A stretch of 47,804 nucleotides of DNA from a virus (lineage: Duplodnaviria; Heunggongvirae; Uroviricota; Caudoviricetes): IMG/VR virus record IMGVR_UViG_2541047728_000005. One strand, 5' to 3'. How positions within the stretch are numbered: position 1 is the first letter of the stretch; every line of letters starts with the position of its first letter. This document shows positions 1 through 47,804 of this stretch, piece after piece. The notes under the pieces are model-generated. The model was given only the letters and a program-made list of their open reading frames with translations. It made no database searches and had not been told where the DNA came from. A program made the position numbers and the translations under genes.

Positions 1-95
1 CTTGCCGACTTTGCACTCTTGATACTTCTTAACGTATCCTCCAACATCTCTTTCGAAGGAACAGCACCATCAAAAGAGTTAATCGAAGCAACAAT
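1..95. repeat. Terminal duplication: 1..95 is identical to 47710..47804 (circular-assembly overlap; unique length 47709 bp)
   Basis: Direct reading: the 95 nt 'cttgccgactttgcactcttg...atcgaagcaacaat' occur at both window ends. Confidence 0.9.
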
Positions 96-479
96 TGAGG
101 CTGTATATGGTTCGCCAGGTGGTGATGTTTCAAACCATTCTGTTATGTTTACCTCTCCACCCAAGCTATTTACTACATCTTCAACCGCTGCCCTTGTACC
201 CTTTATTCGCTTTGTTCGTATTATTGATTTAAAAACAGAACGCTTTAACGATACAGGCCAACTATCCCTCCATGTATCAGCATTCCATTGCCAAGCTAAA
301 TGATCGAGAACAACTGAGTCCAGGTTATCAACAACGCTATATATTTCTGTCTTATATATTAAATTGTTAATTGCTTGTAGTTCATCATCAATAGCTTTCG
401 ACATAGCTATCACGTTGGGATCGCTAGCTAAGTTAGGAGGTAAAACATCCAACAAGCTAACATTAAAGATATCAGCCAT
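1..479 (-). CDS. Tail protein I (P2 gpI / Mu gp48-like), 5' part; ORF crosses the circular junction and continues at 47607..47709 (193 aa total)
   Basis: Minus-strand ATG at 479..477 overlaps stop of upstream J-like gene (ATGGCTGA); translation MADIFNVSLLDVLPPN...NITEWFETSPPGEPY resembles P2 gpI; frame continues into window end without stop. Confidence 0.7.
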   Translation of the reverse strand, partial: MADIFNVSLLDVLPPNLASDPNVIAMSKAIDDELQAINNLIYKTEIYSVVDNLDSVVLDHLAWQWNADTWRDSWPVSLKRSVFKSIIRTKRIKGTRAAVEDVVNSLGGEVNITEWFETSPPGEPYTASIVASINSFDGAVPSKEMLEDTLRSIKSAKSA

Positions 480-1596
480 CCTCTAACCCCGCATACTGGC
501 AATTTATATTTCTCTCTCTGGCGACCTGTGTCTCTCCAACCACATTAAAAACAGGACTTGATATTTCTAATCTTTTAGCCCCAGCATTTTTTAAACGTTG
601 AATAATTTCATCTGGATTTATATCTCTTCCCATAACCGAACGTTGCCATTGTTTATACTCATCAATAGCTTTCTCAACCTCACTTTGAATTAAAGTTGTT
701 CTGTTTTTGTCCGATGAGTTAATCCAGTATTTAATTATTATATCGTATTCAATGCTCTCTGGTTTCTTAACAAGAACTTTATCTGTGAATGGTCGAATAT
801 TAGTTGCAGAGAGAACGCTATTTATCTGCTCTAATAGTTCATCAGAAGGTATATCTCCGTTCTCTAACAAAGAACGGATTTCTACAATTCCGGGCGATGG
901 TGTATATACATTCACATCTTTTATATTCTGATTGGCTGTTCTTGTCCAATATTTATAAGAATCCTCCGGCCCTGCTGTAGACAGTTTTTCCGGCGACAGT
1001 TTTATTCTTTCAGCATAATTATCATCTGACTCCGTATCAGCACCAGAATTAGATGTTGTTACATTCCTTACTCTGGAAACATACGGCAACGGAGTCACCA
1101 ACTCATTTATTTGCCCTGGTAAAAAGCCATTCCCAGATAAACCAGGTATAACAGCATATCCTGAGACTGTACCAACTGTTTTCCCAGCAGGTATTTCCAA
1201 CAAAATATCTGTTTGGAAAATAACACCATTTCCAGTTGAAACTTGAGTGCCAGCAGGTATTGTATATATCCCCGATAATTTTGTTGACAGATTAAACTCA
1301 AATGTAGTCAAGGCAGATTGAGCTTCCAGCCTAGGCGTATCCGTCAGATAGCCTATATGGTCGAGATATTCACCTTCACCATATGTAAGAAGGTTTTGTT
1401 TTGCAGAAAAATCGATAGCTTTTCTTTGCTGTATAATAATCTCACACAATGATAAGATGAATAATCTACGTGGATCAGCAGGTGCTAATGTTTCACCTGT
1501 TATACTCTCAAAAGCCCTGATTGAACGAGTTGTTATATCAGTCGGGTTAGAATCTGCGAAAGTAATATCTGGCAAACCACCACGCGGCAACGTCAT
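472..1596 (-). CDS. Baseplate protein J-like (P2 gpJ / Mu gp47 family)
   Basis: 374-aa ORF between W-like and I-like genes in conserved V-W-J-I-H-G order; translationally coupled to gene I. Confidence 0.65.
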   Translation of the reverse strand: MTLPRGGLPDITFADSNPTDITTRSIRAFESITGETLAPADPRRLFILSLCEIIIQQRKAIDFSAKQNLLTYGEGEYLDHIGYLTDTPRLEAQSALTTFEFNLSTKLSGIYTIPAGTQVSTGNGVIFQTDILLEIPAGKTVGTVSGYAVIPGLSGNGFLPGQINELVTPLPYVSRVRNVTTSNSGADTESDDNYAERIKLSPEKLSTAGPEDSYKYWTRTANQNIKDVNVYTPSPGIVEIRSLLENGDIPSDELLEQINSVLSATNIRPFTDKVLVKKPESIEYDIIIKYWINSSDKNRTTLIQSEVEKAIDEYKQWQRSVMGRDINPDEIIQRLKNAGAKRLEISSPVFNVVGETQVARERNINCQYAGLEDG

Positions 1597-1913
1597 TCTC
1601 TAACTCCTATCACAAGTTTTGGCCTAATAAAACCATCAGAAACGTCCGTTCTTTCAAAAGTAACAGAATGGATAATCGCTCTAGGCTCAAACTCACTAAT
1701 TTTTTGAATTATTTCTCGTGTTGCTGTAGCAATAAAAATTGGACTAGGGCTATCAACAAGACTTGAATTAATTCCTAATTTTCTGGCATATGGTACAGTG
1801 CCAATTTGAGTATTAATAATAGTAGAGACATTTTGCAAAACTTCTTCTACAACTGTTTTGGGCGACCAATCAATCGAGTAAGAAGGTGATGATATGGTAA
1901 ACGTATTATTCAT
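1593..1913 (-). CDS. Baseplate wedge protein, GPW/gp25-like
   Basis: 106-aa ORF, size and position upstream of J-like gene; overlapping stop/start with neighbours. Confidence 0.55.
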   Translation of the reverse strand: MNNTFTISSPSYSIDWSPKTVVEEVLQNVSTIINTQIGTVPYARKLGINSSLVDSPSPIFIATATREIIQKISEFEPRAIIHSVTFERTDVSDGFIRPKLVIGVRE

Positions 1914-2377
1914 AATAATTTACCTAACGCACTTCTAGTTTTTGACTCTATATTGCCAGCAATATCAACTAATGCTTCTTTCAGAGAGGTCTGTCCGACT
2001 TCCTGTAATTTAATGCCGACGATAATCACTCGTGGATTCCCAGTTGGACCGAAATAAGTCCATGATTCCTCTATATCTGTAATTATAAAATTACCAAAAT
2101 ACTGAATACCAATTACAACAGGATTTACTTCCTGAATTGATTGCATTGTCCTAAGTAATGAAAGCGCAGCCAATGGAACAATGCCAAGTGTTGTATCCAA
2201 CCGCATATTAAAACTAACTTCATCCAGATCTGGACCTATATCCTCCAGAACAGGTTTAAGCCCAATAACATCATGGCGCGCTACACGACGCTTTGACGTC
2301 CTTTTAAAATTGTTGAACGTATTCACCACTATTGATGAGGCAACAAAAGGCATTGTACCAAGCATACCCACAATCAT
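1910..2377 (-). CDS. Baseplate-associated hypothetical protein
   Basis: 155-aa ORF translationally coupled inside baseplate operon. Confidence 0.4.
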   Translation of the reverse strand: MIVGMLGTMPFVASSIVVNTFNNFKRTSKRRVARHDVIGLKPVLEDIGPDLDEVSFNMRLDTTLGIVPLAALSLLRTMQSIQEVNPVVIGIQYFGNFIITDIEESWTYFGPTGNPRVIIVGIKLQEVGQTSLKEALVDIAGNIESKTRSALGKLL

Positions 2378-2994
2378 GCCTGAGCCTCCGTTGTCGGAGC
2401 GTATTCCCCCTGAGCTGTGTGATGGTGGCCTTTAGATTTAATCCCATCAACATCTATATCACCACCAACAACCTTAACATTCCCAGAAATTGTAGCTGCA
2501 ACACCTCCAGCAGAAGATCCTTTCATTCCACCTTTGAAGGTTAGTAATCCTTCAACTGTAGCATTTCCGGTAATGATGGTTTCTGGAGCATCAATAGTTA
2601 CGGTTCCTGTAGCCTTAATGGTTACATCTCCGACAGCATCAACAAGGAGTAAATTAGATTCTCTGTCTATCTCAATACGAGTTCCGTTATTAAATCTAAT
2701 GACGCGTTTATTAACAGTATTAGATGGCGGCTTCTGTGTTTCATCATAAAAACTACCAAGAATAAAACCTTGTTGCGGCCCCGCGGGATGAAAGATACAC
2801 AAAACTTGCTCACCAATATCTGGCATCCAGTAATCAGCATTCTTATCTGTATTTTTCACAATAACTGATAACTTTGCCGAAGTGACGTTATCCTGATCAT
2901 CGAAAGTAACTCTTGCTGTAACATCACCATCATCAATATCAGAAACAACGCCAACTCTTATAGTCTGACGTAATAATGTTTCTAAATCATTCAT
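2374..2994 (-). CDS. Baseplate spike / assembly protein V-like
   Basis: 206-aa ORF with Gly/Thr/Val-rich beta-helix-like C-terminus (GDVTIKATGTVTIDAP...), position after D-like gene. Confidence 0.6.
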   Translation of the reverse strand: MNDLETLLRQTIRVGVVSDIDDGDVTARVTFDDQDNVTSAKLSVIVKNTDKNADYWMPDIGEQVLCIFHPAGPQQGFILGSFYDETQKPPSNTVNKRVIRFNNGTRIEIDRESNLLLVDAVGDVTIKATGTVTIDAPETIITGNATVEGLLTFKGGMKGSSAGGVAATISGNVKVVGGDIDVDGIKSKGHHHTAQGEYAPTTEAQA

Positions 2995-2996
2995 AA

Positions 2997-3998
2997 TTAA
3001 TACCCATTAATTACTCTTCGGACATCAATCGAGGTGGTATAACCACTAGTCCCAATTGAATGCACAGCTTTCGATATAAGATATTTTCCAGAAAATGAAC
3101 CGAATCCCTCCAGATTTATAGTTACACCAGCTACCAATCTGGTGTCTCCAACCAATACTAAAGATCCGGTATTTTGATATCTATTTTTAAGCCGCAAAGC
3201 AGCCTTTGCCTTACGTTTTGCTTCATCTAAATTAGCTACCAGTTTTCTTATCTTAAGATTCGACCCTTCTTCTACGGATGGATCTACCCAAGTATACGAA
3301 AGCGACTTTCTTTTTTTAGGTACGCGATATTTGCACGTGCAACTTTTATACAAATCTGTAGATTGTGTGCTAAAGCTATATCTGATTATCTCATCAATAC
3401 CTAACGTAAGCGTAGCGATAGGATCTTTTTGCTCAAACATCTCTTGAGCAAATATTATTAATTGGCTATCAGTGACCTTTAACGACAACCCTTCATCCTG
3501 GCAAAGTCGATGGAGAAATTTTAAATCGCTTTCCTCCATTTGATCTTCACGCGCATAATATGGATTACTATCACCATCAATAAGAAACAACAGTTCAAGG
3601 TTAGCTAATTTAGCTATAGAAGTTGCTATATCTTTAAGAGTTGTTTTTTCCCATGCATTACTTTTTAAATCACGTCTAATGCCTGATGAAACAGGAACAG
3701 AAACAGCAGTTACCTCAACCACAGAAGGTGGTCCAGAGCAAGTTATGCCATCTACCTGGAATTTCCCGCACTCAAGGACGATTTGATTTATAGGCTTAAA
3801 GCTCAAATCAATAAAATCACCCTTTTTAGGTGTCCAGTCTCCAGACCATTTCCCATCATCATTTTTTAATATAATAGAAATATCATCGACCTGACCATCT
3901 TCATTATCTGTATAAGACATTGACAAAACATCAGGTGACATATGAGCGGTAATATTTACATTCTGATATATAACATCAAAAAGCGTTTTACGTAACAC
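2997..3998 (-). CDS. Tail protein D-like (P2 gpD / Mu gpP late control D family)
   Basis: 333-aa ORF downstream of tape measure and X-like gene, as in Mu/P2 tail operons. Confidence 0.55.
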   Translation of the reverse strand: MLRKTLFDVIYQNVNITAHMSPDVLSMSYTDNEDGQVDDISIILKNDDGKWSGDWTPKKGDFIDLSFKPINQIVLECGKFQVDGITCSGPPSVVEVTAVSVPVSSGIRRDLKSNAWEKTTLKDIATSIAKLANLELLFLIDGDSNPYYAREDQMEESDLKFLHRLCQDEGLSLKVTDSQLIIFAQEMFEQKDPIATLTLGIDEIIRYSFSTQSTDLYKSCTCKYRVPKKRKSLSYTWVDPSVEEGSNLKIRKLVANLDEAKRKAKAALRLKNRYQNTGSLVLVGDTRLVAGVTINLEGFGSFSGKYLISKAVHSIGTSGYTTSIDVRRVINGY

Positions 3999-4206
3999 TA
4001 TTGCGTCTCCACGGAGGAAAATTGTTTACTGATATTGGCATAACCGGAGCATCAGGAACTTTAAGAATAATTCCCGCAGAAAAAAGCACCGTAAAGCGGT
4101 GCTCAGTATTAGCATCAATAAGAAGATAAGACAGGTACTCATTACCATACAACTTTAAAGCGATACTATCCCATGAGTCCCCTTGAACCGTTCTATAATC
4201 ATCCAA
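3988..4206 (-). CDS. Small tail protein X-like (LysM-like)
   Basis: 72-aa ORF directly after tape measure gene; MDDYRTVQGDSWDSIALKLYG resembles LysM-type tail protein X. Confidence 0.45.
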   Translation of the reverse strand: MDDYRTVQGDSWDSIALKLYGNEYLSYLLIDANTEHRFTVLFSAGIILKVPDAPVMPISVNNFPPWRRNSVT

Positions 4207-6991
4207 AACTTAATCTCCGTTGTTGGAACATATGAGCACTCAATTTCTTCTCAAAATCAGAATATCCCGCATCTAATGCTCTTTTAGCTGCCGCCTCAGT
4301 TTCCTTTGGTGAACCAGCCGGAAGATTGATTACAGGTGAATAGGTTATTCCACCAGTCACAGCGTTAACGTTCTGGCGAGGTCCAGAAGTCCCAGCGGCA
4401 GATATCCCGTGAGGTGATAAATTTGATTGCCCGAACTTGCTTGCTATTGCATTCTGTAAGCTGTTATTCCTGCTAACACCTGATGCCAGAGTAGTCATTA
4501 TTGCACCACCTGACTTTGTTAGCTGTGAGAATGGACCTTTTTTCGCGTCAGAGAACGGTAAATACTCACGTACAGAAGAAAAAACGCCTTTCACTTCATT
4601 AATTAAAGCATTTGCTTTTGATTTTATCCCAGTGATTAACGTCTCAATTATTTTTGCGCCTGACTCACTCCAGTTTATTCCAGATAAATAAGTCGTTACA
4701 GATTGGAATGCTCTTATAAAGAGTCCAACTGGTGAAAAACGCATAAAAACAGATACCAGTGTATCTATGATTTTCTTTCCTGTTTCGCTCCAGTTAATGC
4801 CAGAAAGGTAATTTGTTGTAATTTTAAATGCTTTAATTAAGAACGGAAGCGGAGACATCCATTTAAAAGCACTAATTAATGTACTGTAAATTCTTACTCC
4901 TGCCGAACTCCAGTTTATGTTGGAAAGATAATCCCATGCTTTACCAAACATAGATATAATCCATCCATTGAGGTCAAAGTTTAAGATAAAGTTTTTTATA
5001 GCCTCAAATGATTTAACTGTATATTCCTTAACAGAAGGCCAAACTCTGACAGCATAATCTCTGATCTTATCCCAATTCTGATAGAGCAATATTCCTGCGG
5101 CAACCAGCGCAGATATAGCCATCTGAATCCACCCGAAGGGTGTTAGCTTTGTCGCTACAGATAAAGCCAGCATAGCTACCCTACACGCTATAACCACACT
5201 TTTCATGGTTAGAAACGCACCTGCCGCCATCACTATCTGAGACACAAAATTGGGGTTGTTAGCTACAAATTCACTAATTTTTGTAATCAGCGGAACCAAA
5301 ACACTAAGCGCGGCATTCAAAGCAGGTTGCAAGGCCTGACCAAAACTTAATGATGCATTGCTAGCCTGAATACGTAATTGTTTCAATCGCTCCGCATTAT
5401 CTTTCGTTATGTTGGCAAAATCGCGGTCAATAACAGCACTTCCAGCTCCAAGAGATGTTGCTTTGATTCTCTGGTATTCCTTCCAGTTTTGAATCATCGG
5501 ACGAACAAAGTTCTGAACCTGCATATCGCCAAATAGTTCACCAAGTAACTTCTGATCTCCGTTCTTAGTCATTTTCATGACAGAATGCATTGCAGCTTCG
5601 AATGGATTCTTCCCTTTTTTCTGCGCTGTTGTAACAATTTTATATAAATCTACACCGAAATTTTTCTTTGCTTTTTTTAGTGTTTCAGGGGAAAGTATTT
5701 TTGCCAAAAAGTTGTTCATATTATTAGCAGCCTCATCCGAAGTTGCAGCCCCCTTGCGAGCTATCTGCAAAGCTGCACCCATCGTCGCGGCTGCTTCTTT
5801 ACCTCCCATTTTTAATGCCTGGAACTGAGCACCAAGCACAGGAAGATTTTTGGCCATATCTTTAAATTCAAAGTTCCCCTCTTTCCCTGCCTGAACCAGA
5901 ATCCCCATTGCAGACTTCATTTGAGATGGATCAATCTTCAATGAGTCACTTAATGTAAATGATGCTTTCGAGACATCGAGGATATCAGAGCCAGTAGCTG
6001 TAGCTGTTCGCCCAATAGTTAGTAGATTCGCCTGAGCCTCTTTATAATCCTGCCCAGCAGCGACGAGAAAACCCTGAGCGGCCTGAATATCAGATGCAAA
6101 CTGGTTGGTAGCCGTTCCGGTAACAAGCATCGCCTGCCCCATCGCCTGAACTTCTTCCGGCTTCATATCTGCCGTAAGACCAATCATTTTGTTTTCACGA
6201 TTGAAATTTGCTGCATTGTTAGCAGCAGCAAATGCACCAGCCGCTACAGCACCAGTTTGTAATCCTGACCTTACAAGTTGACTCTTTGCCTCACCAAGAT
6301 GCTCTCGCTTCAATTCACGCTGCCTTTCCAACGCGCGGTTTAACTCCTCCTGAGCACGTTTTACTGCAAGAACATTTTTCCGTGCTTCAGCCAACGCATT
6401 TTTATAGCTGTTAATTTTATCAATACGTTGTTTTTCTAATGCCCGGTTAAGTTCCTCCTGCTGTTTTTTCACTTGCTGAACATTTGCTCTGGCTAAAGCC
6501 AAAGCCGTTCTGTAGCGGTTAACCTGCTCAACGCTACGGGCCTGAGCCTCACGATTACGATCAATGCTGGCTTTAAGCTCTTTCTCTCTTGAGGCCAAAG
6601 CTCTGGCAGATGTATCAGCTCCCTGATAGGCAGACTTTAAAGCGGCCAGTTCTTCACGCTGAGAACGTAGTGATGCTCGTAAATTTGATGAATGTGTTTT
6701 TGCCTTCTCAAAGTCACGAAGCATCGCTCTGGTTGGATTGGCCGTGTTTTTTATTTGCTTCTGTAACTCTTCAACGCGAGCGGCAGCTTTATGATATTCG
6801 AGGGCAGTCTGTCCAACCTTTACTTTTACAGATTGTAGCTTTTGAATTTCCCCATGTTCTTTCGTTAATCCAGCAAGCTCTGCATTTAATTTAGCAACAG
6901 CCTGATTAGCTGTAGTAAAACTTTTGGGGAGAGAGGCGGCAACTTTGCCGCCAATTTCAAAAGCCAGCTTAAAGTTCTTATTGCTGGCCAT
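4199..6991 (-). CDS. Tail tape measure protein
   Basis: 930-aa ORF; N-terminal coiled-coil with repeated AxLxRxxEE heptads, central hydrophobic segments, three tandem ~37-aa repeats ending in YLSGINWSE; follows chaperone gene. Confidence 0.85.
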   Translation of the reverse strand: MASNKNFKLAFEIGGKVAASLPKSFTTANQAVAKLNAELAGLTKEHGEIQKLQSVKVKVGQTALEYHKAAARVEELQKQIKNTANPTRAMLRDFEKAKTHSSNLRASLRSQREELAALKSAYQGADTSARALASREKELKASIDRNREAQARSVEQVNRYRTALALARANVQQVKKQQEELNRALEKQRIDKINSYKNALAEARKNVLAVKRAQEELNRALERQRELKREHLGEAKSQLVRSGLQTGAVAAGAFAAANNAANFNRENKMIGLTADMKPEEVQAMGQAMLVTGTATNQFASDIQAAQGFLVAAGQDYKEAQANLLTIGRTATATGSDILDVSKASFTLSDSLKIDPSQMKSAMGILVQAGKEGNFEFKDMAKNLPVLGAQFQALKMGGKEAAATMGAALQIARKGAATSDEAANNMNNFLAKILSPETLKKAKKNFGVDLYKIVTTAQKKGKNPFEAAMHSVMKMTKNGDQKLLGELFGDMQVQNFVRPMIQNWKEYQRIKATSLGAGSAVIDRDFANITKDNAERLKQLRIQASNASLSFGQALQPALNAALSVLVPLITKISEFVANNPNFVSQIVMAAGAFLTMKSVVIACRVAMLALSVATKLTPFGWIQMAISALVAAGILLYQNWDKIRDYAVRVWPSVKEYTVKSFEAIKNFILNFDLNGWIISMFGKAWDYLSNINWSSAGVRIYSTLISAFKWMSPLPFLIKAFKITTNYLSGINWSETGKKIIDTLVSVFMRFSPVGLFIRAFQSVTTYLSGINWSESGAKIIETLITGIKSKANALINEVKGVFSSVREYLPFSDAKKGPFSQLTKSGGAIMTTLASGVSRNNSLQNAIASKFGQSNLSPHGISAAGTSGPRQNVNAVTGGITYSPVINLPAGSPKETEAAAKRALDAGYSDFEKKLSAHMFQQRRLSFG

Positions 6992-6996
6992 TAGTA

Positions 6997-7179
6997 TTAA
7001 TCCTCATTAAACACGTCAATCCATGCGACGATTCGCCTCAACCGAAGCGAAAGCCAGTAGGATATAGGTGTTGATTGAGATGATTGAGATAGAGAACTCG
7101 CGGCCCTCATTATTTGCTTATCAATAGGTTTTTGCTCATCAAAACCTACGAGAGCAAAAAATTCTGTACCTTTTGACAA
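6997..7179 (-). CDS. Tail assembly chaperone frameshift extension (GT-like product via -1 frameshift)
   Basis: ORF in -1 frame overlapping 3' end of 7146..7427; slippery T_TTT_TTG on minus strand (plus 7155..7161). Confidence 0.45.
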   Translation of the reverse strand: MSKGTEFFALVGFDEQKPIDKQIMRAASSLSQSSQSTPISYWLSLRLRRIVAWIDVFNED

Positions 7180-7427
7180 ACTTTAACAAAGTCTTTCGCT
7201 GGTAATCCATTCAGATACTCTATTGGACGACCAATACAGCGAGCAGCCAAGGCTGCATGGACTTTATTATCAAGTGATGTTTGAACTGAAACATGCCCTT
7301 GAGATTGCAGTAAGTCCGATACCTCTAAAATATCACTGCCTTTTAGGTTGTCTAAATCAAGGTTGAGTTCAGTCACCGGCTCAAAGTCTTCAAAACGATA
7401 TTCTTTACTTAATTTAACGGTTTCCAT
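7146..7427 (-). CDS. Tail assembly chaperone (G-like), upstream frame
   Basis: 93-aa acidic ORF immediately upstream of tape measure gene; overlapped by -1 frame ORF. Confidence 0.6.
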   Translation of the reverse strand: METVKLSKEYRFEDFEPVTELNLDLDNLKGSDILEVSDLLQSQGHVSVQTSLDNKVHAALAARCIGRPIEYLNGLPAKDFVKVCQKVQNFLLS

Positions 7428-7436
7428 TTTGTCACC

Positions 7437-7958
7437 TTATAAACCTAAATCATCACGAACGCTTTTTAATATATCTTCACCATCAAAGATACAAATAAAG
7501 TTCAACTTATCAATTTCCAGGACTTCTTTTCCATCAATAAATAATTTGATATAGAGAACTTCAAATTCATTCTCTGAATCAGTAGCCTTTGCCACCTGTA
7601 GCGAACCTAAATCCAGTTTTTTAGGGTTTAGCTTCATTGAAGCCCGAATAGGAACCGTTTTATATTTTCCTGTTCCTGCATCATAAACCTGCTGGCTACC
7701 GCGAAAATCTACCTGATGCGATGAGGATAGAAATAATTTTGTACCAGCAGAGGTCAGAGTTCGCCATTTAAGAGAGACAGTCATTGGTTTGAAATGCCCC
7801 AGCGTTCCGCTCTCAAGCTCTCCAGCGATACCTGCACCACTAACAGTTTCTGTCATCATCTCAATTGATGGCAGCTTTGCGTCAGCAACACCGATAATAC
7901 GGTTTCCTTCACCGTATACTGTAAAGTTAATAAGTCTCTCAGGAATTTGATTGCTCAA
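7437..7958 (-). CDS. Tail tube protein
   Basis: 173-aa ORF between sheath and chaperone genes (Mu L-M order). Confidence 0.55.
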   Translation of the reverse strand: MSNQIPERLINFTVYGEGNRIIGVADAKLPSIEMMTETVSGAGIAGELESGTLGHFKPMTVSLKWRTLTSAGTKLFLSSSHQVDFRGSQQVYDAGTGKYKTVPIRASMKLNPKKLDLGSLQVAKATDSENEFEVLYIKLFIDGKEVLEIDKLNFICIFDGEDILKSVRDDLGL

Positions 7959-7974
7959 AGCAACCTCCTATTAT

Positions 7975-9438
7975 TTATTCAGAAAACAAGTTCAGCAGAT
8001 AATCAGGATTATATTCCATGACGAACTCTATATCTCTGGCAGGTGAGAATGGTGTCATTTTTACATGGAATTTAACAATCCCGTCCATCAATGACGTAAT
8101 CGTGTTTTCAGACTGATCAAAGGTAACAACACCACCTGCAATATCCTGATTACCAGTGAGGCCGTTAAGCCAAATATTCGCACTAGTAACAATCGATTCA
8201 ATTAATCGACGGTTTGCAGGATTGTCTATTTTTGACCAATGCGAAAGAATTAACGTATTACCCACCCAGTTAAACATACGTCGGCAAACACGAAATGCGT
8301 CTTTGGGGTCTGTAGATGTTGGATAAATAGCATTACGGTTTCCCCATGATTTCCAACCATCAAAATTAAGGCTTGTTACAATCCCCTGTCCATTTAAGTA
8401 GTTTGCCTGGCTAATGTTAAGCCATACCTCACTGCCATCTTTACGTACAGCACCGTCCATCTGTAGTTTTATATTTGACGGAGAACGTGATGGAATATCA
8501 CCATACTGACTATCCAGCAAGCATGTTGCTGCCGCTAAATGGGTTGAGTGATGGTAAATATTGTCACCAAGTTTCACCATCGGCCAGCACACTGTCTGGT
8601 TAGCTGCCATATGATTATTGTTCTGCTTCCATTCAGGAACAGCAGAATAATCACTGATAGTAGATTTATCAGTCGGCGCATCGGTGATAGCTTCTGCTTT
8701 GAACAATTCACTAATCAGCGCAGCTTTAGCCGCCATTAGCTGGCCAACTTCACTATCAGAACTAAATCCAGGCGCAATCACTTGTCCTGGAACTAGTTTG
8801 AAGCGGGGATAAACATCCGACAGTAACTCAAGCCCCGTATTCGCTTTAGTGTTGGAATCCACACCACCAATAATATCGTTTTTAGTTACAGCCCCGGGAT
8901 CAAGATGCGTATAACTAACCTTAAGAGTGGCGTCTTTTTCAGTAATTTTTCCTCCGCTAATAGCGGTAATGACCGTATAGCCATTATCATCCAGCGCCAG
9001 TACATAATCTGTATCAACCGTTAACCCTGGAGAATCACCATCTGCTTTTTTCACAACAACAGATTTATATAAGACACCATCGTTAGAGAGCGTACCTTTC
9101 CCGCCAGAAAGTTTTACTACCTCATCAGTTACGTCTTTCTTATGCTTTGCTGGATCAAGCACATTGATAAATACAACTGGCGCAACACCATATATTCCAA
9201 ATGCGACTTTAATTACTTCGCTTAAAGTATATTTCTCGAAGTTTGTGCTATATCCTATTTTAGATACGGCCTCTGCGTATGTATAAGCAATGATAGGTTT
9301 ATTTACCGCTGAGGCTGGATCTTCTAACTGATTAACAGGAGTTGTACCAAATGCGACAATCAACCCAGCACTAACTTGTACTGGAGGAGTTATAGATGTA
9401 GCCAGCTCAGATATATAAATACCGTGGCGATATCCCAT
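7975..9438 (-). CDS. Tail sheath protein
   Basis: 487-aa ORF, size and position typical of Mu/P2-type contractile sheath, upstream of tube. Confidence 0.65.
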   Translation of the reverse strand: MGYRHGIYISELATSITPPVQVSAGLIVAFGTTPVNQLEDPASAVNKPIIAYTYAEAVSKIGYSTNFEKYTLSEVIKVAFGIYGVAPVVFINVLDPAKHKKDVTDEVVKLSGGKGTLSNDGVLYKSVVVKKADGDSPGLTVDTDYVLALDDNGYTVITAISGGKITEKDATLKVSYTHLDPGAVTKNDIIGGVDSNTKANTGLELLSDVYPRFKLVPGQVIAPGFSSDSEVGQLMAAKAALISELFKAEAITDAPTDKSTISDYSAVPEWKQNNNHMAANQTVCWPMVKLGDNIYHHSTHLAAATCLLDSQYGDIPSRSPSNIKLQMDGAVRKDGSEVWLNISQANYLNGQGIVTSLNFDGWKSWGNRNAIYPTSTDPKDAFRVCRRMFNWVGNTLILSHWSKIDNPANRRLIESIVTSANIWLNGLTGNQDIAGGVVTFDQSENTITSLMDGIVKFHVKMTPFSPARDIEFVMEYNPDYLLNLFSE

Positions 9439-9728
9439 TATTTAATCTCCATGATAGAAGAAGAAACTCTAGAGTACATTACATACTCGACACTGGTTTT
9501 ATCAGAAAGTCTTTTTTCTGCATCTGAAAAATCACTGGTTGCCACAAACAAACACTTTGCACCAGGAATATGTGATATTAATTTTTCACACTCTGGAGAT
9601 AAGCCATTCTTAAATAGTTTATGCTTCAAAATTGAGAGTTGAGGGATTGTTGGCCCTATATATACAAATGTTTGAGCAACATCTTCCTTCTTTTCTATAT
9701 CTTCTTTACTACTTTTCTTATTAGCCAT
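9438..9728 (-). CDS. Hypothetical head-tail joining region protein
   Basis: 96-aa ORF translationally coupled (ATGA-type overlap) to sheath gene. Confidence 0.4.
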   Translation of the reverse strand: MANKKSSKEDIEKKEDVAQTFVYIGPTIPQLSILKHKLFKNGLSPECEKLISHIPGAKCLFVATSDFSDAEKRLSDKTSVEYVMYSRVSSSIMEIK

Positions 9729-10214
9729 TTAGATAAACTCCTGAGACTGAATATTCTGAGGCTTTAATACTAGCCACGTTCCAGTTGCTTCCGTTATCCA
9801 ATATGGATATGGTTGATCATCAAACATTCGCCATCTGATATCACCCTGAAAGAGAAATTTCTCTTCAAGTAAAGGCTTCTCCTGAAAATGAAACATCATC
9901 CTTTCAAGAAGAGCCATTACCCATTCATATCCAGTATGGTCCTCACAAAAACCACCTAGAAGAAACTTAACCTTAACTTCATCCGTTTCAGGCTGCATTC
10001 CTCCTTCCGTGGGCCTGATAATCACATGAGGAAATTCTGGCGGTTTATCTGGAGATGGTTGTGATTTAGGAGGCAAGTACCCTTTAAATATTGTTGGAAC
10101 AAACAATTTAATATCGCTGTCTGTTTCATCATAAGGAGGCCCCTGCACTAATAAATCATGGAAAACCTCATGTTCCAACCGATTTTTTATTGCATCTATC
10201 AAAAGATTAATCAA
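9729..10214 (-). CDS. Hypothetical head-tail joining / tail completion protein
   Basis: 161-aa ORF in structural operon. Confidence 0.4.
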   Translation of the reverse strand: MINLLIDAIKNRLEHEVFHDLLVQGPPYDETDSDIKLFVPTIFKGYLPPKSQPSPDKPPEFPHVIIRPTEGGMQPETDEVKVKFLLGGFCEDHTGYEWVMALLERMMFHFQEKPLLEEKFLFQGDIRWRMFDDQPYPYWITEATGTWLVLKPQNIQSQEFI

Positions 10215-10555
10215 ATCGGCATTCCTCTGTTAGTATTAACAGTGAGAGTTATTTCCAATACACCAACATTATCTGATACTTCATCAACAATATAATTTTT
10301 ACCGTTGATTTTCATTGACTGATCTTTGACAGGGAGAACAGGAAAATCTTTTCTTGAAACAAATAATATTATTTGCCCCTGATTTATTCCCTCTGCAAAC
10401 TCAGCATATGAGCGTTTATTCCGCTCATGAATAAGGTCTGTATCAATAACGGCAAGGATATCCTTGCCGTCTATGTTATATGTATCGGCAAACTCTTTTT
10501 CATTGAGGAATATTGCAGAAATATCTTGCGCTATAACCTCTTTGAAGGAGTTCAT
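10211..10555 (-). CDS. Head-tail connector / head closure-like protein
   Basis: 114-aa ORF between capsid and tail genes. Confidence 0.4.
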   Translation of the reverse strand: MNSFKEVIAQDISAIFLNEKEFADTYNIDGKDILAVIDTDLIHERNKRSYAEFAEGINQGQIILFVSRKDFPVLPVKDQSMKINGKNYIVDEVSDNVGVLEITLTVNTNRGMPI

Positions 10556-10947
10556 TACTTCTTATTACCTTTTTTTTGCGTTGATTTTTTCGCATTACTG
10601 GTATCAGAAGTAGCTACAGATTCAGATGAATCATCAGCAACCATTTCCTCATTGCCGCCATCATCCTCAAACTCAACCTCGAATACACAGCTACCCGCCT
10701 CCGTTCGCGTAATCAACCCCGCGTCCACAGCATCATTAACAGCAGATGCGTATCCATGCTCAAAAGCTAACTTAGCAGCATCATAGCCCCCAGCCGATGC
10801 CAAATCACCATCCTCTTCGGTGGCAATAGCATGTCCTGACGCAATCAGTTCGGCAATTCTGGAGTTATCCATTAGCCCATTAAGCAAACGGCCCGCTTTT
10901 AGCGAGCCGTGGCTTATCGTATCAATGTTTTTAATCAGTCTGGCCAT
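10555..10947 (-). CDS. Hypothetical head protein (acidic, Ala/Asp-rich)
   Basis: 130-aa ORF immediately downstream of major capsid gene. Confidence 0.4.
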   Translation of the reverse strand: MARLIKNIDTISHGSLKAGRLLNGLMDNSRIAELIASGHAIATEEDGDLASAGGYDAAKLAFEHGYASAVNDAVDAGLITRTEAGSCVFEVEFEDDGGNEEMVADDSSESVATSDTSNAKKSTQKKGNKK

Positions 10948-11991
10948 TTAAACCACCTTAGCCACCAGATAGGCATCAGCCACACCAGGATTAGGCAGTG
11001 GAGATGACTTCATGGCAACATAACGGCCAGCCGGCTTACGAGTTACCCAAGTGTCTGGAACTCGTGGTGACTCAACAATCGTTAGAGTCTTTTCGGCGTC
11101 ATCTACAAGCTCTACAGCACCATACAGCATCGTTCCTCGACCAGGAGAGCCAAAGAGGATCTTATCTTCCGGTACTAATGGTTCAGGTTTTCCTGTTTTA
11201 TCATTGCGAATAAGTTCGTCGTAACCATAAAAATCGACACCTTCAAGATTGCCATAATGAGTTACGCCTTCTTCTAACTCTTTAGGCTCAATATACCCAA
11301 GCTCTTTTCGGCGATTATCAAGATATTTAGTTACTGCTTCATTTTTAACGAAGGCATCAACAACTTTTGCGCCCATTACGGCAACACGAGGTGTAAAACC
11401 TGAAGTTAGTGATACCCGACGTTTCCAGTTGCGAACATTGACTAACGGATCTGATTTTGCTGCACTCCATAAATCATCACCTGTCAGTTCAAGATATGGT
11501 TTATCTCCTTCCTCTTCAGGCCAAAAATAAACTGTGTCATCCACTCCTTCACCAACAATATCAACCTGCCCCGTAAACAAGACTTGTGCACACATCCATT
11601 CTTCACGGCGGTTAACCATTTCATCAAGCTCAAGCAAATCTTTACCTAATTGCTCGGCGGCTCGTTCTGCTGGCGATTTTGCGTTGTAAATATTCTCACC
11701 CGGAAGCCTGTTTAAAAGCAGCTCGGCTGTTGTTACCAAATCAGGTGCAACAAGTGGTGGCTCCAGAGTTCTCGTTACAAAGCCGCGTCGCTCAACGGTT
11801 TTTGAGCCAAAACCTTTACCAACAAACGGAGCCATAGTACGGCCACCGCGAACAAAATCCAGATCAACTTTCTTTGTATTAAAGGTCTGAACACCAGGAA
11901 AAAAGGTACGAAGAAGAAAACGACGAGCCTTGAAATTCTGAATAACAGGCTCAAGCATCGTACGTCGTTCAAAAATATCAATATTCGGCAT
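10948..11991 (-). CDS. Major capsid protein, lambda gpE family
   Basis: 347 aa; N-terminal ...RRFLLRTFFPGVQTFNTKKVDLDF and C-terminal ...PDTWVTRKPAGRY...NPGVADAYLVAKVV resemble lambda gpE. Confidence 0.85.
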   Translation of the reverse strand: MPNIDIFERRTMLEPVIQNFKARRFLLRTFFPGVQTFNTKKVDLDFVRGGRTMAPFVGKGFGSKTVERRGFVTRTLEPPLVAPDLVTTAELLLNRLPGENIYNAKSPAERAAEQLGKDLLELDEMVNRREEWMCAQVLFTGQVDIVGEGVDDTVYFWPEEEGDKPYLELTGDDLWSAAKSDPLVNVRNWKRRVSLTSGFTPRVAVMGAKVVDAFVKNEAVTKYLDNRRKELGYIEPKELEEGVTHYGNLEGVDFYGYDELIRNDKTGKPEPLVPEDKILFGSPGRGTMLYGAVELVDDAEKTLTIVESPRVPDTWVTRKPAGRYVAMKSSPLPNPGVADAYLVAKVV

Positions 11992-12011
11992 AAAAATACG
12001 ACCTCTTTATA

Positions 12012-12395
12012 TTATGCAGATGGATTTTGTTGTGCGGTATTAAGGAATATTCCAACCTTCCGGCAAGCCAGATATACATCGGCAACTTTTGCTGATTCAG
12101 GAAGGATAACCGCATGTGCATTGAACATTCCGGTCAGCCATGCTGTTCCGACTTGCGCTGAATCAGTCGCATCAATATTGTGTTGAGCGATACAATACGG
12201 TTCTTTTGCCTCCCCTTCACCAGAGAGATTTATTGGCGCCACAGTGACAACATTTGTTGTCTGATCAATACTGACAAAAGCAAGTAACTCACCCCGTTTT
12301 ACTTTACCGCTGGCAAGTTTAATACTTGCTGGAATTGCTGGCATACCACCAGAAATAATCAGATTATCTGGTTCAAATGAAAAAGACTCTCGCAT
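12012..12395 (-). CDS. Head decoration protein (gpD-like position)
   Basis: 127-aa ORF directly upstream of major capsid gene. Confidence 0.5.
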   Translation of the reverse strand: MRESFSFEPDNLIISGGMPAIPASIKLASGKVKRGELLAFVSIDQTTNVVTVAPINLSGEGEAKEPYCIAQHNIDATDSAQVGTAWLTGMFNAHAVILPESAKVADVYLACRKVGIFLNTAQQNPSA

Positions 12396-12404
12396 AAACT
12401 CACC

Positions 12405-13493
12405 TTAATTTTTATCGCGGTTTTTAAATACTGACCCAATAACATTTTTTACTGCTTCAGCCTGTTTGTTGCCGTTGTTTTCTGGTTGATTAACATCAAC
12501 TGAATCATTCACCTCACTTGCGTCTTCTTGCCGTTGATTAAGAAAGTTTTTGTTACGCGCTCGCTCTGCATTCATAATTTCCAAAGCAAGTTCAGCCGCA
12601 GAAACTCCTGTTTTGAATTTTGCATTCTTAACCAGGTCGTCATGACCAGGAATCACGCTATTCTCGATTGTTTCAATGCGCTCGCGTTCTGATTTAACGC
12701 CCTCGTCTTTACCAGCATTAAAAACCTGATTGTATAATTCTGGATATTTATTTTTTAATTCATCAAGAGTCACAATATCGTCCTCATTTTGTTCATTTGA
12801 TTCAGTAGATAACTCATTTTTATTTTGCGGCAACTTTGCGAGTGAATCAGGTAATTTTGAAAACCTTGATGCTTCAAAAGTTATTCCATTAAGCGAAAGC
12901 ATCCCTTCCTTTATAGAAGCGGATAAGCGTATTGGTTTTTCAACTTCGTCAGCAAATCCAAGCTCTACAGCCTCTTCTGCATTTAGCCATGTTTCCTGAT
13001 CCATTAGTTCAATTAATTTATCCTCAGAAAGCCCTGTTTTCTCCTTATATGCAGATAAAATACTATTGCGTATCTTATCCATCATCTCAGCAATATCACG
13101 CAATTCATCCGCATCGCCAGCAGCAAATATCCACGGATTATGGATCATCATCATAGCATTAGATGGGATAATAATTTTATCACCCGCCATTGCAATAATA
13201 GTTGCAGCCGATGCAGCAATCCCGTCGATATAAACCGTAATATTCGCCTTATGACGCTTTAATGATGAAAGAATAGCTTGAGCAGTAAAAACAGAACCAC
13301 CATAACTATTAATTTTTACGTTGATAGTATTTGATGAAATATCCTTTAATTTATTAACTATGTCAGAAGAAGAAACCTCATCAAATTCACCAATATACCC
13401 GTAAATTAAAAGTTCAGCCGGAGAGTCATCTTCACCCGTGCTATTTTTTATTTCCCACCAATTAGGCATCATCAGTCTCCATATTTTGTTCAT
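12405..13493 (-). CDS. Prohead protease (ClpP-like serine protease domain) with C-terminal scaffold-like acidic region
   Basis: Motif INSYGGSVFTAQAILSSLK...YIDGIAASAATIIAMAGDKII typical of ClpP/S49 family; between portal and decoration genes. Confidence 0.8.
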   Translation of the reverse strand: MNKIWRLMMPNWWEIKNSTGEDDSPAELLIYGYIGEFDEVSSSDIVNKLKDISSNTINVKINSYGGSVFTAQAILSSLKRHKANITVYIDGIAASAATIIAMAGDKIIIPSNAMMMIHNPWIFAAGDADELRDIAEMMDKIRNSILSAYKEKTGLSEDKLIELMDQETWLNAEEAVELGFADEVEKPIRLSASIKEGMLSLNGITFEASRFSKLPDSLAKLPQNKNELSTESNEQNEDDIVTLDELKNKYPELYNQVFNAGKDEGVKSERERIETIENSVIPGHDDLVKNAKFKTGVSAAELALEIMNAERARNKNFLNQRQEDASEVNDSVDVNQPENNGNKQAEAVKNVIGSVFKNRDKN

Positions 13494-15036
13494 TTACCTC
13501 AGAAACAGGAGGTGTAATAAGCCCCAACTCACGGCGAGCATTCTCTTCTCTGCCACAGATTTGTGCGGTTTCTTCCCAGTTAAGACCTGACATTTCAGCC
13601 GCTTCTTTTTCACGGGTAGAGAATGTTTCCTCAACACGCAGTTTTGCAGCTTTGACTTCTTTAAGGGGATCTAATTGGCCTTGTGATGGGCCATACCATT
13701 GAGCGCCACTCCATGCAGCGCGATATTCAGGCCCATAAAAAAAACCAGGGGCAATAACACGACCTTTAGCAACGGCTTCGGCCAACCATTCCTCATAGAT
13801 CGGTTGGCAAAATGACTGAACCATCCAGTCACGTCGCATACGGAACATTTTCCAGGCTTCAAGTAATGCGGCCCTGCTTGCGCTATAACTTGCTGTAAAA
13901 TGCTTTACCAAGAGTTCGTAAGGGAGTTCTAAAGCAGCCCCAATTTGACGGCATATGGCGACAACAAAACCATCAAATGCCGTATTTGGTCGCCCGGGAT
14001 TTGCTGTATCTATCGACTCACCTTCACCCAAACTTACTATGGAGCCATTCCCCATTTCTTGGGTGTTATTATCATGGTTATCGATCTGCTCGTACTGAGG
14101 GATACCCGATTCACCGACTGGCCCATCAGGAGCGTCTGTTTTAATAAAGACAGTAAACATCCCTGACACAACCGCAGCAACCAATTCAGCATCGGTGTAT
14201 CGTCCTAACTGCTTCAATGCTTCAATTACAGGAGCAAGGACAGGAACGCCACGGCGTTGCCCAGGCCTTTCAAAATCCTGCATGACATGCAGAATATTTC
14301 TTCTTCCTGTTTTACTCCCATATGCGGGAATACGTTCCCACTTGCGGGTTACAAAACCAGAAGTCCCGGCTGGGTGATGTTTTGCAACCCAGTACGCCAC
14401 AGGCTCGCTAAATTCACCAACCTCTACGCCACCGTAAAGATTTGGTATAAAACGATCCTCTGGATTGCAAACACGATCACCTTCAATTAAATAGACGCAC
14501 AAATCATATATAACACCCTTACGCTTAATAACTGGTAGCGCAGCAAATATATCGCCAGATGTTAACGCAGATATTTGGACCAATGATTGCAATTGTCCAA
14601 AAGTACACATTCTTGATGCATCACAATTTGGAGAATCAGCCCATAATCTAAACTCACGCTCAACATGCTTTTCCCATGCTCGCGCTTCTTCCTGCGTCAT
14701 CCCCAAGAAATCGGCATCAATGTTCGCATTTAGTTTTAAACCGGAACCAACAACGTTTGTCCTGATAGTTTTTATTGCGCCAACAGATAGCGGGTTTCCC
14801 ATGAAGAGATCACGAGAACGCTCACGCAATTTATCTATATTTTTAACAATATCATCATCAGGAGAACCAGCTTTACTAAACCAACCCCTTAATGATTTTT
14901 TATGAGTGCTTGCACCATGACGTGAATATCCAAGGTTATTAATACCTTCAAGTGCTTCTAACCGTTTTCTTGCCAAAGCTCGATTTAATGCCCTCTGAGG
15001 TGAAAACGGCGCAATAACTCGATCAAGAATATTCAT
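13462..15036 (-). CDS. Portal protein (lambda gpB family)
   Basis: 524-aa ORF between gpW-like and protease genes, lambda-like order A-W-B-C. Confidence 0.8.
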   Translation of the reverse strand: MNILDRVIAPFSPQRALNRALARKRLEALEGINNLGYSRHGASTHKKSLRGWFSKAGSPDDDIVKNIDKLRERSRDLFMGNPLSVGAIKTIRTNVVGSGLKLNANIDADFLGMTQEEARAWEKHVEREFRLWADSPNCDASRMCTFGQLQSLVQISALTSGDIFAALPVIKRKGVIYDLCVYLIEGDRVCNPEDRFIPNLYGGVEVGEFSEPVAYWVAKHHPAGTSGFVTRKWERIPAYGSKTGRRNILHVMQDFERPGQRRGVPVLAPVIEALKQLGRYTDAELVAAVVSGMFTVFIKTDAPDGPVGESGIPQYEQIDNHDNNTQEMGNGSIVSLGEGESIDTANPGRPNTAFDGFVVAICRQIGAALELPYELLVKHFTASYSASRAALLEAWKMFRMRRDWMVQSFCQPIYEEWLAEAVAKGRVIAPGFFYGPEYRAAWSGAQWYGPSQGQLDPLKEVKAAKLRVEETFSTREKEAAEMSGLNWEETAQICGREENARRELGLITPPVSEVNEQNMETDDA

Positions 15037-15272
15037 AAATCTCTTATCACCACTCGTTTAATTCGTGGGCCTCGGCGTACACCTGCTGATAATCTTTCTA
15101 CTTCATTACGCCAGTAATCCATCTCTTTTCTGACTTCTGATAAATCCGCACGAGTTAACTGCCGCGTACCAAATTTATATGACTGACCGCCAATAGCAAT
15201 AGCGCGATATGCTTCCCGCCAGACAGATAACATCTCTCTGGCTTCAGTCAGAGAAAATGCTTCATTGTTCAT
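15033..15272 (-). CDS. Head-tail joining protein gpW-like
   Basis: 79-aa ORF between terminase large subunit and portal. Confidence 0.5.
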   Translation of the reverse strand: MNNEAFSLTEAREMLSVWREAYRAIAIGGQSYKFGTRQLTRADLSEVRKEMDYWRNEVERLSAGVRRGPRIKRVVIRDL

Positions 15273-15283
15273 TTATATTTCCT

Positions 15284-17140
15284 CTATATGGTTACGCCTT
15301 TACTTATAACTCTACGGCGTCTTCTACGTATACCTGACGAGTTCTGCACATACACATTACCTCGCATTTCCTGTTCGGCAAGCCAGTTAAAATTAGGGTT
15401 CAGAATTTCCATCGCGGCAGTTGCATAGTTACGGCAATCAAGAGGCTCGTTACGCTCGTAGACTTTCACCCACTTTTCTTTTGTCTGCCCATTTTTATAT
15501 TCAAATATTTTTTTCTCTGATAATAATCCTTTAAAGTATTCGGTATCATATCCTCTGTCAGAATCTAATGGGAAATGCATATAACCAGGACCAGGATCAT
15601 GTAGTTTAATTCTTGCCATGATGGTCCCTTTACCATCATCAACCCCCAAATTAAACAACATAGCACCCACACGGTTATTATTACTTGGCTTTCCTATAAA
15701 TGGTAAACCTACCCCACCACGCCCCCTGATAGAGTATATTCGCCTTGATTCTCTCGGCTTAGTAAAGCGATATACCTCTGTCGTAAAATGCCCACCAGAG
15801 TCAATACAAACGGAAGAAATCTGTAATTTTCGACCGTCACGGAATGACCAGCTACGGAGTAAGTATTCATCAAGTTGTTTCCAGACAACATCTTGTGCGG
15901 GATCACCTGGGAATATTTTATATTCTATCCCCCATGACTCCTTACCTTTTCCCCAACCGACCAATTCACAAACTAAATACGTGTCCTGTACGTCAACACC
16001 AGCACTTAACAATAAAACATCATCTGGTAAAAACTCTTCAAACCTTATTCTGCGTTGCAACAAGTATTCAGGATCGATATCGTCTTTAGCATCCTCTTTC
16101 CATGGCTCACCCAGCTTAAGGTTAATAAACTCCATTAATCCATTTTTATCGCGGTTTCTGGTTGCTTCCGTAAATTCTTCAACCAGCTCTGACAATGCAA
16201 CCCACGGGGAGTAAAGACTGTTAATATGAAAACCAACAATACCTTTAACTCCAGTATGTTCAGCTATCCATACCCCCTTCGCCAACCAATCAACGTCTGG
16301 TTTACCAGATCCGCGCATAATCCCGCCGCACTCACAGCACTCATATCTGGCCGTTTCCGGTAACGCCTCACCTGAATCGCTCTTATCCCATCTGACTTGC
16401 GACCATTTCATCACCTGCATGGTGCCACAACATGGGCAAGGAACATGGTAGTAACGCTGATCGGAGAGCTTAAACCACTTGTGGATTTTGCTTGTTTCCT
16501 CCAAAACAGGAGTAGAAACAAAAACTTTCTTACGATTATGAAAGTTGGTAGTACGCTGAATACCTAGTTTTAGTGGGTCGCCCTCCTGCGTCACACCGTA
16601 ACGATCAATCTCATCAGCTAACAGTATTCGAATTGGCCTGGATGCAAGACCTGCTGGGGAATTAGCACCAACAAGTGCTATATATCCACCAGCGTAATGC
16701 TTCATACGTATAGTCGTGCTGGACTTTTTGGCTGCACCGCGCCCCTCTTTCCCTTCATGCAGCTTGTGTTTCAAACCAGGGGAATATTTGAACGTCGGAT
16801 CAATACGCTCTTTTGAAAAAGCCTCAGCCGCCTCTACCGTTGGATAAATCATCAACTGAGGAGATGGCTCCTGATCTGCAAAGTAACCCATAACATTTAG
16901 CTGTAATTCGGATTTACCAATTTGCGAGCTACATTGCATCACTACTGTTTCTGTATCAGCGTCACCAATAACATCCATTGGTTCACGCAAATATGGCACT
17001 CGGCTTGTACGCCACGGCCCTGGCTCTGGAGACGTTCCCGGCGCTACATGACGATACTTATCAGCCCATTCGGAAACAGTTAGCCGTGATTTAGGGCGAA
17101 GCGCACGGAAAAAAGCGGTGCTCCATACTGTTTCGCCCAT
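15284..17140 (-). CDS. Terminase large subunit (lambda gpA-like)
   Basis: 618-aa ORF; position upstream of gpW/portal; size typical of GpA-type terminase. Confidence 0.8.
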   Translation of the reverse strand: MGETVWSTAFFRALRPKSRLTVSEWADKYRHVAPGTSPEPGPWRTSRVPYLREPMDVIGDADTETVVMQCSSQIGKSELQLNVMGYFADQEPSPQLMIYPTVEAAEAFSKERIDPTFKYSPGLKHKLHEGKEGRGAAKKSSTTIRMKHYAGGYIALVGANSPAGLASRPIRILLADEIDRYGVTQEGDPLKLGIQRTTNFHNRKKVFVSTPVLEETSKIHKWFKLSDQRYYHVPCPCCGTMQVMKWSQVRWDKSDSGEALPETARYECCECGGIMRGSGKPDVDWLAKGVWIAEHTGVKGIVGFHINSLYSPWVALSELVEEFTEATRNRDKNGLMEFINLKLGEPWKEDAKDDIDPEYLLQRRIRFEEFLPDDVLLLSAGVDVQDTYLVCELVGWGKGKESWGIEYKIFPGDPAQDVVWKQLDEYLLRSWSFRDGRKLQISSVCIDSGGHFTTEVYRFTKPRESRRIYSIRGRGGVGLPFIGKPSNNNRVGAMLFNLGVDDGKGTIMARIKLHDPGPGYMHFPLDSDRGYDTEYFKGLLSEKKIFEYKNGQTKEKWVKVYERNEPLDCRNYATAAMEILNPNFNWLAEQEMRGNVYVQNSSGIRRRRRRVISKGVTI

Positions 17141-17145
17141 GAGGT

Positions 17146-17706
17146 TTATTCTTCCTGCTTAATAAATCGGGATTCCTGGAGCGCCTGAAGCGCAAAATTA
17201 ATCTCGTCTTCAATAATGCGCTCGATCTCCCTGGCTGTTTTGCCTTCACAACGGGGAGCTGCTCTTGGAGCAATACTAAATAAGCGGCTACGCAATTCAT
17301 TAGCTGCCAGAAATGCATCATCCCTGACCGCATCTTTAGCGATGAGAGAGCCTTCCTTTTCTTCAAATTCAAGGCGTTTCAGCTTTGCCTGATAAATTTT
17401 TTCTGCGGTCTTAGCCTTGTTGAATTGCACCGCAACACCGGAAGTACCACCAGCTAATCCGGCATCATCAGCGGGTAACTCTGGTTGTTCCGAAGATATC
17501 CCATGCCCTCTTTTTCCATTTTCAGCAGATACCTCACGACCAACCTGTCGGCTCGCTTCATAAGCCGCACTGGCTTTATCAAAATCCAGCTTGCCGCTTT
17601 TCAGCACTGGAATGCGACCGGAACGACAGAGCTTCGTAACCATTGCCGGAGAAATACCTTTCCGGCGGGCAAACTCTGACTTACTGACGATGGCCATTAC
17701 TTGCAA
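17146..17706 (-). CDS. Terminase small subunit (HTH DNA-binding)
   Basis: 186-aa ORF immediately upstream of TerL; N-terminal HTH-like ...ARRKGISPAMVTKLCRSGRIP... Confidence 0.6.
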   Translation of the reverse strand: MQVMAIVSKSEFARRKGISPAMVTKLCRSGRIPVLKSGKLDFDKASAAYEASRQVGREVSAENGKRGHGISSEQPELPADDAGLAGGTSGVAVQFNKAKTAEKIYQAKLKRLEFEEKEGSLIAKDAVRDDAFLAANELRSRLFSIAPRAAPRCEGKTAREIERIIEDEINFALQALQESRFIKQEE

Positions 17707-18287
17707 CCATTAGCAAGATACTGAACAAATCCCTCATGCGTTTCATGCGCGTCGTGGTACTGACGATAAACATCCAGCAACAATGCAATTTCCATATCCG
17801 TCGCGGGAATACGTTCTTTATCAATAGCCAGGTACTTAATTTGAACAACAGGGGAAGAATTATCGTCTTCTTCCTGCGGCTGTTCATCGCTTAACATTTC
17901 GTCAAGCTCTGCATCATTAAACCCAAGCAGATCAATATCAAAATCATCATCCATTAACTCTTTGACTTCTTCGGCCAGAAGCTGCATATCCCAGCCAGCA
18001 TTTAAGGCCAGCTTGTTATCTGCAATCCTGTAAGCCTTCTTCTGTTTTTCAGAAAGGTTACTCAACCGAATCGCCGGAACTTTATCCATTTCCAGAATTT
18101 CGGCTGCTGCAAGCCGCCCATGCCCCGCAATCAGTTCATTCTTTTCATCGATCAGCACAGGATTAGTGAAACCGAACTCACGGATACTGTTCACCAACTG
18201 TTCAACTTGCTCATCTGAATGAGTCCGTGAATTTTTGGCATATCTGAGCAACTTACCGACTGGTAAATATTCGATTTTTAGAGCCAT
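17697..18287 (-). CDS. ParB-like nuclease (ParB N-terminal domain) protein
   Basis: 196 aa; motif LIDEKNELIAGHGRLAAA typical of ParB/Srx fold; paralog of 20953..21576. Confidence 0.75.
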   Translation of the reverse strand: MALKIEYLPVGKLLRYAKNSRTHSDEQVEQLVNSIREFGFTNPVLIDEKNELIAGHGRLAAAEILEMDKVPAIRLSNLSEKQKKAYRIADNKLALNAGWDMQLLAEEVKELMDDDFDIDLLGFNDAELDEMLSDEQPQEEDDNSSPVVQIKYLAIDKERIPATDMEIALLLDVYRQYHDAHETHEGFVQYLANGCK

Positions 18288-18843
18288 TTTTTAACCGCCA
18301 TAACACAACAGGTTAAAGAAAACTGTTTAACTTATTGATACTAAAAGAGAAAAATGACGATCTTTTTACTCATGAAAAATCACACAAACCAGCATAATTA
18401 TCTGATTTTATTAAGTTTTTATAAGTAAAAAGGATCTTGCGATGGTGTTTTGGTTAAAAGATTGGATGTATTTGCATGATTTATAACGATTTTTATCAGA
18501 ACAACATCACATTGGTTAAAGATCTGCGCGTATCTTGATGATCTAAAAGAAAATTTTCCACTTTCTTTTTACCAGCACAAATACAGAAAAAATCACGTTT
18601 TCCCGATATTTTTCAATGAGATGAGTAAATTTCTTTTACCGCAACTTTTAACCTAACTTTTTTCACGTTTAGCTAGCCGAATATCGGGGTTCGAATGACC
18701 CGCATCCAACGCTTTTGTCCAGAAGGACCCAATTCTGCCGGACGATGAAACGATGCTCGTGCTCCCCCACAGACAGCCAGCGAGCGACGCTACAGAACAC
18801 AGTGAATACACTCTGCATAACAACACCATCAACCACACGATGA

Positions 18844-19563
18844 TTAACGAGAGAAGGTCTTGGAAAGAATGTCATCAATAGCCTTTGTGACTTCATCAGC
18901 AAACGCATCCTCACCAGCACGCAGCGCCACGCCATGCCAATCAAGACGCTGCGAATAGTTAGGTTGCTGGATAAACGTAAGGATCAACGTAGGACGCCGC
19001 CCAACGCGCTGCCAGACGCCTGGTTGAAGCGGGTTACTTGTACCAGGTCGAACAACAAAAAACTCCGTAGGCTTGCCCTGACGGCGATTTTGATGCGCAT
19101 CTCGCTGAACTCTTAGGCCAGATAAGACCTGCTGTAATTGCCCCCGCGAAATATTCCCGTATTTGTCCAGCTTTGCGCCGGGACCAGGAGCAATCTGCCA
19201 GCCGTTAGGCAAATATCCACCAGCCCTTAGCGCCCCTTCTGAGCGTTTGTACTGTCGTTGGCCACCTTCGATTTGCGGAGTCAACGTTACAGGGGCTGGC
19301 GTTCCTCCCCATTCACGAGCATACACAATGGCTGTAGGATCACTCTTCTTTGCGGCCAAAACGTAAGTAGAGTTCTGAATCCACGGCGTGGGCCTGTCAA
19401 ATACCCGATTAATTTCATTCTTAATCGCAGCCTGAGAAGCCTTTGCCGTTCTGGTTGCCGCAAGCGCCATTGCGAACGGCAATTCGCGTTCTTCAAGGCG
19501 CTGGAGTTGTCGTTGAATATCCTGAGAAGAAAAATCCATCTTTATCTCAATTCTGTCAGCCAC
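18844..19563 (-). CDS. Hypothetical protein (Gln/Arg-rich, unrecognised)
   Basis: 239-aa ORF between two ParB-like genes. Confidence 0.45.
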   Translation of the reverse strand: MADRIEIKMDFSSQDIQRQLQRLEERELPFAMALAATRTAKASQAAIKNEINRVFDRPTPWIQNSTYVLAAKKSDPTAIVYAREWGGTPAPVTLTPQIEGGQRQYKRSEGALRAGGYLPNGWQIAPGPGAKLDKYGNISRGQLQQVLSGLRVQRDAHQNRRQGKPTEFFVVRPGTSNPLQPGVWQRVGRRPTLILTFIQQPNYSQRLDWHGVALRAGEDAFADEVTKAIDDILSKTFSR

Positions 19564-19579
19564 CAGCGCCTCCTACACA

Positions 19580-20959
19580 CTACTTAATCAACGGCCGGAA
19601 AGCCGCCAGCACATCATCAGATCGTCCGATTGTTGAACCACCAGGCAACGGCAACTCAAACTCAAAACGAACAGCTTTCTCCAGACTCGCCCAACTAAGG
19701 GAATCATCGTTAATGACGTGCAAATACCAGCTCTTACAGTTGAATATTGACCGCTTAATCCTGAAACCATGTACACGACACAACTGCTTCACTTCCTCAT
19801 CAGAGTGAAACTTCTGGTAAAACCAGTGCCCCTTCCGGTACAACGCGGTAAAACCGTCATGATCAATAAAATAAAGCCGGCTTTTGGAACTCGCCGCTTG
19901 TGTTTGCTTCAGGACTGTTTCCAGTTCTCCACGGCTACGGCCAGAAAAGAATATTGACCCACCAGCTTTACACAGGCCTTTCAGAACCGTCAGAACGGAC
20001 CATTCAGCCTCGACACTATCGACCGAGTTCAAAACGCTATCGCAAATCACGTAGTCGTAACGCCCTCGCGTTTTTAAGTCGTCCACCAGCGTATCAATCA
20101 TCCGGTTTGTTGCGGCCCTATCCAGAGTGTTTCCAGCGCCCTTACGGCGGAAAAGCTCGAGATCATGCAGGTTATATCCCTTTGCCCTGAGCATTCGCGC
20201 GTAGTCTCCCTGCCCCGAACCAAAATCAATTCCTCTTGGCGTCTTGGCAATGATCGGGAGGATCAACGACTCATACAGATTTGATTTCAGGCTGCCACCA
20301 TTACGCAACCGCATAAGCTGCGCATACGTCTGGATGTATGTTGTTTTCTCCAGATGAGAATACTCAAATACACCATAAGTTTTATTCAGATAACTTTGGT
20401 ATTTTTCCTTCTCAACATCAGGGATCACAAACACCGTTAGCGGTGTGCGCGTCATTTTCGCTGCTAATGCATACTGAGCACAGTGAATAACCTCACCAGA
20501 CTGAGTAGCAACACAACCACCCCACGGACCATACTTGATAACCAGTTCCGCTATGTTCTTTCGAACATATGCCATTTTCGCGCGCATATTGCCTGAGATC
20601 TGGCTTGCCGATACCTGAACAAAACCATGCTTATCTTCCAGACCGGACACCCTGCAACGCTCATCTCCGCTATCAAAATCCGTTCCGTTATGCAGTTGGT
20701 TAAACCGTACTTCGTCGTATACCGTCGTTTCACAGGGCAACACATACACCGCAGCACGCGTTATTCCCAACTTACGTAGCGCCTTCGTCCTTTGGTGTCC
20801 CGCCACCAGCAAATCGCCGCGCACTATCAATGGCTTCACAAGCCCCAGCTCCCTGACGCTTTCCGCCAGCCTCGCAAGATCATCCTCACCGATAAAACGC
20901 GGGTTATATTCCGCGCCGCGTAGGTGCGTTATGTCGTAATTGAGGTGAAGCATCAGCAC
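19580..20959 (-). CDS. ParB-N domain fused to class I SAM-dependent methyltransferase
   Basis: 459 aa; N-terminal LIVRGDLLVAGHQRTKALRKLG (ParB-N) and central IDFGSGQGDYARMLR (SAM-binding motif I); no DPPY/NPPY-type motif seen. Confidence 0.7.
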   Translation of the reverse strand: MLMLHLNYDITHLRGAEYNPRFIGEDDLARLAESVRELGLVKPLIVRGDLLVAGHQRTKALRKLGITRAAVYVLPCETTVYDEVRFNQLHNGTDFDSGDERCRVSGLEDKHGFVQVSASQISGNMRAKMAYVRKNIAELVIKYGPWGGCVATQSGEVIHCAQYALAAKMTRTPLTVFVIPDVEKEKYQSYLNKTYGVFEYSHLEKTTYIQTYAQLMRLRNGGSLKSNLYESLILPIIAKTPRGIDFGSGQGDYARMLRAKGYNLHDLELFRRKGAGNTLDRAATNRMIDTLVDDLKTRGRYDYVICDSVLNSVDSVEAEWSVLTVLKGLCKAGGSIFFSGRSRGELETVLKQTQAASSKSRLYFIDHDGFTALYRKGHWFYQKFHSDEEVKQLCRVHGFRIKRSIFNCKSWYLHVINDDSLSWASLEKAVRFEFELPLPGGSTIGRSDDVLAAFRPLIK

Positions 20960-21576
20960 ACCTCCCCAGCCAGCAATGCGGATACAAATCCGATATAGCT
21001 GCCATTATCATCAACATAACGAGACACCGCGCAGTCAAAACGATCCGCTTCCTCATCCGTTGCCGGGATTTTATGACCTCCAAATGACAGGTACTGAACT
21101 TTTACGCCTGATTTGGCCTCATCCTTCTCAAATGGGATATCCATACCCTCTGTGTCATCGTAGACTGCCGCACTCAATAAGTTATCCAGTTCGCGCTGAG
21201 TAAAACCAATTGAGTCCAGAGCAAAATCATCGGCCGCAAGATCTGCAAGCTCCGCGCTTAACAACTCTTCATCCCAACCAGCATTCAGCGGAATACGGTT
21301 GTCGGCCAGACGATATGCCTTCTTCTGATTCTCCGTTAGCCCAGCCAGAACAATGCAGGGAACATCATCCATCCCCAACTGAGTGGCCGCAGCAATTCGA
21401 CCATGACCAGCAATTACAACGTTGTTCTCGTCTATCAGGATCGGATTAGTCCATCCGTACTCCTGTATGCTGGCAACAATCTGATCTACCTGCTCCACGG
21501 AGTGTGTGCGAGCGTTCTTTTCATAACCAATCAACACAGAAAGTGGTAAAGAAACCACATTAAGATGTTTTGTCAT
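20953..21576 (-). CDS. ParB-like nuclease (ParB N-terminal domain) protein
   Basis: 207 aa; motif ILIDENNVVIAGHGRIAAA; paralog of 17697..18287. Confidence 0.75.
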   Translation of the reverse strand: MTKHLNVVSLPLSVLIGYEKNARTHSVEQVDQIVASIQEYGWTNPILIDENNVVIAGHGRIAAATQLGMDDVPCIVLAGLTENQKKAYRLADNRIPLNAGWDEELLSAELADLAADDFALDSIGFTQRELDNLLSAAVYDDTEGMDIPFEKDEAKSGVKVQYLSFGGHKIPATDEEADRFDCAVSRYVDDNGSYIGFVSALLAGEVC

Positions 21577-21810
21577 GCCGTTTATCCGCTAAAATCCCCT
21601 CGCTTGTGCAAGCAAGTGGGCCTCGGTTTGTATCCACGGCACCCTGTGGGTATGAATGACTGTCGTCAGGTCGCAACTGACGGCGGTCGCCCACCTTCCA
21701 GTAATAAAAAAGCCACCAGCATTAACTCCACAGCGAGCAGGAGTTAATGAGGCAGCTTTGGTTTGCGCATTATCGCAGCCCCTGATTAGCACAAGAGCTG
21801 CTGTAATGCG

Positions 21811-22221
21811 TTACGCAGGGATCAAACAGATGTGGCCGTTATTTACCTCAATACGGGAATATTCCGGCTTACCATCCACGATTCCGGTAATGACAAGTTC
21901 GCCATCAGGCGACCATTCTTCTTTGTCGTCTTCAAGTACCGCGCCTTCTGGCAAATCAATACAGGCAAAAACAGGGCAGCCAGGATGACGTTTATCCTCC
22001 ATCGCAATCAGCATCGACTCACCGAACCACTCTGTGGTAGCACGGCCATCAGCCGCCTGATAGTGAATCAGATACTGGTTTTCGCCATTTGCATACTGAG
22101 CACGGGCTTGAACTTCTCCCCACTCTTCACTGATACGCATTGTTACCAGTTGGGATAATTCAAACTTAAACGGAACAGACTCTGCACCAATGGCAATCGG
22201 TTTATCTTCTTTCTTTTCCAT
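21811..22221 (-). CDS. Hypothetical protein (start placed at internal Met after upstream terminator)
   Basis: Track ORF 21811..22290; terminator hairpin lies inside its N-terminal extension and AGGTGA RBS precedes ATG at 22221. Confidence 0.45.
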   Translation of the reverse strand: MEKKEDKPIAIGAESVPFKFELSQLVTMRISEEWGEVQARAQYANGENQYLIHYQAADGRATTEWFGESMLIAMEDKRHPGCPVFACIDLPEGAVLEDDKEEWSPDGELVITGIVDGKPEYSRIEVNNGHICLIPA

Positions 22222-22232
22222 AACATCACCTG

Positions 22233-22262
22233 AAAATAAAAAGCCCCGCGACACCGCGAGGC
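22233..22262 (-). terminator. Rho-independent terminator (minus strand)
   Basis: Minus-strand hairpin CCTCGCGG-tgt-CGCGGGG followed by CTTTTTATTTT. Confidence 0.6.
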
Positions 22263-22419
22263 TGTAAGAGTTACTTTCGATATAAATCAAGGCGCATTTG
22301 CTCCCGCTTAAGCCGAAAAGCCCTCTGCGCCACTAAGATGCGCCACAGGACACCAGCGATAACCACCAGCGAGATACAAAAACACACGGCCACAACCATC
22401 AGAAAAATGCCAACACCAT

Positions 22420-22632
22420 TCATGAAACTATCCATTCTTCAATGAATATCTCCAGTAATGTCAAGAGATACGCCGTCCCCAGCGCGGTTCCTACCGATAT
22501 AGCTAAGACAAACCTCAAAGATAACGAGGTGTCTTTCGCTTTTCTCCAGACGTAAGCGCCAGCTAGAAATACCAACAAATCTCTTATTGGAAGCGGAAAC
22601 CAGAACAAATCACTCGGCATAAGCACGATCAT
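22420..22632 (-). CDS. Small membrane protein
   Basis: 70-aa ORF with two hydrophobic segments. Confidence 0.4.
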   Translation of the reverse strand: MIVLMPSDLFWFPLPIRDLLVFLAGAYVWRKAKDTSLSLRFVLAISVGTALGTAYLLTLLEIFIEEWIVS

Positions 22633-22909
22633 CTTCCGCTGCTGATTTACATGCCGCAGTTACTGATATATTGATAACCGGTGCGCTAATCGTGATGGAC
22701 GACGCTGTCGGTTGACGCGATATAACTGAACGATGGCTATCAATGAAGTCCACAATCTCATTCAGGCACTCTTTAGCTGCCTCATCGTGACTTTTTCCGT
22801 ATGCTTCATGGAGGACTTTCATCCTCATCATTGCTCCGTCACATATAGTCGAAAGCGCGTAAAGCACATCACTAACCGCCATTTCTTTTTTGGTGCTTGT
22901 CGAAGGCAT
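22610..22909 (-). CDS. Hypothetical protein
   Basis: 99-aa ORF in operon downstream of cassette copy 1. Confidence 0.4.
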   Translation of the reverse strand: MPSTSTKKEMAVSDVLYALSTICDGAMMRMKVLHEAYGKSHDEAAKECLNEIVDFIDSHRSVISRQPTASSITISAPVINISVTAACKSAAEDDRAYAE

Positions 22910-23180
22910 CCCATGTTCTCCTTTGTCTGGATGTAAAAAAGCCCCGGCAATTGCCGAGGCTCGTTGTTCGTTATCGTTACGGTTTAATGCTCGCGTCGTC
23001 CGGCGACAACTTCGGATTTGTATTTCAGGTCGCCCAGCAAGAATTGCAGTTTAAGCATCTTTGCCGCCGTGTAGTTTCCTGATTCCACAACCTCTTTCAT
23101 GAGGTCATAAACGGCCGCAACATCATCAGCCAGGAACTATTTGCGTTGCTGCTCAGTCGCACGTTTGAAGGAAATACGCA

Positions 23181-23450
23181 TCACTCATCATCTCCTGCCG
23201 CACATACAACCTCACAAAAAACATCAGCGGAATGTTTCTTTTTGAATGAATGGCGCTCAAAACCGCACTCAATATCAGGCGCAAAAACATCCACCACATA
23301 CGGTCTTTCAGAATGTTTGTTTTCCCAACGATAAACCGTAGTGACGTTGAAATGTTTTAACGCTTCACGGAACTCAACGCTGCCCGTCAGGTTTTTTGAG
23401 GTCAGGTATTGCAGGAGGTTTTTTACTACTTCACGGTCTTGTACTTTCAT
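23181..23450 (-). CDS. Hypothetical protein, first gene behind conserved promoter-leader cassette copy 1
   Basis: 89-aa ORF; ATG preceded by conserved CCGGAGATAACCCG leader/RBS. Confidence 0.5.
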   Translation of the reverse strand: MKVQDREVVKNLLQYLTSKNLTGSVEFREALKHFNVTTVYRWENKHSERPYVVDVFAPDIECGFERHSFKKKHSADVFCEVVCAAGDDE

Positions 23451-23457
23451 CGGGTTA

Positions 23458-23562
23458 TCTCCGGTTTAACCAGGGCGGGTATCGCTCGGTTTCGGGTATA
23501 ACCATAGGAAATTTTTTCCCACCTGTAAAGCACTTTTTATATAAATATATAATTATATAATT
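23458..23562 (-). promoter_or_regulatory. Conserved promoter-leader cassette, copy 1, with upstream palindromic TATA-rich array
   Basis: ~105 bp near-identical to 30406..30520 and 39875..39985; contains TTTACA-N17-TATGGT on minus strand and TATATAATTATATAA palindrome. Confidence 0.6.
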
Positions 23563-24144
23563 CTATGCCACTTGCCAGAGAGCATCATGCAACTGGATAC
23601 CTCCATTGCACTGGTTGCCCCAGCCATGCCAACCATCAGGTAAATCACCGCGAGCAAACAGCTCAATACGAGGAACATCACCTAACAGCCTTACCAGCTT
23701 GTCACGAACCACATCAGGCTTCCGAGAATGCTCCAGACGAGGCGATGTAAACGACTGAATGATCCCCGCATCAAGGCGGGTCGGCAATTTGCCTTTTACC
23801 GCAAACAAGCAATCTTCACTGTTTGCACGAGTCATATGCCCCATCCCCAGCTTATCTGGTTGTCGGCTACCACATTTGTTCCATGTGAAGCCCTTCATGG
23901 TCATAAGCCTGAATCCCCATGCTTTCACCACCAGCAACGCTTCTTCTGGCTGAGTCGGAACCCACCACATGGCCAACAAACACGATTCAGGATTAGCAAG
24001 CTGCCAGACAGGAATACGAGCAATATCCTCAGCTTTCATCGTTGAATACTTAAAACCAGCTCCACGATTCCCATCCTTACACTTATCTTTGTATTCCCAG
24101 GGGGGATCTGCATAAATCAGATTAAACAATGCAATTGCCTCCAT
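23563..24144 (-). CDS. DNA N6-adenine methyltransferase, MT-A70 family
   Basis: 193 aa with N-terminal catalytic motif IYADPPWEY. Confidence 0.8.
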   Translation of the reverse strand: MEAIALFNLIYADPPWEYKDKCKDGNRGAGFKYSTMKAEDIARIPVWQLANPESCLLAMWWVPTQPEEALLVVKAWGFRLMTMKGFTWNKCGSRQPDKLGMGHMTRANSEDCLFAVKGKLPTRLDAGIIQSFTSPRLEHSRKPDVVRDKLVRLLGDVPRIELFARGDLPDGWHGWGNQCNGGIQLHDALWQVA

Positions 24145-24452
24145 GTTAGTTGTGCCTCCGGCGCTTATCTCCGGCAGTCATAACGCTGGCCAGCTCTACA
24201 GCAGACGCAACGAAAAGGGCACTAACCAGACTGATTAATGCCCTTGCCTGTTGTGTGCCGGATATCGCCCGACAACGCTGTTTTGGTAACACGGCTACAG
24301 TTCCGTGCCGCTCCAGCTTTTACCCCTTTGCGGATAACAGGCCCTGCCTGTAACTTAGCCCCACGTTCGCCCGAAATGCGCACCAGGCACGCATAAAGAT
24401 GAGCACGAAGGAAGTAACTCCACCGCGCTTATCTTTATGTGTGAGAGTGAAT

Positions 24453-24528
24453 TGGTGGCCCCTACCGGATTTGAACCGATGACCGTGCGATTATGAGTCG
24501 CCTGCTCTAACCACTGAGCTAAGGGGCC
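24453..24528 (-). tRNA. tRNA with CAT anticodon, tRNA-Ile2 (lysidine)-like; could alternatively be Met
   Basis: Minus-strand GGCCCCTTAGCTCAGTGGTTAGAGCAGGCGACTCATAATCGC...GGTTCAAATCCGGTAGGGGCCACCA; cloverleaf with 7-bp acceptor stem, encoded CCA; 5' 42 nt match my recollection of E. coli ileX. Confidence 0.85.
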
Positions 24529-24539
24529 ATATTTGATCT

Positions 24540-24621
24540 GTTTGTCTGGTGTGGCGCCGCGCACGAAAATCCCAGCCAATAAATTCAGGATTTTTGGGCG
24601 CGGCGGCATATCAGACAAACA
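24540..24621. repeat. Nested inverted repeats flanking upstream side of tRNA gene
   Basis: gtttgtctg...cagacaaac (9 bp) enclosing gcgccgcgc...gcgcggcg and aaaatcc...ggatttt. Confidence 0.5.
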
Positions 24622-24667
24622 TGGTTGATGCGTGCGCCCATGAGAAAAGCGCATAGAATGTTGTAAC

Positions 24668-24700
24668 TATATATTTATATAATTATAGAAATATATATTA
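24668..24700. promoter_or_regulatory. TATA-rich palindromic repeat array (same family as parA-upstream repeats)
   Basis: tatatatttatataattatagaaatatatatta between spanin genes and tRNA. Confidence 0.45.
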
Positions 24701-24907
24701 CTTGGGGCAGTTGATTTCCCATGCCCTGTTATGAGCCAGAATATCTTTCTTTGTCTGGCGGTCCATAACATCGATATCGTGATCAGTCAGGTAGATGGGC
24801 TTTACCCAATCACAGGCGGTATCAACCACCACCGGGACGCTTCCACGACTCCCGCAGCTCGCGATCAACATCGTCATCAGCCATATGGTTAACACTCTGC
24901 TGTACAT
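24698..24907 (-). CDS. o-spanin (Rz1-like outer membrane lipoprotein)
   Basis: 69-aa ORF with signal peptide and lipobox LIASC; overlaps 3' end of i-spanin gene. Confidence 0.6.
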   Translation of the reverse strand: MYSRVLTIWLMTMLIASCGSRGSVPVVVDTACDWVKPIYLTDHDIDVMDRQTKKDILAHNRAWEINCPK

Positions 24908-25100
24908 TGCCCACCTCTTTTGTCACTTCTATACGCCGCTCCGCAGTGGCTTTTACGGCGGCTGCATTCTCATTTATGCGCTGCTTTTCAGCTTCATCTT
25001 CGGCCTTTTCTCGCCCCTTCATACGACCAAAACCAAACGCGCCGAATGCAACCAATATAATTGTGCCAATAAATGACAAAACGGCCTTCAAACCAGTCAT
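24822..25100 (-). CDS. i-spanin (Rz-like)
   Basis: 92-aa ORF, N-terminal TM helix then charged coiled-coil; directly downstream of endolysin. Confidence 0.6.
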   Translation of the reverse strand: MTGLKAVLSFIGTIILVAFGAFGFGRMKGREKAEDEAEKQRINENAAAVKATAERRIEVTKEVGNVQQSVNHMADDDVDRELRESWKRPGGG

Positions 25101-25639
25101 ACCACCACTCGCTCTTTCATCCAGCCGTAGACAAACGACTCATTCGCCTCGCGCTTCTCCGCCAGCTCCAGATAGCGTTCGCCCTGCGTACAGTTCAGCG
25201 ACGTCAGCATCACCCGTTCGCCGTCTTTTCCCCGATTCCCAAGATAAGCACGCAGCGCATTAATGGTACGTGGACCGATTCGTCCATCTGCATCCAAATC
25301 GGGATACAGCTTCCCACGCAGATTGAACACATTCAGCCAGCGTTGAAGCATTTTGGACGCCACTGTTGGCCCCATATTCACACCGGTATCACACAGCTCT
25401 GCGGCAATATCAGAGGATAATGCGGCCACCTGATCAAAGCGTGGTCCGTACCAGTAATCAGCCTCAAGGATTTCTAGTGCCTGTTCGCGGGTTAAATCGC
25501 GCATATCGCCACGGTATCCATGAGCACGGGCAGTGTTCTGAGTAATGCCCCACTTTGTTGGGCCTCCCTTGTCGTCAGGGTGATCCACATAGCCGCCCTC
25601 TTTTCCAAGAATGCTGTTAAAAATCTCATCTTTGGTCAT
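25097..25639 (-). CDS. Endolysin, GH108 N-acetylmuramidase with peptidoglycan-binding domain
   Basis: 180 aa; motif GGYVDHPDDKGGPTKWGIT characteristic of GH108 family. Confidence 0.8.
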   Translation of the reverse strand: MTKDEIFNSILGKEGGYVDHPDDKGGPTKWGITQNTARAHGYRGDMRDLTREQALEILEADYWYGPRFDQVAALSSDIAAELCDTGVNMGPTVASKMLQRWLNVFNLRGKLYPDLDADGRIGPRTINALRAYLGNRGKDGERVMLTSLNCTQGERYLELAEKREANESFVYGWMKERVVV

Positions 25640-25958
25640 GATTAAATCCTAATGCGTCAACTATCCGCGCCAGATTGCCCCTGAAATACAGAACAACGAT
25701 GCAGATAATCAGATTTCCAATAACCACCAGCCAGTGGGATTCTTGATAAAGACCGAACACATAACGGAAGGGAACATTGGCGTATACAATGACGTAGATA
25801 TAAGCCAGAAAGGAAACAAATGGACGATGCCTGGAGTCTTTCCGTTGATAAAGCATCAGCGCCATTACTATTACTGTGCAAAGCACCGCATTAATCAGTG
25901 CTGACGGGTCACTGCTTACCATTTGAACCCCCTCCACGTAAGCGGGAAAGCATTCCAA
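25626..25958 (-). CDS. Membrane protein in lysis cassette (holin/antiholin-like)
   Basis: 110-aa ORF with three hydrophobic segments between holin and endolysin. Confidence 0.45.
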   Translation of the reverse strand: MECFPAYVEGVQMVSSDPSALINAVLCTVIVMALMLYQRKDSRHRPFVSFLAYIYVIVYANVPFRYVFGLYQESHWLVVIGNLIICIVVLYFRGNLARIVDALGFNHDQR

Positions 25959-26304
25959 AGATGCTACCGAGATCCTGGCTGTTTACGAACGTGAGGATTT
26001 TAATTGTCAATGCAGCCACAATAACCGCACCAAGCGCATCAAGAGGTCGATCGTTGTAGCTGGTCCATTTGGCAAGAAATGAGCCAACTAACGGCGCTCC
26101 AATCACTCCAACAATGAACGATGTAAAGAAATAGCCAATCAGCTTGAGACGGCTAATATTCACCGCTGTAGCAACATAGAAAACAGCGCCAGCAAATGCC
26201 CCGAATACAACGCCGTAATCAATACCAGTTGCAATACCAAAAACGCTGGCACCCATCAGGCCACCAGCAGCAACGGCCGTACCGGAAATTGGTTCTGCTG
26301 ACAT
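25909..26304 (-). CDS. Holin-like multi-pass membrane protein
   Basis: 131-aa Gly/Ala-rich hydrophobic ORF, first gene of lysis cassette, GAGG RBS. Confidence 0.55.
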   Translation of the reverse strand: MSAEPISGTAVAAGGLMGASVFGIATGIDYGVVFGAFAGAVFYVATAVNISRLKLIGYFFTSFIVGVIGAPLVGSFLAKWTSYNDRPLDALGAVIVAALTIKILTFVNSQDLGSIFGMLSRLRGGGSNGKQ

Positions 26305-26317
26305 TGAAATCCTCGTT

Positions 26318-26351
26318 AAAAAAAAAGCCCCGCCGAAAAAGGCAGGGCTTC
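26318..26351 (-). terminator. Strong rho-independent terminator immediately upstream of holin RBS (tR'-like)
   Basis: Minus strand: GCCCTGCC-tttttc-GGCGGGGC followed by nine T. Confidence 0.7.
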
Positions 26352-26690
26352 ATAAAGCAACAAATTACGCGGTAATCGCTTAACGCAGTTTTACTACGTT
26401 AAATGAAACACTACACCCAGTTACCATCTAAAACAAGGTTTTTCCATAAAAAAACCTTCATATCGTGGTTAATCGATCAATAAAAAAACAATGTTCAACT
26501 TTTTACCAACCGAACATCCCGACCAGGACTTCCATAATATTCGCCGATATGCCACTGCTTAAGTTGAGTAATCTTCTCCAACTTAGCTCCCATAGAGTCC
26601 AGTTTCTGCCATGTTTTCGGTTGTATGTGCTTCATTACCCGCTCTGAATATCTGAATACTGCTCGTAATCGCATGGATTCTCACTACAGC

Positions 26691-27098
26691 TTATATATGT
26701 TCACGACTGGACTTCCAGAATATCCACGCCAGATCAACATTCGGGTCCTGGTAATTCATCCCTTCGTTGGCACGAATCAATAATGTTTCATGGTTTTTAT
26801 CACCCGCATGAAACCTGACAAGTGCTTCGAACTTTTCGCGCCCATCATCCGGCACTACCACCGTTGGCGGCGCGGAGAATAGAGGTTTAGGTGATATTTC
26901 CGCACGTTTTGCGTATGCTTCAACTGTGTCAGGGTTAAACAGGATTATGTTTTCACCGCATTCCCACGCTACCGGCTCTGCTTCCAGTGATGCCAGAGCA
27001 ATTTCATAAGCACGGCGCTCAATATTGTCTCGGACGTCCAGGCTGCCTATGCGCTCTTTGATTTCTTTAATCAGTTCTTTGTCGGTTAAAGTGGTCAT
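26691..27098 (-). CDS. Hypothetical protein
   Basis: 135-aa ORF in minus-strand operon. Confidence 0.4.
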   Translation of the reverse strand: MTTLTDKELIKEIKERIGSLDVRDNIERRAYEIALASLEAEPVAWECGENIILFNPDTVEAYAKRAEISPKPLFSAPPTVVVPDDGREKFEALVRFHAGDKNHETLLIRANEGMNYQDPNVDLAWIFWKSSREHI

Positions 27099-27304
27099 TT
27101 GTTAATCCTCAAAACTTTATGCCCGGGCGCAAAAGCACGCGTTTTGTCGGCGCTTATTCGCCACCCATCTTTACGTGCCTCTTTTGCACAGCCAGCCCAT
27201 GACGTACCGATATATTCACCGAAGTCTGGTACTGGATATACACCTTCCGTACACTGGCGGCAGTCACAATAGAGATGCATGGTGTAACTTGCGGCAACAG
27301 CCAT
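27095..27304 (-). CDS. Small Cys-rich hypothetical protein (start at internal Met with AAGGAGA RBS)
   Basis: 69 aa from MAVAASYTMHLYCDCRQC...; strong RBS upstream of ATG at 27304. Confidence 0.4.
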   Translation of the reverse strand: MAVAASYTMHLYCDCRQCTEGVYPVPDFGEYIGTSWAGCAKEARKDGWRISADKTRAFAPGHKVLRINK

Positions 27305-27483
27305 ATCACTCTCCTTTAGTACGCAAGTGGTTTTTCCAGCGGTTTTGCGCCGCGCTGCGCTTATCTTTGACTCCCTCTCTGGCAATTCCAGAAAATGAAA
27401 ACAACACCACACGGCGATTGCTAACTCTCAACCACTGGCTGGGGTAGCAAAGTCTGTATACACGGGAAATAAGCATCTTTGCT

Positions 27484-27771
27484 TTACGGTTTTTCATCGT
27501 TTGCCCCCTGCTTTTCTGCCCTTAACACCATGCGAGAACCATCATCCAGCTCCCAATTGATTTCACCGCCTTCTGCCATGACAAGATGCCAAACGAGTTG
27601 TGCGGCCTCGTTGGTTACATCACGACCGCGATCATTGCCTACACGGCGTTTTGTTCCGTCACCTAAATCGCGCATTTTGGCCAACACGATGGTTTTTGAT
27701 AGCGGTGAAAAACCAAGCTGTAGCCGTGCGGAATTACTCACTGGTTGCCCCCTGAATACGTTTAAACTCAA
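27484..27771 (-). CDS. Hypothetical protein
   Basis: 95-aa ORF. Confidence 0.3.
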   Translation of the reverse strand: MSLNVFRGQPVSNSARLQLGFSPLSKTIVLAKMRDLGDGTKRRVGNDRGRDVTNEAAQLVWHLVMAEGGEINWELDDGSRMVLRAEKQGANDEKP

Positions 27772-28426
27772 TTACCCATACCCACGGGTTAGATAGCCAG
27801 TTCTCTTGCCCGTAAATACCGCGCCAGATATCACCAAAGCCAACGCGATAAACAGCTTCCGGCGGTGTAATCTTGTACGTCGCCGGAGATGCGCCTTCCG
27901 CTTTAGCATCTGCCTCGCTCATGTCATGCAGCCGTTCCACACGCACGTCGGTAATTTCCAGCAAAATACGTGAAGCCCAGCGCGGCATGTGAATTGATGG
28001 ACGCCACCCGCCATCAAACTTTTCATTCACAGTGTGAGGTTTCCAGTCGGCATCATCGGGTATCGACCATAAACCGTAATCACCAGACTTTTGCTCACAA
28101 CTGGCCCGATAAATCCTTGCTGCGTTCTTCTCATCGCCACGACAAAGGTTGTCGTTCCAGTCCACACTGCAACCATCCTCATTGCCTAATATCGCCCACG
28201 CTTCACGGACCCATATGCGATCACCAACGTTACCGAACGGGCATAAACCATGTTCCGGTGCATCCATAACGTGGGTATAGACACCATTGCGTTTCTTTGT
28301 CGGTTTACGGATAACCAGGCAGTTATCGGCCCTGACATTTTTTACAGGTCGGCGAGTCTGCGTCTTCCTTCCTTCGAGGATGGCCCTAACCATATCGTCA
28401 TTAAAAACAACACCACGTTCTTTCAT
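27734..28426 (-). CDS. Hypothetical protein, possible ASCH-like domain
   Basis: 230-aa ORF; N-terminal FNDDMVRAILEGRKTQTRRP pattern. Confidence 0.4.
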   Translation of the reverse strand: MKERGVVFNDDMVRAILEGRKTQTRRPVKNVRADNCLVIRKPTKKRNGVYTHVMDAPEHGLCPFGNVGDRIWVREAWAILGNEDGCSVDWNDNLCRGDEKNAARIYRASCEQKSGDYGLWSIPDDADWKPHTVNEKFDGGWRPSIHMPRWASRILLEITDVRVERLHDMSEADAKAEGASPATYKITPPEAVYRVGFGDIWRGIYGQENWLSNPWVWVIEFKRIQGATSE

Positions 28427-28677
28427 TTAGAAGCCACCTTGTTCAATTTCCGGCGACAAGACACGCAATCATCAGGACTCTCAAAAGTGTCTGGCTCACG
28501 GTAATCACCAAAATACATCCAACGGCCGCAAATGCTGGTTACTTCACCTTCATTAAAATAATGATGTTTATTCGCCTTCATTGGCCTGACCCATCCGGCA
28601 TTTTTCTTGCTCACTTCAACTCCTCCCGACGACGTTCCTGAAGCTCTAGCATTGCGGCTCGGAAATCCTGCCACCAT
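28423..28677 (-). CDS. Small Zn-ribbon-like protein
   Basis: CxxC...CxxC pattern (ICGRW...CVSCRRK); true start may be internal Met at 28581. Confidence 0.35.
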   Translation of the reverse strand: MVAGFPSRNARASGTSSGGVEVSKKNAGWVRPMKANKHHYFNEGEVTSICGRWMYFGDYREPDTFESPDDCVSCRRKLNKVASK

Positions 28678-28976
28678 TCCTCATCTGCAACGGGGGTGTT
28701 CCGCTCCAGCACCTTGTCCGCATCGGCGATCAGGTTTGCCAGACTCTTGTCTGAAATCTTCGTTACCGGAGTCGTTGGTTGCTCAACCTGCCCGATAGGT
28801 TTTATCGTGCTCAAAAGGAGGCGACGGCGGGAAAGTGGTGCCCCACAACGACGGCCATCTTCCTTGCGATATGTTTCTTTCGGACCAACACACCAGGTTG
28901 TCGGCGTCTCGCGCAACTTCACTTTTTTCTCACCATCATTGGTAATGATTATTCCGGTATGTGTTTTGATGCTCAT
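28611..28976 (-). CDS. Hypothetical protein
   Basis: 121-aa ORF. Confidence 0.35.
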   Translation of the reverse strand: MSIKTHTGIIITNDGEKKVKLRETPTTWCVGPKETYRKEDGRRCGAPLSRRRLLLSTIKPIGQVEQPTTPVTKISDKSLANLIADADKVLERNTPVADEEWWQDFRAAMLELQERRREELK

Positions 28977-29275
28977 GCCACAGCCCCTCTCAACGGCTTA
29001 ACTTTGGCTAATAAGGTGTTAAACAACATGGAGTTAGGATTCATGCCAAATGGCAATTCCGGTTTAGCGGAGTAGTACAGGCAACCATTTATTTTCCTGG
29101 TTGTTATCTGTCCTTCGGCAACCATGCTTCTCAGTCTGCAACGCATAGAGTTCTGCGACACACCAATGTGCTCCGCGATTACGTCCACTTTTGAACATGG
29201 GTGATCGGTCAGGAAATTAATCACATCTTGGGGGTTAATAATTTTGCGTTTCATTGTCGAGGCGTCCTTATACAT
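28973..29275 (-). CDS. Putative winged-helix DNA-binding protein
   Basis: 100 aa; segment DVIAEHIGVSQNSMRCRLRSMVAEGQI resembles wHTH; preceded by TATA-rich array. Confidence 0.4.
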   Translation of the reverse strand: MYKDASTMKRKIINPQDVINFLTDHPCSKVDVIAEHIGVSQNSMRCRLRSMVAEGQITTRKINGCLYYSAKPELPFGMNPNSMLFNTLLAKVKPLRGAVA

Positions 29276-29301
29276 TTATATAAATATATAATTCTATATA
29301 C
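29271..29301. promoter_or_regulatory. TATA-rich palindromic repeat array
   Basis: tacatttatataaatatataattctatatac. Confidence 0.45.
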
Positions 29302-29320
29302 GGCGGGAGACATCCCGCCG
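29301..29320 (-). terminator. GC hairpin, possible terminator or protein-binding palindrome
   Basis: cggcggga-gaca-tcccgccg, 12 nt after stop of 29332..30399; weak U-tract. Confidence 0.35.
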
Positions 29321-29331
29321 TAGGCTTACTG

Positions 29332-30399
29332 TCAGGCTTTCAATAGCGATTCTTTCAGATATCGGGCATCAGCCAGGGCGTTTGGAGTAATCTTGCGAAC
29401 CCATGCATTACGGGTTGGACTCCACTTAAAGGCGCGTGATTTAAGCAGCGAACGAATGTTTGCCTCTGGTTTGCCAGGGAAATAAAACAGGATGCGGTTA
29501 TCCTCTGGATCTATCTCCATAGAAAAGCCGTCGTATTCTTCGCGCTGTGCTCCTGTTACAGACTTGACCGATTCAAGCTCCTTAATACGGCTCTGTAGTC
29601 GTTTGATTTCGGCGTTATTGTTGCTCAGTGCGTATGAAGGGAATCCGATGCGCCCACAGAAATCTCCGGCCAGTAACTCTTTGGCTTCGCTTTCTGTAAA
29701 CCTGAGATCGATTAATGCAGAAAGCTGCTGTATTTGGTCTTTTTTGTATTTGCGAATGGCCTTATTTGCGGCCTTCATTTTGACGTGTGACTTCATGCAG
29801 CCTTGCAGCTTACGAAGCAACTTAAATAGCGCATCAGGATCATCAGACGAAATTCCATTACGACCAACACCTGCGGCTTTGCTCTCGTAGTGTGATGCTT
29901 TACTTTCGCATTCAACAAACGCTTTTCTGAATAACGCATCAGCTTTAGACAAACGGCGGCGATGGCCTTTCGCGCTATAATGGTCAACTAAAATCGGCTG
30001 GCCTAACGGGATCACATCCAACAGGTCATGCGCTCGCTTATGCGCTACCGCACCTTCTTTTCTGGCTTTTTCTGCACGAGCAATATATCGGGCAAGACGC
30101 GCGTTCTGGCGTTCCTGATAGGTGTTTACGTAATCATCTCCGCGCTGCTGCTGTTCAAGCCATGCTTTGCGCAGATCTTCTGTTACATCCACCAGCTCCG
30201 CAGGGATACAACCAGTTTGGGCTTCATAAGAGTAACCATCCTCATAGATACGCCCATCGTCTTCAACAAAGAAAAAGGTTTCGTGCTCATCGCTTTTGAC
30301 CATACGACCATTAACATGGCGTAATAGGTAGCCAGTATCAGTGCTTAACAGGCTGTTAGGGTTGTTGATCCAGTCAGAAATAATTACTTGTTTATTCAT
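29332..30399 (-). CDS. Hypothetical 355-aa protein (possibly DUF3560-like), first gene behind cassette copy 2
   Basis: Track ORF starts inside conserved leader; start moved to ATG at 30399 preceded by CCGGAGAAATCTG. Confidence 0.5.
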   Translation of the reverse strand: MNKQVIISDWINNPNSLLSTDTGYLLRHVNGRMVKSDEHETFFFVEDDGRIYEDGYSYEAQTGCIPAELVDVTEDLRKAWLEQQQRGDDYVNTYQERQNARLARYIARAEKARKEGAVAHKRAHDLLDVIPLGQPILVDHYSAKGHRRRLSKADALFRKAFVECESKASHYESKAAGVGRNGISSDDPDALFKLLRKLQGCMKSHVKMKAANKAIRKYKKDQIQQLSALIDLRFTESEAKELLAGDFCGRIGFPSYALSNNNAEIKRLQSRIKELESVKSVTGAQREEYDGFSMEIDPEDNRILFYFPGKPEANIRSLLKSRAFKWSPTRNAWVRKITPNALADARYLKESLLKA

Positions 30400-30405
30400 C
30401 AGATT

Positions 30406-30520
30406 TCTCCGGTTTAACCAGGGCGGGTATCGCTCGGTTTCGGGTATAACCATAGGAAATTTTTTCCCACCTGTAAAGCACTTTTTATATAAATCTATAA
30501 TTATATATTTATAGATTTTC
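30406..30520 (-). promoter_or_regulatory. Conserved promoter-leader cassette, copy 2, immediately downstream of Q-like gene, with palindromic ATCTATAA...TTATAGAT array
   Basis: Near-identical to copies at 23458..23562 and 39875..39985. Confidence 0.6.
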
Positions 30521-30568
30521 GATGTTCCCGATGTCTACACACCATCAAAACAGCTCAAAATGACACTT

Positions 30569-30946
30569 TTACTCTCTTCGCTTTTTCAAATAGTCGACAA
30601 CATACGCCCTGGCTTTTGCCAGCTTCCGGCGATACTGTCTGAGGCTAAGAGAAAGGGCGTGGGCTTTATCAATATGCGGTGCATTTATGTCGAGGCCCCG
30701 AATCTCCCACGCCCCGTATTCAATTCGGACAACCAGCGCCGCAGTCTCATCAACTACCGTGAGGGCCGTCACCGCTCCCTCTATACTGGTTTCCAGTGAG
30801 TCATTTGGTGCGCCGCCCCCTCCGGTAAACTGGCAGCGCGTAACCATCATCATTTCTAACATCGACGCGAAACCGCTACGGGCGTTGCAGCCATTGCGCA
30901 CCCACAGCGCCCATAGCTCAAACAAGCTATCCAGATCGCGTCTCAC
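30569..30946 (-). CDS. Putative antitermination protein Q-like
   Basis: 125 aa; N-terminal MRRDLDSLFELWALWVRNG...SGF pattern reminiscent of 21/82-type Q; position after nin-like genes. Confidence 0.45.
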   Translation of the reverse strand: MRRDLDSLFELWALWVRNGCNARSGFASMLEMMMVTRCQFTGGGGAPNDSLETSIEGAVTALTVVDETAALVVRIEYGAWEIRGLDINAPHIDKAHALSLSLRQYRRKLAKARAYVVDYLKKRRE

Positions 30947-30949
30947 TGT

Positions 30950-31282
30950 TCAGATCTCCCGTATCGTGACGGGATAAAGCGCCTCTACCTGCTTTTTCTT
31001 CATGATGTAGACGTCTGTTCGCACACCTTTAGTGTCGACACAATCAATCGTCCCATCGTCATAAAACACCATGAAATCAAGTTTATAAACGACACCACCT
31101 GGCAGATGAAAAGGCACCTGCATAAGAAACGTCACAACGCGGCCAGCTTTTCTCAGTAGCTTCAGTTCGCAGTAGTAATCAGCCTCTTTTTTGCTATCAA
31201 AAGCGATATCATCGACAACCGTTTTTTTATTGCCGTATTTGCTTTTCCTTGTCGCTGGTTTGCGAAAGCCGGTATATCTCAT
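30950..31282 (-). CDS. DUF1064-like phage protein
   Basis: 110 aa with GNKKT...FDSKKEADYY...VDTKG pattern. Confidence 0.5.
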   Translation of the reverse strand: MRYTGFRKPATRKSKYGNKKTVVDDIAFDSKKEADYYCELKLLRKAGRVVTFLMQVPFHLPGGVVYKLDFMVFYDDGTIDCVDTKGVRTDVYIMKKKQVEALYPVTIREI

Positions 31283-31683
31283 TTGGTATCCCCTGGTACT
31301 TCACCAAGACTAAGATCAAACCCAATTTCGTCTTTAACTGACTGCGGCAACAGCTCCCACGTCTGCGCACACAAAAATTCATCTGTGCCATAACGCTCAA
31401 CAAAGCGAGCACAATTACTCAGGGGAGGGTGACGAACGGCAATATGCGGAGGCACACGCCCACCACCAGGCACAACACCGCGATGATGTGGTGCGCACAA
31501 CCCAAAGCTATGGAAGTGGCAATTCTCATCAACGCTGCCGTAATCAGGATCGTGATGTAGCTCCGTCCACAGCTCTGGATTCTCAATTTCACGGCCATCA
31601 ATAATGCAAGCTATGCAACCCACGTGAGTGAGCACCGCTTGTATATAAAGTTTCTCTTTCTTCGTTGGTGTACGTCCGTTCAT
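31279..31683 (-). CDS. Zinc-binding nin-region protein (HNH/Ref-like or YbcO-like)
   Basis: 134 aa with HVGCIACIIDG...HH...HFHSFGLCAPHH Cys/His clusters. Confidence 0.4.
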   Translation of the reverse strand: MNGRTPTKKEKLYIQAVLTHVGCIACIIDGREIENPELWTELHHDPDYGSVDENCHFHSFGLCAPHHRGVVPGGGRVPPHIAVRHPPLSNCARFVERYGTDEFLCAQTWELLPQSVKDEIGFDLSLGEVPGDTK

Positions 31684-31916
31684 CAGCGCCCCTTACCATT
31701 GATAAAGAGGTTGAACTCGTTGATTAACTGGACATACATGCTTCTGGCCGCGTAGTTCTTTGCCAGCTCTTTACGGGATGAGATCCCGCAAAACTCACGC
31801 AGAATCACAGAGGCCTCAGAACTGTTTGAAACGTTCTTCCCTGTTTTACTGACCAGAAAGCGCCAGAATTGGGGATTCTGGCAATGCATCGCAGCACCGC
31901 GAACATAACTACTCAT
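31683..31916 (-). CDS. Hypothetical protein
   Basis: 77-aa ORF in early-right-like operon. Confidence 0.35.
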   Translation of the reverse strand: MSSYVRGAAMHCQNPQFWRFLVSKTGKNVSNSSEASVILREFCGISSRKELAKNYAARSMYVQLINEFNLFINGKGR

Positions 31917-32428
31917 TGATGGCCCCCGTCATTTCTGGTGCTTTTCACCGTGCGGCTTCTTAAAAACCTGCCATCACGAACAACAGACACTTCTCGTTTA
32001 CCCAACCTCATTTCACGGCGGTAACATTCAGAAAATGCCTCGTCCGGCATCATATAAATGCGACGCTTCGCCTCCGTATCCAGAAGGGAACGGCTTGGGG
32101 TTACATATAAGAACGACTCATCAATAGGGACAAAACCACGAGCAAGAATTGCTGGCAGAATACCAGGAAGAACGCAGAAAACAGCTCCACGATGCAGCAA
32201 CATCTGGTACTCCATGACCTCCGTAATCCCCGTAACGACTGTTACGGTGTCACGTCTGTTACGGCTGGCAACCAGTCGCTGCACACCTCCAATTTTCTGC
32301 TCTACAGATAGACGTTTGCTATCGTTATCAATATGATCGATAACAAATCCTTTAATCGTTTGATCAAGGTAGTGCACCACCTGCGATTGAATCTGGTGAT
32401 TATCACCAAAGAAGGCCAGAATCATCAT
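31913..32428 (-). CDS. Hypothetical protein
   Basis: 171-aa ORF translationally coupled to neighbours. Confidence 0.4.
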   Translation of the reverse strand: MMILAFFGDNHQIQSQVVHYLDQTIKGFVIDHIDNDSKRLSVEQKIGGVQRLVASRNRRDTVTVVTGITEVMEYQMLLHRGAVFCVLPGILPAILARGFVPIDESFLYVTPSRSLLDTEAKRRIYMMPDEAFSECYRREMRLGKREVSVVRDGRFLRSRTVKSTRNDGGHQ

Positions 32429-32919
32429 TCCTCAAGCCTCCCAAGTGCTGAACGCCGGGCGTTGCTAATCTCCTTATGAATCAGCTCGATATCGCTGGAA
32501 TCTTTATTCTTAAGCTCCAGCACGGTAATCGCATCACGAACCTCTGAAACGGTTACATGTGAGTGTTTCCAGCGAGCAATGAATCGCGGACCGCGTAGAT
32601 TGCAACGCTCCGCAGGCATCCCCAGCTCAGAGAAAACCGCTTTCAGCCTTGATAAGCAGTTAACAGGGAGATTCCCTTTGATCTTGTTCTGCCGAACCGA
32701 TGTGCCATCGCTACGCTGGCGCTGACGTTCGGCAAAATCTGCCGCCCATTGCTGGACGTTAATCCGGCCTTCCGAATACGCCACCAGCAGCGTCAGGTTA
32801 TCCGCACGAGGGAATCTCTCGAAGCGATACCAGGCACCAATCAGTGATGACGTAAAGCCAAACTTTCTGGCAACACCAATTTGGCCTCCATTTTCGTCAA
32901 CCCACTCCTGAAAGGTCAT
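32425..32919 (-). CDS. Putative Cro/CII-like early regulator (HTH), divergent from repressor gene
   Basis: 164-aa ORF with GGAG RBS; first gene of minus-strand operon leaving the operator region. Confidence 0.4.
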   Translation of the reverse strand: MTFQEWVDENGGQIGVARKFGFTSSLIGAWYRFERFPRADNLTLLVAYSEGRINVQQWAADFAERQRQRSDGTSVRQNKIKGNLPVNCLSRLKAVFSELGMPAERCNLRGPRFIARWKHSHVTVSEVRDAITVLELKNKDSSDIELIHKEISNARRSALGRLEE

Positions 32920-32938
32920 TTAACGAACTCCAGTTAAA

Positions 32939-33056
32939 ACCACGATATGTGGTATTAAAACCACATATCGTGAGTTTTTCAATGGGCGAAACAAAAAATA
33001 ACCTTCTATTTGTGGTCCACCTCTCGTCTTACCATGTGAAAACCACTAAATGTGGT
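32939..33056. promoter_or_regulatory. Divergent operator/promoter region with three ACCAC-N5-GTGGT operators (32939..32953, 32960..32974, 33042..33056)
   Basis: accacgatatgtggt, accacatatcgtgag, accactaaatgtggt between divergent repressor and cro-like genes; minus-strand TTGAAA-N17-TTTAAT overlaps O2. Confidence 0.65.
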
Positions 33057-33093
33057 AATGTATAAATAACCCACCATTCACGATTGATGAGAC

Positions 33094-33750
33094 ATGAAAA
33101 GCAACGACGAGAACATCAAGAAAGAAATAGGTCTGCGCATTCAGACTCTACGGAAACAATCCGGCATGACTGCCGGAGATCTCCAGCAAGTCACTGGAAT
33201 AGGCTTAAGCACCTTGCAGAACTATGAGGCCGGATTAAGACAACCATCTATACCTGCCATCAAGAAAATCGCGCACGCCCTGAAAGCATCAGCGCCTTAT
33301 ATCGCGTGCTTAACAGATAACCCGTTCCCACCCCAGAATACTAACGCTCCTGTTATTCCTGGGCTTGTAGCTATAAAAAATGACATAGCATCGCACGCCG
33401 GAGAAAAGCCAGTGCTGGCGATAGAACAGGAGATTCTACGAAGCAAGAACATCAACCCATCGTCTCTGTCAGTTCTCCAGAGCAACGATGAGTTAATGTC
33501 ACCAACAATATCCCCAGGCTCCCAAGTCCTGATTAATACAGACGATACAGAGATTCATGAGGGGATCTATGCCCTTGAAGACAGAAATGGCCTGGTTGTT
33601 TTGAGGCACTGTAGAGTCATACCGGGTGACAATGCTGTTATGCTGTCAACCGAAAGGGATGCTGAAATGAACACTAAGCATCTGAATAACGAGGAATTTA
33701 AGCGTTATAAAGTTCTTGGCCGCGTAGTTAGTGTTGTCAACTGGTTATGA
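33094..33750 (+). CDS. cI/LexA-like repressor (HTH_XRE plus S24-like C-terminal domain)
   Basis: 218 aa; N-terminal HTH (TAGDLQQVTGIGLSTLQNYEAG); C-terminal MSPTISPGSQVLINTDD...KVLGRVVSVVNWL resembles lambda cI/LexA C-domain. Confidence 0.8.
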   Translation: MKSNDENIKKEIGLRIQTLRKQSGMTAGDLQQVTGIGLSTLQNYEAGLRQPSIPAIKKIAHALKASAPYIACLTDNPFPPQNTNAPVIPGLVAIKNDIASHAGEKPVLAIEQEILRSKNINPSSLSVLQSNDELMSPTISPGSQVLINTDDTEIHEGIYALEDRNGLVVLRHCRVIPGDNAVMLSTERDAEMNTKHLNNEEFKRYKVLGRVVSVVNWL

Positions 33751-33792
33751 TACACAGCACGGCGAAAGCCGTGCATTTCTACGCTCAAAAAA

Positions 33793-33807
33793 ACCACATT
33801 TTGTGGT
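33793..33807. promoter_or_regulatory. Fourth operator ACCAC-ATTTT-GTGGT downstream of repressor gene
   Basis: accacattttgtggt, perfect palindrome adjacent to TTGACA. Confidence 0.55.
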
Positions 33808-33842
33808 TTTGACAACATGTAAAAGTATAAAAGAGGCTACGC

Positions 33843-34217
33843 ATGGAATTACATACAGCCAATAAAAACGAAACTCTGATCACTGCTGGAATCGAAATCC
33901 AAGCGTTGAACATAGCGATTGAGTGTATGTTATGCCAAATCATTGATAATGAGAAAGATATCGACTGGATAGAATCTATCCTTCATCTGGCATCAGAACA
34001 AAAAGTCTGCCTCAAAACGGCCTTACAATACGATGTGCCAGCGATATCGAAGCTGTGCCAGCCATTGATGGCATATAACAGGGCTATTATTTCTGTATGC
34101 CTCATGATTCTTGATGAAAACACCCCTCTTAGCGACCGCTCAGAAGCTGCTCTCACCCTCTCACGTAAACAGCGACAGCTAGCAAATCAACTGATATCAA
34201 CGATAGCTGACCTCTGA
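33843..34217 (+). CDS. Hypothetical protein downstream of repressor
   Basis: 124-aa ORF. Confidence 0.4.
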   Translation: MELHTANKNETLITAGIEIQALNIAIECMLCQIIDNEKDIDWIESILHLASEQKVCLKTALQYDVPAISKLCQPLMAYNRAIISVCLMILDENTPLSDRSEAALTLSRKQRQLANQLISTIADL

Positions 34218-34221
34218 CTGA

Positions 34222-34241
34222 AAGCGGGCTAACGCCCGCTT
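34222..34241 (+). terminator. Hairpin after 33843..34217, possible terminator
   Basis: aagcgggc-taac-gcccgctt. Confidence 0.4.
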
Positions 34242-34245
34242 ACAT

Positions 34246-34346
34246 GATTATAGATTTATATAATTATATAAAACGCTTTTCATCCGCCAAAAAGTTGGTT
34301 ATGCTTACCTCGTTCTATAAATATAGATTTATAGAATTATATAACC
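34246..34346. repeat. Two TATA-rich palindromic repeat arrays upstream of parA (candidate centromere/operator)
   Basis: gattatagatttatataattatataaaacgc and ctataaatatagatttatagaattatataacc; related arrays at seven other loci. Confidence 0.55.
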
Positions 34347-34367
34347 AAACACATGGAGTCTCGACAA

Positions 34368-35021
34368 ATGACTATCTCTGTAGGTATTTTCAACGGAAAA
34401 GGCGGCGTAACCAAATCAACAATTGCCCGTGCTTTAGCAGTTGCTTATGCAAAGGCCGGCTGGAATGTATGCCTGATCGATATGGATGTGCTTAACGGAA
34501 CGGTAACGCGTTGGGTACAACGCAGAATGGCCAACAATATCGAACCTGCAATCGCGGCGCAGCCGTGCGGCACGCCATCACAAGTCCAGAAAATCATCGA
34601 ATCAGAAGTATACGACCTGGTTATCGTCGATGGCGGTGCCTACGCATCTGAATCAGTACCGAAGCTCTCTGAATTTCTGGATATGGTTATTTTGCCAACC
34701 AGATTCTCTACCGATGACCTAGAAACCACCGTTAACACAGCTCACGGCATCGTTAAAAAGGGTGTGCCAATCAAGAAAATTTGCATGGTGTTCTCAGGCG
34801 CGGCTGAAAACGAAGCCGACTACATTGAAGCCCAAGAGTACCTAGCTAATACGCCATACTTTGTTGTCGATAAGTACATTCCCCACAAGCCAGCTCTGAG
34901 CAAAGCTCAGGATAAGGGCTTAAGCCTCATTGAATGCTCATACGTTGCGCCACGCAAAAAGGCAGACGACGTTATTCAGGGGATTATCAACCAGCTTGAG
35001 GCTCTGACTACTGCCGCGTAA
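34368..35021 (+). CDS. parA: ParA-family partition ATPase (small, type Ib-like)
   Basis: Deviant Walker A GKGGVTKST; ~217 aa from GGAG RBS-supported ATG at 34368. Confidence 0.85.
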   Translation: MTISVGIFNGKGGVTKSTIARALAVAYAKAGWNVCLIDMDVLNGTVTRWVQRRMANNIEPAIAAQPCGTPSQVQKIIESEVYDLVIVDGGAYASESVPKLSEFLDMVILPTRFSTDDLETTVNTAHGIVKKGVPIKKICMVFSGAAENEADYIEAQEYLANTPYFVVDKYIPHKPALSKAQDKGLSLIECSYVAPRKKADDVIQGIINQLEALTTAA

Positions 35022-35056
35022 TATATAATTATAGTTTTATAGATTTATATAAGAGG
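35021..35056. promoter_or_regulatory. TATA-rich palindromic repeat array between parA and RHH gene
   Basis: atatataattatagttttatagatttatataagagg. Confidence 0.45.
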
Positions 35057-35064
35057 GGATACAC

Positions 35065-35313
35065 ATGGCCGGACCATCAAAACCACCAAAGAAGAACAGC
35101 AAAGGCGTACCGCCATCGATCGAACAACCGCAGGTTTTCGACCCGACTGAAACGCCAACCAGAACCAAATCAGGTGGGGCACAAATGGCGTTTAACGTCG
35201 ACCCTGAATTTAAACGCGAGTACAAAACGTTCGCCAGCTCAATGGATATGTCATTGAAAGAAGTGCTGACAAAATCTTTTGAGTTACTCAAGGCTCAATA
35301 CAACCAGAAGTAA
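35065..35313 (+). CDS. Ribbon-helix-helix centromere-binding protein (ParG-like)
   Basis: 82 aa; flexible basic N-tail then AFNVDPEFKREYKTFASSMDMSLKEVLTKSFELL RHH-like fold; AGAGGGG RBS. Confidence 0.55.
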   Translation: MAGPSKPPKKNSKGVPPSIEQPQVFDPTETPTRTKSGGAQMAFNVDPEFKREYKTFASSMDMSLKEVLTKSFELLKAQYNQK

Positions 35314-35342
35314 GAGAAGGTGACGGCCTCCAGCGCCAACTG

Positions 35343-35525
35343 TTGGCCGTCGCGACACAACAAGGGGAATTTGTTATGTCCGAGCAACAATATACACGGT
35401 TACTGAAAACTCGTCTAACCGACCTCAAACGGCTGAAAGCTGGTCGCTTATTTGCCCTGCTATCCACCAGGCCAGAATGGGTACGTGAAGCAGTTCTGAA
35501 AGGCTTAATGCGCTCCAGCGTTTAA
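35343..35525 (+). CDS. Small hypothetical protein
   Basis: 60-aa ORF after parG-like gene. Confidence 0.3.
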   Translation: MAVATQQGEFVMSEQQYTRLLKTRLTDLKRLKAGRLFALLSTRPEWVREAVLKGLMRSSV

Positions 35526-35534
35526 ATTCAACCA

Positions 35535-35557
35535 TAAAAAAGGCCCCCGAAGGGGCC
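35535..35557 (-). terminator. Rho-independent terminator oriented for minus-strand transcripts
   Basis: Minus strand GGCCCC-ttc-GGGGGCC followed by TTTTTTT; 7 nt after stop of small ORF 35564..35686. Confidence 0.65.
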
Positions 35558-35563
35558 TAATCG

Positions 35564-35686
35564 CTACTTGCTGCTAATGTTTATCGTCACATTCAGAGCG
35601 TTATCAGTAATCTTCCAACCCTCCCCATGTGGCGTAAACAAAGCCCCAGTAACAACGATAAAAATACACATACAGTATTTTTTCAT
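35564..35686 (-). CDS. Small hydrophobic peptide (40 aa), candidate type I toxin-like or small membrane protein
   Basis: MKKYCMCIFIVVTGALFTPHGEGWKITDNALNVTINISSK; AAGGG RBS 7 nt upstream; strong terminator immediately downstream. Confidence 0.45.
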   Translation of the reverse strand: MKKYCMCIFIVVTGALFTPHGEGWKITDNALNVTINISSK

Positions 35687-35917
35687 TGTATGGCCCTTAC
35701 AGGCCGTTTCACGGCATCCCCACCGACGAAAACAACGCGAGAGCAAGCACGGCTGCTTGTGCTTGCATGTACGGCAACGGAGAATCCTCCCCTAAAGTCG
35801 GTGCCCGGGTGCGAATCGGCGGGAAGGTCCACAGGTATTTTACGATTATTTTAAGATTAGTAATAGGAAAGAAATTAAACGAAAAAACTCGTTTATTTTC
35901 ACAAAATCAGTAACCTA

Positions 35918-35932
35918 CCCACAATCTGTGAG
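35918..35932. promoter_or_regulatory. Operator-like site related to O2
   Basis: cccacaatctgtgag vs O2 accacatatcgtgag. Confidence 0.35.
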
Positions 35933-36004
35933 TTTGCAGGCACAACAAGAACCACAATTTTTTGAAGCATAATAGTGGACTATTATTACCTTTTGGGTAA
36001 AATT

Positions 36005-36111
36005 AACTTGCTGCTTGTGCTTGCGTGGTTGTTTATACAACGACGTTATGCTGAAAGGACCGCGAATCCGATCAGCACGAAAGAACCGTCCTCAATAGGG
36101 CGGTTTTTTTG
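36005..36111 (+). ncRNA. Candidate small RNA ending at intrinsic terminator; carries 15-nt repeat complementary to the opposite-strand transcript region at 35753..35767
   Basis: TAAAAT -10-like at 35998..36003; gctgcttgtgcttgc at 36010..36024 repeated at 35753..35767; hairpin CCGTCC-ucaaua-GGGCGG plus T7 at 36084..36111. Confidence 0.35.
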
Positions 36112-36179
36112 TTTCTGCCTACCAATAAACCCACGCTATGTGGTTGTCTCTGTTAAAATCCCGCCGTATTGACATGAAT

Positions 36180-36279
36180 GCGCCATTGGTGGACACTTTC
36201 CGAGCCGTAGCAAAATCTACGGTCGGGATTGGAACCCCGATAATCATCATGGCGCATACCGCGTTAGCGGTTTTTTTAT
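36180..36279 (+). ncRNA. Structured RNA segment ending at intrinsic terminator in antirepressor operon leader
   Basis: Hairpins CCGTAG-caaaat-CTACGG, CGGG-attggaa-CCCG, terminator ACCGC-gtta-GCGGT plus TTTTTTT at 36259..36279. Confidence 0.35.
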
Positions 36280-36442
36280 GCGTAAAGCACTGCTACACCC
36301 AAATTATGGTGGGGCGTGCGGGGGAGTCGTAAGACTCGCCGGATTCCATGGTGACCGGTAGTTCCAACCCTGTACGTCTCACCACCCAATGATTGGAACC
36401 AGACGGTGGTGAGTATCCTTAACCTTTAAGGGAACTATCACC

Positions 36443-36634
36443 ATGACAAACTTACCCCATGACTATTACGTCAACCTCGTAAAGATCCTTCTCAAGAAAG
36501 CCTCATACGCCGATAAATTCCGCCTAGCTGAAATCATCGAGCGCGAAGCTATGCGCATCGCCAGCAACGATAACGCTGTTTCTGACGCAAAAATCTCCCT
36601 CGTAACCAAAGTAGTTATGGGAGGTGCAAAATGA
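36443..36634 (+). CDS. Small protein preceding antirepressor (icd-like position)
   Basis: 63-aa ORF overlapping start of antirepressor gene (ATGA); AAGGGA RBS. Confidence 0.45.
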   Translation: MTNLPHDYYVNLVKILLKKASYADKFRLAEIIEREAMRIASNDNAVSDAKISLVTKVVMGGAK

Positions 36635-37773
36635 AAACGCTTCCGACCGTTAACACCCTACAGCCTATCTTGCATAACCAGATCCCCGTTATTACAACTG
36701 AACTTCTGGCGCAGTTATACGGAACAAAAATCAAAAACATTTCTGATAACTTTCTGAACAACACGACGCGATTCATAGCCGGAAAGCATTACTTTAAAAT
36801 TGAAAAAAACGAATTACGCGAGTTCAAGAACAGACCTGAAACAATCGGGTTAGTTGGTAAAAATGCCCGCTCCCTCATTCTCTGGACAGAACGCGGGGCT
36901 GCACGTCACGCCAAAATGCTCGAAACCGATCAGGCGTGGGATGTATTCGAACGGCTGGAAGACTGCTATTTCAGCCAGAACGCGCAAACGGCCGCGACCG
37001 TAACCGTCTCGCCAAACAATGCTCGTGAGGTTGTCGATACGCTCAACGCCAAACCGATGTTTTACATTAAAGTGTGCAACAACGAGCCACTCACAACCTC
37101 AGCCGATGTTGCCCAAGCATTCAGCACCACAAACAATTCCATCGTTATGGCCATCGATGCGCTACGCATTCCTCGCACGGCTGCGGCGCGTCACTTCTTT
37201 AAAGAGCAACGACCGCTGGAAGGAAGCGACCGCGAAATAACAATCTATCGCATGACAAAAGACGGATTTACCTTGCTCATGGAGAGCATCGACGGTCCAA
37301 GCGTGAAAGATATCAAGCTGGCCTACATTGAAGCCTTTAACGCTATCAGCAGCGTGTTAAAAACACAGTACGAGCGTGATCTGGCTAAACGACTGTACCA
37401 GGAAAAAACGATTATCCGCGCGGCAACAGAGCATAATCGGCTATTAACGGAACCGAACTACAGGAAGGAACTAATCAAGGCGTTTGACAAGGCAACAGGG
37501 AAAACCAAAGCGGCGCTAAATCTGCCAGCAATGACTCAGGAAAATGTGATATCAGCCTTACTTCTTGATCTGCTCAGAAACGCCAGAGCACTTATCAGCT
37601 TTGACGAAAACCTGAATCCTCAGCTCAAGCTACTACCACCGACAGGCAAAGTAGTCGACCAAGCTGATCACAACAGCATACTCAGCGTACTGGATGCAAA
37701 CCTGCCAGCCAAGACACTACAGGATCTGATAAAAACATGTGCTGATAAGCTGGCACAGAAAAGCAGACCATAA
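36631..37773 (+). CDS. Antirepressor-like protein (ORF6N/KilA-N-type N-terminal domain)
   Basis: 380 aa; N-terminal ITTELLAQLYGTKIKNISDNFLNNTTRFIAGKHYFKIEKNELREFK...LWTERGAARHAKMLETDQAWDVFERLEDCYF matches ORF6N-type antirepressor pattern. Confidence 0.65.
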   Translation: MKTLPTVNTLQPILHNQIPVITTELLAQLYGTKIKNISDNFLNNTTRFIAGKHYFKIEKNELREFKNRPETIGLVGKNARSLILWTERGAARHAKMLETDQAWDVFERLEDCYFSQNAQTAATVTVSPNNAREVVDTLNAKPMFYIKVCNNEPLTTSADVAQAFSTTNNSIVMAIDALRIPRTAAARHFFKEQRPLEGSDREITIYRMTKDGFTLLMESIDGPSVKDIKLAYIEAFNAISSVLKTQYERDLAKRLYQEKTIIRAATEHNRLLTEPNYRKELIKAFDKATGKTKAALNLPAMTQENVISALLLDLLRNARALISFDENLNPQLKLLPPTGKVVDQADHNSILSVLDANLPAKTLQDLIKTCADKLAQKSRP

Positions 37774-37778
37774 CTACA

Positions 37779-37797
37779 AGGGGCTACGGCCCCTTAC
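37779..37797 (+). terminator. Terminator hairpin after antirepressor gene
   Basis: aggggc-tac-ggcccct followed by T-rich tactcttttctctctt. Confidence 0.5.
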
Positions 37798-38507
37798 TCT
37801 TTTCTCTCTTATCAACGCCAGAGACTTTCTGAAAATCCTTCCGAATAGCGTCAGCATCACGCGCCAAGCCCATACTGGAACGCGTCGCCATATGACGAAA
37901 ATGATCAACTGCCGGAAACAAAGAAATAATGGACCCAATAGCTTGCAGCAAACTCGCTTTTCTACGCATCATAATTCCACCATAACCGATAACCACCCTT
38001 CAGACACAACCCCCCCTCCCCCCATACAGGGTGCCCTTTACCGGAGTTCCGGCCCCTTCTCAAAAGCATCAAAAAAAGCTCGAGATCGAGTACCGGAACT
38101 CATGCCACCAGATAGCTCCACATTGTTTCCAATGCTTCGCCGCCGTGTGCGCCCTGTGGCCCACAATCATGCCATTGGTCGTCTGATATACCTTCTTCTG
38201 CTCATAGAGCACAGGCGAGTTGTCGCACTCCTGCCTTTCTCAGACTCGACTTAGTTTAGATCGCTGTTCCTGGCTTGCGTCAGCACACTTTCCCCTTGTA
38301 CGCATACCCGCGCGCCACTTCGCCCAAAAACACCGAACCCAACGAAGTGGCAAAGACAACGACGCGAGCGTGAGTCTGAAATGGGCACCAGTAAAAAAGG
38401 GGTTGCAGGCGCAAAAAGATTTGATTATCTTTAGACGCAAGAAAGCCGCCCCAATCAAGAGGTGTCTTTTTAAATCCAGCCTACCAAGCAAGATTTAAAT
38501 TTCAGAC

Positions 38508-38535
38508 TGAAAACCGCCCGGCAAGGCGGTTTTTG
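38508..38535 (+). terminator. Rho-independent terminator (plus strand) at end of coding-poor structured region
   Basis: AACCGCC-cggcaa-GGCGGTT followed by TTTGTCTTT. Confidence 0.55.
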
Positions 38536-38594
38536 TCTTTCTGGCGCTTACATTACACCACCATAAAACGATCCGTAAAGGATCATTTGATCCC

Positions 38595-38855
38595 TTATTC
38601 CAATTCTGACGACACTTTAACCTTTTCCCATACAAGGGTTTGCAGCCTTAACAGAATCACATCTTTATCAAGGTGTGAAAGATCCTTAACCATATCGTCA
38701 AACGACAGAACGCGAATGGCCATCTCAATGACCCTCGGCGGCTCACCCTTCTCATATCGCTTATATGTAGCCAACGATATCCCAAACTCTTCGGCGGCTC
38801 GCTCCTGCGTCCAGTTCATCCCACGACGCCATAATTTCAATTCGTAACCCGTCAT
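38595..38855 (-). CDS. XRE-family HTH transcriptional regulator
   Basis: 86 aa; WTQERAAEEFGISLATYKRYEKG HTH motif. Confidence 0.65.
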   Translation of the reverse strand: MTGYELKLWRRGMNWTQERAAEEFGISLATYKRYEKGEPPRVIEMAIRVLSFDDMVKDLSHLDKDVILLRLQTLVWEKVKVSSELE

Positions 38856-38956
38856 TACATCCTCTACCTTTCCCTAGATATTCAATAAATTAGACATAGC
38901 CACTCACGACAAAATAAGATGTATTAACAATCCAATCTTTAGGCTTTAGGTAAAAA

Positions 38957-39382
38957 ATGAGTTCATCTGCTTTTGTCACCGTGGTCACTGGTGTAAGTGT
39001 TTTTGTTCTAGGCCAACTCATCGTCAAAGGAGCTATTGAGCCTTACATTTCATTCAGGGAACAGCTAGGGAAAATATCCAATCTGTTATTGTGTAACCAA
39101 GCAAAAATAGTGAATCCTGGCTCGAACTTAAAGCCAGAAATCATTCATGATCTAAAAGATTCCGCAGCACAGTTAATGGCGAAATATTCCACTTTACCTT
39201 TCTATATCAAAAAGTTACATATCGGCTTTCGTCTTGTTCCATCAGCCACCGAGATTCTTGGGGCAGCTCAAAATTTGAACTATATAGCGTCAATACATGA
39301 AGGTAAGACTGGGGAGAATCCATCTAAGCATCTCGAAGAGATTGGCCATATGCTCAAAATACCAACTACCTATTCAAGCTAA
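38957..39382 (+). CDS. Membrane-anchored hypothetical protein (N-terminal TM helix), divergent from HTH regulator
   Basis: 141-aa AT-rich ORF; N-terminal SAFVTVVTGVSVFVLGQLIV hydrophobic helix. Confidence 0.45.
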   Translation: MSSSAFVTVVTGVSVFVLGQLIVKGAIEPYISFREQLGKISNLLLCNQAKIVNPGSNLKPEIIHDLKDSAAQLMAKYSTLPFYIKKLHIGFRLVPSATEILGAAQNLNYIASIHEGKTGENPSKHLEEIGHMLKIPTTYSS

Positions 39383-39451
39383 CCCAATGTAAGTTATCGG
39401 CTTGCCCCACAATAAGTTATCTATCTTCAAACGCCCCCTATATTAACACTC

Positions 39452-39476
39452 GCAAAGTGTCATTTTGACACTTTGC
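39452..39476. terminator. Perfect 11-bp inverted repeat between convergent genes
   Basis: GCAAAGTGTCA-ttt-TGACACTTTGC. Confidence 0.4.
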
Positions 39477-39485
39477 GCATTGTGT

Positions 39486-39866
39486 TTACTTAACGAGGAA
39501 TAAAAATGGTTTATCGTTCGGCGGTGTAATCGGGGCTGGCTCGCTTTTGCTCATGCGATCAGTGTACCAGGCCAACTCCTTGTCAAAGTAAGCCTGATTA
39601 AAATAGGCCATGAATGTGGTTTCAAATCCATAACGACCGCTAATACGGAGCATCTGATTGCCGTTCTCTGTTTCCAGATATACCTGGGCACGTTCCTGAT
39701 TCTCCTTCAGCCAGGTTAAAGCCTCATCGCACGAGGACAAACGATACTCATCATCGTAGCCGTCATCGATGCGGCTTGAAGAAGAACGGCAAATCACGCC
39801 AACAGAACCAGCCAGGATAGTTTGAATTTTAAGGAAAGCGTTTTTGCGGATTTTAATCATGCTCAT
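39486..39866 (-). CDS. Hypothetical protein with N-terminal signal-like hydrophobic segment, first gene behind cassette copy 3
   Basis: 126-aa ORF; ATG preceded by conserved CCGGAGATAACCCG leader. Confidence 0.45.
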   Translation of the reverse strand: MSMIKIRKNAFLKIQTILAGSVGVICRSSSSRIDDGYDDEYRLSSCDEALTWLKENQERAQVYLETENGNQMLRISGRYGFETTFMAYFNQAYFDKELAWYTDRMSKSEPAPITPPNDKPFLFLVK

Positions 39867-39874
39867 CGGGTTAT

Positions 39875-39985
39875 CTCCGGTTTAACCAGGGCGGGTATCG
39901 CTCGGTTTCGGGTATAACCTTAGGAAATTTTTTCCCACCTGTAAAGCACTTTTTATATAAATCTATAATTATATAATTCTATGAG
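39875..39985 (-). promoter_or_regulatory. Conserved promoter-leader cassette, copy 3, with TATA-rich array
   Basis: Near-identical to 23458..23562 and 30406..30520 (single a/t difference in 'aaccttagg'). Confidence 0.6.
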
Positions 39986-39988
39986 CGC

Positions 39989-40013
39989 AAAAAAGCCCCT
40001 TTGCAACAGGGGC
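39989..40013 (-). terminator. Rho-independent terminator after higA
   Basis: Minus strand GCCCCT-gttgcaa-AGGGGC followed by TTTTTT. Confidence 0.65.
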
Positions 40014-40029
40014 TTATCATTCGTTCTGA

Positions 40030-40329
40030 TCAGATGTTAAACGCTATTCGTTTTCCTGTGGGAAGCTCAACATCCAGGCTTAATTTGCCTCCCATAGCTT
40101 CAACGTAACGCTTTAATGTCGCCAGCTTTAAATCATTTCCGCGCTGCTCCAGCTTTGTTACTGCTGGCTGGCTTATACCCATCGCCTCAGCAACCTGTTT
40201 TTGTGATAACTGGAGTTCTTCACGCATCATCTGCAAGCCGACCTCAAGAATCATCTCATCTGCCATTTCTTTAATTCGCGCCTGGCTTTCAGGTGAACGG
40301 CTGGCAATCGCCTCATCTAATGTTCTCAT
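40030..40329 (-). CDS. higA: HigA-like antitoxin (XRE HTH)
   Basis: 99 aa; HTH LSQKQVAEAMGISQPAVTKLEQ; directly downstream of and overlapping toxin gene. Confidence 0.7.
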   Translation of the reverse strand: MRTLDEAIASRSPESQARIKEMADEMILEVGLQMMREELQLSQKQVAEAMGISQPAVTKLEQRGNDLKLATLKRYVEAMGGKLSLDVELPTGKRIAFNI

Positions 40330-40682
40330 TACTTGCTCTCCAGTGTGTTCAGATGTGCTGCAAACTCATCCTCAGCTATACGCACCAGTTTTTCATAAAA
40401 CCGCTTATCGTTACTTTTGTCTCCTGCACAAAGAACGATGGCCCGGCGAATCGGATCGAACGCATAAAAGGCTCTTATCGGACGGCCAGAAAACTGAACG
40501 CGAAGCTCTTTCATATTTTTGTACCGAGAACCTTTTACGGTATCGGCATATGGCCTGGGTAACTCAGGTCCGTAAACCTGTAGCTTTTTCAAATCAGCCA
40601 AAACCTTTTCCTGAAGAGCGTCTTCTTGCTCATTTAGCCAGTCGTCAAATCGCTGGCTAAAAAGTACCGTCCACATGCTCAA
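40329..40682 (-). CDS. higB: HigB-like toxin (RelE/ParE superfamily, Gp49-like addiction module killer)
   Basis: 117 aa; toxin-first order with XRE antitoxin; pattern ...DWLNEQ...KNMKELRVQFSGRPIRAFYAFDPIRRAIVLCAGDK. Confidence 0.7.
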   Translation of the reverse strand: MSMWTVLFSQRFDDWLNEQEDALQEKVLADLKKLQVYGPELPRPYADTVKGSRYKNMKELRVQFSGRPIRAFYAFDPIRRAIVLCAGDKSNDKRFYEKLVRIAEDEFAAHLNTLESK

Positions 40683-40686
40683 TCCT

Positions 40687-40732
40687 ATAACCTGTAGTTT
40701 ATATCACTAACTATATAACCTGTGAGTTATAA
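40687..40732. promoter_or_regulatory. Tandem palindromic operators upstream of higBA
   Basis: tataacctgtagtttata and tataacctgtgagttataa. Confidence 0.5.
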
Positions 40733-40920
40733 TTTCAAGAAAAACGGGGCTATTTAACATAATGGACGTTATCGGCACCACCGGATCACCGTTCATTGTC
40801 GGATCTAAAAAATCCGCTCAAAAGATCATGTTTTCCTGGGCGTTTTCCACCGTTTTTTATGTTGCTTATTTGTTAATGAAATCTCGTTTTCAGTTTCGCC
40901 TCATTTTCGACGCGAAAGCC

Positions 40921-41211
40921 CTATTTTTGTGACTTTACTCCTGGCATATGGACTTCCCAGCGACGAATCCCCATAGCTGCGCAAAAATCAGCCACATAAT
41001 TCAATCCCGCCCATTCGCGGATACCACCACGGGCTTTTTCAATGAAAACGGCAATCCCTTTTTTATTGAGAGCAAAAAGCCGCCAGCTTTTTGTCACTTC
41101 GTCCTGGGTAGCCACAACACAAGTGAAAGCTCCCATGCGATACAGGTCCAAGAACTCTTTGCGTGTTTTGCGTACAAGTTCCATAACAAACCTCATATTT
41201 GCATGTTTCAA
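40921..41211 (-). CDS. Hypothetical protein
   Basis: 96-aa ORF downstream of replication region. Confidence 0.35.
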   Translation of the reverse strand: MKHANMRFVMELVRKTRKEFLDLYRMGAFTCVVATQDEVTKSWRLFALNKKGIAVFIEKARGGIREWAGLNYVADFCAAMGIRRWEVHMPGVKSQK

Positions 41212-41507
41212 ACATCTGTTTTGTTATCAATGAAGATTAACCCTAACCCAGCGAAGTAACACAGCAGCGCCCAGGCTGCATACGGAATGCTGGATCTGGA
41301 TGTGGACTCCTTTAACATCTGCCAGTTGCGAACATTGCGACTATCTTTTAAGCCTAGTTTTTTGGCTAACTGCGAGCCGCTCATTCCGGTCAGGCCAATG
41401 ACTGCCCGAACTTCTCCACATGTAGGAGATTCCCATTCATCCGCTTTTTTTAAACAAGCCGGATTCAACATTTTTAAAACAGTATCTTTATCCATAACCA
41501 TCTCCAT
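41208..41507 (-). CDS. Putative HTH DNA-binding protein
   Basis: 99 aa with IGLTGMSGSQLAKKLGLKDSRNVRNW HTH-like segment. Confidence 0.4.
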   Translation of the reverse strand: MEMVMDKDTVLKMLNPACLKKADEWESPTCGEVRAVIGLTGMSGSQLAKKLGLKDSRNVRNWQMLKESTSRSSIPYAAWALLCYFAGLGLIFIDNKTDV

Positions 41508-41859
41508 TTATTATATCTACGATGGTAGGAAATCTTTTCCTATGTGGCAATAGAAATTTACTACATTGCGTATAAGACAAGTTTTCTATGTCTAATAGGA
41601 AATGATGTTTCTTACATTTTATCGCGTTCTGATGGCTACTGTGTGCGTATTTATCGACGTTTATTGATAAGGCTCGCCCCTTCCTCCTGCAAAGCCCGGC
41701 CGTAGGCCTTATTTCGGCCTTATATAAATTGATTTTGTATAGTTCGAAACGTGCCGTTTCGAAAAGGATGATCAGGCTGCTCCATGCCTCCGGCAAGTGC
41801 CGGAGGAGGTATATTTGAGCGTAGCGACTCGAACCGGCGCGAGCTTTAGCTCGCTGCAA

Positions 41860-42138
41860 GGGCGAACATATTCACAGGCAAAGCCTGCGTAAGTTAAATA
41901 AAGAAAGTCTTAATAAAAGAAAGTGATTTTGCATTTATTTGTTTAGTGCATCTATTATAAAAAACCATTTGCATATACATATCAGAACTGTGGATAACTT
42001 TATTAGCCGATGCCTGTAAAGGCGATATTTTTGCTGTGTTCAGGTTTAGAGAAAATTAATTTAGATTGTTTTTTGAACAGATATTTTATTGCGACGTAGA
42101 TAATCCTCCGGTAAAACCGGATTCATCATTCAGGTGGG
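41860..42138. other. Candidate plasmid origin region downstream of repA (AT-rich, DnaA box TTATCCACA at 41989..41997 on minus strand)
   Basis: Perfect DnaA box consensus; location immediately 3' of repA as in IncFII oriR; flanking hairpins at 41746..41762, 41781..41804, 41841..41856. Confidence 0.45.
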
Positions 42139-43119
42139 TTAATGTTGGAGTGATTTCCAGGTCTTTCTTAACCTGTTATAACGCTGCTCAACGAGGGATC
42201 GTAAATATGCAAGGTCAGCACCAGGATACATGCCATCAGCAAATTCCTGACTAACCTCTCTGGTGATTTGATGACGAAGTTCGGCCTCTCCCTTTTCCCG
42301 AACAAGACGCGCAGCTCTCTCCGCTGCTTTCTGTTTTGCCTTTATCTCTCTGGCCGTCTTCCTCTGACGCCATACATTCTCCATCTGCTCCTGAATAACA
42401 ATACGCTTATAATCAGCCTCCGTTATCGCTTTTTTAAGCCGTTCGCTATTCTTCGCATTGAAGTAATTAAGTTTCTGGCTAACCGCACGTCTCCATGCTT
42501 GTTCAGTAATACCAACGGTTTCCAGCAGTTGATCACGAATCTCTATTTTCGCTGGCCAATACTGTTTATTCACCCGATCCCAGCGACGTTCATAATCAAT
42601 AAAACCTAACGCTTTCAGTTGCGACAACGCCCTTGTACAGCGCGTTATAGACTTGTTCCCAGCTTCGGATACGGTAGACAGGCCGCAAAAATCAGCCAAC
42701 GCCTCAGCACTAGCCAGAACCCGCTTAGAAATGATGTTTACATGGTGCAAAATCGCAGCGATCACAGCATTAATCGCCCGACGACGATGCTCGTTTATCC
42801 GGCGCTTCCGCTCTGACGGTTGATTAACGTAGAACGCAACCTCACACGTAAGATCACGCCCATTAATGCGCTGTAAAGCATCAGATAACACCAGCGGCAG
42901 CTTGTGCGTATGGTGCTTTGGAGGCTGGAACTCCGGCGACAAATTACAAACGTAAGCTGAACGTAGAGACGGCATTGGTCTATCCATATGTTCGCTCTTG
43001 CGTCCACGGAAAACCAACGTATAATGGGAGTTGTCGAGGCGCCCATGGATTGTTGTTGTTGGTTTTCCGTGGATGTCGCAAGAAGCCCGCAGATTTATCT
43101 GCGGGCTTTTTGTTTCCAT
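42139..43119 (-). CDS. repA: Replication initiator RepA (IncFII RepA1 family); true start possibly internal Met at 42987
   Basis: Segment RRRAINAVIAAILHHVNIISKRVLASAEALADFCGLSTVSEAGNKSITRCTRALSQLKALGFIDYERRWD closely parallels my recollection of R100/R1 RepA1. Confidence 0.8.
   Translation of the reverse strand: METKSPQINLRASCDIHGKPTTTIHGRLDNSHYTLVFRGRKSEHMDRPMPSLRSAYVCNLSPEFQPPKHHTHKLPLVLSDALQRINGRDLTCEVAFYVNQPSERKRRINEHRRRAINAVIAAILHHVNIISKRVLASAEALADFCGLSTVSEAGNKSITRCTRALSQLKALGFIDYERRWDRVNKQYWPAKIEIRDQLLETVGITEQAWRRAVSQKLNYFNAKNSERLKKAITEADYKRIVIQEQMENVWRQRKTAREIKAKQKAAERAARLVREKGEAELRHQITREVSQEFADGMYPGADLAYLRSLVEQRYNRLRKTWKSLQH
43031..43112 (+). ncRNA. CopA-like antisense RNA candidate in repA leader
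   Basis: Plus-strand TTGCGT-N16-TATAAT (42998..43025) followed ~60 nt later by 11-bp GC hairpin agcccgcagat...atctgcgggct and TTTTTGTTT (43084..43115), antisense to repA 5' region. Confidence 0.5.
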
Positions 43120-43585
43120 ATCTGGTCACTTTCCAACCAGACACCCACAATCATAACCACGTTACGTGGTTTTAAGAGAACTCTACCACAACACTTTCGG
43201 TCATGCACGAAGTCTCTCACTGATCGAACGATAATCCACCAGTAAAAGGATCTAAATTGGATCTCGTTTTGCGAGCATCATACTACTGGCCTAACTCCAG
43301 TCAATGATTCCCAGCCAGAAACCTGCGGTAAACTCATCGTTCAGCAATATGCTGTCCGGCTTCAAAGATAAGGTGACATCATCCCTTAACAGCGCGGCCA
43401 GTTCAGTTAAAGGGCTGTTCTGATTTAATGCTGGCCACTCATACCTGGTAATAAGTGGTCAGTCTTAACACTCACTATTTGATTGCACCCGTGTTGACGA
43501 TTTGTTACTGGATATCAGACACGCTGGATAGCCAGTAGAAACATACCATTAAAATTATTACAATAATTGGTCACATGATTATCTT

Positions 43586-44149
43586 ATGCTGAATAATAAA
43601 GATATGAATATTAATGAACTTAAAGACTGTATTCACTATGAAGTAATCGGTAGCGAGCGTCCTTTCTCCTGGCGAAAGGCAATTGTTCGCGCAATAAAAC
43701 ATAGAAGGGTTCGTTATTTATTTTGGTGGCGCATAGCCAAATACCTTTTTGATAAAGGCGGATACTGTCGGAAGATTGCGGGAAAAATAGAACGTTTCAT
43801 TCTTGATAAATATAATGTAACAGTCCCTTTAACTGTAAATATAGGGAAAGGCTTTGATATTTCTTATCTCAACAGTGTTGTTATCGGTCACAAAGTAACA
43901 ATCGGTGAAAATTGTTCAATTAAGCCCGGAGTAACTATTGGACTTCGCGGGGAATTTAATGATATGGATATTGTTATAGGGCATAATGTGACCATTGGTT
44001 GTAATGCCACCATTCTTGGTGGCAAAGTGCGTATAGGAAACAATGTCACAATAGGTGCTCATGCATTGGTATTGCATGATATTCCTGATGATTCAACATT
44101 CATCACTAAATTTCAGTCTGAAGTTATCTGCTCGTCCTCCCGAACATAA
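43586..44149 (+). CDS. Hexapeptide-repeat (left-handed beta-helix) acetyltransferase, moron-like
   Basis: 187 aa with tandem [LIV]-G-x-x-x-x-I-G repeats ([21 protein letters not shown]...[32 protein letters not shown]); AT-rich; convergent with and overlapping 3' end of tfa. Confidence 0.8.
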
Positions 44150-44730
44150 CCCTGATTCATCAGCTCTGGCCATACGATATCCGGAGCTGTACTGGTGTCA
44201 ATTCTACTCACTAATACTCTGTATTTTCTCCAGGAATCCAGTTGTGAATTTTCCTCGTTTGTTGCTATTTCAAGATTAACTGCATCCTGCAGAATTGCGA
44301 TGTTATCTGTTGCTTCCTGGATCAACCTTGCCTTTTTCTCTTCCGCTTCCCGTATCCGAAACAGTTTTTCTGCTTCCTCATCATTCACCCAGGATACGCC
44401 GTCCCACTTCTGATACTCCCCTGCTGGCGACAACCAGGTGACATTCTCTGGTAGCGGTCCGAGTTCAGAAATAAACAATGCGTCCCCCGACGCCACGTCA
44501 TAGACCGTTTTACCACGATGGTCTTCAACAATATTCCACGATTCATTTTCACTGTTAAAAACTGCCACAAAGCCAGCAGGAATTTCCGGTGGGGCGATAT
44601 CTGTAGAATTAGCTGGCAGCCCTGTATGAGGTGGAATATATGCGTCACCTTCACCAATAAACTCATTAGTTCCGGCCAGCAGGTTATAAATTTTTACGGT
44701 ACGTGATTGTTCACTCATTCTGAATGCCAT
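44113..44730 (-). CDS. Tail fibre assembly protein (Tfa family)
   Basis: 205 aa beginning [58 protein letters not shown], closely resembling E. coli prophage Tfa proteins; TAATG overlap with fibre gene. Confidence 0.85.
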
Positions 44731-47576
44731 TATGCAAGCCTCACAATATAATTAAATGCGATGTTTTTAACGGTGTTTTCCGCGTTACCAGCAGCGTTAA
44801 CGGTGATGGTGTGTCCATGTGAACCAATCGCAACAGAGTGCGTATGAGCGCCAATACCAACAGTGTGTGCATGTGCCCCAGCACTTGTAGCGGTACCTGA
44901 TACTGAGTGGGTATGTGCGCCAGAAGAAGGCACAGTTCCATTCCCCACCACCGTGCCACTTGATGAACCATCCAGCCAGTCGAAATTCATACCGCCACTG
45001 TTTGGTCTCCTTAATGGAACGGTATGAGTATGTGCGCCAGCACTATTTGCAGTACCAGATACATTATGGGTATGTGCACCTGTGTTATTCGTTGATTTAG
45101 TACCGTAATCAAACGACGATGTGGTTTTCGTACCCAAATCCGTATTGGATGCGCTGGCACTGTGGGTGTGCGATTTAATGCCATCCTGTTCCTGAGACAA
45201 TACGGCCCGACCACTGGCGGGTTTGCCCTTGATTGTCCAGCCGCGCATATCTGGAATAACACCAGAAGGATAGGCAATAGCCAGTTTCGGATATGCTGCC
45301 TTATCAAACGTCTGCCCCAGCATGATTGCATAACCTGCAGGTGGCGTATCTGATGGCCACGGCAGCGGAACACCTGGCGGAAACGCTTCAATATTTGCCG
45401 AGCCGTCAAATTTTACGCCGTTAATTGTCCTTGCCGTTTTCAGCTTTGTTGCTGTAGCAGCATTGCCGGATAGTTCGCCTGAAAGACCACCGCTGAATGT
45501 CTGTTTCGCCATCCATGTCTGAGCTTCGTCGATAATTGGCACACGTCTTGTCGTGATCGTGCGGCTTCCCGGATTTCCTGAAATGCGAACCATAAAAAAG
45601 CGGTAGTTGGCTTTACTTACAGTGCTGCGCCATACATGCATTGAGCGTCCCGAACCAGAATCATCACTCGGACCGACTGAGATGTTTATCAGGTTGCCAT
45701 CAATGACGCCCCAGTCCATACCGTCGGGAATATTGGTCATGTTATCAAGCCGAACGGTTATCAGACTGCCCGGCACAAAATCGTAGGTCTGCCAGTCCAG
45801 GCTGGTGAGCTTTGCCACAGCACCGCCGATACCCAGATTCAGGGGAAGTGAATACGAGGTGTAGACTTCCCGCCATTCGCTCCATGAGCTGCCGGTAAAG
45901 ACGCGCTCAAAGGTGCGGCCTTTAAGGGTTGTACCTGTTCCGGCAGTTGTATAACGCTGCCATACATTAACACCATCAAAGCGCCTCAACACCTCCAGAA
46001 TACCGAGGACTGTCACGCCGTTTCCGTCCAGTATTGGACCGTTGGTCGCTTTACCTGTAACGCTGTAAATACCTGGTGAGGTTACATCATTCAAATCACC
46101 GTCGTAATAACGACTCTCTGACTGATGACCGACTCTTAACCACGGTTCCCACTGCGGATTTGATGCATCCCAGCTTGCCGCAAGACAGCGGACATACATA
46201 TTTCCACGGCGAGTGGTATAACGTTGCGTTCTTCCATAATTTCCGCCTTCGAGGATCTCAAGCATCCCCTGAGCAAAGCCGCCTTCCTCTGGATAATTGC
46301 GTTCATATGAAGCTATAGCTGAGCTACTGTTACGCCATAAACCAAGATGCTCGGCGGCTCCAAGCGTATTCAGGTCTATAGTCGTACTCAAAGGGCGGGT
46401 AGCAGATTGAGTGTGACGCCATACGCCCCACGGACCATCAGTGCCATTCCACTTATTGGCGAGTTTACGCATGTATACATTGCCGTCTCTCGTGGTAAAG
46501 CGTTGCGTACCTGCAAAATTGCCGGCAGCAAAAACCTCAAGCACACCGACAGCATTATCTTCCGGGAAATTTTTCTCCAGTGTTGCGTTGGTGGATGTTG
46601 CTTTAGACCAGATACCTGAATAAGCCTTAACAGGACCAAACGTATTCAGATCAGCATCAAGCGGCATTTCGCCATTGTTTTTCATAAACGTCAGGCTGGT
46701 AACGCCAACATTGTCCAGAAAAGCTGATTTATCCTGGATATCTGCACCGTTCTGATTTTTCGCCAGACGTGAATTTGCGTTGTCATTTGCTGCCTTGACC
46801 GCTTTTGGCGTTGCCGCCTGCGTTTCAGACGTACTGTTAGTGGCACTACTGAGCTGAACAATCCCTTTTCGCGCCGTGGTAGCGTCCTGTGCGGTGTATT
46901 TAGCGTTAGCCAGGTCATATGCAGCCTTAACAGCCTTAGGCGTCGCTGCGAGCTTTTCAGACGTGCTATTGGTGGCATTACTGAGTTGAACAATGCCTTT
47001 TGATGTTAAAGTTGCATCAGGATGATTACGTGATTGCTCATGTTTTACAATAGCTTGCTTAAGCCGCTTTGCTGAAACAGCCAAGGAATCATCTGTACCT
47101 GCATCAATTTCTTGTTCATTAGCAAATCTTGCTACTCCAACAACAGTTTCGGTTGCGGGAGGGTTAATAAACTCAACATCACCAAATGTAATGTTTTTAG
47201 TATCAAGATTTTTAATTGCTATATCACTTGATATTAAAGCAATTGTAGAAGATGCTTTATTTATTATTACTTGTTCTTGCGAGTATACAGCAAACAATGT
47301 TCCTTTATTTGTATACAAACCTATTGTATGGACAACATACTCATCTTTACTATCATCCTTCGCAGTTACATGAATGGTATCAGGAGAAACGACTTTGCCT
47401 CCTATTGTGGTAAGTCGCTTTATTTCATCTGTTATTTTTGTTTGTGTGGTTGATGTGGCATAATATCTACTACCTAAACCAACAGAAACGATCTCAACTT
47501 TATTTGTTCCAGTCTTGTTGGCATTAACCAGCGCCTTACGCCCGGCGTCAGTCATCGTAAATAATAATTTACTCAC
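44730..47576 (-). CDS. Tail fibre protein (P2 gpH / lambda Stf-like) with C-terminal HxH repeat tip
   Basis: 948 aa, GTG start with AAGGAA RBS; duplicated [27 protein letters not shown] motif as in P2 gpH; C-terminal GAHTHxV repeats. Confidence 0.85.
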
Positions 47577-47606
47577 GCTTAATTCCTTGGATTAACAAAT
47601 CGCAAA

Positions 47607-47804
47607 TTAGCACTCACCAATTAATCGTACATAAGACACAGGCTGGAAAGCACCGACAATACCAACACCACCTGAAACATTGGTTGCTTGCGAAAATGTA
47701 AATAGTGTTCTTGCCGACTTTGCACTCTTGATACTTCTTAACGTATCCTCCAACATCTCTTTCGAAGGAACAGCACCATCAAAAGAGTTAATCGAAGCAA
47801 CAAT
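47607..47804 (-). CDS. Tail protein I (gpI-like), 3' part continuing from 1..479 across the circular junction
   Basis: Reading frame from 479 continues through 47709 to TAA at 47609..47607; 47710..47804 duplicates 1..95. Confidence 0.65.
   Translation of the reverse strand: MVASINSFDGAVPSKEMLEDTLRSIKSAKSARTLFTFSQATNVSGGVGIVGAFQPVSYVRLIGEC

Follow-up and report, generated by a model that had tools for sequence, protein, structure and literature searches.

The window analysed here, a stretch of 47,804 nucleotides from an Escherichia coli phage-plasmid, carries next to its tail fibre genes a plus-strand gene coding for a homologue of left-handed beta-helix (LbH) acyltransferases. Phage-borne LbH acetyltransferase-like morons located by receptor-binding genes are a known kind of accessory gene. 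What is new in this case is that the catalytic His has been replaced under strong constraint and that the gene belongs to a cassette that has taken the place of an invertible tail fibre switch. The reading that we favour, with a probability of roughly 45%, is that of a moron expressed in the lysogen and co-inherited with the receptor-binding module, whose product modifies a precursor of a surface glycan, with a chemistry or a substrate that differs from those of its canonical relatives. The features of the region are listed in Table 1.

Table 1. Features of the LbH gene region and of the adjacent backbone, in coordinates of the window.
Feature	Position	Strand	Remarks
IncFII-type repA	42139..43119	-	Divergent from the LbH gene; backbone
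DNA-invertase (hin) remnant, last 32 nt	43301..43332	-	Backbone; rest of the invertible segment replaced
gpU-like P2-like tail gene, 3'-terminal fragment	43333..43423	+	Left end of the cassette; RefSeq pseudogene fragment
Stable hairpin downstream of the gpU fragment and upstream of the LbH promoter	43430..43463	+	The 91-nt stretch 43390-43480 folds with z = -2.8
Candidate sigma70 promoter, TAGAAA-17 nt-TACAAT	43536..43564	+	Consensus match and conservation; TATAAT in the L002 and L109 alleles
LbH (hexapeptide) acyltransferase-like gene	43604..44149	+	181 aa from the likely start; longest ORF, from 43586, 187 aa
3'-3' overlap of the LbH gene and tfa, 37 bp	44113..44149		
tfa, tail fibre assembly chaperone, 205 aa	44113..44730	-	Caudo_TAP, E=1.1e-39; domain ends at residue 189
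Tail fibre gene, 948 aa	44730..47576	-	44730 to ~46800, cassette; from 46783, backbone-like

The region between positions 43400 and 44300 is 99.8-100% identical to sixteen non-mobilizable E. coli plasmids of ~47-50 kb and 99.9% identical to 'Escherichia phage vB_EcoM-613R2'. An annotated relative, NZ_CP032259, codes for a full myovirus morphogenesis set together with repA, parA and toxin-antitoxin genes, and the ~47.8-kb window is therefore a phage-plasmid. The Yersinia phages vB_YpM_39, vB_YpM_41 and vB_YpM_44, sibling phages isolated as virions on Y. pestis EV76, have a 100% identical large terminase.

The backbone harbours several other features. The RepA family match starts at residue ~53-58 of the 326-aa repA ORF. 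Antisense to the 5' end of repA, positions 43002-43115 (+) gave weak Rfam matches to Thr_leader (31 bits) and to the terminator part of CsrC (23 bits); this hairpin- or terminator-like structure could be the copy-number-control antisense RNA of the IncFII-like replicon. Near repA, at 40030-40682 (-), the gene for a RelE/ParE-family toxin (117 aa) overlaps that for an HTH antitoxin (99 aa), and the pair is a HigBA-like addiction module. The single tRNA gene, at 24453-24528 (-) and with anticodon CAT, is called tRNA-Met by ARAGORN and in the Yersinia phage record and tRNA-Ile by RefSeq in NZ_CP032259, the latter call implying a lysidine-modified CAT. NZ_CP032259 (L001) also contains, at 23930-25899, an IS21 element of about 2.1 kb with istA and istB, and the 2117-bp difference in length suggests that the window is devoid of it.

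A sequence-only reading of the window had proposed a plus-strand ORF starting at 43586, more AT-rich than its neighbours and overlapping the 3' end of tfa by about 37 bp. The ORF is present, and the overlap is exactly 37 bp long. Most likely, translation starts at the second ATG, since this is the start used by PGAP in the near-identical plasmid NZ_CP032259, the homologues begin at this position and the first ATG is missing from the 90%-identical L109-type allele. The LbH gene has a GC content of 0.377 and a GC3 of 0.30, compared with a mean GC of 0.445 for the window, 0.456 for tfa, 0.471 for the fibre gene and 0.478 for repA, and with a GC3 of 0.40-0.41 for the neighbours. It is thus indeed more AT-rich than they are, but as it lies at the 12th percentile among same-sized windows across the element, it is no extreme outlier. 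Its description as the only plus-strand gene in this part of the element holds from ~39383 to the end of the window according to the RefSeq annotation of NZ_CP032259, with the exception of the 91-bp gpU pseudogene fragment, which is on the plus strand as well.

The protein matches Pfam Hexapep (PF00132) with 47.5 bits, for a cutoff of 27. Its AF2 monomer model, built from a 99-sequence alignment, has a pLDDT of 91.2 (an earlier 20-sequence alignment gave 69 and was set aside) and shows a left-handed beta-helix preceded by four N-terminal helices, which corresponds to a short serine-acetyltransferase-type architecture. The proposed membership of the LbH acyltransferase family is thus borne out. 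In homology and structure searches, the nearest PDB entries were serine acetyltransferases, both by sequence (E=2.8e-12) and by fold (Foldseek TM 0.70-0.77, probability 1.0). The CysE structures 6wye, 8i04 and 1t3d, with an LbH domain that follows helices, are the closest solved relatives. Unlike CysE, the window protein is devoid of the serine-binding residues, of the Asp-His dyad and of the C-terminal tail; it is a short serine-acetyltransferase-fold homologue, not CysE.

All matches in the Pfam scan were of the Hexapep type. SATase_N (PF06426), which a Proteus CysE matches at 1.5e-37, was absent, as was Acyl_transf_3 (PF01757), the domain of the AT3-type proteins Sf6 Oac, phiV10 Oac and NeaT. 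No family of the PADLOC defence models was found at E<=0.01. PHROG 2154 (function unknown) matches the protein over its full length, and this end-to-end match indicates a recurrent phage family. A literature search returned no functional study of the protein, only passing mentions (PMC9603915, PMC6456863).

The best NCBIfam matches are the WcaB- and EpsC-type models, at 62-81 bits for equivalog cutoffs of 150-196, all of them thus below cutoff (EpsC, 81.2 vs 150; WcaB, 62.4 vs 196 and 60.1 vs 194.65). Proteins of these types have ~160-190 aa and a similar architecture. WcaB, of the colanic acid system, keeps the catalytic His, whereas the clade of the window protein does not. WcaB- and EpsC-type loci serve polysaccharide biosynthesis, whereas the window gene sits in a phage tail-fibre cassette. 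In bacterial chromosomes, relatives of the window protein that have the catalytic His (His-type) adjoin GT17, GT2, GT9 and Wzy_C genes and cysE. Judging from these neighbours, the family fits the sugar or polysaccharide acetyltransferases of LPS or O-antigen loci, and the presence of glycosyltransferase and Wzy genes makes a sugar acetyltransferase involved in lysogenic conversion the best reading. The acetylation of sugars or surface polysaccharides, which had been suggested for the window gene, therefore gains support from the His-type relatives and loses some from the Tyr found in its own clade at the position of the catalytic His.

Two sets of loci deserve mention in their own right. In Proteus spp. 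(L009-L012, L016, L019, L022, L026 and L060), a His-type member is found directly downstream of a genuine cysE gene (277 aa, with SATase_N) and precedes trmL or a GT2 gene (~5156-6560 of these loci). Proteus is a chromosomal home of the family, beside the enzyme whose name it usually, and wrongly, bears. In a Buttiauxella MAG (L041, 5387-6564), two family members of 182 and 187 aa are coded in tandem, which suggests local gene duplication in some genomes.

Tyr94 (187-aa numbering) aligns with the catalytic His158 of CysE. Altogether, CysE residues Asp92, Asp143, Asp157, His158, Arg192 and His193 correspond to R, T, S, Y, M and D in the window protein; the known residue positions agreed with the CysE reference sequence used for this mapping. 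The equivalent of Asp143 is T, K or V across the clade. Among 113 homologues retrieved by the protein search, the His column contains His in 96 sequences, Asn in 3 and Tyr in 14, the latter all within the query clade. The 136 family genes collected from genomes and viral contigs comprise 95 with D/E and His and 41 with T and Tyr. His is also found in 117 of a third set of 124 aligned sequences, most of which represent 50%-identity clusters of a library of 1.84 billion proteins, and Tyr is confined here to the query clade and one unrelated representative. Overall, the catalytic His is kept in about 85-95% of the aligned homologues. Only four clusters of the 1.84-billion-protein library reach E<=1e-30, and the phyletic range of the Tyr clade is therefore narrow. 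Sequences with Tyr are found down to 53% identity, including the metagenomic sequences P0007-P0014 and that of Hafnia phage yong2, and all relatives at <=49% identity have His. As the Tyr-type sequences are monophyletic in 79/200 NJ bootstraps, we do not claim a single origin for them.

The positions that define the Tyr clade (78, 81, 84, 94, 101, 113-114, 121, 127-128 and 136 in the 187-aa numbering) are concentrated in segments of the CysE active site (equivalents 142-148, 158, 177-178 and 191-192). By this pattern, the acceptor pocket has been remodelled in the clade of the window protein. The hexapeptide coils lining the CoA groove are well conserved. Comparison with the 90%-identical allele gave a dN/dS of 0.079 (dN 0.044, dS 0.57); with relatives of 53-75% identity, dS is saturated and dN is 0.15-0.45. 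The LbH gene is under strong purifying selection and is not decaying. A catalytic His was present in each LbH acyltransferase whose crystal structure was available by 2011 (PMC3046976). With Tyr in place of His and T, K or V in place of Asp143, ordinary O-acetyl transfer cannot be assumed for the window protein, and the His-to-Tyr swap together with the rebuilt pocket implies that the substrate or the chemistry of the clade must differ from those of its canonical relatives.

These observations bear on the main rival to our reading, a non-catalytic pseudoenzyme. In that case, the LbH scaffold would bind a nucleotide-sugar, acyl-CoA, a host protein or a related enzyme and act by sequestration or inhibition. 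The replacement of both the His and the Asp143 equivalent argues for such a role, as do the rarity of the Tyr state and the clustering of the clade-specific substitutions in active-site segments in the face of strong purifying selection. Against it speak the well-conserved coils of the CoA groove, and no partner protein is evident. In addition, LbH N-acetyltransferases that lack the base exist, namely QdtC and WlbB, and loss of the His is therefore no proof of inactivity. We hold the pseudoenzyme to be doubtful, if still a serious contender.

The LbH gene is part of a ~3.5-kb cassette, from 43333 to ~46800, that comprises a remnant of a gpU gene, the promoter, the LbH gene itself, tfa and the distal two thirds of the tail fibre gene. 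This cassette is ~94.5% identical across three unrelated backbones, those of the window, of a P1-like 99-kb plasmid (L002, matching 43516-46708 of the window) and of a chromosomal P2-like prophage (L003, matching 43333-46869). The homology with L003 starts exactly at 43333, within the 3' end of the gpU-like gene of L003, of which the window keeps 91 bp. The hin and gpU remnants thus lie back to back and form the exact left junction of the cassette. The sibling phage vB_YpM_39 shares the backbone and lacks the LbH gene; its match with the window stops at 43332 and resumes at 46783, and the phage harbours an intact invertible fibre segment, with the fibre gene, tfa, a convergent tfa', an Sv' fragment and hin (L171, 18835-23874). 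These two junctions and the homology with L003 indicate that a P2-like cassette replaced the invertible segment and its invertase, and by the same homology the cassette came from a P2-like prophage. The LbH gene now occupies the slot of the tfa' of the sibling, which explains the convergent arrangement.

Invertible fibre segments of the Sv-U / U'-Sv' type, with Gin, Cin or Hin, are found in the same genome slot in Mu, P1 and P2-like phages. In contrast with these, the window retains only the 32-nt invertase remnant and has a fixed fibre tip and the LbH gene instead. In the P1-like JL22, cin-Sv'-U'-U-S is replaced by 'sacF' and tfa, 'reason unknown' (PMC9603915), and the JL22 protein is a 36%-identical member of the family. 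An invertible host-range switch has thus apparently been replaced wholesale by a fixed fibre and an accessory gene more than once, and the host range of this family of phage-plasmids evidently varies by module swapping. Among 5426 complete E. coli genomes, 185 contain the cassette sequence, which lies in chromosomes at 160 places and on plasmids at 60.

The cassette history qualifies the earlier description of the gene as a moron. In several respects, the description is apt: the LbH gene is on the strand opposite to the fibre operon, its GC content is 0.377 compared with 0.46-0.48 around it, a conserved sigma70-like promoter block precedes it and it is variably present among shared backbones. 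However, it did not insert on its own but came within the cassette. All the cassette contexts share a conserved block of approximately 70 bp ahead of the LbH gene; the homology with the cassette of L002 starts 20 bp upstream of the -35 hexamer, and that with the L109 allele begins at the -35-like hexamer. The hairpin located upstream of this promoter may be the terminator of the tail operon of the donor phage. An Rfam scan of 41500-44800 revealed no described regulatory RNA for the LbH gene. Its only strong match, a full-length one to IS009 (RF02111), lies inside tfa, at 44189-44387 (-), and has 81.5 bits for a gathering threshold of 117 (E=4e-18); this probably reflects homology to the prophage tfa region behind that 'sRNA' rather than a separate RNA gene.

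According to our preferred reading, that of a surface-modifying moron, the LbH gene would be transcribed autonomously, probably in the lysogenic or plasmid state. Its soluble, presumably trimeric product would catalyse in the cytoplasm the acyl-CoA-dependent modification, possibly with acetyl-CoA, of a sugar or a sugar-lipid precursor of a surface glycan. The changed surface of the carrier cell would amount to lysogenic conversion and might affect phage adsorption, possibly to the point of phage exclusion, and the gene would travel with the fibre tip in a ~3.5-kb host-range cassette. The presumed role in altering the cell surface or the receptor is plausible. Against this reading, the fibre tip belongs to the widespread Stf/gp37 type, and its receptor may be a protein.

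There is a precedent for the proposed logic in NeuO, the LbH-type polysialic-acid O-acetyltransferase of the E. coli K1 prophage CUS-3 (PMC3046976; PMC13001214), whose target is a surface glycan used by phage as a receptor. Like the window gene, as predicted from its sequence, neuO is a prophage-borne accessory gene for a soluble member of the LbH acyltransferases. In contrast, NeuO belongs to another LbH subfamily (OatWY-related) and is not among the best 60 of the 75 PDB sequence matches of the window protein. It also has a catalytic His and a Trp, and a phase-variable heptanucleotide repeat at the 5' end of its gene, whereas in the window protein Tyr takes the place of this His, and a search of 43300-44800 found no tandem repeat. 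[quoted passage not shown] This is the same P2 slot as in the donor context of the window gene, and both are AT-rich, on the opposite strand and predicted to code for acyltransferases. However, NeaT is a membrane protein of the AT3 family (PF01757) and is not homologous to the window protein; it has virulence phenotypes.

We also considered the association of the family with fibre genes. In phages, the members of this family, which comes from Enterobacterales, occupy moron sites, mostly right behind tfa and convergent with it. A convergent tfa gene is found immediately downstream in 61 of the 136 family loci, namely 40 of the 41 Tyr-type and 21 of the 95 His-type loci, and the other contexts are heterogeneous. 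The convergent arrangement with tfa is also present in Hafnia phage yong2 and in Citrobacter phiNP, in the latter after dinI-hicAB. The LbH protein of phiNP is 40% identical and its fibre tip 62% identical to those of the window; this C. rodentium phiNP member has been listed as a 'fitness' gene (PMC6456863). In the P2-like ESSI2_ev015, the family member follows the integrase gene. Some Tyr-type genes are found away from fibre genes, beside a transposase gene (L164) or between UDG and an IS3 fragment (L170). Accordingly, the link with tfa may have a functional basis, or insertions may simply be tolerated at the end of the late operon.

A functional link is at the heart of an explanation that we find rather unlikely. 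It considers the Tyr clade as a neofunctionalised LbH protein, either a His-less acyltransferase, working for instance by N-acyl transfer or by a Tyr/Asp-assisted mechanism, or a pseudoenzyme, which would be co-inherited with the fibre because it acts on or masks the receptor pathway of that fibre. If this were true, the 3.5-kb unit would be a self-contained 'infect and then exclude' cassette that displaces invertible fibre switches in unrelated phages.

A late function in the virion, by which the protein would modify or mature the tail fibre or its chaperone, appears improbable. The persistence of the linkage with tfa and the fibre tip over the deep divergence seen in phiNP speaks for it, and so does the P2-like donor, in which the LbH gene is downstream of the tail operon and has the same direction. 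Nevertheless, in the window the gene is opposite to the fibre operon and has its own putative promoter and an atypical GC content, and relatives occur in non-phage glycan loci and beside an integrase gene. Moreover, sibling phages with the same backbone yield infectious virions without it.

The gene might also be mainly regulatory, convergent transcription over the overlap damping late tail-fibre expression, or being damped by it, through antisense or interference effects. This would be consistent with the 37-bp overlap, with the tight convergent spacing common in the family and with the terminator prediction, which gave no site between the LbH gene and tfa. In the related cassettes, however, the two genes are separated by +3 to +49 bp. 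The tfa genes of these relatives end with ...DIVWPEL-stop, whereas that of the window lacks this stop and extends for 15 more codons into the LbH gene, beyond Caudo_TAP. As the overlap results from a missing tfa stop codon and is absent from the relatives, designed antisense control is unlikely; judging from these alleles, the overlap is allele-specific and neither ancestral nor a conserved regulatory design. The suggested antisense interference with tfa is thus weakened as a form of control, and simple convergent transcription is possible, given the predicted lack of a terminator. The strong constraint on the LbH protein sequence and the family members located far from any tfa also argue against a mainly regulatory role, which we regard as very improbable. 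Two further ideas about the overlap were discarded. The C-terminal tail of the LbH protein does not derive from antisense tfa, since the 90%-identical L109 allele has the ...SSHT tail without overlap, and the tail is therefore native. Similarly, a 37-bp overlap in the metagenomic contig L168 was rejected as a sign of conservation because the convergent ORF is not tfa-like; either this overlap is coincidental or the call is spurious.

RefSeq and GenBank call the LbH protein 'serine acetyltransferase', and its best matches by sequence and fold are indeed CysE structures. A genuine CysE-like enzyme that boosts cysteine synthesis in the host is nonetheless hardly credible: the CysE models score far below their cutoffs (TIGR01172, 71.5 vs 210.65; PRK11132 / NF008349, 44.7 vs 397), the protein has 181 aa vs 273 for CysE and no SATase_N, and the six key residues are replaced. 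The residues and the cutoffs effectively refute the CysE identity. No more tenable is a cargo gene for a Vat/CatB/Maa-type enzyme that acetylates small molecules such as xenobiotics or antibiotics, as the NCBIfam models for Vat, CatB, Maa and LacA match weakly (E 1e-5 to 1e-8, 25-33 bits vs cutoffs of 300-475) and only over generic hexapeptide coils, the fold and N-terminal helices are of the serine acetyltransferase type rather than of the Vat/Maa type, and the catalytic His is absent.

About 3% of the complete E. coli genomes carry the LbH gene, which occurs in clinical phage-plasmids, P1-like plasmids and P2-like prophages under a database name that its sequence contradicts. The constrained change from His to Tyr provides a tractable case for how LbH acyltransferases shift their chemistry or become pseudoenzymes. 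If the protein modifies a surface glycan, the gene would be a mobile factor that determines serotype and phage susceptibility and is transferred along with the receptor-binding module, and this would bear on phage therapy and on the ecology of phage-plasmids.

What the first reader, a model, noticed from the sequence alone, without database searches (positions are those of the whole stretch)
44730..45200. Tail fibre tip with tandem GxHxH repeats
The C-terminal ~120 residues contain repeated GAHTHx[15 protein letters not shown] units, the kind of His-x-His motif that coordinates metal in T4 gp37 and lambda-like fibre tips. Together with the E. coli-like Tfa this points to an enterobacterial LPS or outer-membrane receptor. 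The repeat region is also a likely site of recombinational host-range switching.
Basis: partly seen in the sequence, partly recalled or inferred. Interest (0 to 1): 0.35.

Follow-up and report, generated by a model that had tools for sequence, protein, structure and literature searches.

The report
T4 gp37-type tail fibre tip
The end of this E. coli phage-plasmid's tail fibre gene encodes a well-known needle-shaped receptor-binding tip, the kind solved for phage T4 gp37 and shared with lambda side fibres, with all seven metal-binding His-x-His motifs intact; it is a correct but ordinary finding.

Summary
The window is essentially a whole 47.8-kb E. coli phage-plasmid (100% identical over the fibre-tfa stretch to pECO-b75). 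Its 948-aa tail fibre gene (44730-47576, minus strand) ends in a 233-aa module that aligns end to end with the crystallised T4 gp37 tip (2XGF, E = 8e-82, 63% identity).

- **Motifs:** all seven HxH motifs, 14 His, align with those of T4, which coordinate seven iron ions there.
- **Chaperone:** a lambda-type Tfa follows with a 1-nt overlap. It is 81% identical to lambda Tfa and 28% to T4 gp38.
- **Where it varies:** identity to T4 is 80% in the collar, 67% in the stem and 11% in the distal tip subdomain. Among 120 homologues, variation is confined to aa 852-885, exactly between HxH boxes 3 and 4.
- **Recombination:** DNA breakpoints against relatives fall at His boxes, which supports cassette exchange. 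There is no invertase and no tandem DNA repeat.
- **Receptor:** it cannot be read from the sequence.

The family is already described (Bartual 2010; Magaziner & Salmond 2022), so this is a new member of a known kind.

One side observation may be worth following. This particular tip cassette travels with an AT-rich hexapeptide acetyltransferase gene across P2-like prophages, P1-like plasmids and this plasmid.

The parts
44730..47576 (-). Tail fibre gene, 948 aa, GTG start; stop codon at 44730-44732
   Evidence: ORF. The gene has the same length and position as the RefSeq 'tail fiber protein' WP_001523079.1 in pECO-b75. Pfam finds Phage_fiber_2 (3e-41), Collar (2e-9) and Phage_fiber (5e-6). It lies downstream of the baseplate J and tail protein I genes.
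44733..45431 (-). gp37/Stf-type receptor-binding module (aa 716-948): collar, needle stem and tip
   Evidence: phmmer against PDB gives 2XGF (T4 gp37 residues 785-1026) at E = 8e-82, aligned through to the last residue. Identity is 63% overall. PHROG 295 'tail fiber protein' matches at 4e-132.
45174..45389 (-). Collar domain, N-terminal part (aa 730-801; maps to T4 gp37 811-881)
   Evidence: Pfam Collar PF07484 covers aa 735-782. Mapping to T4 domains comes, with borders taken from Islam 2019. Collar identity to T4 is 79.5%.
45024..45173 (-). Descending stem strand (aa 802-851) carrying HxH boxes 1-3
   Evidence: The stem is 67% identical to T4.
44922..45023 (-). Hypervariable tip cassette (aa 852-885, [34 protein letters not shown]). 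It corresponds to the T4 tip subdomain 932-959 plus a short linker, and is the presumed receptor-contact surface.
   Evidence: Identity to the query among 120 homologues is about 10-30% here, against more than 90% in the flanks. Only 3/28 residues are identical to T4. DNA homology to relatives is interrupted exactly here. The cassette is present in 172 of 5426 E. coli genomes.
44784..44921 (-). Ascending stem strand (aa 886-931) carrying HxH boxes 4-7
   Evidence: The residues are nearly invariant among homologues.
44733..44783 (-). Collar domain, C-terminal part (aa 932-948, ...[15 protein letters not shown])
   Evidence: This segment is identical to the T4 gp37 C-terminus over the last 15 residues.
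45162..45170 (-). HxH box 1 (H803-T-H805), aligned with T4 H883/H885
45066..45074 (-). HxH box 2 (H835-T-H837), aligned with T4 H915/H917
   Evidence: one search shows the neighbouring columns, T4 914/916 against query 834/836, which places T4 H915/H917 opposite query H835/H837. A DNA breakpoint against L003 and L005 falls at aa 837.
45024..45032 (-). HxH box 3 (H849-T-H851), aligned with T4 H929/H931
   Evidence: A DNA breakpoint against L004 falls at aa 849. H929 and H931 are essential in T4.
44907..44915 (-). HxH box 4 (H888-T-H890), aligned with T4 H966/H968
   Evidence: DNA homology to L003, L004 and L005 resumes at aa 885/886.
44865..44873 (-). HxH box 5 (H902-A-H904), aligned with T4 H980/H982
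   Evidence: DNA homology to the sister plasmid L007 resumes at aa 904.
44838..44846 (-). HxH box 6 (H911-T-H913), aligned with T4 H989/H991
44811..44819 (-). HxH box 7 (H920-G-H922), aligned with T4 H998/H1000
45018..45080 (.). Upstream arm (in gene orientation) of the 63-nt direct repeat, encoding [21 protein letters not shown] (boxes 2-3)
   Evidence: the repeat finder family D1: 76% identity, 159-nt spacing.
44859..44921 (.). Downstream arm of the 63-nt direct repeat, encoding [21 protein letters not shown] (boxes 4-5)
   Evidence: The box 2-3 arm of the window also cross-matches the box 4-5 segment of relatives.
44113..44730 (-). Tail fibre assembly chaperone Tfa, 205 aa. Its ATG overlaps the fibre stop codon (TAATG).
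   Evidence: Pfam Caudo_TAP at 1e-39. It is 81% identical to lambda Tfa and 28% to T4 gp38 (E = 4e-12). The C-terminal part matches Mu protein U, 5YVQ_B. PHROG 105 matches at 1e-93.
43586..44149 (+). Linked neighbour, not part of the fibre: a hexapeptide-repeat acetyltransferase. It is convergent with tfa and overlaps the tfa 3' end by 37 nt.
   Evidence: Pfam Hexapep at 1e-12. The best NCBIfam matches are EpsC, CysE and WcaB, all far below their cut-offs. PHROG 2154, of unknown function, matches at 7e-79. GC is 37%. Co-occurrence with the tip cassette.

Best explanation
The finding is the C-terminal receptor-binding module of the tail fibre of a temperate myovirus that is maintained as an IncFII-RepA plasmid in E. 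coli. It is a true homologue of the T4 gp37 / lambda Stf tip.

By homology with the solved T4 structure, three chains should form a collar. Each chain then runs down a thin six-stranded needle, forms a small distal head, and runs back up to end in the collar. Seven HxH motifs per chain would stack along the needle axis, each layer of six His holding one metal ion (iron in T4). These ions rivet the trimer together.

The downstream Tfa, which is lambda-type and related to gp38, is the folding chaperone.

Host specificity sits in the 34-residue head cassette between HxH boxes 3 and 4. The conserved His-box DNA on either side is shared with tips in most E. coli genomes. It serves as homology for swapping the cassette by general recombination.

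- **Shown here:** homology, motif conservation, gene order, the location of variability, and the breakpoints.
- **Inferred:** trimeric fold, metal binding, chaperone dependence, and receptor binding by the cassette.
For: - **Homology to the solved structure:** end-to-end phmmer match to 2XGF, E = 8e-82.
- **Metal ligands:** all 14 His aligned with the T4 HxH motifs. G841 and G886 correspond to the essential T4 residues G921 and G964. Seven iron atoms coordinated by these His are reported in T4.
- **Domain-wise identity to T4:** 79.5% collar, 67% stem, 10.7% tip.
- **Location of variability:** confined to aa 852-885 in 120 homologues. The His and most stem residues are invariant in a 62-sequence alignment.
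- **Chaperone:** Tfa lies directly downstream and overlaps the fibre stop codon. Caudo_TAP 1e-39; 81% identical to lambda Tfa and 28% to T4 gp38.
- **Published description of the family:** homology in the last ~215 aa, divergence at the specificity region, and a gp38-like chaperone adjacent (PMC9659904). The T4 g37 3' end and g38 derive from a lambda-like phage (PMC3157838). The Ur-lambda Stf tip is structurally like gp37 (PMC12617516).
- **Recombination:** DNA breakpoints against five relatives fall at aa 837, 849, 885/886 and 904. Flanking tip DNA is present in 3905 of 5426 complete E. coli genomes, typically as two pieces that skip the cassette.
- **Context:** a complete myovirus virion gene set and an IncFII repA on one 47.6-kb circular plasmid.
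Against: - No structural confirmation was obtained. The AF2 monomer model was unusable (pLDDT 49, pTM 0.22).
- Metal binding, trimerisation and chaperone dependence are inferred from T4 and not tested.
- F970 of T4, which packs against G921, is Val here.
- Production of infectious particles by this plasmid family is not documented in what I could read. The phage record ON470591 is a predicted prophage.
- Breakpoints at His boxes are expected to some degree simply because these are the most conserved DNA stretches. They show where homology ends, not the mechanism of exchange.
Confidence: 0.9

Rival explanations
1. The fibre gene is a relic on a cryptic, defective phage-plasmid. Under this reading the HxH tip is conserved by descent but no longer used for adsorption.
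For: No isolated, plaque-forming phage with this cassette was found. The only phage-collection record with it is a computationally predicted prophage. Many related tips in E. coli chromosomes sit in defective prophages such as Rac and Qin, some fused to unrelated ORFs.
Against: The fibre and tfa ORFs are intact. The 3.46-kb fibre-tfa stretch is 99-100% identical in about 17 independent plasmids of 47-50 kb from different sources. pECO-b75 carries a full set of terminase, portal, capsid, sheath, tube, tape measure, baseplate and lysis genes.
Confidence: 0.1
2. Host range is switched by a programmed site-specific inversion of the fibre 3' end, as in P1 (Cin), Mu (Gin) or e14/Rac (Pin), rather than by occasional homologous recombination.
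For: Related tips in the Rac and Qin prophages lie next to the pinR and pinQ invertase genes. The fibre carries Mu S-like repeats.
Against: The whole plasmid has no recombinase or invertase gene annotated. The window holds no second tip or tfa copy. The only inverted repeat in 42000-47804 is a 25-nt, 76% match that looks like chance.
Confidence: 0.02
3. The needle is only a scaffold, and receptor recognition is done by a separate adhesin bound to its end, as with the gp38 adhesin of T2/T6-type phages.
For: In most T-even phages the gene after g37 encodes an adhesin, not a chaperone (PMC3157838).
Against: The downstream gene here is a Caudo_TAP chaperone, 81% identical to lambda Tfa. It is related to the T4-type gp38 chaperone, not to T2-type adhesins. 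The fibre carries the T4-type C-terminal extension that itself provides the adhesin function in T4. Some Tfa proteins do stay bound to the fibre (Mu U in 5YVQ), so a minor accessory role of Tfa in binding is not excluded.
Confidence: 0.05
4. The HxH enrichment is a compositional or low-complexity artefact with no metal-binding role.
For: The region is rich in G, A, S, T and H, and BLAST's low-complexity filter masks part of it.
Against: None of 20,000 shuffles reached 7 HxH. All 14 His are in register with the iron ligands of a crystal structure. Nearly all are invariant across 62 homologues: 12 are invariant, and the two His of box 2 are conserved in at least 90%.
Confidence: 0.01

Closest known systems
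Phage T4 gp37 long tail fibre tip (domains D10-D11; PDB 2XGF, Bartual et al. 2010; functional map in Islam et al. 2019, PMC6957217)
   Same: - The lengths match (233 vs 227 aa) and the two align end to end at 63% identity.
- Both have a collar domain, seven HxH motifs in register, and an identical C-terminal ...[15 protein letters not shown].
- In both, a chaperone gene follows directly downstream.
   Different: - The tip subdomain is unrelated: 3/28 identical and 2 residues longer. T4's OmpC and LPS-glucose specificity therefore cannot be transferred.
- The chaperone is lambda-type Tfa, only 28% identical to gp38.
- No gp57A homologue was looked for.
- The module sits on a 948-aa P2/Mu-style single-protein fibre of a temperate phage-plasmid, not on a four-protein T-even long fibre.
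Lambda (Ur-lambda) side tail fibre Stf with Tfa, and the E. coli prophage homologues StfR/TfaR and StfQ/TfaQ
   Same: - The tip module is the same, with its stem and collar nearly identical at protein level to the prophage tips and closely similar in lambda Stf.
- Tfa is 81% identical to lambda Tfa.
- The stf-tfa gene order is the same, and a convergent accessory gene follows tfa.
- stfR matches at 80% DNA identity over the whole tip.
   Different: - The head cassette differs. Lambda's is longer, and lambda has an extra FDYGTK unit and an extra HxH.
- The N-terminal attachment part differs: here it is a baseplate fibre of a myovirus, in lambda a side fibre of a siphovirus.
- Lambda Stf binds OmpC. 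The receptor here is unknown.
The 'T4- and lambda-based RBP family' of Magaziner & Salmond 2022 (PMC9659904), which includes Citrobacter phage PhiNP ORF6 and phages TuIa and TuIb
   Same: It fits every feature they list:
- homology limited to the last ~215 aa;
- divergence centred on the specificity region;
- a gp38/Tfa-like gene of 184-207 aa directly downstream (here 205 aa, of the lambda-type branch);
- an enterobacterial host.
   Different: This member is carried on a plasmid-prophage. Its cassette is not one of the five with known receptors (LPS Glc-II, OmpC, OmpF and others).
His-box model of adhesin exchange in T-even phages (Tetart et al. 1996 and 1998; cited from my own knowledge, papers not held in the library)
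   Same: Conserved GxHxH boxes flank a hypervariable segment. Homology with relatives breaks at these boxes. A pair of diverged direct repeats flanks the cassette.
   Different: Here the partners for exchange are resident prophages and plasmids of E. coli (3905 of 5426 genomes carry the flanks), not co-infecting lytic phages. No exchange event was observed directly.

Membership tests
T4 gp37 / lambda Stf receptor-binding tip family | Sequence homology over the whole collar-needle-tip module of the solved gp37 fragment, ending at the protein's C-terminus | tested here: met
   phmmer against 2XGF gives E = 8e-82. Query aa 716-948 aligns with chain residues 16-242, at 63% identity.
T4 gp37 / lambda Stf receptor-binding tip family | Seven HxH motifs per chain, in register with the iron-coordinating His of gp37 | tested here: met
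   All 14 His align: T4 883/885, 915/917, 929/931, 966/968, 980/982, 989/991 and 998/1000 against query 803/805, 835/837, 849/851, 888/890, 902/904, 911/913 and 920/922.
T4 gp37 / lambda Stf receptor-binding tip family | Phage tail collar domain (Pfam PF07484) preceding the needle | tested here: met
   The Collar match scores 37.5 bits against a cut-off of 24, E = 2.3e-9, over aa 735-782.
T4 gp37 / lambda Stf receptor-binding tip family | A gp38/Tfa-type assembly chaperone gene directly downstream | tested here: met
   Caudo_TAP at 1e-39. The protein is 81% identical to lambda Tfa and 28% to T4 gp38. Its start codon overlaps the fibre stop codon.
T4 gp37 / lambda Stf receptor-binding tip family | Sequence divergence concentrated in the distal tip (specificity) subdomain, with conserved collar and stem | tested here: met
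   Identity to T4 is 79.5% in the collar, 67% in the stem and 10.7% in the tip. The conservation profile over 120 homologues agrees.
T4 gp37 / lambda Stf receptor-binding tip family | Intertwined homotrimeric needle fold with bound Fe(II) | tested here: inconclusive
   The AF2 monomer model has pLDDT 49 and pTM 0.22. A monomer cannot represent this fold, and no multimer prediction or metal analysis was available.
T4 gp37 / lambda Stf receptor-binding tip family | Binds an outer-membrane protein or an LPS core sugar of an enterobacterium | not testable with these tools
   All carriers found are E. coli or close relatives. The cassette has no characterised relative.
Invertible tail-fibre host-range switches (P1 Cin, Mu Gin, e14/Rac Pin) | A serine invertase gene next to the fibre, plus inverted crossover sites and an alternative fibre 3' end with its own tfa in opposite orientation | tested here: not met
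   No recombinase is annotated on the plasmid. The window has no second tip or tfa copy and no meaningful inverted repeat.
Tandem DNA repeat array | Head-to-tail repeated DNA units | tested here: not met
   TRF finds no array in 44700-45450 at a minimum score of 30. There is only a dispersed 63-nt repeat pair at 76% identity.
T2/T6-type gp38 adhesin system | The downstream gene encodes a glycine-rich adhesin that caps a cleaved gp37 | tested here: not met
   The downstream protein is a Caudo_TAP chaperone of the lambda Tfa type.

The most novel reading that the evidence does not exclude
The tip cassette (aa 852-885), its 205-aa Tfa variant and the convergent AT-rich hexapeptide acetyltransferase may form one mobile 'recognise and disguise' unit. 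In this reading the acetyltransferase O-acetylates the surface glycan (LPS core, O-antigen or another polysaccharide) that this tip binds. Lysogens and their debris would then stop adsorbing the phage's own particles and those of other phages carrying the same tip.

The evidence so far is co-occurrence only:
- The cassette is in 172 of 5426 E. coli genomes and the acetyltransferase in 184, whereas the generic tip backbone is in 3905.
- All 4 loci picked through the acetyltransferase carry the cassette, and none of 7 other tips does.
- The unit sits on three different fibre shafts (phage-plasmid, P2-like prophages, P1-like plasmids).

Simple hitchhiking of a neighbouring moron explains the same data.
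Probability: 0.2. Interest if true: 0.5.

Novelty: new member of a known kind. Interest (0 to 1): 0.2.

Why it matters
It matters little for basic knowledge. The gp37/Stf tip, its iron-binding HxH motifs, its Tfa/gp38 chaperone and its modular exchange are textbook, and the family was catalogued in 2022.

There are three practical points:
- The host-range determinant of a phage-plasmid family common in clinical E. coli can be pinned to a 34-residue cassette with defined, conserved flanks. This is the kind of unit used to retarget engineered phages and lambda-based delivery particles.
- The same flanks occur in about 72% of complete E. coli genomes. Resident prophages are therefore a large reservoir for tip exchange.
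- The tight linkage of this cassette to an uncharacterised acetyltransferase gives a cheap, testable lead to its receptor.

Tried and rejected
- **AF2 prediction of aa 716-948 with a 62-sequence alignment.** The model had pLDDT 49 and was unusable. I ran no fold search, because a low-confidence monomer of an intertwined trimer would give meaningless matches.
- **Tandem Repeats Finder on the region.** It found nothing, so 'tandem' is not accurate at DNA level.
- **Search for an invertible switch.** No invertase, no second tip and no inverted repeats. Rejected.
- **tblastn of the cassette with its boxes against 50,697 phage records,** to find a characterised phage with the same tip. Only the prophage version of this same element came back, and the query was partly masked as low complexity. 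No receptor could be inferred.
- **The Bartual 2010 structure paper.** It is not held in the library. I took domain borders and the iron count from Islam 2019 instead.
- **The lead that the neighbouring acetyltransferase is NeaT of CFT073** (PMC3573123). Rejected: NeaT is a membrane Acyl_transf_3 protein (PF01757), not a hexapeptide enzyme. That paper does document the same moron position between P2 genes G and FI.
- **My first hand count of T4's second HxH (914/916).** It was off by one and was corrected to 915/917 by script.
- **NCBIfam scan.** It gave no named family for the fibre or Tfa.
Full report
**What is there.** The coordinates 44730-45200 cover the 3' end of a minus-strand ORF, 44730-47576, 948 aa.

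The window itself is essentially a complete circular E. coli phage-plasmid:
- The fibre-tfa stretch is 100% identical to three 47-50-kb non-mobilisable plasmids, including pECO-b75, and 99% identical to about a dozen more.
- The annotated pECO-b75 record carries terminase, portal, capsid, sheath, tube, tape measure, baseplate V/W/J/I, this fibre, a tail fibre assembly gene, a 'transferase', IncFII repA, ParA/ParB and a toxin-antitoxin pair.
- Pfam finds two Phage_fiber_2 repeats, a Collar domain (aa 735-782) and a Phage_fiber repeat in the fibre. It finds Caudo_TAP in the next gene, Hexapep in the convergent gene after that, and IncFII_repA beyond.

**Check of the observation.** Seven H-x-H motifs start at aa 803, 835, 849, 888, 902, 911 and 920, which is window 44811-45170. 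They hold 14 of the protein's 22 His.
- In 20,000 shuffles of the last 233 aa the mean count was 0.78 and the maximum 5, so the pattern is not chance.
- The quoted peptide strings are all present.
- 'Tandem' is loose. The spacings are 32, 14, 39, 14, 9 and 9 aa, and Tandem Repeats Finder reports no DNA array.
- The only DNA repeat is a 63-nt pair at 76% identity (44859-44921 and 45018-45080). Each arm encodes GAHTHxVSGTAxSAGAHxHTV, and the pair brackets a 96-nt segment.

**What it is.** A phmmer search of the fibre against all PDB sequences gives the T4 gp37 receptor-binding tip (2XGF) at E = 8e-82. Residues 716-948 align with the crystallised fragment through to the last residue.

Islam et al. 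2019 (PMC6957217) give the T4 domain borders: collar D10 is 811-881 plus 1010-1026, stem is 882-931 plus 960-1009, and tip is 932-959. They state that seven iron atoms are coordinated by the His along the needle.

Mapping the alignment shows the following:
- All 14 T4 His (883/885, 915/917, 929/931, 966/968, 980/982, 989/991, 998/1000) are conserved in register.
- Identity is 79.5% in the collar, 67% in the stem and 10.7% (3/28) in the tip subdomain.
- T4's essential G921 and G964 are conserved, whereas the receptor-contact residues of the T4 tip are not.

The downstream protein is 81% identical to lambda Tfa and 28% identical (E = 4e-12, 87% coverage) to T4 gp38. Its C-terminal part matches Mu protein U of the S-U complex 5YVQ. 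Its ATG overlaps the fibre stop codon (TAATG).

The whole two-gene module therefore corresponds to lambda stf-tfa and T4 g37(3')-g38. Trojet et al. 2011 state that T4 acquired exactly this part from a lambda-like temperate phage (PMC3157838). Magaziner & Salmond 2022 describe the family explicitly. It has more than 200 members, homology only in the last ~215 aa, divergence at the specificity region, and a 184-207-aa gp38-like gene always directly downstream. Its characterised receptors include LPS Glc-II, OmpC and OmpF (PMC9659904). The Ur-lambda Stf tip is reported as structurally like gp37 and as binding OmpC (PMC12617516).

**Mosaic structure and recombination.**
- The fibre itself is a patchwork. 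Its middle part (about aa 240-718) is 88-93% identical in DNA to fibres of P2-like phages, and that similarity ends at aa 719, just before the collar.
- The stretch from about aa 327 to the end, plus tfa, is 94% identical to fibres of 94-101-kb plasmids that I take to be P1-like from their size and gene content.
- The tip module has 1738 protein clusters with E <= 1e-10 in the large protein database.
- Tip DNA is found in 3905 of 5426 complete E. coli genomes. Most matches come as two pieces that skip the middle.
- In 120 homologues, identity to the query is above 90% everywhere except aa 852-885, where it falls to 10-30%. This segment lies exactly between HxH boxes 3 and 4 and equals the T4 tip subdomain.
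- DNA homology to five fetched relatives ends at aa 837 (box 2) or 849 (box 3) and resumes at aa 885/886 (box 4). In the sister phage-plasmid pN10e it ends at aa 827 and resumes at aa 904 (box 5).
- Tfa DNA stays 79-84% identical whatever the cassette. This fits a chaperone that recognises the conserved stem or collar.

These results agree with the His-box exchange model proposed for T-even adhesins (Tetart et al. 1996 and 1998, cited from my own knowledge). No invertase, second tip copy or flanking inverted repeat exists here. Switching is therefore by general recombination with other prophages, not by a programmed flip.

**How it most likely works** (inferred from T4). Three chains form the collar. 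Each chain descends as a stem strand carrying boxes 1-3, forms the small distal head (aa 852-885), and ascends carrying boxes 4-7 to finish in the collar. Each HxH layer contributes six His to one metal ion on the axis. Tfa assists trimer folding, and the head contacts the receptor.

The receptor cannot be named. The cassette is unrelated to those of T4, lambda, StfR and the others compared. It was found in no phage record other than the predicted prophage version of this element, in one low-sensitivity search.

**What failed.** An AF2 monomer model was unusable (pLDDT 49), as expected for an intertwined metal-bound trimer, so I ran no fold search. It is made redundant by the 63%-identity match to the crystal structure.

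**Side observation.** The convergent hexapeptide acetyltransferase gene (43586-44149) has these properties:
- GC is 37%, against 44.5% for the window.
- It matches PHROG 2154, of unknown function.
- Its best NCBIfam matches, EpsC, CysE and WcaB, are far below their cut-offs.
- It overlaps the tfa 3' end by 37 nt.

It occurs in 184 E. coli genomes, next to a tfa in 29 of the 30 records listed; the exception is a truncated match next to a 'pyocin knob' protein. The cassette occurs in 172 genomes. Records that appear in both lists have the two about 0.7 kb apart. All four loci fetched through the acetyltransferase carry the same cassette although their fibre shafts differ, whereas none of seven other tips does. 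These four loci are three P2-like prophages and one P1-like plasmid. In the P2-like prophages the gene sits at the known moron position between genes G and FI (PMC3573123).

This may be hitchhiking, or it may be a receptor-modifying partner of this tip. I give the second reading a probability of about 0.2.

**Verdict.** This is a new, uncharacterised member of a well-described family, so interest is low.

Noticed in passing
window 43586-44149 (+): An AT-rich (37% GC) hexapeptide-repeat acetyltransferase gene lies convergent with tfa and overlaps it by 37 nt. It matches PHROG 2154, of unknown function. It co-occurs with this particular tip cassette: 184 and 172 of 5426 E. coli genomes respectively, against 3905 for the generic tip. 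All 4 sampled loci with the acetyltransferase carry the cassette, and none of 7 other tips does. The pair is found in P2-like prophages, P1-like plasmids and this phage-plasmid. It could be a receptor-modifying moron.
   Followed up: partly
window 45747-46691 (-), fibre aa 296-610: The fibre shaft holds two tandem ~100-aa domains that are 42% identical to each other (aa 296-395 and 396-500, E = 1e-23), followed by a weaker third copy (aa 501-610). They look like repeated knob domains. This part is shared at about 93% DNA identity with fibres of P2-like phages.
   Followed up: partly
L007 (plasmid pN10e, NZ_JBUBMA010000006.1) 356-3735: A sister phage-plasmid with the same backbone (tail protein I, fibre, tfa, repA) has a different distal tip from about aa 827. 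It carries an extra 10-residue unit (GTKTVSTFNH), a 191-aa Tfa and no acetyltransferase. This is a natural example of tip replacement within the plasmid family.
   Followed up: partly
L012 (P1-like plasmid NZ_CP033848.1) 5724-6626: A macro-domain protein gene is inserted between the tail fibre gene and tfa. In all other loci examined that carry a gp37-type tip, these two genes abut or overlap.
   Followed up: no
L003 and L005 (lambdoid prophages) about 3823-4560: In lambdoid prophages with a different tip cassette, the position after tfa holds a convergent class I SAM-dependent methyltransferase. In Rac and Qin it holds pinR or pinQ, and in lambda it holds ea47. The slot after tfa is a general cargo site.
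   Followed up: no
window 44113-44160 (-), Tfa C-terminus: This Tfa is 205 aa, against 191-194 aa for lambda Tfa, TfaR and TfaQ. The extra C-terminal residues are encoded by the stretch that overlaps the acetyltransferase 3' end. The three sampled P2-like prophages with the acetyltransferase carry one identical 205-aa allele (WP_000885638.1), and the P1-like plasmid carries another 205-aa Tfa.
   Followed up: no
one search hit list (for example P0039, P0059, P0074, P0078): Several database proteins fuse the gp37-type tip to unrelated N-terminal parts such as terminase, portal or Lom/Ail fragments. An example is the Qin 'terminase' ORF in L004. These look like deletion scars in defective prophages that kept the tip and tfa.
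   Followed up: no
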